A stretch of DNA of 64,000 bases from Phaeosaccion multiseriatum (Eukaryota > Protista > Ochrophyta, other classes): NCBI GenBank assembly GCA_965112735.1, contig OZ218963.1, positions 1,612,001 through 1,676,000 on the forward strand. Reading direction: 5' to 3'. This document shows, one piece after another, positions 1-64,000 of this stretch; within the stretch, counting starts at the first letter, position 1; the number at the start of each line of letters is the position of its first letter. The notes under the pieces were generated by a model. That model searched no databases. It was not told the DNA's origin and saw only the letters and a list, made by a program, of their open reading frames with translations. The translations under genes were made by a program, and so were the position numbers.

Positions 1-180
1 CCCCACGTAAGATTCCTTCCCTCTCCAAATCGTTGTGTTTGAGCAAAGCAGAAACTTGTCGTCCTTTTAAACTTCTCACCTCGGCCTCTGTCTAGTCATC
101 ACGGGTCTGGCTCCGTTCCTCCACCTCCCTACCCTCCCTTTGTGCTTTCCCCTCGTGCGACGCCACGTATCGTCTCTCAG

Positions 181-2681
181 CGCCAAGCTTTACTGCGCAA
201 GATTGAGGACGCTCGAGCCCGTCTGAGCATTGTCAAGGGGGAACTCAACGTAAGAAAGGACCCGCTTAGCCTTACCACCTGGGGCCCGTGGTCGACAGTC
301 CGATTGAGGGAGCCTCTCTCCTCTTCCCCCCGCTCTCGATAGCGTACTCTAATCACCGTCCTTCGCCCTCCCCTCCTCCTCCAATCCCCCGCACTATCTC
401 CCCACCCCTCTCTCAGTTATGCCGAGTGAAGCTGGCTTCAAAAAGACGGCGCCTCATTGTCGCTCGAGGCGTATGGGATGAGTGGTGCGAAGCAGCAGAC
501 CTCACTTATCCCATCGAGGAGGACCAACACGAGCCCGCCCTGCACGCAACGCACAGCCTGAACGAGAGACCGGACTCACGTGCCCAGCAGCAGAAGAACA
601 CTGAGGAGGGTATAGAAGGGGGGGCGGTAATAGTACCCTCGTCATCTGTGGGGGGGGTAGTAGTAGTACCCTCGTCATCTGTGGGGGGGGTAGTAGTAGT
701 ACCCTCGTCTGTGGGGCTAGGGGGGAGGGACCTCCTGCGCCCAGTGCTGGGGCATCCGCTTGCAGCAAGGACCTTTGTGGCGTGTGCAGAGGAGTTCGTG
801 CAACAGGTAGGGGGTGGGGATTCCGGGTTTGTATTGCGTTGTAGACTTAGGTTATTGTGAGGCGTTTGGACAACTTCACCTTTCATCTTTGCTTTTGCTG
901 TATCGCACTGCTTCCTCGTTGTGAATTGCGTAAATCGGCGGGCAAAGAGAGTAGAGAAAGTGCCGGTGGAGGCACCAGCGTTATGGTGGAAGCTAACCTC
1001 TCTTGAACCGTGTCGGAGAGAGCTCTTCTACCTCTGTCACATCTCATCTGCGCTCGAAAATTTTCGCTCGCTCACTCTCTCGTACTCACACGCAACCCTG
1101 CTTCTCCCTCCCCGATACACATGCACCCACTCGTTCTGCTTCTTTCTCTGTCTTTGCTTTGCTACCTGTGTGTCTGTCCTTATCGTCTTTACTCTCTCTT
1201 CTCTTCTCTGATCTCTTTTCTCTGATCTCTCTTCTATGCTCTCACTTCCTCGCCCTCGCCCCTCTCCCTCTCCCTCTCCCTCTCCCTCTCTCCCTCTGCG
1301 GACGCCTGCAGAAACGACACGGCGGCGAAGAGAAGGGCACACTGTCACCCACTGTACAAGGCGTCTCGGGCGCGACCGTTACATCAGACAGACAGCAGGG
1401 AGAGGGCGAGGTGGGGGGGTCCTCTCCCACACCCCACGCACTGCTCGGCAAGCAAGCAAGGGGGGGGGAGGAGGAGGAGGGACAGAAGCAGGAGGAGGAG
1501 GGACAGCAGCAACAGGAGCAGGAGGAGGGAGAGGCCATTGAGCCCATCGAGCTGTGGAAGGCCATGTGTCGACTCTTCAGCGGCCATGGAGACGCAATGG
1601 TCATGCACATGGAGCACGGTAAGGCACGAGGGGATGGCAGTAGATGGGGTAAATCACTGAAGGGCGGGGCATGGGGAGGTGGATGGATACTTGGAGGAGC
1701 AAGTCGGATTTTTATGGGAGCCTAGAGACCGAGGAGAGAGTCGTCGTTAGTATACGTACACCCACACTTGCGCCACCTCCACCCCTGGTCACAGTCTCAG
1801 TATCATCCGCAGGCCATTCTCTTGTGCTTGCCTCCCACGCCCATCCACGCCTTCCCTCCTGGACCCCTCCCCTCCGTCACCCGTCGTCTTGTTCCATCGT
1901 CGGCTTCGGCAGATTCCGGAGTGTCGCCCTCTGCTGCCATCGAGTTCTGCCAAGACTGGCTGGGGCTCGGCCAGGAATGGTGCCTACCGTTCCTACCGGC
2001 AGACATTGGTGACACCGTTGAGAGCGCCATCTTCCGATACTCGGTCGGCAGCCTGAGGGAGGGAAATTGTCCACCGAAGGCCTTTGCATGCGTGGTGGCC
2101 AAGCTTACTCCGGTAGGTCAAATGTTGGGGGCGAGGAGAGGGGGTTGTGCTCAGCAGCCAGCCGGCCATCGAGCCTCGCCGTGGCCATGTACAGTATGTC
2201 AGTGACGATCCCCACAAAGGCATTGATCTGTGACGCCCCGTTCATTTTCTCTGCCCTCACCTCCCGCTCCTCCTCTCAACCCCCCCCCCTCATCTGGCCA
2301 CACCGCGCCTCACACCCCCCCCTCCCGCCACTGCTCTCCCGTGGGTCGGGACTGGCCCTCAACAGGTTCTCCGCTCTGAGTACTGGGATTGCTTCTTGCA
2401 CTCTCCTCACGCCCTCGGCCTTCTCACGCAACTCGTGCAGGTGTGTGTGTATGTATGCGTGTGTATATATATATATGCGCGTGTGTGTATGTATGCGTAT
2501 GTGTATGTATGCGTGTGTGTGTGCTGTGTGTATGCGTGTGTGTGTACGCTCGCGCGTGGGTACGTGTTTGTGGGGGTGATGATTTACACTGCAGCCCATG
2601 AAGGAATTTAATGATGATGGCGATGATGATGATGATGTTGATGGTGATAGTGATGATGATGATGATGATGATGATGACGAC

Positions 2682-2763
<82 letters not shown>

Positions 2764-5700
2764 TTGGCACCTTTCCTCTCCTACTTGCCTCCCTCCATCC
2801 AGGACGGGAACCTCCCTCCAGCCAAGGCCGCCCAGTTCTTGGCGCAGCTGACGGAGGGAGTGGTGGAGAAGACAGAGGACAAGCACGGGGTCGTGCGGCT
2901 GTTGGCACATGCGGACGACTGGGTGGACACGCTGCTGCTGCATCCCGGAGCCAGCTACAGGTATATAGGTGGGGCGAAGAGAGACACACAAACAAGAAGC
3001 AACACAGCGGTGGACATTCAGCGATACACTTGCTCGTGCGGTAGCAGCCCTCTCACTTGCGTGGTATGTCTCCCCCCTCTCCCCCCCCCCTACCCAACTA
3101 CCCAACCACCCCATTGGGTCAAAAAGGGTGCGCGTGGAGGTGGTGGAGCTGCTAGCCGCTCGTCTGCTCACAGAGACCACAGAGAACCTCCGAAACCTGC
3201 AGGCAGAGCTTGCTATCGTAGTACAGGGGGTGTACGAGTGTAGCGTGCCTCACGCCCAACGCGTGGTGAGAGGATGGTTGGCGCGCAGGGAGCTACCACG
3301 GCAGTGGGATGCCCTCTGGGACTTGGCTTTCTGTGCAGCCGCGGTGGACATTCAGCGGTTCTTTAGGGCCAAAAGCGCGGAAAGCGTGGTGCAAAAGCTT
3401 GCTGTGCACAAGGCCGCGGCGTATGTGAGTGTGGTGTGAGTGTGGTGTGAGCTTGCGTGGGAGGGAGGCGAGGGAGAAGGGGAGGAGAGGGAGGAAAGGG
3501 AGGAAAGGGAGGGGGGGGGGGAGAAGGGGGAGGGAGGGAGGGAGGGAGGGAGCGAGACTCAAGGCTCAATCGCAGTTGACGTTGAAGTTGAAGTCTTCTA
3601 TTACAGTGGTGTCGTTGCTTCTCCTCCCTTTTTTACCCCCTTCCTCTCTGCCTCCACCCTCCTCCTTTCGATCCAGGCGCTTCCCCTGCTTCAAGCGATG
3701 GTGCGTGGAGTGCTGGTCCGGCGACGCCGAGCGAAGAAAACGCTTGCCTACAAGGGCGTCAAAGTCGTGCATATTCAGCGACTTGTGAGGGGCTTTCTCG
3801 GTCGCAAACACGGAAAGAGACGCAGTCTGGAGGCTCGCTTCATGCGGAACACTTCGCTGTTCGAGTGGGCAGCAGGAGTCATACAGCGAGTAGCGAGAGG
3901 GTTCCTGGGTAGAAGGGTTCAAGTGGCGCACAAGATCGGGCTGGAACTGACAGAGGAGGTAAACAAAATGAATGGAGTGATGACCTCTCGGGGGCGGGAG
4001 AATAATAATGGTCGCTTGCCCTGAAGGGTCGAGGGTCAAGAGGCAGGGGCAAAGGCCGGGGAAGGGGGAGGTGCTGGAAAGAAGAGGCCAATCCGCTCCT
4101 TTCGGAGCGGTGTTGAAATGTCCTTCTGGGCGAATGAAGTTGATTGAGACTGCTTGCCATCGTTGTAGTTAACTCGCCTCGATTTCATAGAGCCCTGGTA
4201 ATCTGCTTGAGCGAACCGCTCTTGCGCTTCAACCCTCGGGCTTCCATTCGAGTCTGTGTGCCTTCCCTCTGCCAATACCCACTGGTTTGACTGACCGACT
4301 GACTGACTGACTGACTGACTGACTGACCGACCGACTGACCTGCATGCACTTCGTTGATGCGTTGCCCTTTGCTGTGTGTATATGTGTGTGTGTGTGTGTG
4401 TTTGCGTGCTTGGGTGGGTGTGGATGTGGGTATGCGCGCGTGTGTGTGCGTATGTGTGTGTGCGTGTGCGTGCGTGTGTGTGCGTGTGTGTGGCAGATGA
4501 GTAAATTGGCCGACGAGTACTTGCAGCGGGGAGACATGTGGGGCTTCCTGCAGCGAGTGGACATGGACCGGCGTCGTCTGCAGCACGCCATTCAGGACAT
4601 GGAGCAGAGGGAGGGAGACCTCGCCGACACATACCTGCAGAAGGTGTGCAGTGGAGCGAGGGGGGGGGAGAGAAGAGGGGCGGGGCTTGCTTCTTTCTCT
4701 CGTTCTTCTCTTGCAAACATGTCTCTCCCAGTGTGCCTGTGCTGTGATTGAGATTGAATTCATTCATTGGCAGGGAAGCACGTGCTTCCTACGGGGTGGA
4801 GAGAGAGGGTGCGCTTCCATCCCACATGTTAATATCCCCACGCGTGAGTTAACCCCCACGTTAACGCCACCTCTCTCGTCAGGTCGTCCTGGCTCGCGAG
4901 CAGCAGCTGGAGAGGGCGTGGAACTCTTTCCACGCCCAAGCCAAGCCAAAGGTTGGAGGCTCTGTAGCTGCTGGAGCGGGCAAGAGTCCGGTACCCACCT
5001 CGCATCGGCTGCCTGCACAGCTTGAGCTGCCCCCGTCACAGAGGTTAGAATATATATAGACATATGTGTGTATATACACATATGTATATATATATGTATG
5101 TGTGTGTTTGTATGTATATGTGTGTGTGTTTTGTTTGTGTGTGCTTTTTCGTTCCCGTTCTCCTTCCCTTGTCTTCGCCCCTAGACAGGTATAATCTGTA
5201 TCCGCAGTAGGGTGCCTCTCTCTCGATAGACTTCTACGCCTGCCCACCTCCCTCCCTCCCTCCCTCCCCTCCTCCCCATGTATACCCATCCCTCTGCTTC
5301 CACCCTGTTGGCTTGCACGTACACCCAACCGTGCAGACCACACGCGTCACTGCCACTTCCCAGCGCACATCTCCGCGCGGCCGCCCCCTACGCGCTTCCT
5401 TCGTACGTGTCCCCCACCCTCGGCCCTGGTGCCTCCACACACAGCGTCTCGTGGGGGGGACCCACACATGACGTTGGTGCACCGATACGAGCCCTCCCAA
5501 GGGCAGCAGGCCAGGAGAGGGACGAGAGGGACGCATCGGACAAGGATGGTGGCGGTTCAGGGAAGAAGGGTCGGAGAACGACGGCGACGAGACTGGTGCA
5601 TAGGCCTGGGCCAACAATCAAGTCGACCGCTGCTGCAAGTAGCGCAAGCAGTGGTGGAGATGGAGGTGGGAAGCGTCGCAGGGTTGCCAACGTACCCGGG

Positions 5701-6784
5701 GGGTGGACGGTTCACGCGCCGGGCACCTCAGCGCTTAGGTGAGTGCGTGCGTGCAGAGGGGTGGATGACTTTAGGTGACGAAGTGCGTTGTATACGGGCG
5801 TTTGTGCGTGTGTGCGCATGTTCGGGTGTGCGTGCGTGTGTGTGTATGTGTAAGTGTGCGTGTGTGTGTGTGCGTGTGCGCGTGTGTGCGTGCACTGACC
5901 AAAGGTCCGCTCCCCCCTCCCTGAGCCTCCGCTTACCCGCTTGGTCTCTTGCCCGCCTGCTCGCACCCTTCTTGTTGTGTGCCCAACGTGCGCTCTTCAA
6001 ACAGAGACGTGCCCCTAGGTCTGGACGACACCTGTCAGCACCTGCTTGAGGCAGCTTTCCTGCGAAGCCATTGCCCTAGCGGCATGAGGAGGAGCAGAAG
6101 CATGCAGACTGGGAAAGGAGAAGGTGAAGGAGGACGAGGAGGAGGAGGCGCGGAGGTGGACGGTGCTGGCGATGATGAGCCCTTCCGACGCTTTCTCGCC
6201 CTGCCCCCGAGCTTGGCCAAAGTGAAGCACGAGCAGGTGAGCCCTAGGGAGGGGGGGGCGGGCCGGGCGTGGATGGGGTACTTACTGCGCATGGTAGTGA
6301 ATGGAGGCCTCTTGGCAGAACAACGACAAGCGGGTCGTTGAGGAGTGTGTGCGAGAAGTGCGGTCAAGGACTTCCCAGCTTCGCTTCTTTGCGCTTGCGC
6401 TGCTTAGTTCTGCAGTCTTCTTTGTTCCTCTCCCCTGTGCTGCGTGTCTTGCCCCTCTGAGCGCTGTTTCCCATTGCTGCTGATGTATCACCAACTGCCG
6501 CTGCTTCTGCTGTACTGCTGCTTCACCGCGACAGGAGTGCAAGGCGGCTGCCCGCTTGGCTGTCAAGAAGCTTTCCCGCCAGGGCTTCACCATGATCAAG
6601 CACCTCCTGCCGCCCTCAAAACTCGCACACGTCCTCGCCGCTCTCCCCAGAGACGCCATGCCCAAGGAGGCTCGACTCGCCTGCTCTGTAAGTGTATGAA
6701 GTCAGTGAAGTCAGTCGTGAATGTGCTGTGCAGCCGCGACATCTCAAAGCAAGGAGTGCATCCCCTCGATGATGCCTCTGCGTT

Positions 6785-6842
<58 letters not shown>

Positions 6843-9800
6843 TGGACGTGTGTGTGCGCGCGCGCGTGTATATGTGTGAGTATTGATGTGTGTGTTTGAG
6901 CGTGTGTGTATGTGTGTGTGCGCGCGTGTGTGTGTGCGTGCGTGTCTTCGTGTTCTGCGCGCAGATGCTCTGTATCTGCTTGCCGGCCATCGTCGGCCAT
7001 TCTTGCAATTGCCGGCCACACCCTTTCTTTCTTTTTCGTCTTCATCTCCCGGGGATTTTCGTGTTCCATCTTGTCTCGCTTCCCTTGATTTGCCCCATCT
7101 TTCCCAACCCACTGGCTTATTTACAAGTTGGTCATCCTCCCTTCCCCCCGTCACCCCTCTCCACCTGCCTCACACCCCGCCCCCCATATGCCTCCAACCA
7201 TCCTCCCTCTCATGCCCCTTTGCCTCTCTCCCATGCGCCCCACATGCCTCCATCCATGTCCCGTACGCCTCCATCCATGTCCCATATGCCTCCCTCACAC
7301 GCCACCCGTATGCCTTCATCCATGTCCCATACGCCTCCACCCATGCCTAGCGCCTCGTAGCGGAGCTTAAGCACGTCCCCTCACTCACGGGGAGAATCTC
7401 GGCGGGAATTCAGGCCAAGTATGCGGCCCTTTCTGCCGTATCACCAACTGCTCATGGTCACATTGGGGGTCCTTCCTTCGACAAAGATGCTGCACCCCAT
7501 ACACCCACGTGCTCGGTGGTGAGGCACCTCCACTCTGCAAGCCGTCGAGAGGACCTTCTCTCCCAAGGGGGTGGGGACGGGGTATATACGGAGGAGATGC
7601 GGGAGAGAGTGTTGGCGGCGTCGGGAGGCGTGTACGACCCTCGTGTGTTTTTGAAGGGTGGGGAAGTGGCATTCAAGCCGCCCAAGACCAGAGCTCCGAA
7701 GCGAAAGGACAAGGCCACCGGAGCTGTGCAGCCCAAGATTATGTATGAGTTCGACTCTCTTTATCGCCGCCACTTTCCAGCAATTCCGTCGCCGGAGAAA
7801 TTGCACCAGCATCAGCAGCAGGAGTTGGTGATACAGCAGTATGGTCCAGCTGCCCTCGACACAGACTATCAGTTGTCCTCGGCGGAAGTAGGAGCAGGAG
7901 GAGAAGGAGGAGGAGAACAAGAAGCAGAAGGAGAAAAAGAAGAAGCAGAAGCAGAAGTAGGGGTAATATCCTCGCAGCGGCAGCAGCTGACCCTGACTCT
8001 CGAGCAGGCCCTGTGTGCGGAGAGGGCAGGGGAGGACATGTTCCTCTACTCATTGTCGCAGAGTGCCCGAGCGCTGTTTAAGTCTCTGTGGGAAGATGTG
8101 CAGGGTCTTGCCGGTGTGGATGGCCCCATCGACGAGTTGCTCCGACGGGCAGCCTTCTTGGTGGAGCCCTTTCCCTCGCCGCCTACTCGGCTAGAGCTCA
8201 AGGAGATTGAGCAGCAGGAGCGACGGAGCAAAGGATACCACACCGTTTCCCTGGCGGCCGACGAAGCCAAGACGGATAAGGGGACGGGCAGCTGTACCCT
8301 TTGGCCTGGAGTGAAGCGCTCCTCGCTTCTAAAACCAGCTTCCCTGCGGCGGCCGGTGACGGAGCGGCAGCGTTTCGGCCCCACCCCTGCGGTCAGGGAT
8401 GCCATTGATGCCGCGCTCGGGGAAGAGGAGCCCTGCTACGACATCGACGCGTTGAGGGCCTTCGTGGTGCAGCTGGATGCGCTCCACCAGCAGCAGTTGG
8501 TGATACAGCAGCAGCAACAACAGCATCAGCAGCAGCAGCAGCAGGAGGAGGAGGAGCAGCAGGGAGAGCAGGAGCAGGGGAGGCGTCACCCCCATGCCAA
8601 GAAGCGCCCCAGGAAGGGCGAGGACCCGTGCAAGCAACTGCTCAGGAGGAGGCTGGAGGCGTCGGCCGAGCGAGTGGCACCCTTCCTTGTCAGACTAAGG
8701 TGTGCCCCCCACCCTGCCTGCCTCAGATCCCTGGGCGGTCGTGCGTGCGTGCGAATTGAACCCATTCAATTCCACCGGCAATCGTCTTAGTTTTTCGTGT
8801 GGACACCACCCACACATGGCCCCCAACCACTTCCTTGATGCGCCTCACTCGTCGGCCCCTCTTCCCCCCCCTTTCATCACGGAACATACTCAACACATTC
8901 GTTCGTGCACTCCCATCCCCTCCCTCCAGGGCCGATGGAGTCACAACTGGACGAATCCTCGCCCGAGCCCCCTTGGAGCAGTGGGGCCTCCCCACGGCGT
9001 TGGTGGAGCAGCTCCAGCGCCTCACGTCCCTCGTCATTGCCTCCAAGTGCGCTATAGACGGAGGTATGTCCACGTCCCTGCTTGACAGCCCCGAGAACGC
9101 CTTGCGGCTGCGGCGTGGTTTGCAGGTGGTACAACCTTTCGACCCTCGGTTCCAGCGCTCGGCAACTGATCCGTGGGGCAGGCCTCCGCGAGTCGACCCT
9201 CTGCTTCCGCTACCGAAGCCGGCACAGCCGTCACAGAAAACAGCACCAGACCCCTCATGCTCCAGCAGGCCGGGCAGGCGACCCGACGCGGAGGGTCGAA
9301 CAAGAGCCAAGCTAGCCAGGCCCAGGCCGAGGCCGAGTGCTGATGCGGCGATGGGAGGGCATCGGGAGGAGAACACGGCGAGGCAACAGCAGCATCAGCA
9401 GCAGCAGCATCAGCAGCAGCAGCAGCAGCATGGGAGGGGGAGAGGAGCTCAGAGTGACGCCGAAAGGGCCCAACGCGCAAAGAAGGAGAAGGACGAGCAC
9501 GACCATGACGAGGACGATGACGATGACGATGACCTACCACCGGGCCTGTGGGAGGAGAGGTCCGCGGTGGACGACGGGAGTAGAGAGTGTGACAACATAC
9601 GCACCTCTCTTCGTGGACCATGTGGTGCAGGGGTGGTGAGAAGCAGCCGTAGCTCTTGTTGGCACTCCTCCCCCTCGTCAGGGAAGAAAAACGTTGTTTC
9701 AGAAAACGCGATGATACCACCCATGACGTGGGACTCGCTGCCGCTTCCCGCAAGCTTTCAGGGCAATGAAGACACTCTGCGGTCCATGGTTTTGATACGA

Positions 9801-10261
9801 TCAGCAAGTCACAGTCATGACCCGCACAAGGGCCGCCAGCAGCAGCAACAGTTGGTGATACAGCAGAGGCAGATGAGAGGGAGGGGGAGGGATGCCAAGA
9901 GGAGGAGGCATATGGGCATGGGAGGAGGCGCCAAGTTGCCAAGCAAAGACGGGGATGGGCAGTTCGCCTGTTCACGCCGGGGTTGCCGAGAGCGCTTCTC
10001 GCGCCTTTTGACGCTGAAACTACACGAACGCACGCACGACTTGTTTCCCGTGTATCACCAGGTGAGAGAGAGGGCGAAGGGGAGGCGAGGGGAGGGGGCG
10101 TTGCGTGAAGCACGCAGACGCCTTTTTCGAACGGAAGCTTTAGACCGCTCCACCCTCCCTCCTCGCCCTTGGTTGGGCGTTGTATCTCCCGCTTCTTTTC
10201 CTTTCGTCTCCTCGCCCATCTCTAAACCCGAACCCTTCACAACAACCTCCTCCTCCTCCTC

Positions 10262-10331
<70 letters not shown>

Positions 10332-10360
10332 TACTACTACTACTACTGCTGCTGCTGCTA

Positions 10361-10398
<38 letters not shown>

Positions 10399-13149
10399 AC
10401 TACTACTATTGCTGCTGCTGCTGCTGCTCCTCGTGCTCCTCCTCCTCAATGTCGTTCGTCTCGTTCTTCTCTGATGCCTCGACAGCACAAGCACCGCCCC
10501 CAAATCTTTGTGGACCCGCCTCCCTCCCTGGCAGAGCGCCAGCCCGGAGGCTTGGTGGCAGAGCGCCTTCGAGCCCGTACAGAGCTACCCAAGGACGTAC
10601 AGCTCGACCTCATCGCTGCTCGGACGGGGGTGGGTCTGCGTATGCCTGGCACAGCAGTTGGTGGTACAGGCTCGAGCACTACAAGTGGCAATGCTCGTGA
10701 CGCTGAGGAGGTTCTCTCTCACGACCGTCGGCCAGAAGACAGGCGGCGGCAGGAGCAGGAGCAGCAGGAGCTGCAGGAGCAGCAGAAGCAGCAGGAGAAT
10801 CAGGAGCAGCAGGAGCAGCAGGAGCAGCAGGAGCAGCAGGAGCAGCAGGAGGAGGAGCAAGGGGAGAAATGCGAGACCGTAGCGCCACCACTTCCTCTCC
10901 TCACCTCGATGGTGACAGGCGGGGGAGAAGAAGGAGGAGACTTGTCGTGTGCGACAGACGAAGCATCCGAGACGTTGGAACGTGCGACGGAGAAGCAAGC
11001 AGTTGGGCCCCCCAAAGAGGGGCAGCAGATCACGCCCATGCACGATGAAGCGGGGAGGACAGAGGAAAAGGTAGAAGCTCGAGAGCCCGCGAGGAGAGGA
11101 GCGCATGTTGTGGCTGGTGAGGAGGAGGTCACTCGGTGGGCGTCCACCGTCCTCGCCACACTGACACTGACGGCCGTTACCGTGACATCGACTGCCATCT
11201 TTGCCGCAGCGACGAAGGTCGAAGCTGCGCTGCTTGCCACAGCCGCAGCCCCTGCACAGTCTGGCGTATGTAGCACCAACGGTAAAAGCAGCAGGAGGAG
11301 CAGCAGTAGCAGCAGCTGGAGCAGCGGCCATCGCGGTGACGAGGGCGCCATTGCGAAGGAAGGAAGGCCAAAGAGTGGGAGGGTGTCTGTGCTTGCTGGG
11401 GGGAAACAAAACGAGGATGGGCGGGACGAGTGTCTTAGCGACAGAGCGCGCTTGAAAAGACACGTCAGTCGTAGTCGAAGCACAAGCAGCAGCGCAGTGT
11501 TGTCGCTTAGTCCCGACGGCCTGGCATTGGGTTGGTGGATCAGCGAGACGGCTGGAGCGTCTCCTTCCCTCGAGGTGGAGAAGCTACCCGGAGATGCACA
11601 GGCACCAGCAGCAGCAGCAGGAGGAGGAGGAGGAGGAGCTCGACCCCCTTGCGGAGGAGAGAGGGGATTCATCCTCCAGCTGCAATTGCCATCGCACTAC
11701 AAGGAGACATTCGAGGCTGCGGAACGACGGGCCATGAAAGAGCTTGCTTCACGAAGGAGACACAGCGGGGGAGGTAATGGTGGTGGTGATGGTGATGGTG
11801 CCCACCGGGGTAGGAACCATGAGTATGCACGTGGTGACGGAGGGGAGGATGCGGAAGGTATGGAATTCTTCGCGCCCCTGCCTCATGCGCTTCTACAGAG
11901 CCTGTTGGCGGGTGCGGCATGGAGAGAGGTGCCACCTTTGCCGCCAGCTCCTCTTTTAGAAGGGGGTGAGTCGGAGCCGGAACTGCTCGCCGAGACGGGC
12001 GAAGAGGAGTCTGTTGCAAAGAGGGGTGTTGCAGAGACTTTCGGCCCCACTGATCAGCTCCGGCAGCAGGAGCAGCAGTTGGACCAGGAGGAGGCGCAGG
12101 AGCAGCGGCAGGACCAGGAGGAGGAACAGGAGCAGCAGCAGCAGCAGCAGCAGGAGGAGGAGGACGAGGAGCCGCAGCATGAGCAGCGAGAGCAAGAGGA
12201 GGAGCAACTGCAGCAGCAGCAGGAGGAGGAGGAGGAGGAGGAGGGGGGCGATCGAACAAGAAGGAACTCATCGCTGTCCTTTAAATGGGGTGACGTACTC
12301 GAGCTGGGAGGAGTGGCAGAGAGTAACAGCAGGAGCAGTAGTAGCAGGAACAGTAGCAGAAGCAGCAGCAGAAGTGGTAGCAGAAGCAGCAGCAGAAGCA
12401 GCAGGAGCATCGAGAGTTGGAGCAGTAGCGGCGACTCTGACACGTCTTCCTTTTGGTCTGGTACCGTCCCCTCAGAGGATAGGTCCAGCAGGAGAGATAG
12501 CGACACCACTGGGACTAGCAGTACAAGGAAAGGCTTCAACAGCAGCAGAAGTGCCAGCAGCTGCACCACTACCACGAGCAGGAGCAGCGGCAGCAACAGC
12601 ACGAGAAGCATGAGTGGCCGCGATAGCGACGACAGCGACGGCTTCTCTGTACACTGGCCAGGGGACGTGAGAAGCGACGGAGGCGACTGGCGAGAGGAGG
12701 GTGGAGGTCTGAACACGGAGGGTGGGGATGGCGATGGCTGTGGGGAAGAAGGGGTGGAGAAGCACGTTTCAGAACTGGAAAGGGTGAGGACGAAGAAGAA
12801 CAAGAACGAAAACAGCACCATCAAGAAGCAACCGAAGAGGAAGAAGAAGAGGAAGAAGAAGAGGACGTCCTATGTCGTAGACATCCATTTACCGGAGGAC
12901 TTCGCCTCGACGGGGTTTCGGTCAACATCAGCAGTTGGTGACACGGCAGCAGTATCACCATCAGAGGGGACAGAGCAAGTGGACAGAGGGCGAGGTTGGG
13001 AGTGCGAATCGAAGCGAAAAAAGGAATCCTATATCGTAGACATCCAGTTACCTGAGGACTTCGCCACGATGGGGTTTAAGTCAACAGCAGCAGTTGGTGA
13101 TACCGCAGCAGCAGTATCGGCATCAAAAAAGGGCGGGCGAAGAGAATAG
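181..13149 (+). CDS. Large multi-exon hypothetical protein with IQ calmodulin-binding motifs, one C2H2 zinc finger and a low-complexity C-terminus (5' end probably outside the window; may be two genes)
   Basis: Phase-consistent GT-AG exons include 3127-3424, 3677-3958, 4497-4643, ~8929-10060 and 10486-13149. IQ-like motifs: AQRVVRGWLARR, IQRFFRAK, LQAMVRGVLVRR, IQRLVRGFLGRK, IQRVARGFLGRR. C2H2 motif FACSRRGCRERFSRLLTLKLHERTH at ~9963-10037. Not all exon joins were verified. Confidence 0.55.
627..715. repeat. 33-bp tandem repeat, about 2.7 copies
   Basis: Unit gtagtagtagtaccctcgtcatctgtggggggg is repeated. Confidence 0.85.
2611..2763. repeat. (GAT)n microsatellite, intronic
   Basis: Directly visible; lies upstream of the acceptor at ~2802. 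Confidence 0.95.
6786..6835. repeat. (GT)n microsatellite; one of several GT-rich intronic tracts (also ~2440-2570, 4375-4490, 5800-5890)
   Basis: Directly visible. Confidence 0.9.
7225..7345. repeat. About 21-bp minisatellite (cctccatccatgtcccatatg-like)
   Basis: Four to five degenerate tandem units. Confidence 0.7.
10263..10428. repeat. Compound (TAC)n/(TGC)n microsatellite in intron 10061-10485
   Basis: Directly visible, between donor CAG|gtgaga (10060) and acceptor gacag|CAC (10486). Confidence 0.9.
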
Positions 13150-13589
13150 AGCGAATGGACGGAGAGGGCGGGGATGGGAGGGCTAAAGCAAAAAAGAGGC
13201 GAATAAAAGAAGGCATGTAGGGAAAGAGAGAGGGGGAGAGAGAGAGCACAAACAGAGCCAAAGGCGGCGCAGATGGTGATGAACCCCTACCCCATGAACA
13301 AGCAAGTACTCAGGGAGAGAGAAAGGCCTTTGTCCAATTTCCTTCAAATCTTACAGCAAGCAAGTTGTGATGCAGCAAGCAAGCGTGCAAGCAGAAGCAA
13401 GTAAGCAAAGCCCCCCCCCCCCCTCCTCCTCCTCGACGCTGAAAGAGATTTGTGAAAAACGGCAGTGATTTGAATTGAGGCCTACTTTCTTGTTTGTACG
13501 ATGTTGTATATACTCCATTTGTGTGGGCCTGACAGTAAGACGGGCGCACACATCGGAATGCTCAAAACTCGCCCAACTTGGGCCGCAAC

Positions 13590-15866
13590 TCACGGATCTG
13601 TCCTCGCCTTCTTTCGCAAAGACTCTCCTTCGCCTTCAGGCCCCCCTTGAATGCCATCCCCACATTGGCTGTGAGCCCCGCTAGCCCCGCCTTGACCGTG
13701 AGCCCACGCTCCTCCTCCCCCACCCGTCTCCTCCTGCAGCGCAAAGCCGTACTCGGCCATTAACGCCTTCACCTCCCTCGAGAGGCCGTCCAAGCCGAAG
13801 AACACCGCCGCCTGTAGAGCTTCCATTGCTCTTTCCTGATCAAACAACTTTGCAGGCCCTCTCCTCGGCCCTCCTCTGGTGCTGCTGCTGCTGCCGCCGC
13901 CGCCCTTGCTACTGCCACCACCGCCGCCGCTGCTGCTCTTGCTGCCCTTGTCATTGCTCTTTCCTTCTCCGCCGTTCCGACTGCTGCCACTTTCGCCATT
14001 TCTCCCGCCCTTTCCTTCACCATTGCTCCCCTCCTTTCCTTCTGCGCCATTTGAACTCCGCTTCCTTTTGCCTCCCAACACAGACCACCTCGTCAGCAAT
14101 TCCTCCACACTCCCCGTGGTGATGTACTTGACCACAGCCTCAAACCCCTTCTCGGTGAAGTTCACGCCATCATACTCGAGCTCTGCCTCAACCCTCTCTT
14201 CGTTGCTCCCCTGCCCTCTCGCCCGCCTCCATTCCCCCTTCTTGAGCCTCTTGTAGCCACGCTTGGCAGGGTCGATTAGGTCGGGCAGAGTCCCCCTTGT
14301 GGAACATGACCTTCTTGCTCCGCTCTCCTCTTCTTCGTTTTTCGTCTCCTCCTGCTCTCTCACCCTCTCCATGAGCTGCTCCACCAAGGGAATGCTCAAG
14401 GTGTACTGCCTCCCCTTCCCTCCGGTGGACTTGTTGACCAGGCGTACCTGCACCACTTCGTCAAACTTGTCATCGTCACCATCGGCAGTGACCGAGTAGT
14501 GCTCCGCAACGGCGCCGAGCCTGTCTACGGCCGTCATGTGCTGCTCTCGTTGCCTGCTGAAAAATGAGGCAATGGCGTCAGCAAAGCCCTTTTCTGCTGC
14601 GAAAGCAAAAATCCTTCCGTCCACAGCAGCACCCATCTTGAGAAGGAAGATGGCCACCTTCTCGCGAGCCTCCTTCGCTCCAGGCTCATTCTCCGCTCTT
14701 TCGAGCGTCAAATACACCTTGCTTCCGGCAGGACGCATGCAAGTCATGAGAACGCTCTCTTGGTTCTCAGCTTGAGCGTTGACGTCCGCCCCGGCCTCCA
14801 CCAGCAGGTAGGCCAAGTCCATGCTGCCGAGAGCGGCGGCCACATGCAGAGGTGTGATCGAATCATCGTTCTTGACATCCACAGAGGCACCGGCGCGCAA
14901 CAGCTCATTGACAATTTCCACATGGCCCACCAAAGCACCATACAGGACGGGGGTGTGACCACAAACAACAGCCACGTCCAGGGACGCACCACCGCGAATG
15001 AGCTCCTTGACACACTCCACGTGCTCGTAGTAGCAGGCCAGATGCAGCGCTGTGTTCAAGTCAACATCTCCGTCATCAATCTGCAGCCCACTCTCCAGTA
15101 AAAGAGGAATGCACTCCGCATTACCGTTGTGCGCGGCCAAGTGCAGGAGAGTCTGCTCCTCCTCGGCTCGAACCTCGGCGTCGGCGCCGCTGTCCAGCAG
15201 CAGAGCCAGCGCCTTGGCCCTCCCCGTTCGCTTCGCACTGTCCGTATCCTCCTGTTGCTTGCAGCACACGTGGGCTGGCGTGTCACCATTTCGGTCTCTC
15301 TCATCCGGCTCGGCCCCCGCCTTGAGCAGCAGCCGTACGCACTCCGAGCTCCCCGCATAGACTGCCTGGTGCAAGGCCTCGGTATCCTTGGCCATCGCGC
15401 CATGCCGCAGCAAATACCACACGATGAGAGTGTGGCCCCTTGCTGCAGCACAGGCCACAGGAGACCACTTGCCGTTGCATTTCACATTCACCTCTGCACC
15501 CGTTTCCACGAGGCCCTTGACCAACTCGAACTGCCCCTTCCTTGCAGCCCGATGGAGCGGGGTCTTGCCGGCAATGTTCTTCGAGCAGCTCCGCAAACCG
15601 CATTTCTCCAACAGCTTGGCCGCCCCATGCATACTCATGCCCCTCTCCTCCGAGCAGCGCGTTTTGTTGCTTTTCTCCATGTCGGCCAGGGCATGGAGCG
15701 GAGTGTAGCCCTTCTTCTTCAGAGCGTTGAGATCCACGCTGGCGAGGATGGCCTTGAGGATGAGGAGGAGGTGTTCAGTGCCAGAGGCCCAACCCGACGC
15801 TTCCATCGCGGTGGTGTCGTCGAACCACTCGTCCACCAACCGAATCGCAGCTCGTCGAGGGTTCAT
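13590..15866 (-). CDS. Ankyrin-repeat protein with C-terminal BTB/POZ-like domain
   Basis: Intronless 758-aa ORF with about 9-10 ankyrin repeats (GKTPLHRAARKGQFELVKGLVETGAEVN etc.). The C-terminal segments GFEAVVKYITTG...EALQAAVFFGLDGL resemble BTB helices, interrupted by a Gly/Ser loop. Confidence 0.88.
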   Translation of the reverse strand: MNPRRAAIRLVDEWFDDTTAMEASGWASGTEHLLLILKAILASVDLNALKKKGYTPLHALADMEKSNKTRCSEERGMSMHGAAKLLEKCGLRSCSKNIAGKTPLHRAARKGQFELVKGLVETGAEVNVKCNGKWSPVACAAARGHTLIVWYLLRHGAMAKDTEALHQAVYAGSSECVRLLLKAGAEPDERDRNGDTPAHVCCKQQEDTDSAKRTGRAKALALLLDSGADAEVRAEEEQTLLHLAAHNGNAECIPLLLESGLQIDDGDVDLNTALHLACYYEHVECVKELIRGGASLDVAVVCGHTPVLYGALVGHVEIVNELLRAGASVDVKNDDSITPLHVAAALGSMDLAYLLVEAGADVNAQAENQESVLMTCMRPAGSKVYLTLERAENEPGAKEAREKVAIFLLKMGAAVDGRIFAFAAEKGFADAIASFFSRQREQHMTAVDRLGAVAEHYSVTADGDDDKFDEVVQVRLVNKSTGGKGRQYTLSIPLVEQLMERVREQEETKNEEEESGARRSCSTRGTLPDLIDPAKRGYKRLKKGEWRRARGQGSNEERVEAELEYDGVNFTEKGFEAVVKYITTGSVEELLTRWSVLGGKRKRSSNGAEGKEGSNGEGKGGRNGESGSSRNGGEGKSNDKGSKSSSGGGGGSSKGGGGSSSSTRGGPRRGPAKLFDQERAMEALQAAVFFGLDGLSREVKALMAEYGFALQEETGGGGGAWAHGQGGASGAHSQCGDGIQGGPEGEGESLRKKARTDP

Positions 15867-15980
15867 TTGGAATGGAGGGGTGTATACCAGTTGGGGGGGG
15901 CAGACTAAGACTTAGGAGGAGGGGAGGAAGATCGGAGGAAAAGGACAGAATGGGGGGTGTACGTAAGATTACGTACTTTC

Positions 15981-16087
15981 TCGCTATCGCCGGCGGCCCA
16001 GGGGTTGAATGTGGACTTGATTTTTTTTATTTTTCCCATCAGCGCCAGCCGGTCTCTGATTATTGGACTAAAAAAGGATAGGGCCGA
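15981..16087. mobile_element. Relics of the TCG...CGA MITE family
   Basis: gctatcgccggcgg...caggggttga and gcgccagccggtctctgattattgg...agggccga match the internal motifs and right ends of the elements at 45159 and 49778. Confidence 0.45.
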
Positions 16088-17084
16088 GGACAAGAGGACT
16101 GTTTACTACGCTGCCGCATCTCCGCTGCCGCATCTCCGCTGCCTCCCAAAGTCCAGACATTTTCCGTCGTCGTCGCATATGGCTTCCTCTGTTTGGCCAG
16201 CTCCGGCCTCTTCGCTCGCAGTTCCTCCGTGAAATTGGTACAGTCATTCACGCTCGAGCTCCCTGCCGGTCGCCATGGTCGAAAAGGGGGCCGGAGCGAG
16301 GGGGGTGGACAGAGAGAGCGAGCGGGACAGAGAGAGAGGGAGGGGCGGAGACGAGAGAGAGCATAGAGAGAAAGAGAGGAAGGGGGGGACAGAGTGAGAG
16401 AAAGGAGGGAAGAAAGGGGAGAGACAGACAAGAGGCGAAAGAGGGAAGAGGAGAGATGAGACACAACAGAGCAGAGAGAGCCGCTAGTCAGAGCCTAGTC
16501 AGAGCCTACAGAGCCCGGGGCACGCCGCCAGCAAGGGTGAATGGACGGGGGAGATGCAGCGGTGCAGCAACGGGGGGGGGTGGAGAAGAGAGGCATATGA
16601 ACACGAAGGCCGCGGCTTGAGCGACACAGTGCGGCACAGCTCTCCTTGCCAGCCCCCGCCATGTACGCATAAGTAACAGATGCAGTCCTAACACCCGCCA
16701 CTCCACTTACCAAGTTCACCACAGCGTGGGCGGGCTCTCCCCCACACCCAGGACATTCCAGCCCATAAGCCTACGCCGTTTCTTGCGGATGGTGGAGCTA
16801 CTGACCGTCTCCCTCTCCAGGGCGTCGGCCTCCCCCACGAGAGGAGGCAAGTCCGCCAGAGTGATGTCTGCCGCTCGGAACTGCTCGGCAATGTGTAGGG
16901 TGTGTGTGCCCCCTTTTTTTGGGGGGGGGGGTGATACTGGGTTCGATGAGGGGAGACGAGAGCTGTACACGTCTGCCACGCTCTTGTACCAATATGTGAC
17001 AGGGTTGAGCATTGTGGGGAGAAGTAAGTCATGCGTTCGGCAGAAAAAAAGAGTACCCCCTCCGCATCCCCCCTTTCACCTCCC

Positions 17085-17560
17085 CTCCCTCTCGGACCTT
17101 CTCGATGAGTTGCTCCAACAAGGGAACGCTCCAATGTACACTGCGTCCGGCCCACTGCGTCCGGCCCCTGCATCACATCGCCCACCTGGTCGTCGTTCCC
17201 GTTGGCAGTGGACAGAGTATCGAAGTACCGCGTCTCGGAAGCCCTTCTCCGCGGCCGTCTTCTCGCGAGCGGCTCTCCGCCCGCCTTCCACCGAGGGGAG
17301 TGGGGACGGTTCCCTTTCCTCCGGACACATGCAGGTCCTCAGAGGAGCTTCTCTGGTCAGAGCATTTGACGGGAGCGACCGCCGATACGAGCAGATAGGT
17401 ACCACCAATGGTCTAAGGCGGCGGCAAGGTGCAGGGCAGTGCTCGAATCATTGTTCTGGCGTTGATGAGGGCACCACCGCGCTGCAGCAGCACAGCGACC
17501 ACCTCTACGTGCTCCTTTTGGACAGATAGCGCCCAACATGCGGCCACCAGTGTTACCACT
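17085..17560 (-). pseudogene. Frameshifted remnant paralogous to the adjacent ankyrin-BTB gene
   Basis: Broken frames give HVEVVAVLLQRG, NNDSSTALHLAAAL, LRTCMCP, AAREK, AAEKGFRDAV, QRE and LEQLIEKVRE. These are collinear with HVEIVNELLRAG, NDDSITPLHVAAAL, LMTCMRP, EAREK, AAEKGFADAI, QRE and VEQLMERVRE in 13590-15866. Confidence 0.75.
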
Positions 17561-18029
17561 CATACAGGAGGCCTGCGGCGCAAAAGGAGAGGCGGGAGAG
17601 AGACGGCGTCTCTGGGGCCACTCCTCAGCCCACTCTCCAGCCGGAAGGGGTCGCAGGAATCTATTATCCTTCTCAGCCAATCGTCGAATCTAAGCCCCTG
17701 CAACAGACCTAGGCTGACCTGTGATCCTCTCGATTCTTCTCAGGCAGGCTCCGTCTCGCCGTCCCCTCCGCCCCAATCTCCAACCATTTTTCTGCCCTTC
17801 TCATCCTGCCCTTCTCATCCAATCGTGAACCCAAGCCCTTGTAGCACTCGCACTCGTGTCCTGTCTCATGCAGCTGAGCAGGGCTCTCCATCAGCTCGTG
17901 CAAGGGAAGAAGAAAGGGGAAAGAGAATAAAAAAAAATTAAAGATGAGAATTTGAATTTCAGCTCGCTGACCTCCTCCTCACCACCGCCCTCCTTTGCTC
18001 TGTGTAGACTCTACAAGGAAGGCAAGACA

Positions 18030-19141
18030 ATGGCGGATAAGATACTCCAAAACCTGACCAGAGTTGGGCTGGTCGTGGGCTCCGTCTTTTCACTGTACGT
18101 GGCTCGGATTATTGCTTTCCCCCCCCCCCCCAACCCACCCACCCACCCCCGCTCCTGTCTCATCTTTTCCTGTGCCCCGAGAGAAACAAATTGCTTATTA
18201 GGAACCGGAGTGTTGGTTCTGAATGACTTTCTCCCCGCTCCCAGCCCCCTTGCTGCCGCTCTCCGTGCCCCGCCCCGCTGCCTTCTTCCCGCATACCCAT
18301 GAAACTCTAACTCCTTTTGCGCCCGCCCCCTTCCCATCGCGAATCTCATGGGACTCGCAGCGACTTTGTAATTTACAATGTGGACGCAGGAAAGCGAGCA
18401 GTAGTGTTCGATCGATTCAAGGGGGTTCTGGACGAAGTGAGGGGGGAGGGGACGCATTTCATCATCCCCGGTGTCCAGAAGCCCGTCATCATCGATGTCA
18501 GGGCGAGACCCCGACTCATCAACTCCATCACTGGAACCAAGGACTTACAAATGGCCAACATTTCACTGCGTGTCCTCTCGAGACCAGATGAGAAGAACCT
18601 CCCTAGTATCTACAAGCAGCTGGGCACTGATTTTGACGATCGCGTGCTGCCGTCCATCGGAAATGAGGTGCTCAAGGCTGTAGTGGCCAAGTACAATGCG
18701 GAGGAGCTTCTCAGCAAGCGTGAGGTGGTGAGCCATCGTATTCGGGAGGAGATTCGGGCGCGGGCGGGGACTTTTAACATCATTCTGGACGACGTGAGCA
18801 TCACACACCTGACCTTTGGAAGGGAGTTCACCAAGGCCATCGAGGCCAAGGTGGTGGCGAGCCAAGATGCAGAGCGGCAGGTGTATGTGGTGGCCAAGTC
18901 GGAGCAGGAGAGGCTTGCGGCGGTCATCCGCGCGGAGGGAGAGGCAGACGCAGCCGCCATCATATCCAAGGCTATCGACGAGGCAGGGCCCGGGCTCATC
19001 GAGGTGAGGAGAATCGACACGGCCATCGAAATCGCAGCGTCTCTCTCCAAGTCAAGGGGGGTCACCTACCTCCCCGGGGCCGAGGGCAAGGAGGGGGGGG
19101 GGAACAACTTGCTGCTAGGAGTCAACACCGGGGCTCCCTGA
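18030..19141 (+). CDS. PHB: Prohibitin (PHB1-type, SPFH domain); exons 18030-18094 and 18361-19141
   Basis: YNVDAGKRAVVFDRFKGV, TGTKDLQMANISLRVLSRP, RVLPSIGNEVLKAVVAKYNAEELL; phase-2 GT-AG intron. Confidence 0.95.
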
Positions 19142-19790
19142 AGGGGCCGCTAGGTAGGATCTAATTTGTGTGATTGAGTGTGTGTGTGTGAGTGACACAA
19201 ACCACTTTCTGTGAGTACGACTAGGGACAAGGGGGGCGTGGCGTGGGTAACTCTGGGCAGCGAGGATAGAGGCAGTTGGCAATTCCAGGCAGCTTCAGGC
19301 TCCGGCGGGAGGGTGCAGCGGCAGGGACGGGGAGGAGAGGGGAGGGCCCGGCGGGAGGGACCAGCAGTGGGGAAAGGGCGGAACGGGGGGGGTTGCGCGG
19401 GAGCAGAGTGCGGACAACGAAAAAAAAGTTCTTCACAAATCAAAGGTTAGAGAGTTTTAGCGAGTTTGAACATGCGCATCGTGTTCCCCGAGACAAGTCG
19501 AATGCCGGCATCGTTGCCTCCTGCAACCTCTGTCAATTCAGTTCTATGGCCTGCAGCGTGTGGAGGCCTAACAAACTGAAACTCCTGTTCCCTACGTAAG
19601 GGCCATGCGGGCCTTACGTAAGGGTGTCTTGCAGCCCAGAGGGCCCTCCCTCCCCCCGCCCCCCCCCCTAAAGTGCCTCTATCGCCGAGTTGAGCAGTTC
19701 TATTTAAACATTGGTGGCACTGCGCTACGCCAATCGCCTTTTAGGTGTCTCGGAGGTGAGTGAGCTCTCTTATCTGACACTGTGCGATGC

Positions 19791-21800
19791 TTAGCTTTGC
19801 CACCTACTGCTTCCTTTCGTTTCCGTCGGTGTGGGGGGTTGGTACTTGTCGTGGCTGCCAATCCAGTCAAAGAAAGATTCTTTCTGCCTCGAAAGGGTCT
19901 CAGACAGCGCGCCCATCCCCTTCATCCTCAGCATCAAACCGCCCCGCTTCTCGGCTGCTCGTCTCTCCACGTCCTCCAAGGCCTCTCGGAGAACCGTCTG
20001 AAATGCCAGAGACAGAATGATGCAGGCAGGATCCGGCACCAAGTGGTCAGGGCGTCCCTTCTTGGGCGGGGGTAGAGGTAGCTTGCGTTGCTCCAGCATC
20101 CAGCCGCCGACATCATGTGTCTCAGACCTCTTTTCAAAGATCCACAGCCTGGAGTCTGGTAGCCTTCCCCTCGTTGCCCGGGCCATAAAGATGCCCTCTG
20201 CAGTGAACCACTTTGCGTTTCGAATCCGAAAGGGGTCGTACCAGTTCAGCACCTTGTGGGTATACGTCATGTCCTTGGAAAACACTGTGCAAATGTGCGG
20301 TGCGCGAGTGGCGTGGAATCCGTACATGGTGCAGAGCTCTCGCCCTGCCGTTACCATTTCCTCCGGTGTTTGGAAGTTGCCCTTCTCCCGTGCGGTCTCC
20401 AAGTCTCGCTCGCCCCAAATGGCAATGCCCTCCCCCAGGTCTGCAGAGCCCGTATCCCTAGGCAAGACTCTGGCCACGGCCCGCAGCTGGCCCAACCACC
20501 AAAGTTCCAATTGCATGCCATGCAAGAGACCCCCTTGCCTGCTCAGCCCCTCCAGCTCCGCCTCCTTGTCCATCCCCTGCTGCTGCTGCCCGTCACCCTG
20601 CTGCTCCTCTTCATCCGTCGGAGTCGGATGGTGGCCCATGCCCTTCACGTACGCCCTCACCCTCTGCAAAATGCTGGCGTCGTCCTCCTCCGCCTCTGCC
20701 CCCACTCTTGCGTCTTTGAACTCTGCACCTTTAGCTGCGGCTTCCGATGAAGCTCCCCCCCCCGGGCCTGCTGTGGCCGCTGCTGTGGCACCATTGCTGC
20801 CCACGCCGTCTTCGTCGTCCTGCTTAAGCTCCGTGCAGAGCCGCTCGAGCTCCGCACGGGTGAGTCCTGCCAGCCGATCGACCACAAGCTTCTTGTCCGA
20901 CATGGGCACCTTCCCTACCTTGACATAGCCCAGCAGATGCCTCCCCTGCGTCAGCTCCATGACATGGTGGTGGCAAGTCCGATCCCTTCTCTCCTCGCAC
21001 TCCAGGTCCAGCGGATACAGGCGGCGCTCCACGTCGGGGTCGAAAACCGGCCCCTCCATAGCTGTCCGTAGCGCCTCCTCAAACGAGGGGCCATCCGCCC
21101 ACGACAGAGGTTCGTCGCGGCCAGTTCCCCCCGCCCCTCCGGCACCCCGCCGCCGTCCATCCGCATCCTCCTCCTCGAAGTACGTCTTTCTATGCCAAGT
21201 CGTCCGCCCACCCTCCTCCCGCTTCTCCCAGCGAGTTCGGCTGTAGTCCTGTCGCCTCCGGTAAGGGTTGTTAGCGTAGTCCTCTGCTCGCTGCCAAGGG
21301 GGTCGTTGCCGCCGTGTCGACGTGTCGCCAGACCATGCCTCAAAGCCCTCGCCTTCACCGCCGCTTGTCACATCCCACATATCATCACCGTCGCCCTGCT
21401 CACTCCGGCTCTCCCAGCCCTCCAGCACATCAATGTGCTCCAGCCGCCGTTGCTCATCCCCAACAACCGTATACGCCTCTGTGAGTCGTTGGAAGTTTTC
21501 TTTGCTGGTGAGCCGCTTACCCTGCTGGTCCCGCGTCCCCCCTTCCCTTTTCTCTCTGGCTACTTCTTTCCCCCCCCCACCGCCTCTGTTGTCGCTGCTG
21601 TGTTTATTCACGTCGGGGTGCGTGAGCTTCGCTTGCCTGTAGAAGGCATGCTTTATCTCCTCACTAGTTGCGCCCCGCGGTACGTCCAGGACTTTGAAGT
21701 AGTCCACCGGTGGACCACCAGGCACGCTAAATGAGCGCGTAAGACATAGCTGGAAGCGTGGGCGAACGTAGCCCAGGCCACGGGCCAAGGATCTCTTCAT
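19791..21800 (-). CDS. J-domain (DnaJ/Hsp40 type III) protein, probably mitochondrion-targeted
   Basis: DYFKVLDVPRGATSEEIKHAFYRQAKLTHPDVN...FQRLTEAYTVV contains the HPD motif; the N-terminus is Arg-rich and lacks acidic residues. Confidence 0.85.
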   Translation of the reverse strand: MKRSLARGLGYVRPRFQLCLTRSFSVPGGPPVDYFKVLDVPRGATSEEIKHAFYRQAKLTHPDVNKHSSDNRGGGGGKEVAREKREGGTRDQQGKRLTSKENFQRLTEAYTVVGDEQRRLEHIDVLEGWESRSEQGDGDDMWDVTSGGEGEGFEAWSGDTSTRRQRPPWQRAEDYANNPYRRRQDYSRTRWEKREEGGRTTWHRKTYFEEEDADGRRRGAGGAGGTGRDEPLSWADGPSFEEALRTAMEGPVFDPDVERRLYPLDLECEERRDRTCHHHVMELTQGRHLLGYVKVGKVPMSDKKLVVDRLAGLTRAELERLCTELKQDDEDGVGSNGATAAATAGPGGGASSEAAAKGAEFKDARVGAEAEEDDASILQRVRAYVKGMGHHPTPTDEEEQQGDGQQQQGMDKEAELEGLSRQGGLLHGMQLELWWLGQLRAVARVLPRDTGSADLGEGIAIWGERDLETAREKGNFQTPEEMVTAGRELCTMYGFHATRAPHICTVFSKDMTYTHKVLNWYDPFRIRNAKWFTAEGIFMARATRGRLPDSRLWIFEKRSETHDVGGWMLEQRKLPLPPPKKGRPDHLVPDPACIILSLAFQTVLREALEDVERRAAEKRGGLMLRMKGMGALSETLSRQKESFFDWIGSHDKYQPPTPTETKGSSRWQS

Positions 21801-22440
21801 CGTGGAGTGGATCCGGAGGGAAAAGGGGAATCTATGAATCTATACACACCTGTACAATGTACAATGTAGAGTGTGTGGAGTTGGGATCGCGAGTTGGTGA
21901 TACATCAATCCGAACCCAGGGGGGCTTTTTTCGGTGTGATGGCGAGTCGGAGGCGATCCATCGCTTTGCCTTGCGGAGGGGCATCTCAAAAAAGAGAGGC
22001 GCAGCAGAGGTTTTAGGGCTGCGGTCGAGTGGAGTGAGAAGATTTCAGAGCTTTCGCTGATTGCGCGGCTGAAAACGGTGAGAAGAAGGACAGGTGAAGA
22101 GGAGAGGGGGGGTGAGACAAGGGAGAAAAGGGTGATAGATCAAGAGTTAGAGCAAAAGACGGGAAGGCGACACAAGGCGATAATGAGGTCCTGGTCCTAT
22201 TTTATTTGCCGCAACCTCATGCTGCTGCTTTCTGCCCTCCCCCCCCTCTCCTTTCCGCCTTGTTCTGCAACAAAAAATTAGGCAGCGTTAGCTAAGGTCT
22301 TGCTCCTTTATAGTAGCCGCTGCGCACTGCCAAGGGGCAGCCCACAGCACAGTAGCAGCAGCAGATCAGCGCAGTAGTGAGTACCAGCGGCAGCAGCGGC
22401 AGCAGCAGCAGAAGCAGTGGCAGCAGTAGCAGCAGAAGTC

Positions 22441-25400
22441 ATGACTGTGTCGGCCTCACAGCGGCTTATGGAGGCGGAGCTCATCGAGCCTGGTACACTC
22501 ATCTGGGTGGAGGACGCCAAAGAGACGTGGTCTTCCGCCCAGGTCGTTCGGCAAGACAACACCATCCTCTATGTGGTGGACACGGAGACGGGCGAGCACT
22601 CGGAGATCGACTTGGGGTTCTCCGATGCGGTACACGTGCAAAACCCAAAAGACATGTCTGACATGACTGCCCTGTACCACATTCACGAGCCCGGCATCCT
22701 CTTCAACTTGCGAGTGCGCTCCGCCCTTAAGAATCAGCGGCCATACACGTTTATGGGCACTATCCTCATTGCGGTCAACCCACTGCGGCGTATCGAGGCG
22801 CCTCCAATGTCGAATTATATGGATAGGCCGCTCAATCCGGAGGACCCGCACCCGTACGCCAATGCTGAGCTGGCCTACCACCAAATGCGGTTCGGGGGGA
22901 CGGGGGGAAGCCATGCCAACCAGTCCATCGTGGTGTCTGGGGAGTCTGGGGCGGGAAAGACGGAAACGTCGAAGATCATCCTGTCTTACTTGGCGGCGAG
23001 GAGCGTTGGAGGGGTCAAGGGTCTGGATGACAAGGTGGTGGAGTCGTCCCCTATTCTGGAGAGTTTCGGAAACTCCAAGACGCTGCGGAACCCCAATTCG
23101 TCGCGCTTTGGGAAGTACCTCAAGCTGCAGTTTTCAGCCGACGGAAAGTACAGCTTGGCAGGGGGCTTCATCGAAACGTACTTGCTGGAGAAGAGTCGCG
23201 TCTTGACGCAAGCGAAAGGGGAGAGAAATTTCCACATCTTTTATGAGCTGATTTCGGCTGTGCCCCCCGCACTGGTCAGCGAGGTGCAGCTCACTACGCC
23301 CAACGACTACACCATCACCAACCAGAGCGGAGTGGTTGAGCTGGAAGGAGTGGACGATGCAAGTCAGTTCGCCGAAGTGGCGCACGCCTTCAACACCATT
23401 GGTATGAGCGAGGAGCTGCAGATGGACGTGTGGAGGATCCTCGCGGCCATGCTTCACCTCTCCTCCATGAAGATCAACGCCGTCGACACGTCGGAAGGAG
23501 AAGCCGCCGAGTTTGCAGACAAGTCCCAGACCCAGCTCGTGGCGGCCTTGCTCGGGGTGGAAGTGGCCATACTGGAGAAGCTCCTCTGTGAGCGGCAGGT
23601 CAAGACCATGGGCGAGGTGTTTACCAAGAAGATGGACGTGAAGAATGCGTCCTTTGCCCGCGACGCCGTATGCAAGGCGCTGTACGAGTCTCTCTTTTTG
23701 TGGATCGTCAAGCAGATCAACCTGTCCCTGGGCAAGGGAGCGGATACTCTCCCCTTCATCGGCGTGCTGGACATTTTCGGCTTTGAGAACTTTGAGCTCA
23801 ACGAGTTTGAGCAGCTCCTCATCAACTACACCAACGAGTCGCTGCAAGACACTTTCAACAAGCAGGTGTTCAGCAACGAGCTGCGCCTGTACGAGTCGGA
23901 GGGTATCGAGGTGCAGGTGTCCTCCTGCCCCGACAACGCCGAGTGCATCGATCTGCTCAGCGCCAAGCCCCAGGGCGTCATTCCCTCGCTGGACAATGTG
24001 TGTAGGGGCATTGACCCGACGGATCAGCGCTTCATCGACGGCTTGCACAAGACGCACAGCAAGAATCAGTACTTTCCCAAGACGCACCTCAAGGACGCAC
24101 GCGAGATGTTCTGGATCAACCACTACGCCGGCAAGGTCAAGTACACCGTGCACGGCTGGGTCATGCGCAACAATGACAACATCCCCGAGGGGTACGTGCC
24201 GGTGCTAAAGGCCTCCACGAGGACCGTGTGCGAGCAGATGTGCGAAGGAGGCGCCGGGGGAGCCGTGGCAGCCGCGGGGTCTGGAGGAGGGGGCGGTAAA
24301 GCCAAGGCTCGCCCGACGGTTGCCAAGGGCTTTATGGAGAGCATGGGGGCGCTGCAAAAGACTCTCAACGGGACCACATGCAACTTCATCCGGTGCATCA
24401 AGCCCAACGCGGACATGGAGACGGGAGTCTTTGACAACTCCTACACGGTGGACCAGCTGCAGTGCCTGGGCATACTGCAGACGTGCGAGGTGTTGAAGGT
24501 GGGTATGCCCACCAGAGTCAGCTACACGGAGATGCAAAGCGTGCTGGGAGCGCAGGCGGAGAGAGCTCGCGAGCTGTTCAAGGACGAGCCTGAGACGGCA
24601 ATGATTGCAGCCATCTTGTGGGCCTTTGAGATTCCGGAGGACTCCTTTCGCTTGGGAAAGACGCGGGTCTTCTTCCGAGCCGGGCAAATCTCCAAGCTGG
24701 AGAGCATACTCAAAGACACTTCGGCAGAGAAGGGGGAGTGGGTGCTGGGCCGCCTCAAGGAGGCACTGGAGAACCGCAAACAGGCCAAGAAGATTGCGAG
24801 TCAGGCGAGGAGCTATGTGGATGAGGCAGGGGGCGAGCTTGACGCAGCAATGGCTTCTGTAAAGGCTGCGCTCGGTAGCTCAGCAGGAGGTGGGGGAGCT
24901 AACGTGGAGGATGAGGAGAACCCTGGGCCTGTGCCTGGGTCGGACTTTGATGCGTTGGAGCTTTCCAACCAGCTCAAACGCGCAAACAAGACGGCAGTGC
25001 TTGTGAGTCAGCAGACGGACCAATTGTTGAAGGCGTGTAAGGAGGACAAGCTGGGGACGTACGCAGAGAATGGTATGCAGCGCATCGAGACGGCGGGGCA
25101 GAAAGCAAAGGATAGCTCCATCAAGCTCACGGCCGCTACAGAGCTCCTGCAGCGTGAGATTACTGTCGTTTCGTCCTCGGATGCAGGCAACATTGTGCGC
25201 CAGCTGGAGAACTCCCTGCGTGTGTGTGAGAAGCTGCTCAGAGAGGCAGACGAGGTGGCCATAGAGGTGGAAGAGGCAGCGGGCAAGTGCCAGCTGGGCA
25301 AGTGCCAAGAGCTCGTTTCCGGGGCCCAGGCCAAGTGTGAGGAGGTGAGGGCAGCAGCAAGGAAGGCGCAGGCAGGCTCGGAGGAGGCCAAAGCGGTGGC

Positions 25401-26997
25401 ACACAAGAAGGCCCAGGCGCTGGAGTCCGCCAAGAGTGCCGCTGCGCAGACTGCAGAGCTCTCGACCCTGGCACAGGAGGAGTTGGGCGCCTTCAAGAAT
25501 GTCGTGTCGGACGTGAAGAACGAGGAGGAGAGCAAGGCGCTAGCGGCCTCCGCTGCAGAACGAGAGGCGGAAGAGGCAAGGACGCTAAGGGAGAAGATGG
25601 CCAGACAGGCCTCTATGGACGCCAGGACTGCCCGGGCGGCTGAAGAGGCGGCTCTCGCGGCGGAACAAGTCGATATGGATGTGGCACCGTCGCGCGCCCC
25701 TTCTGTGCGCGGACTTCACATGGCAAGCAAGCGGAGCTCGTCGGTGCAAGACGTGCTAAAGCATCAGCTGCAAGATCAGAGTAAGGCGCAGAGGGAAGAG
25801 AACGATGCGGGGCTGGGAGAGGTGTCTTTGGCTGTGATCCCCAAGAAGAGGGGATCAGTAGTGGACCGTCTGGGCGACGATAATAGCGCGTTGCCCACAG
25901 CCATGGGCCCGATGAAGATAACTGCATCAAGGCTGGCTGACCCGGCCCTCACGGAGAAGATAGAGGGCCACCTGATGAAGCAGTCCAAGTTCTTCAGCCG
26001 CTGGAAGCCGCGATATTTCGTCATGGAGGACGGTCGCTTGGAGTACTATGACAACAAGTCGCAGGTGAGCAAGTGGAGACGTCTGTGGACGCTGAGGGAA
26101 GCCGTCTTCTCCTTTCTGTCCTGTGTTTGATAGTTTGTCTCGCATCTCTATCCTTACCCCCCCCCCCCCCCGGCCCTCTCTCTCCTCACACCACCTCCCT
26201 CCTTGGGGTATCTCTCCTACTTTGTCCCCTTCATGCCGACCCATCTCGCTATCGCGCTCATGTCTTAGGTGCGATCTAAGCGGAAGAAGACGATGGAGCT
26301 CAGCAGCTCGTCCATCACCAGCTACACCAACACAAAGAATTGCTTCTGTGTACGGAGTGGGGAGATGGTGTGGTTTTTGCTGGCCAAGAACGAGGAGATT
26401 ATGAATTGGTGGATGACGGCCGTCAACGCTCAGATCCACCAAATGTACCTCAAGGGCTATCGAGTCCCCGGCGACAACTTCATGGCCGAGGGGCTCGTCG
26501 GCCGCTTCTTCTACCGCCTCCACGATGACATTGTTCCACAGTGGGTGCGAACATTCCCTGAAGTGGATGCGCCGAGAACAGGCGACGGGCTCTTCCCAGG
26601 AGAGGTGATTGAGGTGACGCAAGTGCTGAGTAGGAACAATCTCATCTTCTTGCGAATGTCGGAGGAGAGGGGGTGGGCACTGGCGCGTGACTTGGACACC
26701 AACTTGTCCCAGGTGGACGAGGTGTTTGGAGACATCGAGGAGGACCACAACAGCTACAACTACCCAGCAAGCGCGGCGGAGGCGGTGCCGATATTGTTCG
26801 GACCGGGCTTACTGACGCAGCAGACGGGGGAAGCGCTTGTCCCTGGGGAGCAGGCGCAGGCTATGGAGCGGTTTGTTCCACAGGACGCAAGCAACATTTT
26901 TTTCATAAAGCTCGCCGATGGGAGGGGGTGGGTGCCCATCTCAGAGAGGAACGGGAGCACTGCGATTATATCGGTGGAGGACGGCGGTGTGGTATGA
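22441..26997 (+). CDS. Unconventional myosin heavy chain: motor, helical/coiled-coil region, PH domain and two SH3-like repeats; exons 22441-26064 and 26269-26997
   Basis: P-loop GESGAGKT, switch I NPNSSRFGK, switch II DIFGFE, FIRCIKPN. The PH motif IEGHLMKQSKFFSRWKPRYFVM...EEIMNWWMTAV is joined across a phase-0 intron. Confidence 0.95.
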
Positions 26998-27352
26998 GGG
27001 GGGAGGGGGGGAGGAGTGGGATATGGATCAGGTACGTCTATCCGAGGCGGAGGCGCTCTTGTGGAGGGTAGCATTGCTGCCTTACTACAATTTTAAAGCT
27101 TGTGCACGGAAAGGCGAAGGTTGGGGGGGGGGGGGGGGGTTATAATAACAGTTTCGAAGGTCGTCGAGAGAGGTAGAGCGGGGGCAGCGGGATTCATTTG
27201 AAAATATAAAGCCAGCCTCCTGCGAACGAAATGGATGGAACGTATGTGCCTTTTGCGCGACGGCACCTGCGCTTGGTGAGAAGCGAAGGACTTTAACAGT
27301 AGAGTAGTATCATTTACAAAACACTCTTTCTCCTTTTCTCCCTCGGACTGAA

Positions 27353-30300
27353 TCAAGCTGTGCGGCGGGCAGCGGCCCTTGCGAGGTTATCTCTCTCTGC
27401 CACGAACATGAGATTCTTCTCCTTCATCGCTTCGATCTTGGCCTTCAATGCCTTAATGTCGGCTCTTCTCTGGTCGTAGTCCACGATGAGCAGGTCGCTA
27501 TTGGCAAAGCCCTGACTCTGCCGGAGTGAGGCAGCATCCGCTCTGAGCGCGTCTCTCTCTCGCTTGGCGCGTGTCATCTTATCACGCTCCTGAATCACCT
27601 CTGCATCTCTCTCTGCCATCCGCTGTCGAGCGATTTCATTCTCATTCGCCACGAATTGGAGCTTCTCCTTAATGTGCGTGAGCATTTGCACAGTGGTGGT
27701 GTTCTTCCTCCTCAGCTTGTGCAGCTCCTCATTCCTCTCTTCAATCTTTTCATTGAGCGTCTGATTCTCGATTTTGAGCTGCTCAAAGTCAATCAAGTGG
27801 AGGCCCTCAGCAAGCTGCTCCTTGGATCGCAGCTGTGTTTCCAGCTTCTTGAGCGTCATGCGCAAATTGATATTCTTGAGGCGCACTTTCTCAATCTCCG
27901 CGTCCTTCTTGCCCTGGAGGGCCTCAAACTGCATGATGACCCGCTTGGGGATGGCCTTGCCCGTGCGACTGTTCTCAGCGGTGCGGGCAATCTCTCGTTT
28001 GAAGTCACGGAAGGAATCTGAAATCTCCCTCGCTTTGAACTCCTTCTCGTCAAGTCTGGCCTGTAGATCTATGGCGTTCTTATCGTAGTCATCCTCCTGA
28101 CTGCGGAAACGCTCCCTCGTATCCAGGATGGCTGTAAGTGTCTCCGAATACTGGCGAGGGAGAATGGGAGGGAGGGAGGGAGGAAGGGAGGGAGGGATGG
28201 AGGGAGGGAGGGAGGGAGGGAGGGAGGGAGGGAGGGAGGGAGGGAGGGAGGGAGGGAGGGAGGGAGGGAGGGAGGGAGGGAGGGAGGGAGGGAGGGAGGG
28301 AGGGAGGGAGGGAGGGAGGGAGGGAGGGAGGGAGGGAGGGAGGGAGGGAGGGAGGGAGGGAGGGAGGGAGGGAGGGAGGGAGGGAGGGAGGGAGGAAAGG
28401 AGGGCGGGAGGAAGGGAGGGCAGGAGGAAGGGAGGGAGGGAGGCAGGAAGGACGGAGGGAGGGAGGCAGGAAGGACGGAGGGAAGGAGGGAGAGAATGAG
28501 AAGGAAGGCCGGCAAGTCAGCATATGTGGACGTACAATGTCAAGTAAAGACCCTTCCTTCTGTTGTACGGGAAAGTGAATGGCCCAACTCACCTGCTTCT
28601 CGCTCTCCCGCACCGGGGGTGCATCTCGGTCCGCTTGCGCTCTGCCGTCGCCTCGATTGTCCTCTCGCTTCTTCTGCTGTAGTGCCATGAGCTGCGAAAT
28701 TTGCTTCTGCCAGTCCATATTTTCCTTCAGCAGCCTTTCCTTCTCCTCATGCGCACTGGCCAGTCGCTCCCGCAGGGCATTGGTGGCGTCTTTGCGCTCT
28801 CTGATGATGTCCTCTCGGTCACGCTGAGATGCCTTGAAGGCTTCTTCCTGCTGCCGCCTGTCTTCCCAGACTTGGGTTTGCTCCGCGGACATTGTGCGGT
28901 CCACCTCGTACTCCTTGCTCGCCCTCCTTCCGCTCTTGCCATTTCTTCCCACCCCTCCGGCGGTGTTGGTGCTGCTGCCAACGCCATTGGTCAGGCCTAA
29001 CTCATCTTCCACTTCCTTGCCTGTCTGCTGAGCCGTCCTCTCCGCCACGCCAGCAATGACACCTTCCACCGCGCTGGCCCACTTGATGCACAGAAAGAGC
29101 TCGGCAAAGTAGGCCTGATTCATCTCTTCGGGCATGGGGAAGGTCTCAAAGCCTGAGCCCATCTGGAAGCCCCGCTGTCCATAGACAAGGGCAAGGTCCA
29201 CGACAGGGACCACGCCTTCTCCTAGAGCCTCTTTTCGCACGCACAAGAGTACCTTCTTGCCCCCCTTCGCCGCTCCTTCTTCTGCCGCCGGAGCCGCCCC
29301 TTCTTTCTCTTCTTCTCCTTCTCCTCCCCCTCCTCCTCCTCCTCCTCCTCCTCCTCCTCCTCCTCCTCCTCCTCCTCCTCCTCCTCCTCCTCCTCCTCCT
29401 CCTCCTCCTCCTCCTCCTCCTCCTCCTCCTACTTCCTCTGTCGGTGTTGGCTCGGCGGCCCCAATATCAAAGACAGTGACGTCGTAGCCATCCGGTACCG
29501 TCTCGCCTTGACCGAGGACTTTAATGTCTGTAACCGCCACACGTGCTGCCATGCCGCTCTGCGTCCCCTCTGCCGCAACATCACTGTCAGTAGCAGGCTC
29601 CTCGGGCGGCGGGGAGAGAGCCGCATCCTCGCTACTTGTCTTTACTCTCGTGAACTGCAAGCCCAGGTTGATGAGCGTCATGGCCTCCGCTCTCTCCGGG
29701 GGCATGAACATGTTGCTCTCATGCTCGTCGTCGAGCAAGGCAATCCCGCCCGTGTTCTGAGTCAACTCGACGGAGGCGATGGGCCCCACATCGCTGCGAA
29801 GTGCATTGATGGCGGCCATATGATGTGCTGTTTGCTCTTCCACCGTTCCTTCTCCTCTGTTATTGCCCAACCTGCCGAAACTGCCGCCGTCTTCTTCGGC
29901 AAGACTGGTGCCCTCTGCGTGAAGAGCCGCGTCCCCGCCCAGACTGTTTCCTCGATTGTGCACCTGCACGACGAGCCCCAACGCGCAAATATCGTCCATG
30001 CCGGGCAAGGTGATGCCCTCCTCCGGTGGCTCAATGTACGGTATAGAGCTGGGGTCTTCTCGCACATAGACTTTGATGTAGTAAGTACCCCTCGCTGCCA
30101 TGTCCCCGCTGTTGATCCGAAGGTCAAAGGAGCCATCCTCATGAATCTCAAAGGCCCACGGCCCCACAACCGCGATAACGTCGCCCGTCCCGTCCACATA
30201 GGGCTGTCCGCGGCTGTGGAACTGCTGCTGCAGCTCCTGGGAAGAGAGAACGTGAGACGGGGGCTCGTGCTGAACGACGCAACCACAAGGCCCGTACGTC

Positions 30301-31298
30301 TTTGGGTCCATCAGTCGTCCGCTGACTACGAACAAGTCGGGCTGCTCATCGTCCTCTCTCGGGACACCTCTCAGCTGGACGTACTTGTCGGCGTAGACCT
30401 CGGAGTAGCGCAGCTCTCCGTTGGCGACTCGTAGACCAATGCCGATGTGTGTGTGGGCCCTACTAAACAACTGCTCCTGGGGGCTTGCGCTGTCGGGGGA
30501 CGCAAACGCACCACTGCCCCCTTCTTCCCCTCCCCTCCCCTCTCCATCGTCTGCAGCGGCGGCGGCTTCACTACCATTAAGGCTCCCATCACCAAAGGTC
30601 CTTCTCAGACGCCCGGCAATAATGTCCAAAATACCTTGCAGCGTGACGATGGGCATGGCTGCACTGAAAATGACCTCACTCACGTGGTGCCCGTCTGCGA
30701 CTTTGGAGTAGCGCACGTACGGTGTGCTACCAGCCTCGTCCCAGTAACTCGTGTAGCGCAGAGCGCACATCTCCACGCAATGCAGCTCGGCGGAGGCGGC
30801 GAGGGGATCGTCCCACTGGAGAGAACTGATACCGTTTTTCGTTCTGGCCTCGTTGATCATGTCAACGGCCATCGCCACCGCCTGCTCGCAGGCATTCTCA
30901 ATCGCGTCGTGGTCGTCATTGAGGTGAGGACCCTCCGGGACGGTATCGCCGCACAAGCTTCTCCGAGAGTCGTCATCGGCTCCCTCTTGCGCTGCTTCCT
31001 CATCTCCTTCTCCAATAGCATCGCTCCAGGGCCCTTCTCCTCCCTCTTCCTCCCCTGCGACTGCTTTTCCTTCTTCTTCTTCTGGGGCTGGTACTTCTTC
31101 CTCTCCGGCCTGAGCCTGCCCCCCTCCGTCCGCTTCACCCTCCGTTGCTGCTGGGATCGGGATCTCGCTGCCTGAACTTGCTGGCTGTGTGCTTTCCGTT
31201 GTCTCCATTTCTCCCTGGGCTTTGCCATCGTGTTCTTCTGCCTTCAAAGGTGCCTCTGCCTCGCCTTCTTCTCTCGCCGCCTCTGTCTCCATGATCAA
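27353..31298 (-). CDS. CCDC96: CCDC96/CFAP184-like (DUF4201) flagellar coiled-coil protein with N-terminal CAP(SCP)-like and MABP-like regions; exons 31298-28593 and 28150-27353
   Basis: The C-terminal KEQLAEGLHLIDFEQLKIENQTLNEKIEERNEELHKLR is the CCDC96 signature. A phase-0 intron (CAG|gtgagt...ccag|TAT) joins it to the 1069-aa ORF. Confidence 0.85.
28166..28392. repeat. (GGGA)n tract in the CCDC96 intron
   Basis: Directly visible. Confidence 0.95.
29329..29430. repeat. (CCT)n tract encoding poly-Gly on the minus strand
   Basis: In frame within the CCDC96 ORF. Confidence 0.9.
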
Positions 31299-31767
31299 TT
31301 GTTGTTTTTTTTCAAGCTGCCTCCCTCGGACGTTACGCGTACCCCCCTGGGTCTTCTGCCCCCGGGGTGGAGGGAGGGGGGGGAGGCAGGGCAGGGTGCT
31401 AGGAGCGAAGCGACGGTGAGCGCAGCAGCAGCACAGCAGCCAGGAGTGGGGGGGTTGGAAGGAGTGGACAAAAAGAAGGAGTAGGAGTAGGTTGTAGAGG
31501 TACCTAGAGAATCGCGGAGGGGAAGCACAAAAGTCTTGTCAGTGCGAACGACGTTGCGAGGGGGGGAAGAACCAATAGGAGGAGTGGGAGACAGCTGCAG
31601 CAGCCAGCAGCTAAGGGCGACACTGAGGCGCCCTCGAGAGATCAGCTCGCTGCGTTGGTCTTGGGAAGGTGCGGGTGAAGGGAGGTGGCCTACGAGAAGC
31701 AGGGAGTCGGCAACTTCGGGTTGGTGGACGGCCAGCTCGGCCACTCGGGGGTGGGAGTGGAGACGGG

Positions 31768-33235
31768 ATGGCAACCCAACAAACCGCTGCTGGCGCAGGG
31801 GGCGTTGGCAGTGGATCGGGCGGGGGGGGGGATCAGGATGTGGATACTATCATCGACAAACTACTCCAGGTTAGAGGTGCGAGGCCGGGGAAGCAGGTGG
31901 CCCTTACCGAGGAGGAGATTAAGATGCTGTGTATCAAGGCGCGGGATATTTTCATGCAGCAGCCCATGCTGCTGGAGTTAGAGGCCCCAATCAAAATCTG
32001 TGGAGACATCCACGGACAGTACTACGACCTGCTGAGGCTGTTTGAGTACGGTGGATTTCCCCCGGAGGCCAACTACCTTTTTTTGGGTGACTACGTGGAT
32101 CGGGGCAAGCAGAGCCTGGAGACCATTTGCCTCCTGCTCGCCTACAAGATCAAGTACCCCGAGAACTTCTTTATTCTGCGAGGGAATCACGAGTGTGCCT
32201 CAATCAACCGCATCTATGGCTTCTACGACGAGTGCAAGAGACGGTACAATATTAAACTATGGAAAACCTTCACGGACTGCTTCAACTGCCTTCCCGTGGC
32301 CGCCATTGTGGACGAGAAGATTTTCTGCATGCACGGCGGCCTGTCTCCGGAGCTCAACCACATGGACCAGATCAAGAGAGTCATGCGGCCGACTGACGTA
32401 CCAGACACGGGTCTCTTGTGCGATTTGCTATGGTCTGATCCGGACAAGGATATCGTGGGGTGGGGGGAGAACGACAGGGGGGTGTCTTTCACCTTTGGTG
32501 AGGATATCGTGGCTCAGTTCTTGAGAAGGCACGACTTGGATCTCATCTGCAGGGCCCATCAAGTGGTGGAGGACGGGTACGAATTCTTTGCACGCCGCCA
32601 GCTGGTGACTTTGTTCTCGGCCCCCAACTACTGTGGGGAGTTTGACAATGCGGGAGCCATGATGAGCGTGGACGACACGCTCATGTGTTCCTTCCAGGTG
32701 AGGGATTGAGGCGTAGACAGCCTGCCCAGCAGCAGCAGCTTGTGCTTGGGAGCCCCGCCAAATGGGGTGGGGGGGATGGGTGGGGTGGGGAATGGAGTTG
32801 TGCTTCACTTCACGTGGCTGGATAACCAAAATGTTCTTGCTTTAGTGCCACTGCTCACTTCCGTTGCTGCTCTCTCATCTAACCCCTCCCCTTTCCCCAT
32901 TGTACGAAGGGCTTGGCCTGCCCCGGCAAGTGGAACGAACATGCCCCCATCTCTTGAGCCAAGTTTTTATGTTTTGTTCGTTTCTCCGGCGTCGTATGAT
33001 GTTAGCTCACGCCCTCGCCGCACCCTCCAACCGCACGTTCTTTCCCACCCCCCCCCCCCCGGCGCCCCACACCGGGAATGAATGAATGGATTTTAATGCA
33101 TCTCCGATACAGATTTTGAAGCCTGCGGAGAAGAGACAGCGTGTAGGGTATGCGGGCATGAGCCAACAGCCGCCAGGTGGTCAGCGGCCAGGCACGCCGA
33201 TGAGGGGGCCCGCCACAGGAGCGAATAGGAAATAG
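31768..33235 (+). CDS. PP1: Serine/threonine protein phosphatase PP1 catalytic subunit; exons 31768-32697 and 33113-33235
   Basis: [29 protein letters not shown]; LMCSFQ|ILKPAEK is joined across the intron; the C-terminal TP motif is present. Confidence 0.98.
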
Positions 33236-33728
33236 AGGGGGAGGGGAGGCGCGAAGCAAAGGGCGAAGGGCATACGGCCATGATAAGTAGAAGGGGCGAC
33301 AGCAGTTGGTGACACAGCAGCTGGCACGGGAGAGAAGGACCCGTGACAGACCTCAGGCGGTGCTGCAGGGGGGGGGAGTTGACAGATCGCACGGGAGGGA
33401 GGCTCTTGGTGAAGGCGGGAGGAGGCTTGTTGAGGAAAAGCAGTACCCGCAGCAGCAGCAGCCACAGCAGCAGCAGCAGCGTAGCGAACAGAAGGGCTTG
33501 CGTAATGAGAGTCTCGGAAGGACCGGAACTCAAACAGTGGGTGAAGAAGAAAAGTAGGGAGAGGTCGAATTATGTCATTAAAATACAGTTTCATTCGAGC
33601 CTTTTTGCTGCTGTGGTTGGGTTAGATATATCTCAGGGCTCAGGGCTCAGGGCTCAGCGCTTACTGCTGTTGCTCACAATCAGCTGATCTCAGGTGTAGT
33701 GCTGGTGCCCAGGGGCCCCAGAAGAAAT

Positions 33729-35433
33729 ATGGACACATTTATGACGGAGGCGCCAGGAGGGAGGGAGGCCACGGAGCCTGAGGGGATGCAGAGAGTTAGA
33801 GAAGAGCACCATCGCCTGCAGGAAGTTGTGGGGACGCTCAACAAAAAAATCACGGGGGTCCTCACAAAGCAGGAGAGCGACTTCTTGGCAGCCTACCGTG
33901 CACACATGTACACCGTCCAAAAAGAGTTGCAGACGATGCGCCAGAGAGTTGTGGACGCAGAGAACGCGCTGCAACGAAACGACAAGGTGCAGAAGCTAGA
34001 GGATGAGTGCGAGTGGTACCGGAGAGAGGCTCTGCGGCTGGACAGTTTTAATACCGCCATGAAGAAGGACTTGACATACATGAAGGAGAAGCTTGAAGTG
34101 CTGGAGGACGACAGGTCATGGCTATCCAAGCAGCTGAAGGCCTGCAAAAAGCAGAGCAAGCTTCTTCGCGCAGGTGCGTTGATTTGAAATGGGGTCCGTG
34201 GCAGGCAGTCTGTCTCAAGGTTCCCAAGCCGTGGTTGCCCGCCCTTTGAAAGCTCTCTCTCTCTCTCTCTCACTCACTCATTCCCTCTCTCTCCCTCTAT
34301 CTCTCTCTCTCTCTCACACACACACACTCTTTCTCTCTCTCATTGGCTCCCTGTCTCTCCCTTCTCCTTCTCTCCTTCTTTCTCTCCTTCCCTTTCTCTC
34401 ACCCTCCTTCTCTCCACACACTCTCTCTTTTGTGTGTGTGTGTCGTAAACGTACAGAGCTGGAAAATCGTATCAGCGGCGAAGGCACGACGAGTCCGCCA
34501 AGCGTACGAGATGAAGGTGGAGGAGGCTTGGTCACCTCCTCCAGCTCACCCGCACTGGGAGGGGGCGTGAAGATGCGACCACAGACGACTTGTCCGGCTC
34601 TCCCCGTTCCTCGGAGACAGTCAAGGAGAAGCGCGGCAGGCATGGGGTTTACCGACATGCATTCGCTGCAGGGCCAGTCCCAGCCTCGCCCTCAGACGCA
34701 TCAGCACGTTAGGGGAGCAGGGCAGGAGGAGATCCGGAAACTGAAGACACAGCTGCTTGCTTGCCAATCGAGGCAGTTCCAACGCGTACAGCTAGAAGAG
34801 TTTTTCCTCTCTTGCGTGGCGGAGGTGAAATTGGATATCGACAAGAGAAGAAAAAAGGGTAGAATGCTTGCATCTAGGGGTGGTAGCGGGGGGCAGACGA
34901 AGTCGCGCATAGGAGCCGACAGTCCCCTGAGCTTAGACGAGGCAGCAGAAGCCTTCAAGGAGCCCGTGGTGACCTTGGCGGAGTTCAAAGCAACGGACAG
35001 CAGGCGGGTCATGGAGATGCTGATTGCCAGAGAGGACGTGCTGGCCCTGCTCTTCACACACATCTTCCCCAACGATAGGCCCAGTCAGATGCCCGAGCCC
35101 TTTCCGTCTTGTACGTCACCACCAGCAACAGCAGCAGGAGGAGGAGGAGGAGGAGGAGGAGGAGGAGGAGGAGGAGGAGGAGGAGGAGGAGGAGGAGGAG
35201 GAGGAGGAGGAGGAGGAGGAGGAGGAGGAGGAGGAGGAGGAGGAGGAGGAGGAGGAGGAGGAGGAGGAGGAGGAGGAAGGGAGAGCCCTACTTCCCATGA
35301 ACTTGCTCCTTCTTCCTTCGCCGGCGTGGACGGCTCGTCCTCCATGAACCTCGATGAAGGCACTCGCACGTTCCTGCGACGAGGGATGAGTGGGGGACTT
35401 CCGAGCAGCGGCCGCTTTCAATTCATTAATTAG
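33729..35433 (+). CDS. Hypothetical coiled-coil protein; exons 33729-34173 and 34457-35433
   Basis: Heptad-rich exon 1 (DFLAAYRAHMYTVQKELQ...WYRREALRL); a phase-1 GT-AG intron with a CT-rich tract; poly-Gly near the C-terminus. Confidence 0.7.
35137..35277. repeat. (GGA)n tract encoding poly-Gly
   Basis: Directly visible and in frame. Confidence 0.9.
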
Positions 35434-36248
35434 AATTAAGGAGATTGAGACAGGAGAGTGAATAGTAGATGCTATAAGAAATATAAAGTTTACTCCCTCT
35501 GAGAGCTCGCTGGCTTGTTCGGTATTCCACACACACAGGTACGGCAGCGAAGTCTCTTCGAAGCACCCGCTGTGCATGCATCCTTGCGCAGGAGGCACTG
35601 ACCCTGCCTCTTCACACCGACCTGACCTCCGATAAGGGACGCCGGAGGACCCGAACTATGGTGCCATCCCTAACGCATACCCCCTCCCCACTCTAGTGCT
35701 ACTACTCTTTGAAGCAGCCCTCCTCTGTGGTGCTGAAGCGCTAATCAGTCTTGGAAGGAGAAGGGAAGCCCCTGCCCTTCAGCGCTGCATCGGCTGGGAG
35801 TGGCGAGAGGGGAGAACACAGGCATATGGGGAGGGGAGGGGGGCAGAGTGCAGCAGAAAAGACAGGGGGGCAAGGGTGATGGGATGAATGCCGCGGCAGA
35901 AAAGTTGGGAAAGGAGACGGGAGGAGGCGCACACTGGCAGCACGTGGCTGACTGGGGTGGTGCATGCGACGTGGAGACAAGGAAACTTCATTCTACGTCA
36001 TATCGCAAGACGTGTTGATTCATCTCTGGAATCGTGGGAGAGTCGAAGGAGGTCAAGAGAGAGGGGCAGAGAGAGATCGACAAAGATCGAGTGAGTTCGA
36101 CAGAGGTCGAGGTTGAGAGAGGTCGAAAGAGGTCGAACGAGGTCGAGAGGTCGAGAGAGAGTGGGGGGGGTCGCGAATATCATGCACAGATGCAGCATGC
36201 AGCCTCTCCTCCTGCTCACCTGGCCCCCGAAGAGCATTTCCTTGCAGA

Positions 36249-36281
<33 letters not shown>

Positions 36282-37461
36282 GGGCGCCCTCCAAGCATGG
36301 GAAACTCTCGCTCAGGCGTGGGGCTGAAGCAGCAGCTGAGCTCCAGCTGTGCCATGTACTCCCATCTTGGGCAGAAGGGACGGTGCCGGTGCACTTCAGT
36401 GCCTGCTTCGCACAGCCTGCCTGCCATGTTCCGAGTAGCTCCCCTCCTGCCGTACTTCTTGACATGACGAGTCCAGCGCATTGGATCGGACGCCTATTTC
36501 ACGCTATTTCATGGCGGTCGACAAACGAACGGGGAGTCTCCGCGTCCACGAGGGCGAGACCGTGCAAACCACGCACTGCAGGAGGCTGTTCCAGTGCGCA
36601 ATCTAGAGAACAACTCTCTCTACTCGGGGCTTCCTTTTCTCTCGCGGTCTCTCCCTCCGGTGTTCGCCTTCCGGGCTTCTCCTGATGCCCCGACTCCTTG
36701 CCGACGTAGGAAACGCTTTTAAAAGGAGACCAAGGGAGATGAGCACTCAGCGCGTGATACAAGACGGAAGTGGCCGAACACATGGATTCAGAACCCGCCA
36801 CCACTTCCGGCACTACAAAGAAGGAAACCCACCTCCAGCTTATCGTTCCTCTCTGCGACTCCTGGGTTACTACTGGACTGCTTCAAGTTCATCTCTGCCT
36901 TTTGCATGGTCCAGTTCATGATTCGATAGCCCGCCGGCAGCGGGATGGAGAAGTCAAACCCCATCACCCGCTGACCCCGTTGTGAATACGATACTTCAGA
37001 CGCTCATACCTGGCGGAGAGACGGAAGGGGGGCAGTAGAGGCAGCAGCGCAGCCACACAGCCAGCAGAAGCGCCGAGGGGTTCAGGGAGAGGGAGAGGGG
37101 AGAGAGAGGCAGCGAGAGAGAGAGGGAGATAGAGACAGAGAGAAAAGGAGGGGTATTAGCACAAGTCAGGGTAAGGCGGGGGACGTAACCCTTCTTACCC
37201 CAACGCCAGTCGATCCAATAGGCTCATGGTCATCTCAGCAAGGTCGAGTTTGGAATCGGAAAGGGGCTAAAAAGGGGGGGACACCAACTGATGATCACCA
37301 ACTGGCTTGAGTCTGATGAGCTGAAATTCATAGTCAATCGAACTGAAAGTGGAAAGTTCGCAACGCGCCACCCCCCCGGGGATCGCTTCTTAGCCGCACA
37401 CAGCCGCTTGTCTGCACTTTTACACGCGGAACCTATCCTTACCTTCCCTAATAGCACAAAT

Positions 37462-39139
37462 ATGTCTCAAGGTGATTATCGAGTGGCCGACATCTCCCTT
37501 GCGGACTTCGGCCGCAGGGAGTGTGACATTGCCGAGCATGAGGTGAGGTACACAAAGGCAGGGAACAGAAAAATCCTTGGGTGGATCTTACGACGCAGAG
37601 CCGTTCAGATGCTGCTGCTGCCCCGCCCCGCTGTTGTTTGGCTCTGCCATTCTGCTTGCTGTTCCCTGGGAGGCCATATAATCTATTGATGAGCGTGTGT
37701 TGGAATGGGGCAGGGTTGGGGCAACCAACTCACACACGCTCTCCCCTCCTCTTCTTCCCTGCCCCTCCCGCTGCTATCCCCAGATGCCCGGGCTCATGGC
37801 GTGCCGCAAGGAGTACAAGGGTGTGCTTGCCGGCGCCCGTATTGCGGGATCCCTGCACATGACCATCCAGACTGCTGTCCTGATTGAAACGCTCAAGGAG
37901 CTCGGCGGAGACATGCGGTGGTGCTCGTGCAACATCTTCTCCACACAGGACCACGCCGCGGCTGCTATGGCTCGTGACGAGTCCGCCGCTGTGTTTGCGT
38001 GGAAGGGTGAGTCCCTGGAGGAGTACTGGGAGTGTACCCTCTCTGCCATCACATGGCCCACGGATGATGGCAAGGGTGACGGACCGGATCTGATTGTGGA
38101 CGACGGAGGTGACATGACCCTCCTCATTCACGAGGGATTCAAGGCCGAGAACGCCTACGAGAAGGACGGAACCCTTCCCGACCCTTCCAGCACAGACAAC
38201 GCTGAGTTCAAGCTGGTGCTGGAGATTATCAAGCGCGAGCTGCCGAAGAACCCCAAGAAGTGGCACCAGTTGGCCGCCCGATGCAAGGGGGTGTCCGAGG
38301 AGACCACCACTGGTGTGCACAGGCTGTATACCATGGAGAAGGAAGGATCGCTGCTCTTCCCCGCCATCAACGTCAACGACTCCGTGACCAAGTCCAAGTT
38401 CGACAACCTGTACGGCTGCAAGCACTCCCTGCCCGACGGCCTGTGCCGCGCAACCGATGTTATGATTGCAGGAAAGAGCACCGTCATTTGCGGTTACGGT
38501 GACGTCGGAAAGGGTTGCGCCCAGGCCATGAAGGCCGCGGGAGGCATTGTATACGTGACGGAGGTGGACCCCATTTGCGCCCTACAGGCAGCCATGGAGG
38601 GCTTCCGCGTGGTGCGCCTGGAGACGGTGGTGGGAATGGCCGACATTTTCATCACCACCACTGGCAACAAGGACATCATCAAGGCCTCCGACATGGAGAA
38701 GATGAAGAACAACGCCATTGTGGGCAACATTGGCCACTTCGACAACGAGATTGAGATGGAGAAGGTCATGGGTATGACCGAGCGCATCAACATCAAGCCC
38801 CAGGTGGACAAGTTTGTGTTCAAGGACGGACACGGCGTTATTGTGCTTGCGGAGGGCCGTCTGCTCAACTTGGGGTGCGCCACGGGCCACCCTTCCTTCG
38901 TCATGTCAAGCTCCTTCACCAACCAGACGCTCGCGCAGATTGAGCTCTGGAAGGAGAAGGACTCCGGAAAGTACGCCGTCGGAAAGGTGTACGTGCTGCC
39001 CAAGCTGCTGGATGAGAAGGTCGCCCGCCTGCACCTGGACGCCCTCGGAGTGGAGCTCACCGAGCTCTCCACGGACCAGGCAGACTACATTGGTGTCGCA
39101 CAGATTGGGCCCTTCAAGCCCGAGACGTACAGGTACTAG
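37462..39139 (+). CDS. SAHH: S-adenosyl-L-homocysteine hydrolase (form with the ~40-aa insert); exons 37462-37542 and 37784-39139
   Basis: [13 protein letters not shown]...E|[62 protein letters not shown]. Confidence 0.98.
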
Positions 39140-41594
39140 ACAAAGGTACACAATGATGTGTGTGGCAGTTGGCACAACAGAGAAAGATGATGAAACTTCA
39201 TTTTGATTTTTGGGTAGAGAAGGGACGAACAGAGAACCCCACATACTAATAAAGTACGTACGACACAAAATTGATGAGAAAAGTGAAGTCAATTTTCTTT
39301 TTTCATGGCCACAGAGTGAACACGTTCCCTATTCCTCTTCCGGCGAACTGAGCAAGCGCGACTCCTCCTCGTGACCAGTCGGCCCGTATGCGTCCTCATC
39401 AGCGCTGTTGTGACTGATCGTCGTCGGTGTCACTTGAATATAATGTGCTACCGATGATCACCCTGTCTTTTGTAGATCAGGCTGCCTCGGAGAGTGCATT
39501 TGGTACCGAATCTGCTGCTGCACCAGCGCTTCTACAACACTAATTTTAACTGCTGGACTCGTCAGCCTTTAGAAGACCCTGCAAACAAGAAGAGGCGGAG
39601 GGCGTTGGAGCAAGAGAATGTCATCAATCAGGGTTCAGACCCATCAGGAATGATGCGTCCGTGTCGCGGAGGGAGATGAGAAAATGCACACAAATTATAG
39701 CCCTCCGACCACACAGAGGTTACGGCTCTTCCACAGCCCGCTCTTCATGCTGCTGGCCTAACCCCCTGTGCACGGGGTACGGAGTCGCGGACGGAGACTA
39801 GAAATGCACACAAAAGTAAATTGCAAAGAAGGGAACTTCCGACACCACTTCCCCATCGAGCTCTTCGTGTTGCTGGCCTAGATAAGCACGTGTGTTGCTG
39901 GCCTAGATAAGAACGTGTGTTGCCCAAGGAAGAGCCCCATGTGACAACCCCCGCGGGGCCAACGGTCGGACACTGTCGCCACCTCACTCACCAGCGTTTG
40001 AAGCTGCTCATCGTCGAGGGTGGGGTAGATGACCCACGAAGCTGTTTGTGTGAAAGGCAGGAGACACGGCGGCACGAGGAAAAGCAGCTTAGAGGGAACC
40101 ACGTGCTTGGCTCGGGATTAGGGATGCTCAGGACCAAAGCAACACAGGGAACGGAGAAGAGGGGCATGCTATCCCTGCAATCGTAACTTCCGCAACGAAT
40201 ACTGGCAACTATCTGAGCAACTTAAAGATACACCCATGCACGGGGCAAAGGCACATAGAAGCGAAAGCGACCGGGGGGGGGGGGAGCTCCCCGGAGAGAC
40301 ATGAAACACACCTGCGACTCCCACCGGAAGCAGCCACGCCGCGCGTTTTGCCATCTGCATTATTGGGACCTTCGCCTTGGATGCGGCTGCGGCTGCTGCT
40401 GCTGGTGGTGACATGTTTCGCCCTTTCTGTCCTTGATTGCTCTTGTCTTTCTCGGTACGGTGACTCACGGAGGCACTCAGCAAAAATGGAAAACGCCACT
40501 GAAACTCACATTCTACCTAGGAGCAAACCTTGATGAGCTTATACCCGCTCAGGCAAGTGTATCTATTGGAAGGAAGCACCTGTTAAGTGTGGGGTGGACT
40601 TCTACTTTGACGCCACAAGGATGCCGTCGACGGCCATAAATCACACCGTTCGGGAATCGATGTCGCAAGTGATTCGCAATTCGGATGCTGGTCTCGTGCA
40701 GCACCCTCATTTACAGGGCGGGGGCCCTCTGAAAGAGCTTCAACGCATCTCGGTGAGCAATAAATACATCCCTCAGAACATGAATGCAACAAGAGAGTGA
40801 TTGGAATCTCAGCCGAACTTCGATCCGGGCGTACTGTGTACGCGAACAACTTGTTTGGCTGTGACCCGGCGAGTCCTCGGTATCAGAAGCTCTCAGAGGC
40901 ATTTTGGAATCACTACTCGCTCGAGCTGGAAGGGACCAAGCGCCTGGAGTTGTCAATGTGAGCGGTAAAGGTAGCACTGTGCCGGCCACTCGCAGCCGGC
41001 CTTAAGACGGCTGGCATGGAGGAGAGAGACCGCGTCTTTGAGACTCCGCGGCCTGATTTCCGCTTCACCGCCAAGTCTGCACCACGCGACCGGAAGGGGG
41101 CGAAGAGAACTGTCGCATCACCTCACGCAGTTTTGGGGGCTGTGCTGGATGGGGCTTACAGACAACATCGGCAAATACGAAGACCCTCCCCCACGTCGAT
41201 CCTTTGGTATGATGACACTCACCTTCGCGTTTCATTTGATGTTCAGGAGATGTAATGTCGATCCCTGAGACGTTCAGCTTCTTATCATTTCATGTTTCGA
41301 GACGTTAGATACATAACAACGATGAAGACTGATAAATACAGCTGAATGAGAGTGCACAGTTTGCGGCCCAACAAGGCCGATGACTACAATTAATTTAAAA
41401 AAATAAATGAGGAGGCCTCTCGATGGGCACGCGGTTTGGATCGAGCGCCGCAACTGCGCCTTCCCCACTTCGTAAATGATTCGCCAGCAAGTGTGCGGAG
41501 AAGAGACGATGGGAAGAGCCGGGCCATGGAGCACTGACATCACAATGAAACACCAATTCACTCCCTCTTGATAACTCTATCAAGCGTGAGACTG

Positions 41595-43253
41595 TCAAGC
41601 ATTGACTACGACATTGTCCAAGAGGGGGACATCATCATCGGGAGCATTGCTGCTGCTGCTGCTCCTGTCCTTTTCCATTTTCGGGGTGCTGCTACCGCTG
41701 CTATTACCGCTCCTAGTGCTGTGCAGAAGGTACATCTGAACGAGCACCGCAGCTGCCAACAGGGCCGTACAGATGCCAAACACTATGTGCTTCTTGACGC
41801 TCAGCTCCCAGTCGCTGCCGATGGGCCCTGTCAGCATGATGACCACAATCGTATTGAGCAGCACCCGAAACAAGTTCATCACTGTGCCGCGTGCGCTGTC
41901 CTCGATGTATCTGGATCTCATCGTGCCGATAGCCGGAAAGTACACGCCCACGCACCCCTCAAACACGAGCATGACCGCCATTATGAGGGCGGGCGTTTCG
42001 AAGCTGGCAACGAAGTACATGCACACCGTACTAACGAAGCCCACCCATAGCAGCACCTTCTCGGGGCTCATCCTCCACTTGTGGGGTAGTACCTCCGTCA
42101 GGAAGCCAAAGGCCGTGCTGCCGCCCATCACCGCGATCATAAAGCCCGTGAACACGTCGCCGTGATGAATGCTCACGGAGGGAAGTCCTCTGCTTGCGGC
42201 GTCTTGCTCGGCCGCTGCGTCCAGCACGGGCGTCCACATGACGACAAAGGTGAGCATCGCGCTCTCAAAGAAGGACTGGTAGAGACCAACGCACAGAGTC
42301 TTGGGGTTGGAGGCGATCTGCTTGCAGGCGAGACGGGTGTTGGCCAAGGCGTCACGCAGTGCAGTACCGACACCTCCACTGCTGCTGCTGCCTGTCTGTC
42401 GGGTACCGTAGTTCTCCGTCCACATCAGCATGAGCAGCCCTGCTACGACCACGCCCATTGCCGCTGACAAGTCGAATGGGGCCTGGATGCCCCAGCCCTT
42501 GTCCACCCCCATGCCCGATAAATGGCCGGCGCCCACAGCTACCAACCCCATACCCTGCACGTATTGGCTGAAAGTTCTTCCCAGCAGAGCCGAGGGGAAG
42601 CCTCTGCTGTGGTGCTCGTCCACCATCCAGCACTCGTAGGACGTGGCAAAAAGGGCGTACGCCACTCCGGAAATTGCCCGCCCCAGAAACAAAACGCGGT
42701 AGCTCCCTGACCGAAGCATGAGGCACTGCAGAACGTGCAGGAAGCAGGACGCCAGGCAGCCTTTGCGCCGCCCGAACTTGTCCACAGCCGCACCGATGCA
42801 CATGCTGGCCACCCCGGCAGACACGAAGCCGGCGGTGAACAGCAGTCCAATGTCCGTAATCTCAAAACCCTTCACTGAGTATAGCTCATAGAGGTACGGC
42901 CCCATCATGAAGTCTGCGAGCGTCGCTAACAGATGCACGAGAAGGTAGACATTGCGAAAGCGCAAGAAGGCCTTTGGAGCGGCAGAGACGGCATCAACCG
43001 CACTGCTGCTGCCGACGGTGTCCGACTTCGATAGTGGGGAGTGTCCCAGGCCCACGAACAGACTGGAGCCGAAGTAAATCGAGGCCGTGAGGATAGCCGT
43101 CACAAAGACGGACAGCTCCACAGCTCCAAGCTCACCTCCTTCTCCATCGCCCTTAAAAGTCGAGAACGTGAACACCGCAGTGACTGCCGTCCAACCCCCC
43201 AGGCTACGTAACACTGACCGCCTGCTGCCCCCCTCTCCTTCGGCCTGCGACAT
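41595..43253 (-). CDS. MFS transporter of the MFSD5/MOT2 (molybdate-anion transporter) family
   Basis: FRNVYLLVHLLATLADFMMGPYLYELY, DKFGRRKGC, GRAISGVA...SYECWMVDEH, FEGCVGVYFPAIGTMRSRYI...RGTVMNLFRV. The start (MSQAEG) is uncertain; the ORF is open to 43559. Confidence 0.9.
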   Translation of the reverse strand: MSQAEGEGGSRRSVLRSLGGWTAVTAVFTFSTFKGDGEGGELGAVELSVFVTAILTASIYFGSSLFVGLGHSPLSKSDTVGSSSAVDAVSAAPKAFLRFRNVYLLVHLLATLADFMMGPYLYELYSVKGFEITDIGLLFTAGFVSAGVASMCIGAAVDKFGRRKGCLASCFLHVLQCLMLRSGSYRVLFLGRAISGVAYALFATSYECWMVDEHHSRGFPSALLGRTFSQYVQGMGLVAVGAGHLSGMGVDKGWGIQAPFDLSAAMGVVVAGLLMLMWTENYGTRQTGSSSSGGVGTALRDALANTRLACKQIASNPKTLCVGLYQSFFESAMLTFVVMWTPVLDAAAEQDAASRGLPSVSIHHGDVFTGFMIAVMGGSTAFGFLTEVLPHKWRMSPEKVLLWVGFVSTVCMYFVASFETPALIMAVMLVFEGCVGVYFPAIGTMRSRYIEDSARGTVMNLFRVLLNTIVVIMLTGPIGSDWELSVKKHIVFGICTALLAAAVLVQMYLLHSTRSGNSSGSSTPKMEKDRSSSSSNAPDDDVPLLDNVVVNA

Positions 43254-43752
43254 CTCCTCCGACTTGTGCTGTGGTGGCGAGCAAGGAGGGAGGATTTGGA
43301 GGGGTATGGAGGGGCATGCAGAGGGGCGAGGATTGATTAGTGCTCTGGGCGTTATTTTAGGGAGAACCATCCTCCAAAAAAGCCGGAGAAGATACCGCAT
43401 ATGCATATAAGATACCGCAAATATACCAGACCGAGAAGCACAGATCCTAGCACAAGTCTCTTCCACACCTGTTATTCTTGCCTCACTGTCTTGGCCCTGC
43501 CGGTTCCGAGCACAGCAGAAAAAGAGAAAAACAGGCAAAATTTCAGCACGTCCTGACACTTGTACAAAACGGGAGGTGGAGAAGATTAAAAATCGAGTTC
43601 CCGTTTTCGGCTCCAGACTGGCCTAGTAGAAGCCTAAGCTCTAGGCCCTAGGCCGAGCGGCCTACGCCCGCTCTAGGCCGGCCGTTTTTTCTCCCTAGGC
43701 CGGCGGTTCTAGGCCTAGGCCTCGACGATCGACGACGACCTAGCTAGCTAGT

Positions 43753-43913
43753 CAGCGGGGCGGGCCGGGGCAGCAGCAGCATCTGAACGGCTCTGCGTCG
43801 TAAGATCCACCCAAGGATTTTTCTGTTCCCTGCCTTTGTGTACCTCACCTCATGCTCGGCAATGTCACACTCCCTGCGGCCGAAGTCCGCAAGGGAGATG
43901 TCGGCCACTCGAT
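43753..43913 (-). pseudogene. Captured SAHH fragment (part of exon 1, 5' splice site and part of intron 1)
   Basis: 43766-43913 is the exact reverse complement of 37478-37625 (148 bp); similarity extends to 43753 with a 5-nt insertion. Confidence 0.95.
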
Positions 43914-44560
43914 GACGACCTATCTGTCGGCCCCAGCCATCCACGCCTAGCGGTTTTGCTCTAGGCCGCTAAGCCGCTCGGCCTTCGGCCAATCTAGGCC
44001 TAGGCCGGCGGCCTCCGGCCGCTCTAGGCCGCTCACTTCTCAGTCCTAGGCGGCCTATATAGCCCGCCTCTAGGCAGCCTCCCAGTGACCGTGGGCGCGT
44101 GCGTGGTGCCGAACAGCCAGTGGGTAGCAGCACATCTGTAGGTCTGCACTCCTCGTAGGGCCAGCGAGGCGGAAGAGACAACACGAACCAAGCCTACTCC
44201 ACTTCCAATCCCATGCGACTACTCTTTGCACTCTGGGCACTCCCATTCACCCACTAAGTTGGCTGGTGTCTGCCCTAGGCCGCGCGGGCCTCCGGCCCGC
44301 CTAGGCCGCCTAGGCGGCGGCATATAAATACGCCGAGGGCCTACGGCCCTCGCTAGGCCGGGCAATTTTCCCAAATAGGCCTAGGCCGCTAGGCCGCTAG
44401 GCGTGCATGGGGCTGATATCTGATCAGTAATTACGGCCGGCGCAGGCGGCCTGATTACTGATTATGACCGGCGCCAGCCGGTCTGAGTACTGATTATGCG
44501 CCAGCCGGGGGCTGATTACTGATTACGGCCGGCGCACACCGTAATCTTGTCCAGGGTCGA

Positions 44561-44866
44561 AGGGAGGGAGGGAGGGAGGGAGGGAGGGAGGGAGGGAGGG
44601 AGGGAGGGAGGGAAGGAGGGCGGGAGGGAGGGAGGGAGGGAGGGAGGGAGGGAGGGAGGGAGGGAGGGAGGGAGGGAGGGAGGGAGGGAGGGAGGGAGGG
44701 AGGGAGGGAGGGAGGGAGGGAGGGAGGGAGGGAGGGAGGGAGGGAGGGAGGGAGGGAGGGAGGGAGGGAGGGAGGGAGGGAGGGAGGGAGGGAGGGAGGG
44801 AGGGAGGGAGGGAGGGAGGGAGGGAGGGAGGGAGGGAGGGAGGGAGGGAGGGAGGGAGGGAGGGAG
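44561..44866. repeat. (GGGA)n tract (~306 bp) bracketed by two MITE TIRs
   Basis: Starts immediately after atcttgtccagggtcga (44544-44560) and ends immediately before tcgaccctggacaagat (44867-44883). Confidence 0.95.
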
Positions 44867-45020
44867 TCGACCCTGGACAAGATCATCTGATTCTGATTAC
44901 GACCGGCGCCAGCCGGTCTGGTTGCTTACAGCCGGTGACCAGCCGGCCTGATTACTGATTTTGGCCGGGGGCTGATTACTGGTTGCGGCCGGCGCACACC
45001 GTAATCTTGTCCAGGGTCGA
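44867..45020. mobile_element. MITE nested in the Pack element (a 5'-degenerate sister copy lies at ~44403-44560)
   Basis: 17-bp TIR tcgaccctggacaagat / atcttgtccagggtcga; internal ctgattactgatt and gccggcgccagccgg motifs shared with 49778-50071; no TSD visible. Confidence 0.85.
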
Positions 45021-45158
45021 TAGGCCTAGGCCGCTGCCGGGGGGGCTGCGCCAAAAATAGGCCTAGGCCGGGGACCTGCGGCCCCCTCTAGGCCGGCCGA
45101 ATTTCGTCTCTAGGCCTAGCTGGGCTTCTGGCTAGGCCAGTCTGGAGCCGACCGTTTG

Positions 45159-45318
45159 TCAACCCCTGATACACTATCCGCTATCGCTGGCGCCAGCTAT
45201 CCGCTGTCGCCGGCGCCAGCCGGCACGCTATCCGCTATCGGCCGGCGCCAGCCAGCCGGCGCGCTATGCCCCCCGGGGCCCGATAGCGCGCTGAGGAGGT
45301 GCATGCATCAGGGGTTGA
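45159..45318. mobile_element. MITE, gctatc-repeat subfamily
   Basis: 12-bp TIR tcaacccctgat / atcaggggttga; internal gccggcgccagcc and gctatccgctatcg repeats; no TSD seen. Confidence 0.7.
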
Positions 45319-45714
45319 GTACCCAACCGAAAGGGTTGCCCGCGGAATTTTTTTGGCCGCTGCTAAACCGTAGAAGGCGAAAGAACCGTAGAAAGGCCTC
45401 TGAGTGGGCTGAGAGAGGACCTTAGGTCGTGTGCAGTGTGCAGTGTGAGCAGAGAAGAAAGAAATTTTTTACTGAAAAAAGGGGGGGGGGAGAATTTATG
45501 AAGAGGGGCTCAGCAGCTACAGGGCCAAACCAAAACAATGCATTTGGTCGCGTTCACTATTATCGTCGCCATGCAGCTACTGGTACATGCATGAGCCGGT
45601 CTGCTCTCGTGATATCACCCCGCGCCCCCCAAACCATGAGTAACACTATTATGCCAACGATGAAACCGTCATTCCCCCCCCCCCACACAGGAGGAAGACT
45701 GGTATAGTATGGGG

Positions 45715-45870
45715 ACAGTATTAGGGGTCCAACGTTTCGGTAGCACCAATCCTCCGGTATGAAGGTGTAGGACTCACCGAGCGCACCTTTTGTTACGATA
45801 AAGGCATCCCAATATGCCTTCATTTTTTTTTTCAGACTGAAGGCATAATGGGATGCCTTATATCGTAACA
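45715..45870. mobile_element. Truncated, diverged, inverted copy of the 46385-46609 element
   Basis: Aligns to the reverse complement of ~46385-46552, retains the internal hairpin (45791-45870) and ends in tatcgtaaca. Confidence 0.8.
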
Positions 45871-46384
45871 GAGTTGCAACGCCATGTACCGTGGTATACT
45901 TGTTCAAGACGAGAGGATGTTGTACGACGGGATCTCCACTTTGGATATCTCAGTTCTCCCCAATGTTATCCACCTACCGGCCGCGACATTTCAGAGCAGG
46001 AGAAAAAGGGGGGGGAATGGTGGAAGCAGCGGCCTGCGTGCTGAAGGAGGTGGCAGAAGTACATGCATCCCAAGATGGGATGGCACAGAGCCCGGGAAGG
46101 TGGACTTGTGTGTGGACACTGATTTGGATCTGTGTAAGCTCCCAAGTTTTGTATGGCTTCAAAGTCATTCGATTAACCATGTGGACAGCTTCACCGCGCA
46201 GCTTTTTTCATGTGTCTGGGACGGGGTGCTGCAGGACAATAAAGGTAAGTATGTCCTTGCTGTTCCCGTCGTTGCCTGACTGATGCCCTTAGGGTTTGAT
46301 CCCACCAGAGTCATGACGCTCTTCTGTGATGCTGACGATGCTCCGCTCGTTCCCTCTTATCCTGCAGGATGTTGAGGGGGTTGT

Positions 46385-46609
46385 TGTTACGATATAAGAC
46401 ATCTCAATATGCCTTCAGTATTATCCGAACGTTTGGATAATACTGAAGGCATATTGGGATGCCTTATATCGTAACAAAAGGTGGGTTCCTTGAGCCCTAC
46501 ACCTTCGCACCGGGGGGTTGGCGCTACCGACACGTTCGTCCCTAAATACTGTATTTTCCAAACGTTCGGATAATACTGAAGGCATATTGAGATGTCTTAT
46601 ATCGTAACA
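46385..46609. mobile_element. 225-bp MITE with TGT...ACA ends, 53-bp perfect TIR and 5-bp TSD (Ginger-like termini)
   Basis: TIR 46385-46437 versus 46557-46609; TSD gttgt at 46380-46384 and 46610-46614; a third internal TIR-like copy forms a 92-bp hairpin at 46385-46476. Confidence 0.88.
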
Positions 46610-48102
46610 GTTGTACCAGCGCATGACCGTGATACCACCCCACCACGAGTTTTGCCAAGTCTTCGCCTTGATTCGGTCGGTCCCGACAGGGTAGCAGCAG
46701 CAGCCACAGGTCCACAGGAGCTGAAGCAAGTCTTAGACGGGGATCAAGGCGAGAAGAGTCTTCTCTAAGCCGCCTCGCGCTTGGCGTGGTAAGAAGAAAG
46801 GTATTTTTGCTGTCTCGCGCGCCGCAATGTATCATCGCATTCTCGATTTAGAGGAAGGAGGGGGGGGGCTCTGGGTGGGCTCCAGGACCGAAGGCATGGC
46901 GGGCTGATAGAGAGACCTCCAAGGGACCAAGATGACGGGCTTGAGTGTGCATGGGCGGGTCAGAGAGCAGAAGGGAAAAGCTAAGGGGGAAGTTAAGGAG
47001 ACCACCTTCTCCGCGGGTCGAAGATGATTTGGGCGCTTTGCTGTGGGCTGTTTGGACCTAATTTGGACGAATGTAAGCATAGTAGAGGACTACACACACT
47101 CATACTGCAAGAGGGACACTTATTGGGGGTGTACAGGGCCGTCTACGGTTTATTTTTGCCCCGACGGTTTCTGCCGCCCGCCCGCGGCAGATTTTTCCAA
47201 ATGTGCGACGCTTTCCGAATAATGTTATCGGTGTGGCCTCGTGGACCGGAAGGCCTCCTGCCATGCCGCGAACGCTACAAAAGGAGTTTCCTTGGATCAA
47301 GATTTCCCTCTTGCAGAGCTCCACGGTGCCGTATCCTCATATCCATGCCTCGCTGGAAATTCTCCCTCGACTCAGGCAGATTTGTCGTCCATAATGCAGA
47401 CAAAGAAGGGGGCAAGCGGCAATTCAAGTGGACCAGGACATCCATAGGGACAAAGCAAGGAAGCGGAGACAGCCTCCTGGTGCTCCTGTCTCACTTATCT
47501 GTGCTGTCGCGCCCTGTCGCCAGGCTTGATTCAGTCTACCCCCCCCAAAAGGCGTCGCAAGGCAGGGGAGAGGCGGCTCCATGTTAGCCTCAGGGCCAAG
47601 GGCAGTGACGACCCTTCCCGGAACAGCTCTCAGTAGCCTCCTAGAGGCCTACCGCTCACTCCAAGTTCGATGAGATGTGCGTACGGGCTGATTAAGTGGA
47701 GTGGTGTATTTAATAGACGTTACTAATGTGATCGATGATGTCCTGTCCTTACGCTTACCCCGATGTCCTTTATTCCCTTGTCCTGATACTCCTTTCCCTA
47801 CTACACGGCCTTGTCACTTCCCTTTGCCGCCTACACGGCCTCATCCCTTTGCCCCCCCGACACGGCTTCGTCACTGAACCGCCCCTCCCACTGTCCCGAA
47901 TTTGACCGAAATAGACCTCCTCGATATCCCCTGTCGATGTCCTGCCCATACACTTACATGAGCAGCCGCCTCGACGAAACACTCGAAAAGGACGCTGGAA
48001 GCAGACGCACGGAAACTGCCTGCCACCCACACCCCTCCCCCCCCCCTCCCCACACACACACGCACACACACACACATATACATATATACTCGTTGCTATT
48101 AT

Positions 48103-48515
48103 TTACATCGCGTCGATCGGCGGGGGCAGCTCTGGGATGGATCCCAGCACAAAGTGAGAGCCTGCAAACAGCGCCGCCATACTCGCTGCTTTCGTCGAAC
48201 CTCTTTGCTGCCCATGCGACTCCCGAGCGCCAACGGGTGCATCAACAGCGGTTGAGGCCGTGCTCTGTTGCGGTTGCTGCTCCTGCTGCTGCCGCTGCTG
48301 CGGCTTCCTTCCTCGGAAACCACCCACCTCATCTGTCCCCACCAGCTCCGCCAGACCCGACGACTGGGCTCTGGGGGCGCCCCCCGCTCCTCCTCCATTG
48401 TGAAAGGGCGCACTACCGGTCCTTCCCCCGACCGCGCCTCCGCCCCACCCACCCGTGCCCGTATTCTGTTCTCTTCCTCCTCCTCCTCCTCCCCCTCCCC
48501 CCCCTCCTGCTCCTC

Positions 48516-48550
<35 letters not shown>

Positions 48551-49677
48551 CCAAAGCCTCGGATATTTCCCGCTGCACCAAATCCAACGCTTTTCTGAAC
48601 ACCACCAGGGGCTCCAAAGCCACTGGTCCTGTTCGTGTTGGTGCTTACAGCAGATAAACCTGTGCCTCTTCTGCCGAACCCACTTCCGCTACTACCGCCA
48701 AACCCCTGCCGTTGCTGCTGCTGTTGCGAACTTTGTTGCAAGTCGTCTCCCATGACCTCATCCCCCAGACTCTGTTGATGCCGGAGCGGAGATGAAAAGC
48801 GTTGCGGCGGCTGGTGTGGATTGTTTTGCTGGTACTGTTGCTGTCGTCTCTGAGGCTCCTGGTGCTGCTGCTGGTGCTGCTGCTGGTGCTGCTGCTCGTG
48901 CTGCTGCTCGTGCTGCTGCTCTCGCCCGGATCGCGTCGAGCCCCCCCTTCCAAAGCCCCCCCCCGAACCGAAGCCATTTCGGCCTGATCCGCCGCGTCCT
49001 TGAGACTCAAAAGTCGCCTTGCCTCTGTGAGGGGATGCAGACCGCCCGTCGTGTCCTCCTCCTCCAGTCCGGCCAAAACCCCCACCACCGCCTCCTCCGC
49101 CAACACCAAAGCCACGGCCTTGCCGTTGGCCGCGATTGCCGCCGCTCTAGTGGACGAATCTGCAGGACAAAAAAGCACAAGCAGGAAAATATCAGAAGAA
49201 AGTTTCCGGTATACGCAGGGCAGCTTCCAAACACTCGTGCCCGCACTGGAGATCCCATCACCAAGGCCCGGTGATGTAAGAGGCGGCCACATACCTGCAT
49301 GAGTCGCCAAAGCGGCAGTGCCCATCTTGAGCAAAGTTGCGGCACGCCTGCTGCAATCCGCCGCTGCCTTTTTCTTGCTGCTGCTGCGAACCGCTCCCGC
49401 TTCCACCATCCGCACTATTGTGGCGATTGTTTTGGCGCTGACTTTGTCTTTGTTGACGTTGTGGTTGCTGCTGCTTCTGCTGCTGGTGGTGGTTGTTGTT
49501 GTTGTTGTTGCTTCTCCCTCCTCCAAAGCCTCGACTCGAGCTCCCGAAGCCGCTGCCGCTCTTACCTCCGCTGTTACCCCAACCACCTGCTCCTGGTGCT
49601 ACTTGGCGGGGGTTTGCACCGAACCTCGTCCCTCTGGGCGCTCCAAAACCCCCACCCCTTGCGCCAAACCCGCTCAT
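48103..49677 (-). CDS. NUP42: NUP42/NUPL2-like nucleoporin (CCCH zinc finger, FG repeats, C-terminal Gle1-binding motif) containing an in-frame TAG; exons 49677-49295 and 49159-48103
   Basis: Splicing completes CRNFAQDGHCRFGDSCR|FVH (C-x8-C-x5-C-x3-H). GFG repeats occur throughout. The C-terminus FVLGSIPELPPPIDAM resembles the Nup42 F-x-LG-x-(I/V)P-x-x-PPP motif. TAG at 49149-49147. Confidence 0.75.
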
Positions 49678-49777
49678 CGCGCCCCCGAGAGGCAACAAAA
49701 GAATTGAGAGGGGAGCTTACTCTCTAAGCTCGCAAGTTGGTACGCGAAATGCCAACTGTGATTCACGGCTGGCACGC

Positions 49778-50071
49778 TCGGCCCTGGAAGAGGTTATCAG
49801 ATTACTGATTACGGCCGGCGCAGCCGGCCTGATTACTGATTACTGCCGGCGCCAGCCGGCCTGATTACTGATTATGGCGCCAGCCGGGCCTGATTACTGA
49901 TTATGGCCGGCGCCAGCCGGGTCTGATTACTGATTACTGATTATGACCGGCGCCAGCCGGCCTGATTACTGATTATGACGGGCGCTAGCCGGCCTGATTA
50001 CTTATTATTGGCGCCAGCCGGCCTGATTACTGATTATGACCGGCGCACACTGTAACCTCTTCCAGGGCCGA
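49778..50071. mobile_element. 294-bp MITE with 19-bp TIR and 6-bp TSD
   Basis: TIR tcggccctggaagaggtta / taacctcttccagggccga; TSD gcacgc at 49772-49777 and 50072-50077; internal ~30-bp tandem units ctgattactgattatgaccggcgccagccggc. Confidence 0.92.
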
Positions 50072-50081
50072 GCACGCATTT

Positions 50082-50180
50082 TCGGCTCTTCCATCTTTTT
50101 GCTTTTTGCTTCTGGCCGGCGCCAGCCGGCCTTCTTCCTGCTTCTGGGCTGGCCTGTCTCAGAAGCATGTCAGGGGCCGA
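50082..50180. mobile_element. 99-bp MITE with imperfect TIR and 6-bp TSD
   Basis: Ends tcggctcttccat / atgtcaggggccga; TSD gcattt at 50076-50081 and 50181-50186; core ggccggcgccagccgg. Confidence 0.75.
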
Positions 50181-50304
50181 GCATTTCGCATTGCTTCTTG
50201 CTTTCAATTTCTTCCCACCTACAGTACTTAACAACCAATTTGAAGTCTGTAAGTGGAAGGCCTCTATTTTCCCCTCACCATAACAGTCTATTCTATGTAT
50301 GTAA

Positions 50305-53300
50305 TCACATCTCAGCAAAGTCTATAATATCCGACGGCGTGGTGCAGTCCTCCCATTCCACACGAATGTCCCGCGGTGTTCCTTCATACGGCTGCGGAAT
50401 CTGCACCTGCAGCGTGCCCAGGCCACTCGTCTCATCCACCGAGTAAGAGTGCTTAACGTCCTTCCCGTCCAAGCTCACGTGGTGAGGAGTGTGCGAGCAG
50501 TAGGCCAGAAAGCGGCCACTGCCCTTCACCTTGACGCTAACCTGCGCTGTCCCACCTTCCGCAGTTGCTTTGAGCTGCTCGCTGACCACGGCACCGCCCG
50601 CATTGAACATGTCCGCGAGACCCACGCTGGCCCATTTCACCTGCCCTACTCTATTCACCTCGGACATGGCAGCCAGCTCGTACCGGTGAGTCCCCAGGCT
50701 GATTGGTAGAGCGTCGTCAAGACCTCCCAACGACAGCGTCTTCTGCTCAAAGAGGTACGTGACGAATTGGCGCGTCCTGCTGCTGCTGCTGCTGCTGCTG
50801 CTACTGCCCTCACGCTCCTTCACAAGAACATGGCAGTCTCGGGGACAGACGGTGCCCTTCTCTTCGTCCTTGGCGTCAAGGGAATCCTTGTCGTACGTGA
50901 GCTTGTTCACAAATGCGTACTTCCGCAGTCTCTGATTCCAGGCACTGCCCGCGATGTTGAACATTCCTACAACGCCGTGCCCTGCAGCCGGATTCTCCGT
51001 CCAAATAGACAGCAGGCCGCCCCCGGGCTGCTGCGGGTCGGAAAACAGACTCTTGAGTGTCGGGAGGGCATTCTGCAGTGGCCTGAGCACGCTCCCATCG
51101 TCCAGCACAATCCTTTTCAGCAGCTCCACATCATGCTCGCCGGGTCTGTCGCTGATGTAGACAGGGCCGCCACTGATGGCTCGACTCGCGGCATGCATCC
51201 AGCTCACGGTCCCAAGCGTGGTTTGGAACATGTCCTGTGGTACAGAATAATAGTTGCATAGGTTGCGTACGAGGCGGGTGGGAAAGAAAAGGAGCCTTAG
51301 CTTCGTATAGTTGGGTTCGGTTGGGGTGAGAAAGGAGGAAAGCCCCCAAATGCCCCCTGAAAAAGGAACCGGCCAGCGTAATAAATATACCTATTTGATT
51401 GAGCAAGAGAGCAAGACGGACGGCGCAATCAATGTCCCCAACACACAACCCCTTTCACTCACCCAATCCTGCAGGCCGCAGTTGCTGATGAGAAGCGAGT
51501 TGAAGGCGTTGGCGTATATGTGCACGCCGTGTGAAGCCGCGTCACGGGGGTAGAAGTCATCGCTTCCGCGCACGACGGGCCGACGCTCGTAGCACGAGGG
51601 CAGCTGAGGGCCGGACGGAAGGGGCCGTGACATTCATAGCGCAGAAAGGAACGAGCACGCACAGGACGGGTGGGGGGTAAGGATGAGGAGGAGGAGGAGG
51701 AGGAGGAGGAGGAGGAGGAGAATGAGGAGGAGGAGGAGGAGGAGGAGGAGGAGAATGAGGAGGAGGAGGAGGAGGAGGAGGAGGAGGAGGAGGAGGAGGA
51801 GGAGGAGGAGGAGGAGGAGGAGGAGGAGGAGGAGGAGGAGGAGGAGGAGGAGGAGGAGAATGAGGAGGAGGAGGAGGAGGAGGAGGAGGAGGAGGAGGAG
51901 GAGGAGGAGAAGGAGGAGGAGGAGGAGGAGGAGGAGGAGGAGGAGGAGGAGGAGGAGGAGGAGGAGGAGGAGGAGGAGGAGGAGGAGGAGAGTGAAGAAT
52001 ACAAGGTGCGAGCTTCAAGGCAAGTTTCCTTTCTTTTTTCGTACCTGTAGAAGAATCTCGTTGTCGTGATTCATGCAGTGAATAATTCTAATATAAAGGA
52101 CATAAAAGAACAGAGGGATGAGTAATGAATTGGATGCTGCCGTTCACCCGCCGACCTCTCCTCACCTGCCTCCAGCACCCAAGGGCCCGTCTGTGTCGCG
52201 AAAGTGCTTCTTCACACTCCTGCTCAGGGCATTGTGCACTGACCGCGTGAGACTCACGCTACCACCCTGCCCGTTGCCAACAAAGTTCAGCACGCTCTGA
52301 GCGGAGAAAAGAAGCACGGCGAGAGGGGCAAACAAACAAACAAACAAACAAACAAACAAACAAACAAACAGCGGTTAGAAACACACCTGTCCTGTCACCG
52401 CACCACAGCAAGCAAAACCCTACCCTAGCTACAGGAGGGTGGTGGATACACACCGTCTGCCTGTGTGTATGTGCGTCAGCCTGCCCGATGGGTGCGTGCC
52501 TATATACCTGCGCATCGACCTTGACCCCATCCACGCCTTGCTCGGCCAGGTACTGGTGGTAGTCATCGTAAAAGGCCCGAATGTGCTTGGCAGGGACCAC
52601 TCCGAAACGCTTGTTCAGAAACCTGCACACGAGGAAGAACATCTTCATCTCTGGGTCCACCTGCACAATGCCGGGAGGGGCCTTGAGGGAAGCTCGGACA
52701 GGCTCATATGCCTCCAGATCCGGGGAATCTAAAGATACGGGGAAAGGGAGAGAGAGAGGGGGGGGGGGGGGGCACAGGGGAGAATGAAACGTAGCTTCGG
52801 ACTCGTTCTTTCCTTCACTCAAACCCTTTCGCCACTTCTTTGAGCCCCTGCCTACGAATATCTCCTTGTGGGCGCGTTGGTTCACCTTGTTAAGCCCCTC
52901 TCCTCATATATAGGAGAAGTGCTCGCCCTTATCAGACCATCAGATACGTCCCCAGACCAACACACCCTCTCCACCCGACACATGGCATGTATGACTTACC
53001 CAGGTCCACTCCAGCCCAGTAGCCTGCGATGGCGTGCCACACGAGGAAGTAGTCGATGTCGTACTCGCCCTTGGCCTACACCATACGACAAGATTCAAGA
53101 TTCAAAAATGAGCGCGCCAGCCACTGAGGCACCGATACTTCAAGTCATCCCACAAACCTCGCCTTGTACAGCAGCGATATGTTTGGGGCCGATAGCACAC
53201 GAGACTATTCTACTCACCTTGCTCACTGTTCTCTTCAAATCGTACCCCTTCTCGTTGTCTCTGAACTTTTCATTCGCTCTGAGTGAGGTGAGGTGGTCCA

Positions 53301-55902
53301 TCCACTGTTCCCCATTCGGGGCCTCGGGGTTGCTCGTGGACTGCCATCCATCATCCTGCAGCGGAGCAGTTGAGAGTTAAAGGGGGGGGGGGGGGCATGG
53401 AGGAAACGGAGACCAACAAAACTGAGCGAAAAGCAGCAGGCGTCTGCTTGTGCAAAGTGCCCAACAGGCATGCTGGGCTGTGTCCGTATCGGAGGTAGGG
53501 TGAGGTGGGATGGGGTGGGCGATTTGATTTACCGCCGATCCAACTGGCTGGCTATCTAGGGAATGAAAACAAAACAAAACAATACTTCTTACCAGCACCA
53601 GCCATTTGGGCCTAATGCCCGAGGCCTTGAGCGAGTCGAGGCCGCGAAACATTTTGTCGTGGTCAACGCCAGTGTAGAAGCTGTCCCACGTACTGTGGAT
53701 GCATGCCACAAACACACACAAGGGGATTAAGAGGCGGAAGGGGAGGGGGTAATTGCGTCGGGTCACGCCTCTCGAGCCGGACTCCCTCCGGACCTGTGCC
53801 CATCCATCCACTACCATCCTCACTCACCACCACCCCAAGTGGTTGCTAAAGTCTGGAGACGACTCGTCCTTCGTAGTCTTGACGACTTCCTGCTTCTTGC
53901 GCTTGAGCAGCTCCTTCTCCGCGCCCCTGTGTACAGGTAGGGAGCAAACAAACAAAACAAACAAACAAACAAGCAAAACGCAACGTAAAAACAACCCAAG
54001 AGAAGAGAAGAAGAAAGAAGAAAAGAGCCAGAAACAGCCACCACCACTTCACATGGACGGAGCGCATTCATTCCTCCTCGTACAGAGAGGGTGGCGAAAC
54101 AACCAATTCGCGTGCGTGCGTGCGTGCATGCTGGTAAATAAGGAAGGAAGAGAAGCCCGTAGCGGCGGTTTCATCCCTCACCTGAGCAACCCTGAGCTGA
54201 AGGCTCTGCCCCGGACCTGGTGCTTGAGGCGGTTTTGAATGAGCTTGAAGGACTTGTCAATCAGCACAAAGGGATCCGAGTGGACCCCGACAAACAGGCC
54301 AGCCACGTCGGAGGGTGGGACGGAGGTCTCACTGCAGCCTGTCTCTGCTATGATGTGGAGCGATTGATCGGGCATGCCCTTGAGTGAGCACTGAAAGATC
54401 GAGAGAGGAGGGAGTGGGAAGAGTTTAAGAGCTTACAGCAGCAGGAGTCTGGTGGAGAATGGGCTATTTCCTCAGGCAGACAGGTGTGAGTGAGTGAGTG
54501 AGGCAGCGAGGCAGCGAGCAACACAGCACTCTGTGTGCAAAATGGAAAGGCTTCATGAGAGGGGATTGGGCACGGATACAAAAGGCTCGTTGTTGAGAAG
54601 TGAACGAATCCCAAGAGCTGTAGCTTAGCTCACCTTTACAGAGCCGTCAATGAGTGGCACGTACAGAGCGTACATGACTTTCCCTTTTGGGTGAGAGAAA
54701 GTATCGGGAGGGGGGAGGGTCGTGCTTCGTGAGTGAGTAAAAAGGGAGGGCAACGGGGGAAGGGGTACTGAAGAGAGGGAGGCATGACAGTACTGCGGGG
54801 AGGGTTAGTAGCTACGCATTCTAGCAAAGTCGGTCTCTGGCCTTCGCACCTGTCTTCTCGTCCGGCGGCATTTCCGCGATCACCAGCTGCGTTTCTGGTG
54901 GGATTTCGTCGGTGGCATCTGCATGCAGCGGTTTCATCCACCAGAGTTTGAACCGGTGCAGAGCCAGAAGCTTCGTTGCGCTGTGTTTCAGGAGGACGTG
55001 GGGGTGCGTGTGTGCAGCCCAGCGGTGAGTGCATGAGTGTGAGCGAGCGGGAATGCTGCTGCTGCTGCTGCTGCTGCTGCCGCTACTACTCGGCCACACG
55101 CACTTTGCTGAGTTACCAACCTGGGCTTTCCTAACTTCCACGTCCGAATCGCAGCCTTGCTACCAGAGCTCCGCAGCGATAGGAAGGCGGCCCCAAAGTC
55201 CTCGTCCGTATCGCTTATGAGCTGCTGTAGAGCGTAGACGTACTGAGAGCTGAACGACCCGGGGATGAAGGGGTTGATGTTGTTGTTGCCCAGTGCCATG
55301 GCCACCACGTCGTCCTCACGCTGCAGAACATCCCCCATGAACTCTCTGAGGGAGGGGAAGTTTTGTGCCAAGGAAGCGGCAACGTCGAAATCTGACGAAG
55401 AGGAAGATGAGGTTGTGGAGCGGCGGCTCTCTGGCTCGGGTTCAGGGTACTTATCCTGCTGCTCTTCCTCCCCTTCCTCCTCTTCCTCCTCCTCGAGTTG
55501 AGCAATGAAGCGGCTGCTGGAGAGGTGGGCCTCTCGATCGGCGAGGTCAATACCGTCATCCAGTGCGCCACCAAGCAGAGTCCTCGTAGCGCGCTGCACC
55601 TGACTTCTTCCACTCTCCTCCTCGTCTGCTTCTACCACCGCTGCTGTTGCTGCTGCTCCTGCCCCTGGAGCTGCTCCTGCTTCTGCTGGAGCCGTCCCTC
55701 CCCGTCCCACCTTGCCGCTCTCATCACCGGCACTACTCCACAATCTTCCATTCCTCGTGCTGCTCGAGAGAACTCCCTTCTGTGGTGCTCCTATCCCCCC
55801 CCGCCCCGAACTGCCATACCTTCCTTGTGCTTGTGGCAAATGGAAGCTGCACGCAAACCACGCGGTGGCCAGGTGCAGGTGCACCAAAAACATTTCCCGC
55901 AT
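50305..55902 (-). CDS. GH36 raffinose synthase / seed imbibition protein (alkaline alpha-galactosidase) family, multi-exon
   Basis: Spliced motifs LHRFKLWWM, EIPPETQ, LGWC|TWDSFY, L|DDGWQ, GVDGVKVDAQ, RGSDDFYPRD, HAASRAISGGPVYISD, VGLADMFNAGGAV; hydrophobic N-terminal leader. Confidence 0.93.
51685..51990. repeat. (GAG)n tract in a GH36 intron
   Basis: Directly visible. Confidence 0.95.
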
Positions 55903-56088
55903 CGGCTCTCTCTCTTCACGAAGCGGGGTTCCTTCTGTTAGGGAGTCGAAGGGGGAGGAGCACCCTCATCGTTCACCTCAAGTCATTTGTTATTTGATTT
56001 ATTTTGCGTGATGTTCATGCAGGGCGCCGCGGCAGGAATTTTGTTGACTTTTCGATTTGATCTCACTCCTTCCTCCTTCCTCCCGTCC

Positions 56089-59000
56089 ATGGTAAGCCGC
56101 CTCTGCTATTCGCTGCAGCAGCTGCTACTACTGCTACTGCTGCTGCTAAGTGCCACTGCTTCCTCTTCTCCTACTGCTGCGGCTGCGGCTTTTGAGAATC
56201 GTCCATAGGAGACCATTCTCTCGCTCACTCCCCCCTCTCCCTCCTTTCCCTCCTCTTTCTGCGCTGTTGCTCTCTCAAGATCGGTGCGCGCCTCCTCTCC
56301 TTGGTGTCCTTCCTCACTGCTTCCCTCGGCTCGGCTGGAGTATTCGCACTGCGTGTGCCCATCGCGCCCCTGAGGACCCCCAGGACAGCAGCAGCTGGAG
56401 GAGCTGAAGGAGCTCAAGCAGGAGCAACAAACGCTGGCGTTTGCGGAGACTACTCTGCAGGTGGGTCCACAGAGTAAGTCTTGTGATCCCGTCGTTGACC
56501 ACCATTTCTTAGAGACGTGGTGCCAGTTTCTTACCCTGCTCCTCCTCACCGACATCCCCTGCCTTCGTGCGATTCTGGCTTCTCTTGGAGTCAGTCAGAA
56601 ACCTTAGGACCATCAGGAAGAGAGAGAGACGGTGCAGGAACAGGAGTTCGACTGTACTCTGCGCAGCCACGCAGGGGGGGGAGCAAACTATGGAGGACAC
56701 CGGCAGCCGTAGCGACAGGACGCAGGAGGACCAGCAGCAACAGAGGGGCCACTTTTTCGGCTTCGGAGACCCCACACACAAGCAGTCCATACTGCAGGAG
56801 ATCACCGAGCAAAGATACAAAGGTGCGTTGCTCAGCCTGGAACGGCAGAAGCTTCCTACCGGCAGTGCATCTGAATGGCAACCTGTGTGTGTGCGACCCT
56901 AACGACGAATGAGCCGCTCAATTGGGGTGGCCGTGAAGATTGACCAGACCCAGCACATGCCATTCTTCCCTGCGTCTATGACCCACCACCCACCACTCGC
57001 CCGCCCCTGTGCAGATGTCGCCGCCGCCAAGCAGAGCCTATCAGAGAAGGACCTGACGGCGCTCATCACAGCCTTCGACGCGGAGTTCGGGCCTCCCTTG
57101 GATCTGTTTGCCAGGATTAAACAGGTACAGAGGGTAGAGTGGATTTGCAACAGGGGGTGGTGCTCGCGGCGTTCGTTAACAGAACACAGAGCGTCGATTT
57201 AAGAGCACACCACACCACAAGCACCCACCCACCCACGCGCTTCGCGTTTTTGTTTCTCCTTTTCTCCAATCCTTCGCCCGGCCCCTGACAGGAGGACGAC
57301 ATTGCAGTGGCCGCAGAGTTCAAGCGCGCGTCACCCTCTAAGGGAGACATTGCTACGCACCTTGTGGCGGCAGAGCAGGGCGTAAAGTACGCACAGGTCG
57401 GCGCCGCTGTGCTCTCCGTCCTCACTGAGCCCAAGTGGTACGTAGAGGAGATCCTTCCTTGAAGGAAGGAAGGAAGGAAGGAAGGAAGGAAGGAAGGAAG
57501 GGCTGGGCGCAGCAACGTAAGCCTGAGTAGCGTTGGGTCTTTTCGTTTGATAGTCTCCTCCTTGCCCAAACTTCCCCCACCCCTCGCGTTGCGCACCGAT
57601 CCCTGCACTCCACTTCAGGTTCAAGGGGTCCCTGACAGACATGAAGGAGGTACGCACAGCCACACAAGCACTCGTTGAGGGTTCACACACTTCAAGGTGA
57701 GGTGAGAGACCACAGATACAATGTTCTCCGTGTTTTTGTTTGGATACTTCTTCTCTTGCCCGTGTGCCTCCGTCTGACTTCAACCCGTCCTCCCTATGCG
57801 TTTGTATATATCTTTGTATATATATATATGTGTGTATGTATGTATGTATGTATGTATGTATGTATGTATGGGCTTTGCGAATGCGCAGACCTGCCATTCT
57901 GCGCAAAGACTTTGTCGTGGATAAACACATGATCCTGGAGGCTCGGGCGCACGGAGCGGACACCGTCCTCCTCATCGTCGCCATCCTCGAGGTGCAGCAG
58001 CTCGTTGACCTCATCGACTTCTGCAGGAAGATGGACATGGAGCCCCTCGTCGAGGTGCGTCAGAGACGGACTGACAAGAAGCTCTTGAAGCCTAGGGAAA
58101 AGTGGAGCAGCCTCAAGTGAATGTATCGTGTATGAACCACCTCTTTCTCTCTGTATCTCTCTCTCTTTCTCTCTTGCCTCTGTCGGGGTGTAGGTCCATA
58201 CCGACGAGGAAATGGAGATTGCTCTGGCAGCGGGCTCCAAGGTGATCGGCGTGAATAACCGCAACTTGCACACTTTCCAGCTTGACCTCGACACAACCGC
58301 CAGGGTGGCTGGCATTGCCAAGAGCAAGGGCATCACGTGGGGGCAGCGGGAGGGTCAGATTCAGCTGGCAGCGCTAAGTGGTATCACTGGTCCACAGGTG
58401 AGACAAGAAACAAGACAGAACCTTGGATGCAAGTATCAAACTTCAAAATATGCGGAAGGAAAGTGTGTATACCACTACCTAGTCTGCTGCTACTTAACCC
58501 TTCGCAAACGCCGTCCCCCCCCCTCCCCCCCTCTGGGCAGGACGTTGAGCGTTTCAGAACCTTAGGCGCGAGCATGGTGCTCGTGGGAGAGACGCTCATG
58601 AGGGCAGCAGACCCAGGCCAGGCCATTCGCAGGCTGCTGGGGCAAGACGGGGAAGAGGAGGCGAGGCACAGCTTGCACCTCGTCAAGGTCTGTGGGGTGA
58701 CCAGCGTAGAGGATGCGCTGGTGGCGGCAGGGGCAGGGGCAAACTTGATCGGCATCATCTTTGCGGAGAAGTCCAAGAGAAGGTGCGTTTGGTGTGATGA
58801 TGGGAAGGGGAGAGAGAAACCTGTCGAGCCGGTTTGTGTGCTGCCGTCGGTGTTATGTATATTTGGCGATTAGCTTCTTCGCTCGGAGGAGAAAAGTGCA
58901 CGTAAACGCTACTTCCTCACCTTTTCACTCTTTGTCACGTAGGGTGGATGACTCGACGGCGAAGGCCATCGTGAAGGCTGTGCGTGAGTTTGGAGAGCGT

Positions 59001-60674
59001 AGCGAGAAGAAGCGGATGGAAGCTCCTCAACTGGCAACAGCAGGGACGACATTCGAAATAGCAAAGGTCAGAGGATTCTTTGATTCTTTCTTCGCCTCAT
59101 CCGAAAAGTGATGGCAACGCTCATCGCCCATATGCCTTTCCACCTCACCTGTCCTTTCGTTTCGTATGTGGCAACGCACTCGATGAACCCCTTGACAGAA
59201 GTGGTTTCAAGACTGGTCCAAGACCATTACGGAGGCTTCTCGCCGCGCCCCCTTGGTTGTTGGAGTCTTTCAAAACCAGGCCTTGGACGAGGTGAGTGGA
59301 TGGGTGAGGTCACTGGGCTTCCTACTTACTGCCAACAGTGCGCATAGGAAGCCTGTACCGCCTTCGACAGGAGGGTCAGGACGAGGCTCTGCTCTTTGAG
59401 CGAGGGGGAAGAGGGAATGAAATGCGGGTCCATATCCACCTCATCCAATCCACATCTGGAGAAGGGTCCAATTCGAAGCCCCGTCCTGCTGCTCCTGCGC
59501 TGCTCCTCATGCTTCCCCTCTTCTACCCTTACTGCTGCCGCCGCTGCTGCTGCTGCTCCTACTGTGCCTCATCCGTCTAACCCAAGGTCCACGCTGTGGC
59601 GTCCTCCGTGGGCCTCGACGTGGTGCAGCTGCACGGAGACGAAGGCCTGGAGGCGTGCGCGCAAGTGGGGCTCCCCGCCATCCGAGTGGTGCACATGGCT
59701 GCGGGCAAGGGCGGGAGTGAGAGCAGCTCGGAGGACAGGTACAGTGTTAGGATACCCATAAAGTCCACTCCACTCTGCTGCGTCTTGAGAATTGTTCGTG
59801 ATGTACACATATTCTCCTCCCCACCCTGGCGTTACACCAAACCCCGCCCCCCCACCATTGGTTGCTCTACCTTCTTCCTGACAGAGCCAAGACCGTGGTG
59901 TCCCCTTTGAAGGGCGGGTTTGCGGCGGCCGTGCTACTGGATACCTCTGTAAAGGGGGTCCAAGGAGGAACGGGGGTCACGTTTGACCTGGCGGTAGCGG
60001 AGGTGAGCAAAGCATTCAAAGTGCTTTCCTCAAGATGGACATTGACACCAGCAGGGCTGGAGCGTGCAAAGACCATGTATTAGTACTGAGAGAGTCGATG
60101 GCAGTCAGTATTTGGGTCCTGTCCGTATTGTGCTGCTTTTGTCGCTGCTACTGATGTCCTCCCACCCCCCACCCCTGACGCTAAGGCCGTGGAATCGCAG
60201 GGAATCCCAGTGATGGTGGCCGGGGGCCTGACCGCGGAGAGCATTGCAGATGTCGTGTGCAAGACCAAAGCGTGGGGATTCGACGTATCAAGCGGTGTCG
60301 AGGAATCGCCGGTGAGGAGGAGGAGGGGATGATCAAGAAAATGTACTTGTTTGCTCTGCTTTGCCTGCTATGAATGACTCCCTTTGAAGCTGCTTCCCAC
60401 ATGCTGCGATGCTCCAGTGTTCCCCGCTGTAAGGGAGGCATTGTTCCACCGCCAGAGTGGGCAGTCTCCCTCGCCGCTCCGTTTCCCTTCTCACGTCCTC
60501 TCGGAGCTTCACAGCTTTACATTGCATGTCTCACACCTCTGCCCCCCCCCCCCCTTCTCTCTTTGGCACTTGTCTCTGGTCGTTTGCTGACAGGGCTGTA
60601 AGGACCACGCGAAGGTCGAGGCTTTTGTGAGTAACGCCCGACAGGCCTTTACAGACAGTTCCAAGTCGAGCTAG
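56089..60674 (+). CDS. trpCF: Bifunctional indole-3-glycerol-phosphate synthase / phosphoribosylanthranilate isomerase, multi-exon, probable bipartite plastid presequence
   Basis: [20 protein letters not shown]|[34 protein letters not shown], then [35 protein letters not shown]. The upstream exons ATG|gtaagc...|[27 protein letters not shown] are phase-consistent, but the start is less certain. Confidence 0.93.
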
Positions 60675-60970
60675 GGCCGTGGCGTCGTCGGACGTCAGAG
60701 GCCCAGAGCAGACCTCGCAGCCCTGTCCGAGCAGGGAGGTGTAGTTCACTCGCCGCATCTTCCGTGGAGTCATTTTGTTTATACCGGAATGTAGGCACAC
60801 TCCAGTTAAGGGCTGAATGTCACGAAATCTCTGGGCTTCCATCATTCCTCTCCCTCCCTTACCTTCCTCCTTTCCAAGCATGGGGAGTTGCCTCGCACAA
60901 ATCGAAGACTGGTACGTTAGTAGAGAGTTCCAGCGGAGGAGTGAAGACCATCCCATGAGCCGCAAGAAGC

Positions 60971-61271
60971 TCAATCCACACATCCAACCCAACCCATGCC
61001 TCCCAACGTCAGCAGAGCGATTAAGCTGGCTCCGAGAACCACACTCAGCCTTCCAGCATCCCGCGATGGAGACGCAGAATTGCAGTAATTCTCTTGACAG
61101 CAAAATCGATCCCGCTGGTAGTCGATTCCCTCAAACTCGTAGTCCCAGCTGGCATCTTCGCAAGTCGACGCGCACTTACGATACTCGCATGCCTTGGTCT
61201 CGCTGGATGGATAGTGCCGAGAGCGAGCGAGCGAGCGAGCGACCGAGAGAGAGAGAGAGAGAGAGAGAGAA

Positions 61272-61318
<47 letters not shown>

Positions 61319-61805
61319 AGAGAGAAAGAGAGAAAGAGAGAGAGAGAACAGGGAGACGCAGCCGACAGGGTGAGAACTACTTACGAAAGCAGAGCAAGGA
61401 AGGCGGAGGATGACTGGTCCCTCCGTTTTCCTTCTCACCTGTTCCACATGTCCCCGAAGAAATCTGTCCTTCCACAATCTTCCCTCGCGAGGTCAATTGT
61501 CTCTTTCACACAATAGGTTGTCCTATAGGCGAAAGCAGGCAGTAGTTGTGAGATGATCAGAATGGAGGGCCTGGTAACGGTGGGCACAAGGAGGGGGTTC
61601 CCAAGGCCACGTACCTGAACTCTGGACAGATAACGTACTGATCTGGCATCGTCATTGTGCTGAAGCATTTCAGTGCGGTCTGAGGATAATCATCCACTTG
61701 ATAGCTGTAAGTCTGAGCCTTCGTCTCTAGGGCTTGCCGGCCCAGTAGTACAGCTACAAGTAGGCACTTCGTTAGTGCTGCCACTCCACCTGTCCGCGAC
61801 AACAT
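60971..61805 (-). CDS. Secreted, putatively GPI-anchored Cys-rich protein with a three-finger (Ly6/uPAR/LU)-like pattern; exons 61805-61615, 61522-61439 and 61202-60971
   Basis: Signal peptide (ALTKCLLVAVLLG), a 10-Cys domain ending CCQENYCN, then SA, a spacer and a hydrophobic tail; two phase-2 GT-AG introns give 168 aa. Confidence 0.8.
61245..61347. repeat. (GA)n tract in an intron
   Basis: Directly visible. Confidence 0.9.
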
Positions 61806-62364
61806 TCCTCCTCCTTGCCAAGGAACGACCATTCTATCCCTGGAGTGGCATGCGAAGGGCTAGCTTACTCTCCATAGTCTCGACAACTGAAAAATGTGAG
61901 GAGCAAGAAATTTCCGAAACCGCCGGTTTCCTTTTTTTTTTTTTCTTTTTTTTTACTGTAGACAAGCGGACCTTGAGCAAAGTGTGGATAGGAGCAAGGA
62001 ACAAGGTTTTCAATACGGACCTTGTTCCAGGAGCTGCAGGTTAGAATATCATCCCACACATGGCCACACCCGCGGTGAAGTCTTGATACTCCTTCCCCCC
62101 CCTCACCCTCCCCTACGAGCTTGCCGGCTAACTATCGCCAGCAGTGACTGGCTAAGAAGCATGTCGATGGCGGGCGACAAAGGTCCGATTGATGGGGGCA
62201 TTTCAGGAGCAGGGGAAGGAGGGGGAGGCGGACCCTGTCGAAGATACCAGCCCATGTGACTGGTACGGGGACATGTGCGTGGCTGGGCACCGACCTGCAG
62301 GACTTCGTCTCGGCGGCCGCTCTTCTCTGCTCCGGCCCGCTTGCGGCGTCTTGTTGGTGGAGGT

Positions 62365-62624
62365 TCGACCCCTGAGTTGCTGTTATCTGCTATCTGCGAC
62401 CTGCTATCACCGGCGCCAGCCGGCATGCTATCTGCTATCGCCATCTGCTATCGCCAGCGTCAGCCGACTTTTATCTGCTAGCAATAGCAGACAGCAGCTA
62501 GCTCTCGCCGGCGGTGGCAGCTGACGGTTGGCCGGCTGGTAGCAGGTCAAGGCCGGCGGTAGCAGATATAACACGCCGGCTGGCGCCGGCGTTGGCAGAT
62601 AGCAGATAGCGCGTCAAGGGTCGA
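62365..62624. mobile_element. 260-bp MITE, gctatct-repeat subfamily
   Basis: TIR tcgacccctga / tcaagggtcga (1 mismatch); inverted subterminal tatctgctatctgc / gcagatagcagatag; flanking direct repeat aggt (4 bp). Confidence 0.75.
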
Positions 62625-63267
62625 AGGTAAGCTTCTAAGTAGCACACTGCGTGGGAAGTGTGCTTCTAAGCTGGTGCGCTGTGTAACCAACCCGTGGCTT
62701 CTTTGTTAGGCATATGCTAGAGTACTACCGGGCTCTGCGGACCCGAGTAGGCCAACTGGCGCCAGCGATAGCAGGTAGCACGTCAGGGGTAGAGTGTAGT
62801 CAGAGTGTAGGGGAGACTTGCCTTCAGAGCCACGGCAGTGGGGGCCCACGTGTACTTGTACGTGTCCGATCCAGCGTTGGTGGAAAGAGTGTGCCACGAA
62901 CATTCAGCTACGCTTCGATAGCGTTAAAGAGTAGCGACAGCCACGGAGCGAATGCAGGCTGAACCCCCACTATGACTAAGCAAATGTATTGTTTGTCGTC
63001 TCGATGAGGCTGGAGGCCTTACCCCTCACCCCCTTTGGTGGGTTTCGTCCCTCAAGTTTGTTCTCCAAAAGAGGGCTGCCGATGTGGTAGGGAGGTTGGG
63101 ACTACGGCCTAAAGAATCCCTTCCTCCCCTACCAGAAATTAAGGAAATTGCAAGAAACTTGCCCCCCTCTCTTGCTCTTCTCTGCATTGTGTCTCTAAAT
63201 CACATCAGTAAATAATGTTGTAGTTAAATATCTTATCTTCCCGGTCCGTTATCCATAAAAGAAGGGT

Positions 63268-63879
63268 TCACTTCTTTTCGGCAGACTTTTTATCGTAGTG
63301 CTGCTTCACCAGGGAGTAGCCCAGTGTGCCCAAGACTGTGTTGCGTTAGGAGCAGGGAGGAAGAAGCAAAGCACGTGGGGTGAGAGGAGTGAGAGTAAGT
63401 CAGAACGATGGAACTGATCGCCGAGCTCATGTTAGATGAGGCTGTCTCCACGTGGTGAGGTGGGCGGTGTCAAGTCATACAAAGCCACACTACCCCACGA
63501 AAGGGATGAAGCGAATACACTGGAGGACCGATTGGTCTCGATACGAAGGGCAATGAAGCTATAAAGGGACGCGACGGACTGACAGCAGAGGCAGCTGAGT
63601 GGCGTGACAAACTCACAAGATAAAAAAATCGCCCCAAGATAGTGGACTTTAGACACAGAGAAACACTCGCTAAGAGTTTGAGAGTCAACGATCAGCAGCA
63701 CCACTTACTGGCGATGGTGGAGCCTGCAATGGAGAGAGGTGACATGGGTGTACGGAAGGCCACGACTGCCGACACGATGATGACCACACGCTTGATGGTG
63801 TTGCCCACCGCGTGAGTCACGGGATCCACTTTGCCCAGGCAAAGGAAGGCGACTTCGTTGTACAGGTAGTAGAAGAGGC
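63268..63879 (-). CDS. TPT: Triose-phosphate/phosphate translocator family, last two exons (63879-63709 and 63335-63268); the gene continues beyond the window
   Basis: GLFYYLYNEVAFLCLGKVDPVTHAVGNTIKRVVIIV...IAGSTIA|ILGTLGYSLVK. Confidence 0.9.
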
Positions 63880-64000
63880 CTGTGGGACAAAGGACGAAAC
63901 CGGGAAACAGAGTGGTTGGTTAGTGGCCAAGGCAGGCTGTCAATTGGAGAGGGGAAAAAATATGAGAGAGAGGGAGGGATAGCAAGAGATATATATATAT

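Follow-up and report, generated by a model that had tools for sequence, protein, structure and literature searches.

A stack of nested 6-bp-TSD MITEs carrying a fragment of a nearby SAHH gene in an ochrophyte alga

Introduction

Pack-MULEs have a TSD of about 9 bp together with long TIRs, and Pack-CACTA elements have CACTA ends and a short TSD. Pack-TIRs that arise by gap filling bear their own marks, namely a bias towards donors in cis, microhomology and single copy (Tan et al., 2021, PMC8277862). Nesting of one MITE within another is common in plants and in mosquito (PMC5172404). In the P superfamily the TSD measures 8 bp for P, 7 bp for 1360 and Galileo, and 8-9 bp for BuT5 (PMC3698922).

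Here we analysed a 64-kb stretch of an ochrophyte genome (hereafter the window), which is eukaryotic, GC-rich and has many microsatellites. A first-pass annotation had described in it a Pack-type element of a different lineage, in which CTAGGCC blocks alternate with foreign inserts. The locus is a stack of four non-autonomous TIR elements of one group: C1, a GGGA tract and C2 lie in a row inside A, and C1 in turn contains a fragment of an SAHH gene and the element B. We put at about 85% the probability that this is a MITE multimer with one host capture made in place, the product being a single-copy Pack-TIR.

Results

The outer element was found as annotated. It spans 1545 bp (43607-45151), has TCGG ends and a perfect 20-bp TIR (43607-43626 and 45132-45151), and the 6-bp TSD CCGTTT is present on both sides; with these ends, TIR and TSD it is neither a Pack-MULE nor a Pack-CACTA element. 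The richness in CTAGGCC was also confirmed, with 20 copies in the element and none elsewhere in the 64-kb window. No Rfam match was obtained inside 43607-45151, and the second of the four CTAGGCC blocks folded better than its shuffles (z -3.8; the other blocks -0.8 to -1.7). The element encodes no transposase, and none was recognised in 39140-48100, where four open reading frames were scanned with Pfam. Exact-pattern scans of JGI metagenomes gave no matches to the TIR of A or to its right arm.

The window was scanned for pairs of TC..GA ends, and these were tested for exact flanking duplications. Among the 59 pairs with a TIR match of at least 10/14, four had an exact 6-bp TSD (0.04 expected by chance) and none had a TSD of 5, 7, 8 or 9 bp. 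Exact 6-bp duplications flank 43607-45151 (CCGTTT), 43722-45020 (TAGGCC), 43927-44416 (TATCTG) and 49778-50071 (GCACGC), and a pair with weaker TIRs, 50082-50180, has one as well (GCATTT), making the TSD 6 bp in all five window elements. The group is characterised by TC..GA ends, this TSD and subfamily-specific subterminal motifs of 6-7 bp in direct orientation; the motif of A and B is CTAGGC and that of C is CTGATTA, and within an element most copies point the same way in both arms. Clustering of the group was also seen at 49778-50180, where two TCG..CGA elements with the TSDs GCACGC and GCATTT lie 10 bp apart.

TIRs and a TSD, as expected of MITEs, are present in A (20 bp, CCGTTT), in B (degenerate TIRs, TATCTG) and in the free copy of C (19 bp, GCACGC), and the members of the stack are short and non-coding (A 240 bp, B 490 bp, C1 163 bp, C2 154 bp). 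The read evidence consists of contigs only, and the comparison covered the stretch up to 44550, ending before the GGGA tract, C2 and the right junction. In these contigs the arms and the core of B occur at hundreds of times the single-haplotype depth when contig depths are summed, a high-copy signal rather than an exact count.

When its middle insert is taken out, A is 240 bp long and consists of the first and fourth blocks. The insert measures 1299 bp, has TAGGCC on either side and is made of two CTGATTA-family MITEs, C1 and C2, with the GGGA tract, which was confirmed, between them. The annotation had misplaced the borders of the modules: the first CTGATTA MITE begins at 43722, not at 44403, and is interrupted twice, by the SAHH piece and by B. 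The second block, the supposed unique insert and the third block are likewise not separate modules but parts of a single 490-bp element that has a 6-bp TSD of its own. After removal of the SAHH piece and B from 43722-44560, C1 is 163 bp long and can be aligned over its whole length with the 154-bp C2, save for the damaged left TIR; the two are about 82% alike. TAGGCC is a weak TSD, as it is also the motif of A itself, and because the left TIR of C1 is damaged, the way in which the dimer of C1 and C2 arrived is inferred. The coordinates are collected in Table 1. Purine microsatellites of similar length (about 300-330 bp) were noted at 28166-28492, 44561-44866 and 51680-51990.

Table 1. Features of the nested stack, the donor gene and a free-standing C-family copy, in window positions.
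Feature	Position	Strand	Basis
Donor SAHH gene: exon 1 CDS 37462-37542, intron 37543-37783, exon 2 to 39139	37462-39139	+	Sequence
Left TSD of outer MITE A, CCGTTT	43601-43606		Sequence
MITE A, left arm: 20-bp TIR and CTAGGCC subterminal repeats (first block); the terminal TAGGCC is the left TSD of the middle insert	43607-43721	+	Sequence; depth drop at 43721/43722
Damaged left end of CTGATTA-family MITE C1, with the left copy of the 9-bp duplication, GACGACCTA, at 43734-43742	43722-43742	+	Sequence
Filler DNA at the capture junction, 10 bp	43743-43752		Sequence
Captured piece of SAHH, comprising 65 bp of exon 1, which begins in codon 6 and lacks the ATG, and 92 bp of intron 1	43753-43913	-	Sequence comparison with donor
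Right copy of the 9-bp duplication, GACGACCTA, with the TCGA microhomology just before it	43914-43922	+	Sequence
Left TSD of MITE B, TATCTG	43921-43926		Sequence
MITE B (490 bp), with degenerate TIRs and a high-copy core (about 44081-44261) between the second and third blocks	43927-44416	+	Sequence; read depth
Right TSD of MITE B, TATCTG	44417-44422		Sequence
Remainder of C1, right TIR intact	44423-44560	+	Alignment
GGGA microsatellite, 306 bp, AGGGAG at each end; adjoins C1 on its left and C2 on its right	44561-44866		Sequence
MITE C2, 154 bp: perfect 17-bp TIR, CTGATTA repeats	44867-45020	+	Sequence
Right TSD of the C1-GGGA-C2 insert, TAGGCC	45021-45026		Sequence
MITE A, right arm (fourth block) and 20-bp TIR	45027-45151	+	Sequence
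Right TSD of A, CCGTTT	45152-45157		Sequence
Free-standing C-family MITE, 19-bp TIR, TSD GCACGC; a control on both the 6-bp TSD and the C family	49778-50071	+	Sequence

The SAHH fragment was confirmed, and is an inverted copy of part of the SAHH gene (37478-37634), which lies 6.1 kb away in cis and whose protein is 84-85% identical to the SAHH of Tribonema and brown algae. By this identity the host is most likely an ochrophyte stramenopile, and the database contains none of its close relatives. Positions 43766-43913 are the exact reverse complement of donor positions 37478-37625 (148/148), and the copy reaches 43753 past a 5-bp slip near 43765. The presence of intron 1 sequence next to that of exon 1 shows that the template was DNA; a cDNA origin was rejected, as the copy continues across the border between exon 1 and intron 1. 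A 9-bp direct repeat flanks the capture, the right end of which shows the microhomology TCGA; microhomology of at least 4 bp occurs by chance at about 0.4% (~0.004) of random junctions. This piece is the only host capture in the element. Its features are those of single-copy Pack-TIRs: host sequence with an identifiable parent, a single copy with the donor in cis, and microhomology and filler at the breakpoints.

In the summed contigs the SAHH piece is present at 1-3 times the single-haplotype depth, and amplification was seen in none of the runs X2, X4 and X5, so dispersed cargo-bearing copies, as in multicopy Pack-TYPE elements, were not found. A single unitig of run X2 has exactly the extent of the 148 identical SAHH bases and twice the haploid depth, which fits real branching at both SAHH junctions. 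The label of a Pack-type element of a different lineage is accordingly retained in a broad sense: the element is a non-autonomous TIR element of a 6-bp-TSD lineage with a host-gene fragment taken up at the DNA level, but as the piece appears unamplified, nothing shows that it ever moved as cargo.

We consider it improbable that SAHH was captured during or just before transposition (by FoSTeST or local hopping) and that the whole 1.5-kb unit then moved to this site. The perfect TIRs and TSD of A indicate that it is young and probably mobile, and a donor only 6.1 kb off is within the range of local hops (PMC8903248). However, SAHH is present in at most three haploid doses, which are explained by two alleles and this copy, and no progenitor lies beside SAHH in the window. 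Filler and microhomology at the junctions are moreover typical of repair in place, and the multicopy Pack-TIRs in PMC8277862 are far from their donors.

The insert at 44081-44274, annotated as unique, is unique only within the window, where it had no match elsewhere; in the genome it is high-copy by summed contig depth. This depth, which is not a copy number, amounts to about 110-550 times (run X4) and 170-1700 times (run X2) the single-haplotype depth for the core of B. Five open frames of the core had no Pfam match. A host or coding origin of the core found no support in the window or in Pfam, and an ancient capture is possible. Since one contig from a differently labelled second organism spans 43992-44288 (block-core-block), this arrangement is an old unit. 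Other read contigs carry the intact right end of the B family, GGGGCCGA, so that GGGGCTGA, found here, is a private change of this copy.

B has about ten private differences and decayed TIRs, compared with no difference in the 148 bp of SAHH. Judged by this divergence, the SAHH capture would be the younger event and probably the last, though B may derive from a donor that had already diverged. Some private changes within 43927-44482 (43991, 44414) fit CpG deamination, a hint of methylation of the repeats.

The first-pass annotation had further proposed that the CTAGGCC blocks mark or receive serial acquisitions of foreign DNA in a repeat-spacer-like layout, a reading that now appears very unlikely. 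Some features do favour it: stretches of other DNA separate the blocks, CTAGGCC has the same orientation throughout them, one of the inserts did come from the host, the site of the middle insert is TAGGCC, the block motif itself, and one relative has 24 other letters replacing the core of B (joint 44059 to 44283). Yet the blocks are unequal in length (95-135 bp) and only 56-64% identical in global alignment, and are therefore not uniform direct repeats. They are the subterminal arms of the nested A and B, each with its own TSD, and the second and third are enclosed by the TIRs and TSD of B itself; A and B are relatives with a common orientation, which gives their four arms the look of repeats. 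Nor does each pair of repeats hold a unique foreign spacer. Two of the three claimed foreign inserts are transposon DNA (the high-copy core of B, and the two MITEs), and the sole host capture is located inside the left end of C1, with junctions of the repair type, instead of reaching from block to block. The acquisition also duplicated no block. On block divergence, nested TIR/TSD pairs and read depth we rejected the repeat-spacer model; by analogy with P and other TIR elements, the blocks are most likely transposase-binding subterminal arrays.

Two haplotypes were recognised in the read contigs, each with a depth of about 500-540 (run X4) or about 55 (run X2). The A arm is found at about 380-660 times the single-haplotype depth (summed contig depth, not copy number), and in run X4 the summed depth drops from about 380 to about 7 times at 43721/43722, matching the predicted border between A and C1. 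A joint from 43726 to 44417, at single-haplotype depth, represents a relative in which an A-type arm runs into the start of C with neither the SAHH piece nor B. The left junction between flank and TIR is bridged by an exact 552-bp read contig at single-haplotype depth, and exact contigs across it occur in two runs, both from one sample. The flank of the CCGTTT site is absent from the other haplotype and from sample S2, which diverges near 43260 and has gaps over the flank; an empty site was seen in neither. The segment 43340-43606, upstream of the MFS gene, was seen to be haplotype-specific, as the other haplotype leaves the window at 43339 for about 2.5 kb of unlike sequence.

A chimera assembled from collapsed repeats is extremely improbable: parts of the element are very repetitive, none of the contigs listed for the stretch up to 44550 spans it and the other haplotype differs, but exact contigs from two runs cross the left junction, the limits of the unitig are those of SAHH identity, and mis-joins would not result in three nested TSD pairs.

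The stack is found about 350 bp upstream of a minus-strand gene for an MFS_5 transporter. As the SAHH splice donor is on the strand of this gene, the stack might have a local regulatory effect. Within the MFS coding region a 15-bp stretch (43059-43073) matches the left end of A in reverse (14/15), probably by chance. One base past the right TSD of A begins a 160-bp element (45159-45318) with a 12-bp TIR (TCAACCCCTGAT) and GCTATC motifs, for which no TSD was found; it is related to 62365-62624, itself with only a 4-bp flanking match. At 45715-46609, inverted arms (45715-45870 and about 46385-46552) are 79% alike, are built of TGT..ACA hairpins and enclose about 500 bp in which a GT-AG intron seems to lie near 46246-46368; no Pfam match was obtained. 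Within the same region, 46385-46609 contains a 53-bp inverted repeat and has a 5-bp flanking duplication, GTTGT. This is possibly another fragment-carrying element, of a different family.

Discussion

We propose the following order of events for the MITE multimer with one capture in place. The 240-bp A would have inserted first, at CCGTTT. TAGGCC within A may then have received a C-family dimer: two C copies from a single GGGA tract may have moved together by composite transposition, or gap repair may have copied through a C copy sitting in a GGGA tract. B would have come third, entering C1 near its left end at TATCTG. The final event would have been a break or a stalled fork in this end of C1, within a few bases of the left TSD of B. 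Its repair by template switching would have added the 10-bp filler, then a 161-bp copy of SAHH sequence from the gene 6.1 kb off in cis, and a return at the upstream TCGA microhomology would have left 9 bp duplicated. The SAHH-bearing product could move by the intact TIRs of A; nothing shows that it has.

A doubtful but wider idea is that an undescribed P-like lineage with a 6-bp TSD has a transposase that favours insertion into the subterminal motifs of its own MITEs, TAGGCC being both the motif of A and a TSD. Stacks would then grow, and their crowded ends would break often and pick up neighbouring genes; the 180-bp core of B would be an older capture that was later amplified. If true, a stramenopile would have a gene-capture platform that targets itself.

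The locus is not a new acquisition system. Stacking and templated capture are known phenomena, and it is the mobilising transposon family that may be undescribed. Nothing relevant was found in the literature on a 6-bp-TSD P-like group or on Pack elements in stramenopiles, which is weak evidence of absence. The stack provides a clean and very young example of gap-filling gene capture together with MITE nesting in an ochrophyte alga, and the window adds five further 6-bp-TSD insertions for this TC..GA transposon group.

In its subterminal motifs, which most likely bind transposase, and in interiors unrelated to a master element, the group resembles the MITEs of the P superfamily (P element, 1360/Hoppel, Galileo and the MITE BuT5; PMC3698922). 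The TSDs of that superfamily are 7-9 bp, whereas all five window elements have 6 bp and none 7-9. By TSD length the locus is not a classical member of P, MULE or CACTA, and the element is non-coding.

With the Pack-TYPE elements of plants (Pack-MULE, Pack-CACTA, Pack-hAT, Pack-PIF and Pack-Mariner; PMC8903248, PMC6379663) the locus shares a non-autonomous TIR element with gene pieces. Neighbouring insertions can move jointly with the DNA between them (PMC8903248), and C1-GGGA-C2 may have done so. The TSDs given in these two papers (hAT 8 bp, Mariner TA, PIF TTA/TAA) differ from the 6-bp TSD and TCG ends found here, and the cargo-bearing form shows no amplification.

The head-to-tail C1 and C2, with a TSD-length AGGGAG at both inner ends, are reminiscent of the tandem TE dimers formed by double insertion (McGurk and Barbash, 10.1101/158386). 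In those dimers, however, the junction is a single TSD, whereas here it is a 306-bp microsatellite, and C1 and C2 are only about 82% alike. As in the MITE multimers of rice, maize and mosquito (Jiang and Wessler, 2001, reviewed in PMC5172404), members of the same or related families are nested, each with its own TSD. Stowaway and Tourist have TA or TAA/TTA targets (PMC5172404), in contrast to the TC..GA ends, 6-bp TSDs and three levels of nesting of this stack.

The single-copy Pack-TIRs of Tan et al. (2021, PMC8277862) were described in animals, not in an ochrophyte, and here the recipient is a nested stack in which the capture duplicated 9 bp rather than deleting element sequence. Like them, the locus has a host fragment within a TIR element, present in single copy and near its donor in cis, with microhomology or short insertions at the breakpoints and an intron-containing copy made at the DNA level.

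Follow-up and report, generated by a model that had tools for sequence, protein, structure and literature searches.

A piece of the neighbouring SAHH gene within a nested miniature transposon of the alga Phaeosaccion multiseriatum, probably copied there during break repair

The stretch of DNA analysed here, called the window, covers 64,000 nucleotides of the ochrophyte Phaeosaccion multiseriatum (assembly GCA_965112735.1, contig OZ218963.1, positions 1,612,001 to 1,676,000 of the forward strand). It holds an SAHH gene, a transporter gene on the opposite strand and a stack of miniature transposons nested within one another, which contains an inverted piece of the SAHH gene. The features discussed below are the following, in window coordinates:

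37462..37542, plus strand: exon 1 of SAHH (AdoHcyase), 27 codons, ending GAG/GTGAGG; Pfam PF05221 positions 1-23, E 5e-5
37478..37636, plus strand: copied donor stretch, 65 nt of exon 1 and 94 nt of intron 1, exact over 37478-37625; single-copy apart from the insert
37781..39139 (start approximate), plus strand: exon 2 of SAHH, the rest of the gene, within the open frame 37697-39139
41595..43256, minus strand: MFS_5-type transporter gene, Pfam PF05631, E 9e-63; about 350 nt separate its start codon from element B, on the left side of the latter
43601..43606, no strand: left TSD of element B, CCGTTT; the same hexamer stands at 45153-45158
43607..45152, no strand: element B, a non-autonomous TIR element (TCGGCTCCAGACTGGCCTAG ... 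CTAGGCCAGTCTGGAGCCGA), host of the copy
43722..45020, no strand: C-type MITE remnant (TCGACC ... GGGTCGA) with a (GGGA)n array, nested in B, TAGGCC on both flanks
43727..43752, no strand: left junction filler GATCGACGACGACCTAGCTAGCTAGT, tandem GAC and (CTAG)3, near-palindromic
43753..43913, minus strand (SAHH sense): SAHH-derived insert, exact over 43766-43913
43914..43919, no strand: right junction filler GACGAC, read from the sequence
43927..44416, no strand: MITE A (TCGGCCCCAGCC ... GGGGCTGA; TIR start also written TCGGCCCC), TSD TATCTG at 43921-43926 and 44417-44422

Judging by its domains, the donor is an intact two-exon SAHH gene, predicted to encode an AdoHcyase and an NAD-binding domain. 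The exons were searched separately against Pfam rather than as a joined coding sequence; the open frame that holds exon 2 matches positions 23-299 of AdoHcyase (PF05221, E 1e-126) as well as AdoHcyase_NAD (PF00670, E 6e-78), and the intron measures about 240 nt. Copying in the reverse direction, from the element into SAHH, is ruled out: siblings of the element have no such piece, and the conserved N-terminus of the protein comes from exon 1. Elsewhere in the genome, on contig 13, lies a divergent multi-exon AdoHcyase-like gene, about 10 kb from the sole Piwi/Argonaute gene detected (the two loci being G000:C13:406411-409160 and C13:419594-420865).

Local alignment bears out the inverted identity reported in the first-pass annotation, with the same coordinates: window positions 43766-43913 repeat 37478-37625 exactly in inverted orientation, 148 nt with 0 mismatches, a length of exact match that excludes chance. 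A repeat search of the window places the inverted arms at 37470-37631 and 43760-43921 (162 nt, 98% complementary); when a 5-nt insertion (CCGGG) is allowed in the copy, the match can be followed by eye through CAGCGGGGCGGG to 43753 in the copy and 37636 in the donor, and the SAHH match then amounts to 161 nt with one indel. The copied stretch comprises 65 nt of exon 1 (37478-37542), the GAG/GTGAGG donor site and 83-94 nt of intron 1; both the donor site and the 83 nt of intron noted earlier can be read in it. Since the intron is present, the template was DNA, or at least unspliced sequence, as had been proposed. The copy lacks the SAHH start codon (37462-37464), coding nucleotides 1 to 16 and everything upstream, and the piece has no TIRs of its own. 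In the assembly (67.1 Mb, 22 contigs), queried with the copy and with 500 nt around the donor, the copy and SAHH are the sole two occurrences. Donor and copy lie 6.1 kb apart on the same contig, which agrees with the local origin suggested at first.

That the piece sits within a transposon is equally upheld by the TIR element around it. The TIRs of element B are 20 nt long and 100% complementary (TCGGCTCCAGACTGGCCTAG), and their 179 matches in the genome correspond to about 90 copies; most of the 20 complete copies are bordered by perfect 6-bp TSDs, the hexamer differing from copy to copy. At TAGGCC, most other B copies hold an inner C-type element, and one 222-bp copy (L088) is B without C, with a single TAGGCC at the site; the B+C composite has, on this pattern, multiplied as a unit. 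MITE A, a member of another family whose candidate copies number in the hundreds, represents an independent nested insertion, for which siblings of B supply the empty site, CTATCTGATTAG. The TSDs of MITE A are 6 or 7 bp long (loci L006, L010 and L012 versus L007, L011 and the window copy at 43921-44422), and those of B are 6 bp throughout the sample. All three elements, B, C and A, fit the MITE pattern of TIRs, many copies and TSDs varying between copies.

The sole long B TIR pair, 6.4 kb on C9 (G000:C9:215018-221463), was considered as an autonomous partner; no transposase was found in it, and what it holds instead looks like a nested gag-protease retroelement. Its gag-protease-like frame (L040:1-1233, minus strand), which has no Pfam match and rules it out for that role, spans 411 codons and includes two recognisable motifs, a CCHC zinc knuckle and a protease-like DSG. 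Further features of these repeats were recorded in passing. Within the window, positions 44544-45020 hold a (GGGA)n array of about 310 nt between perfect 17-nt inverted repeats (ATCTTGTCCAGGGTCGA / TCGACCCTGGACAAGAT), the motif standing again at 45004-45020; such an array occurs, at variable length, in most family-B copies. An intact C-type MITE (TCGGCCCTGGAAGAGG ... CCTCTTCCAGGGCCGA), with GCACGC on both flanks, is found at 49778-50071; beside this intact form, the C copy inside B retains little of its left TIR. A small repeat family with hairpin-like ends (TGTTACGATATAAGGCATCCCAATATGCCTTCAG / CTGAAGGCATATTGGGATGCCTTATATCGTAACA) occurs three times in 800 nt, at 45790-45870, 46385-46476 and 46551-46609. 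Two B copies lying 22 kb apart on C9 (L083, G000:C9:3268558-3269738, and L084, C9:3246244-3247712) have identical flanks and the same TSD, CACTGT, and measure 1181 and 1469 bp, a pattern suggesting that a segment was duplicated and that the internal repeat arrays changed afterwards.

The abundance of sibling copies makes the state before the insertion legible. In 20 distinct copies of B the site is uninterrupted and reads CTAGGCCTAGGCC TCGAC CTATCTGATTAGTAATTACGG (also written CTAGGCCTAGGCC-TCGACCTATCTGATTA or ...GGCC-TCGACCTATCTGATTA), and the six siblings closest to the window copy, 95-96% identical to it, are all uninterrupted at the break point. In the window, TCGAC is followed by 193 extra nucleotides, then by CTATCTG, MITE A and a second TATCTG. 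Measured against the 20 uninterrupted siblings, the window thus carries a simple 193-nt insertion, made up of 26 nt of left filler, the 161-nt SAHH piece and the 6 nt GACGAC; this empty state is read from sibling copies in one assembly rather than from an allele at the 43753-43913 locus. Counted from the left ends of C and MITE A, the break point, TCGAC / CTATCTG, is 5 and 7 nt away, respectively. No template for the left filler GATCGACGACGACCTAGCTAGCTAGT was found elsewhere in the window or in the genome, where it is unique. The hexamer GACCTA, present once in the reference, occurs in the window at both 43737-43742 and 43917-43922, a pair that self-templated synthesis could also yield, and the pentamer CTCGA is found at the boundary of the donor (CACTCGAT) and again at the break (GCCTCGAC). 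An inverted duplication arising by staggered-break inversion is ruled out, because SAHH runs through 37631 without a break and the two flanks of the copy adjoin each other in the siblings.

An all-against-all comparison of the 20 complete B copies left unexplained internal DNA in two of them only, the window copy and L045. In the window copy this DNA is accounted for by the body of MITE A together with the SAHH piece; the odd segment of L045 proved to be a different repeat, for which the genome has over 200 candidate copies. Eight larger B copies (1.7-2.2 kb) are wholly repeat in the parts covered. With non-repeat cargo in 0 of the 28 family-B copies inspected (20 complete, 8 partial), the window copy aside, the SAHH insertion is a one-off event and not family cargo. 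The idea of a family that carries gene cargo, raised in the first-pass annotation, thus falls with the repeat-only content of these copies and with the 20 siblings uninterrupted at the insertion point. Length variation within family B thus comes from microsatellite and repeat modules together with nested elements.

The piece is also young. Compared with the consensus of its closest siblings, the window B/C copy has accumulated 7 private substitutions over 260 compared positions (2.7%); a piece as old as its host would be expected to show about 4 changes in 148 nt, and none is observed (Poisson P about 0.02 for equal age). The contrast between 0 of 148 in the SAHH piece and 2.7% in the host indicates an insertion younger than the host copy, in agreement with the recent origin first assigned to it.

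These observations are probably best explained by a single recent templated insertion, or filler DNA, made during the repair of a double-strand break. What the assembly itself shows is an insertion with a unique donor, the unbroken site in siblings, the sequence at either junction and the relative youth of the piece. In the proposed course of events, a double-strand break would have occurred within the nested non-autonomous transposon, between TCGAC and CTATCTG; a broken end would then have copied 161 nt of SAHH, 6.1 kb away and in inverted orientation, across the boundary between exon 1 and intron 1, and the ends would have been joined by short self-templated additions, the GAC repeats and (CTAG)3. 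The pathway may have been SDSA or alternative end joining with a template switch; both it and the cause of the break are deduced from the sequence. The locus combines the traits by which filler is recognised, namely an otherwise contiguous reference that is interrupted, an intact template elsewhere, a piece without transposon ends of its own and extra nucleotides at the junctions, and the unique left junction, the CTCGA common to donor and break site and the 6-bp TSDs of the family point the same way. In a survey of rice, filler of 1-123 bp was found at 58 of 94 DNA-transposon excisions and attributed to SDSA (Roffler & Wicker 2015, PMC4423477). Against a filler origin, 161 nt exceeds the fillers of that survey, neither junction is explained by clean microhomology, and CTCGA stands on the wrong side for simple priming. 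As for the source of the break, a GACCTA pair is what excision of an element with 6-bp TSDs would leave, which suggests that another member of this 6-bp-duplicating superfamily may have excised, leaving GACCTA on both sides; this excision footprint is put forward tentatively and is somewhat doubtful, as the pair may stem from self-templated synthesis instead of a former TSD.

A gene piece within a TIR element raises the question as to whether the transposon itself captured it, as the first-pass annotation had it. The enclosure stands; the capture as such is put in doubt by junctions that resemble break repair and not transposase-mediated pick-up. A nascent Pack-type transposon, in which the fragment was acquired through the biology of transposition and can now move, would be the counterpart of the plant Pack-MULE and Pack-CACTA elements (PMC8903248, PMC6379663). 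The likeness is real: a non-autonomous element whose 20-nt TIRs are intact and whose 6-bp TSD is perfect encloses part of a host gene together with intron sequence, and comparable repair accidents are thought to be the origin of Pack-type elements. This reading is nevertheless unlikely, given that the SAHH fragment occurs in one copy genome-wide with no evidence of movement after capture, and that the other family members inspected hold no gene DNA. The superfamily, with its 6-7 bp TSDs, also differs in being neither Mutator nor CACTA. The Pack-CACTA model of neighbouring insertions with complementary deletion (Catoni et al., PMC6379663) fits poorly with a donor that is 6 kb off and inverted, and is rejected because both ends of B have one TSD.

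Two further alternatives call the DNA template or the assembly into question. A chimeric read or mis-join could have placed SAHH sequence into the repeat: the stack is dense, it adjoins a (GGGA)n array of 310 nt that is hard to assemble, and a metagenome scan with the SAHH exon/intron junction gave no independent match. Such an artefact is very unlikely, as the insert is short and internal to an otherwise colinear element sequence and has specific filler at both junctions and a 5-nt indel, whereas chimeras usually show one junction and long foreign tails. Equally, repair could have been templated by unspliced SAHH pre-mRNA instead of DNA; SAHH is usually highly expressed, the intron is retained and the piece falls wholly within the transcribed region. 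This is the least probable of the origins considered, and hardly credible in view of the lack of poly(A) or a transcript end in the piece. A donor as close as 6 kb on the same chromosome is, moreover, expected of DNA-templated repair but not of RNA templating.

The nature of the donor gene had prompted the proposal of a regulatory or protective device. In Arabidopsis, SAHH1/HOG1 is required in methylation-dependent silencing. The inverted SAHH scrap, transcribed from the stack, might accordingly give rise to antisense RNA or siRNA and, by way of Argonaute, feed back on SAHH, lowering it and weakening methylation-based silencing; or the sequence shared with an essential gene might guard the element against silencing. 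If true, transposon activity would be coupled to the methylation capacity of the cell. The genome does encode an Argonaute/Piwi protein and at least one weak C5-methyltransferase-like frame, and an siRNA conflict between donor genes and transposable elements has been published for captured fragments in maize (review PMC13317346), which speaks for the idea and also means that it is not in itself new. Both forms of it are highly improbable here. The copy is solitary and young, shows no trace of selection, and has only 65 exonic nt, no ATG and no identified promoter; the piece has no inverted partner inside the element for dsRNA, and the family is not prone to carry genes. Nor does any gene on the plus strand, which for the piece is antisense to SAHH, read into it: the end of SAHH lies at about 39.2 kb, and the neighbouring transporter gene is on the minus strand. 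The SAHH piece is best described as a non-coding gene scrap in which nothing was found to point to a function, and the insertion is a single event and probably a neutral one, which by itself is no proof of regulation of SAHH or of silencing. With most of SAHH and the transporter gene between its arms, the 148-nt perfect inverted repeat could in principle give rise to an inversion disrupting SAHH.

In comparison with known systems, the templated insertion favoured here comes close to the filler DNA of plants (PMC4423477): in both, mending a break brings in a copy of genomic DNA from elsewhere, the donor stays intact, the junctions are messy, and there is a tie to TIR transposons and retained target duplications. 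The differences are that the present case concerns a stramenopile alga, that its 161 nt contrast with the 1-123 nt of the rice survey, that the break lies inside another transposon and that the empty state comes from siblings and not from the orthologous locus. Polymerase-theta and MMBIR templated insertions (PMC7165422, PMC8421209) share with it the short tandem or palindromic additions that echo the flanks and a template switch in cis; TMEJ, however, typically inserts a few to tens of nucleotides taken from within a few hundred, and 161 nt copied from 6.1 kb away resembles SDSA on an ectopic template more closely. A search for literature on transduplication in stramenopiles found no relevant paper, which does not prove that there is none. 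Filler DNA at sites of excision or break repair is also said to have been described in earlier work on maize and tobacco.

The kind of event, a templated repair insertion giving a potential proto-Pack element, is thus known; the lineage is unusual, and the state before the event is unusually clear. Dozens of sibling copies supply that state exactly, so that both junctions can be read base by base. The locus would offer a clean natural case of break repair copying a nearby gene piece into a transposon, outside the land plants in which filler and Pack-type events have mostly been described, with the raw material for gene-carrying transposons on view.
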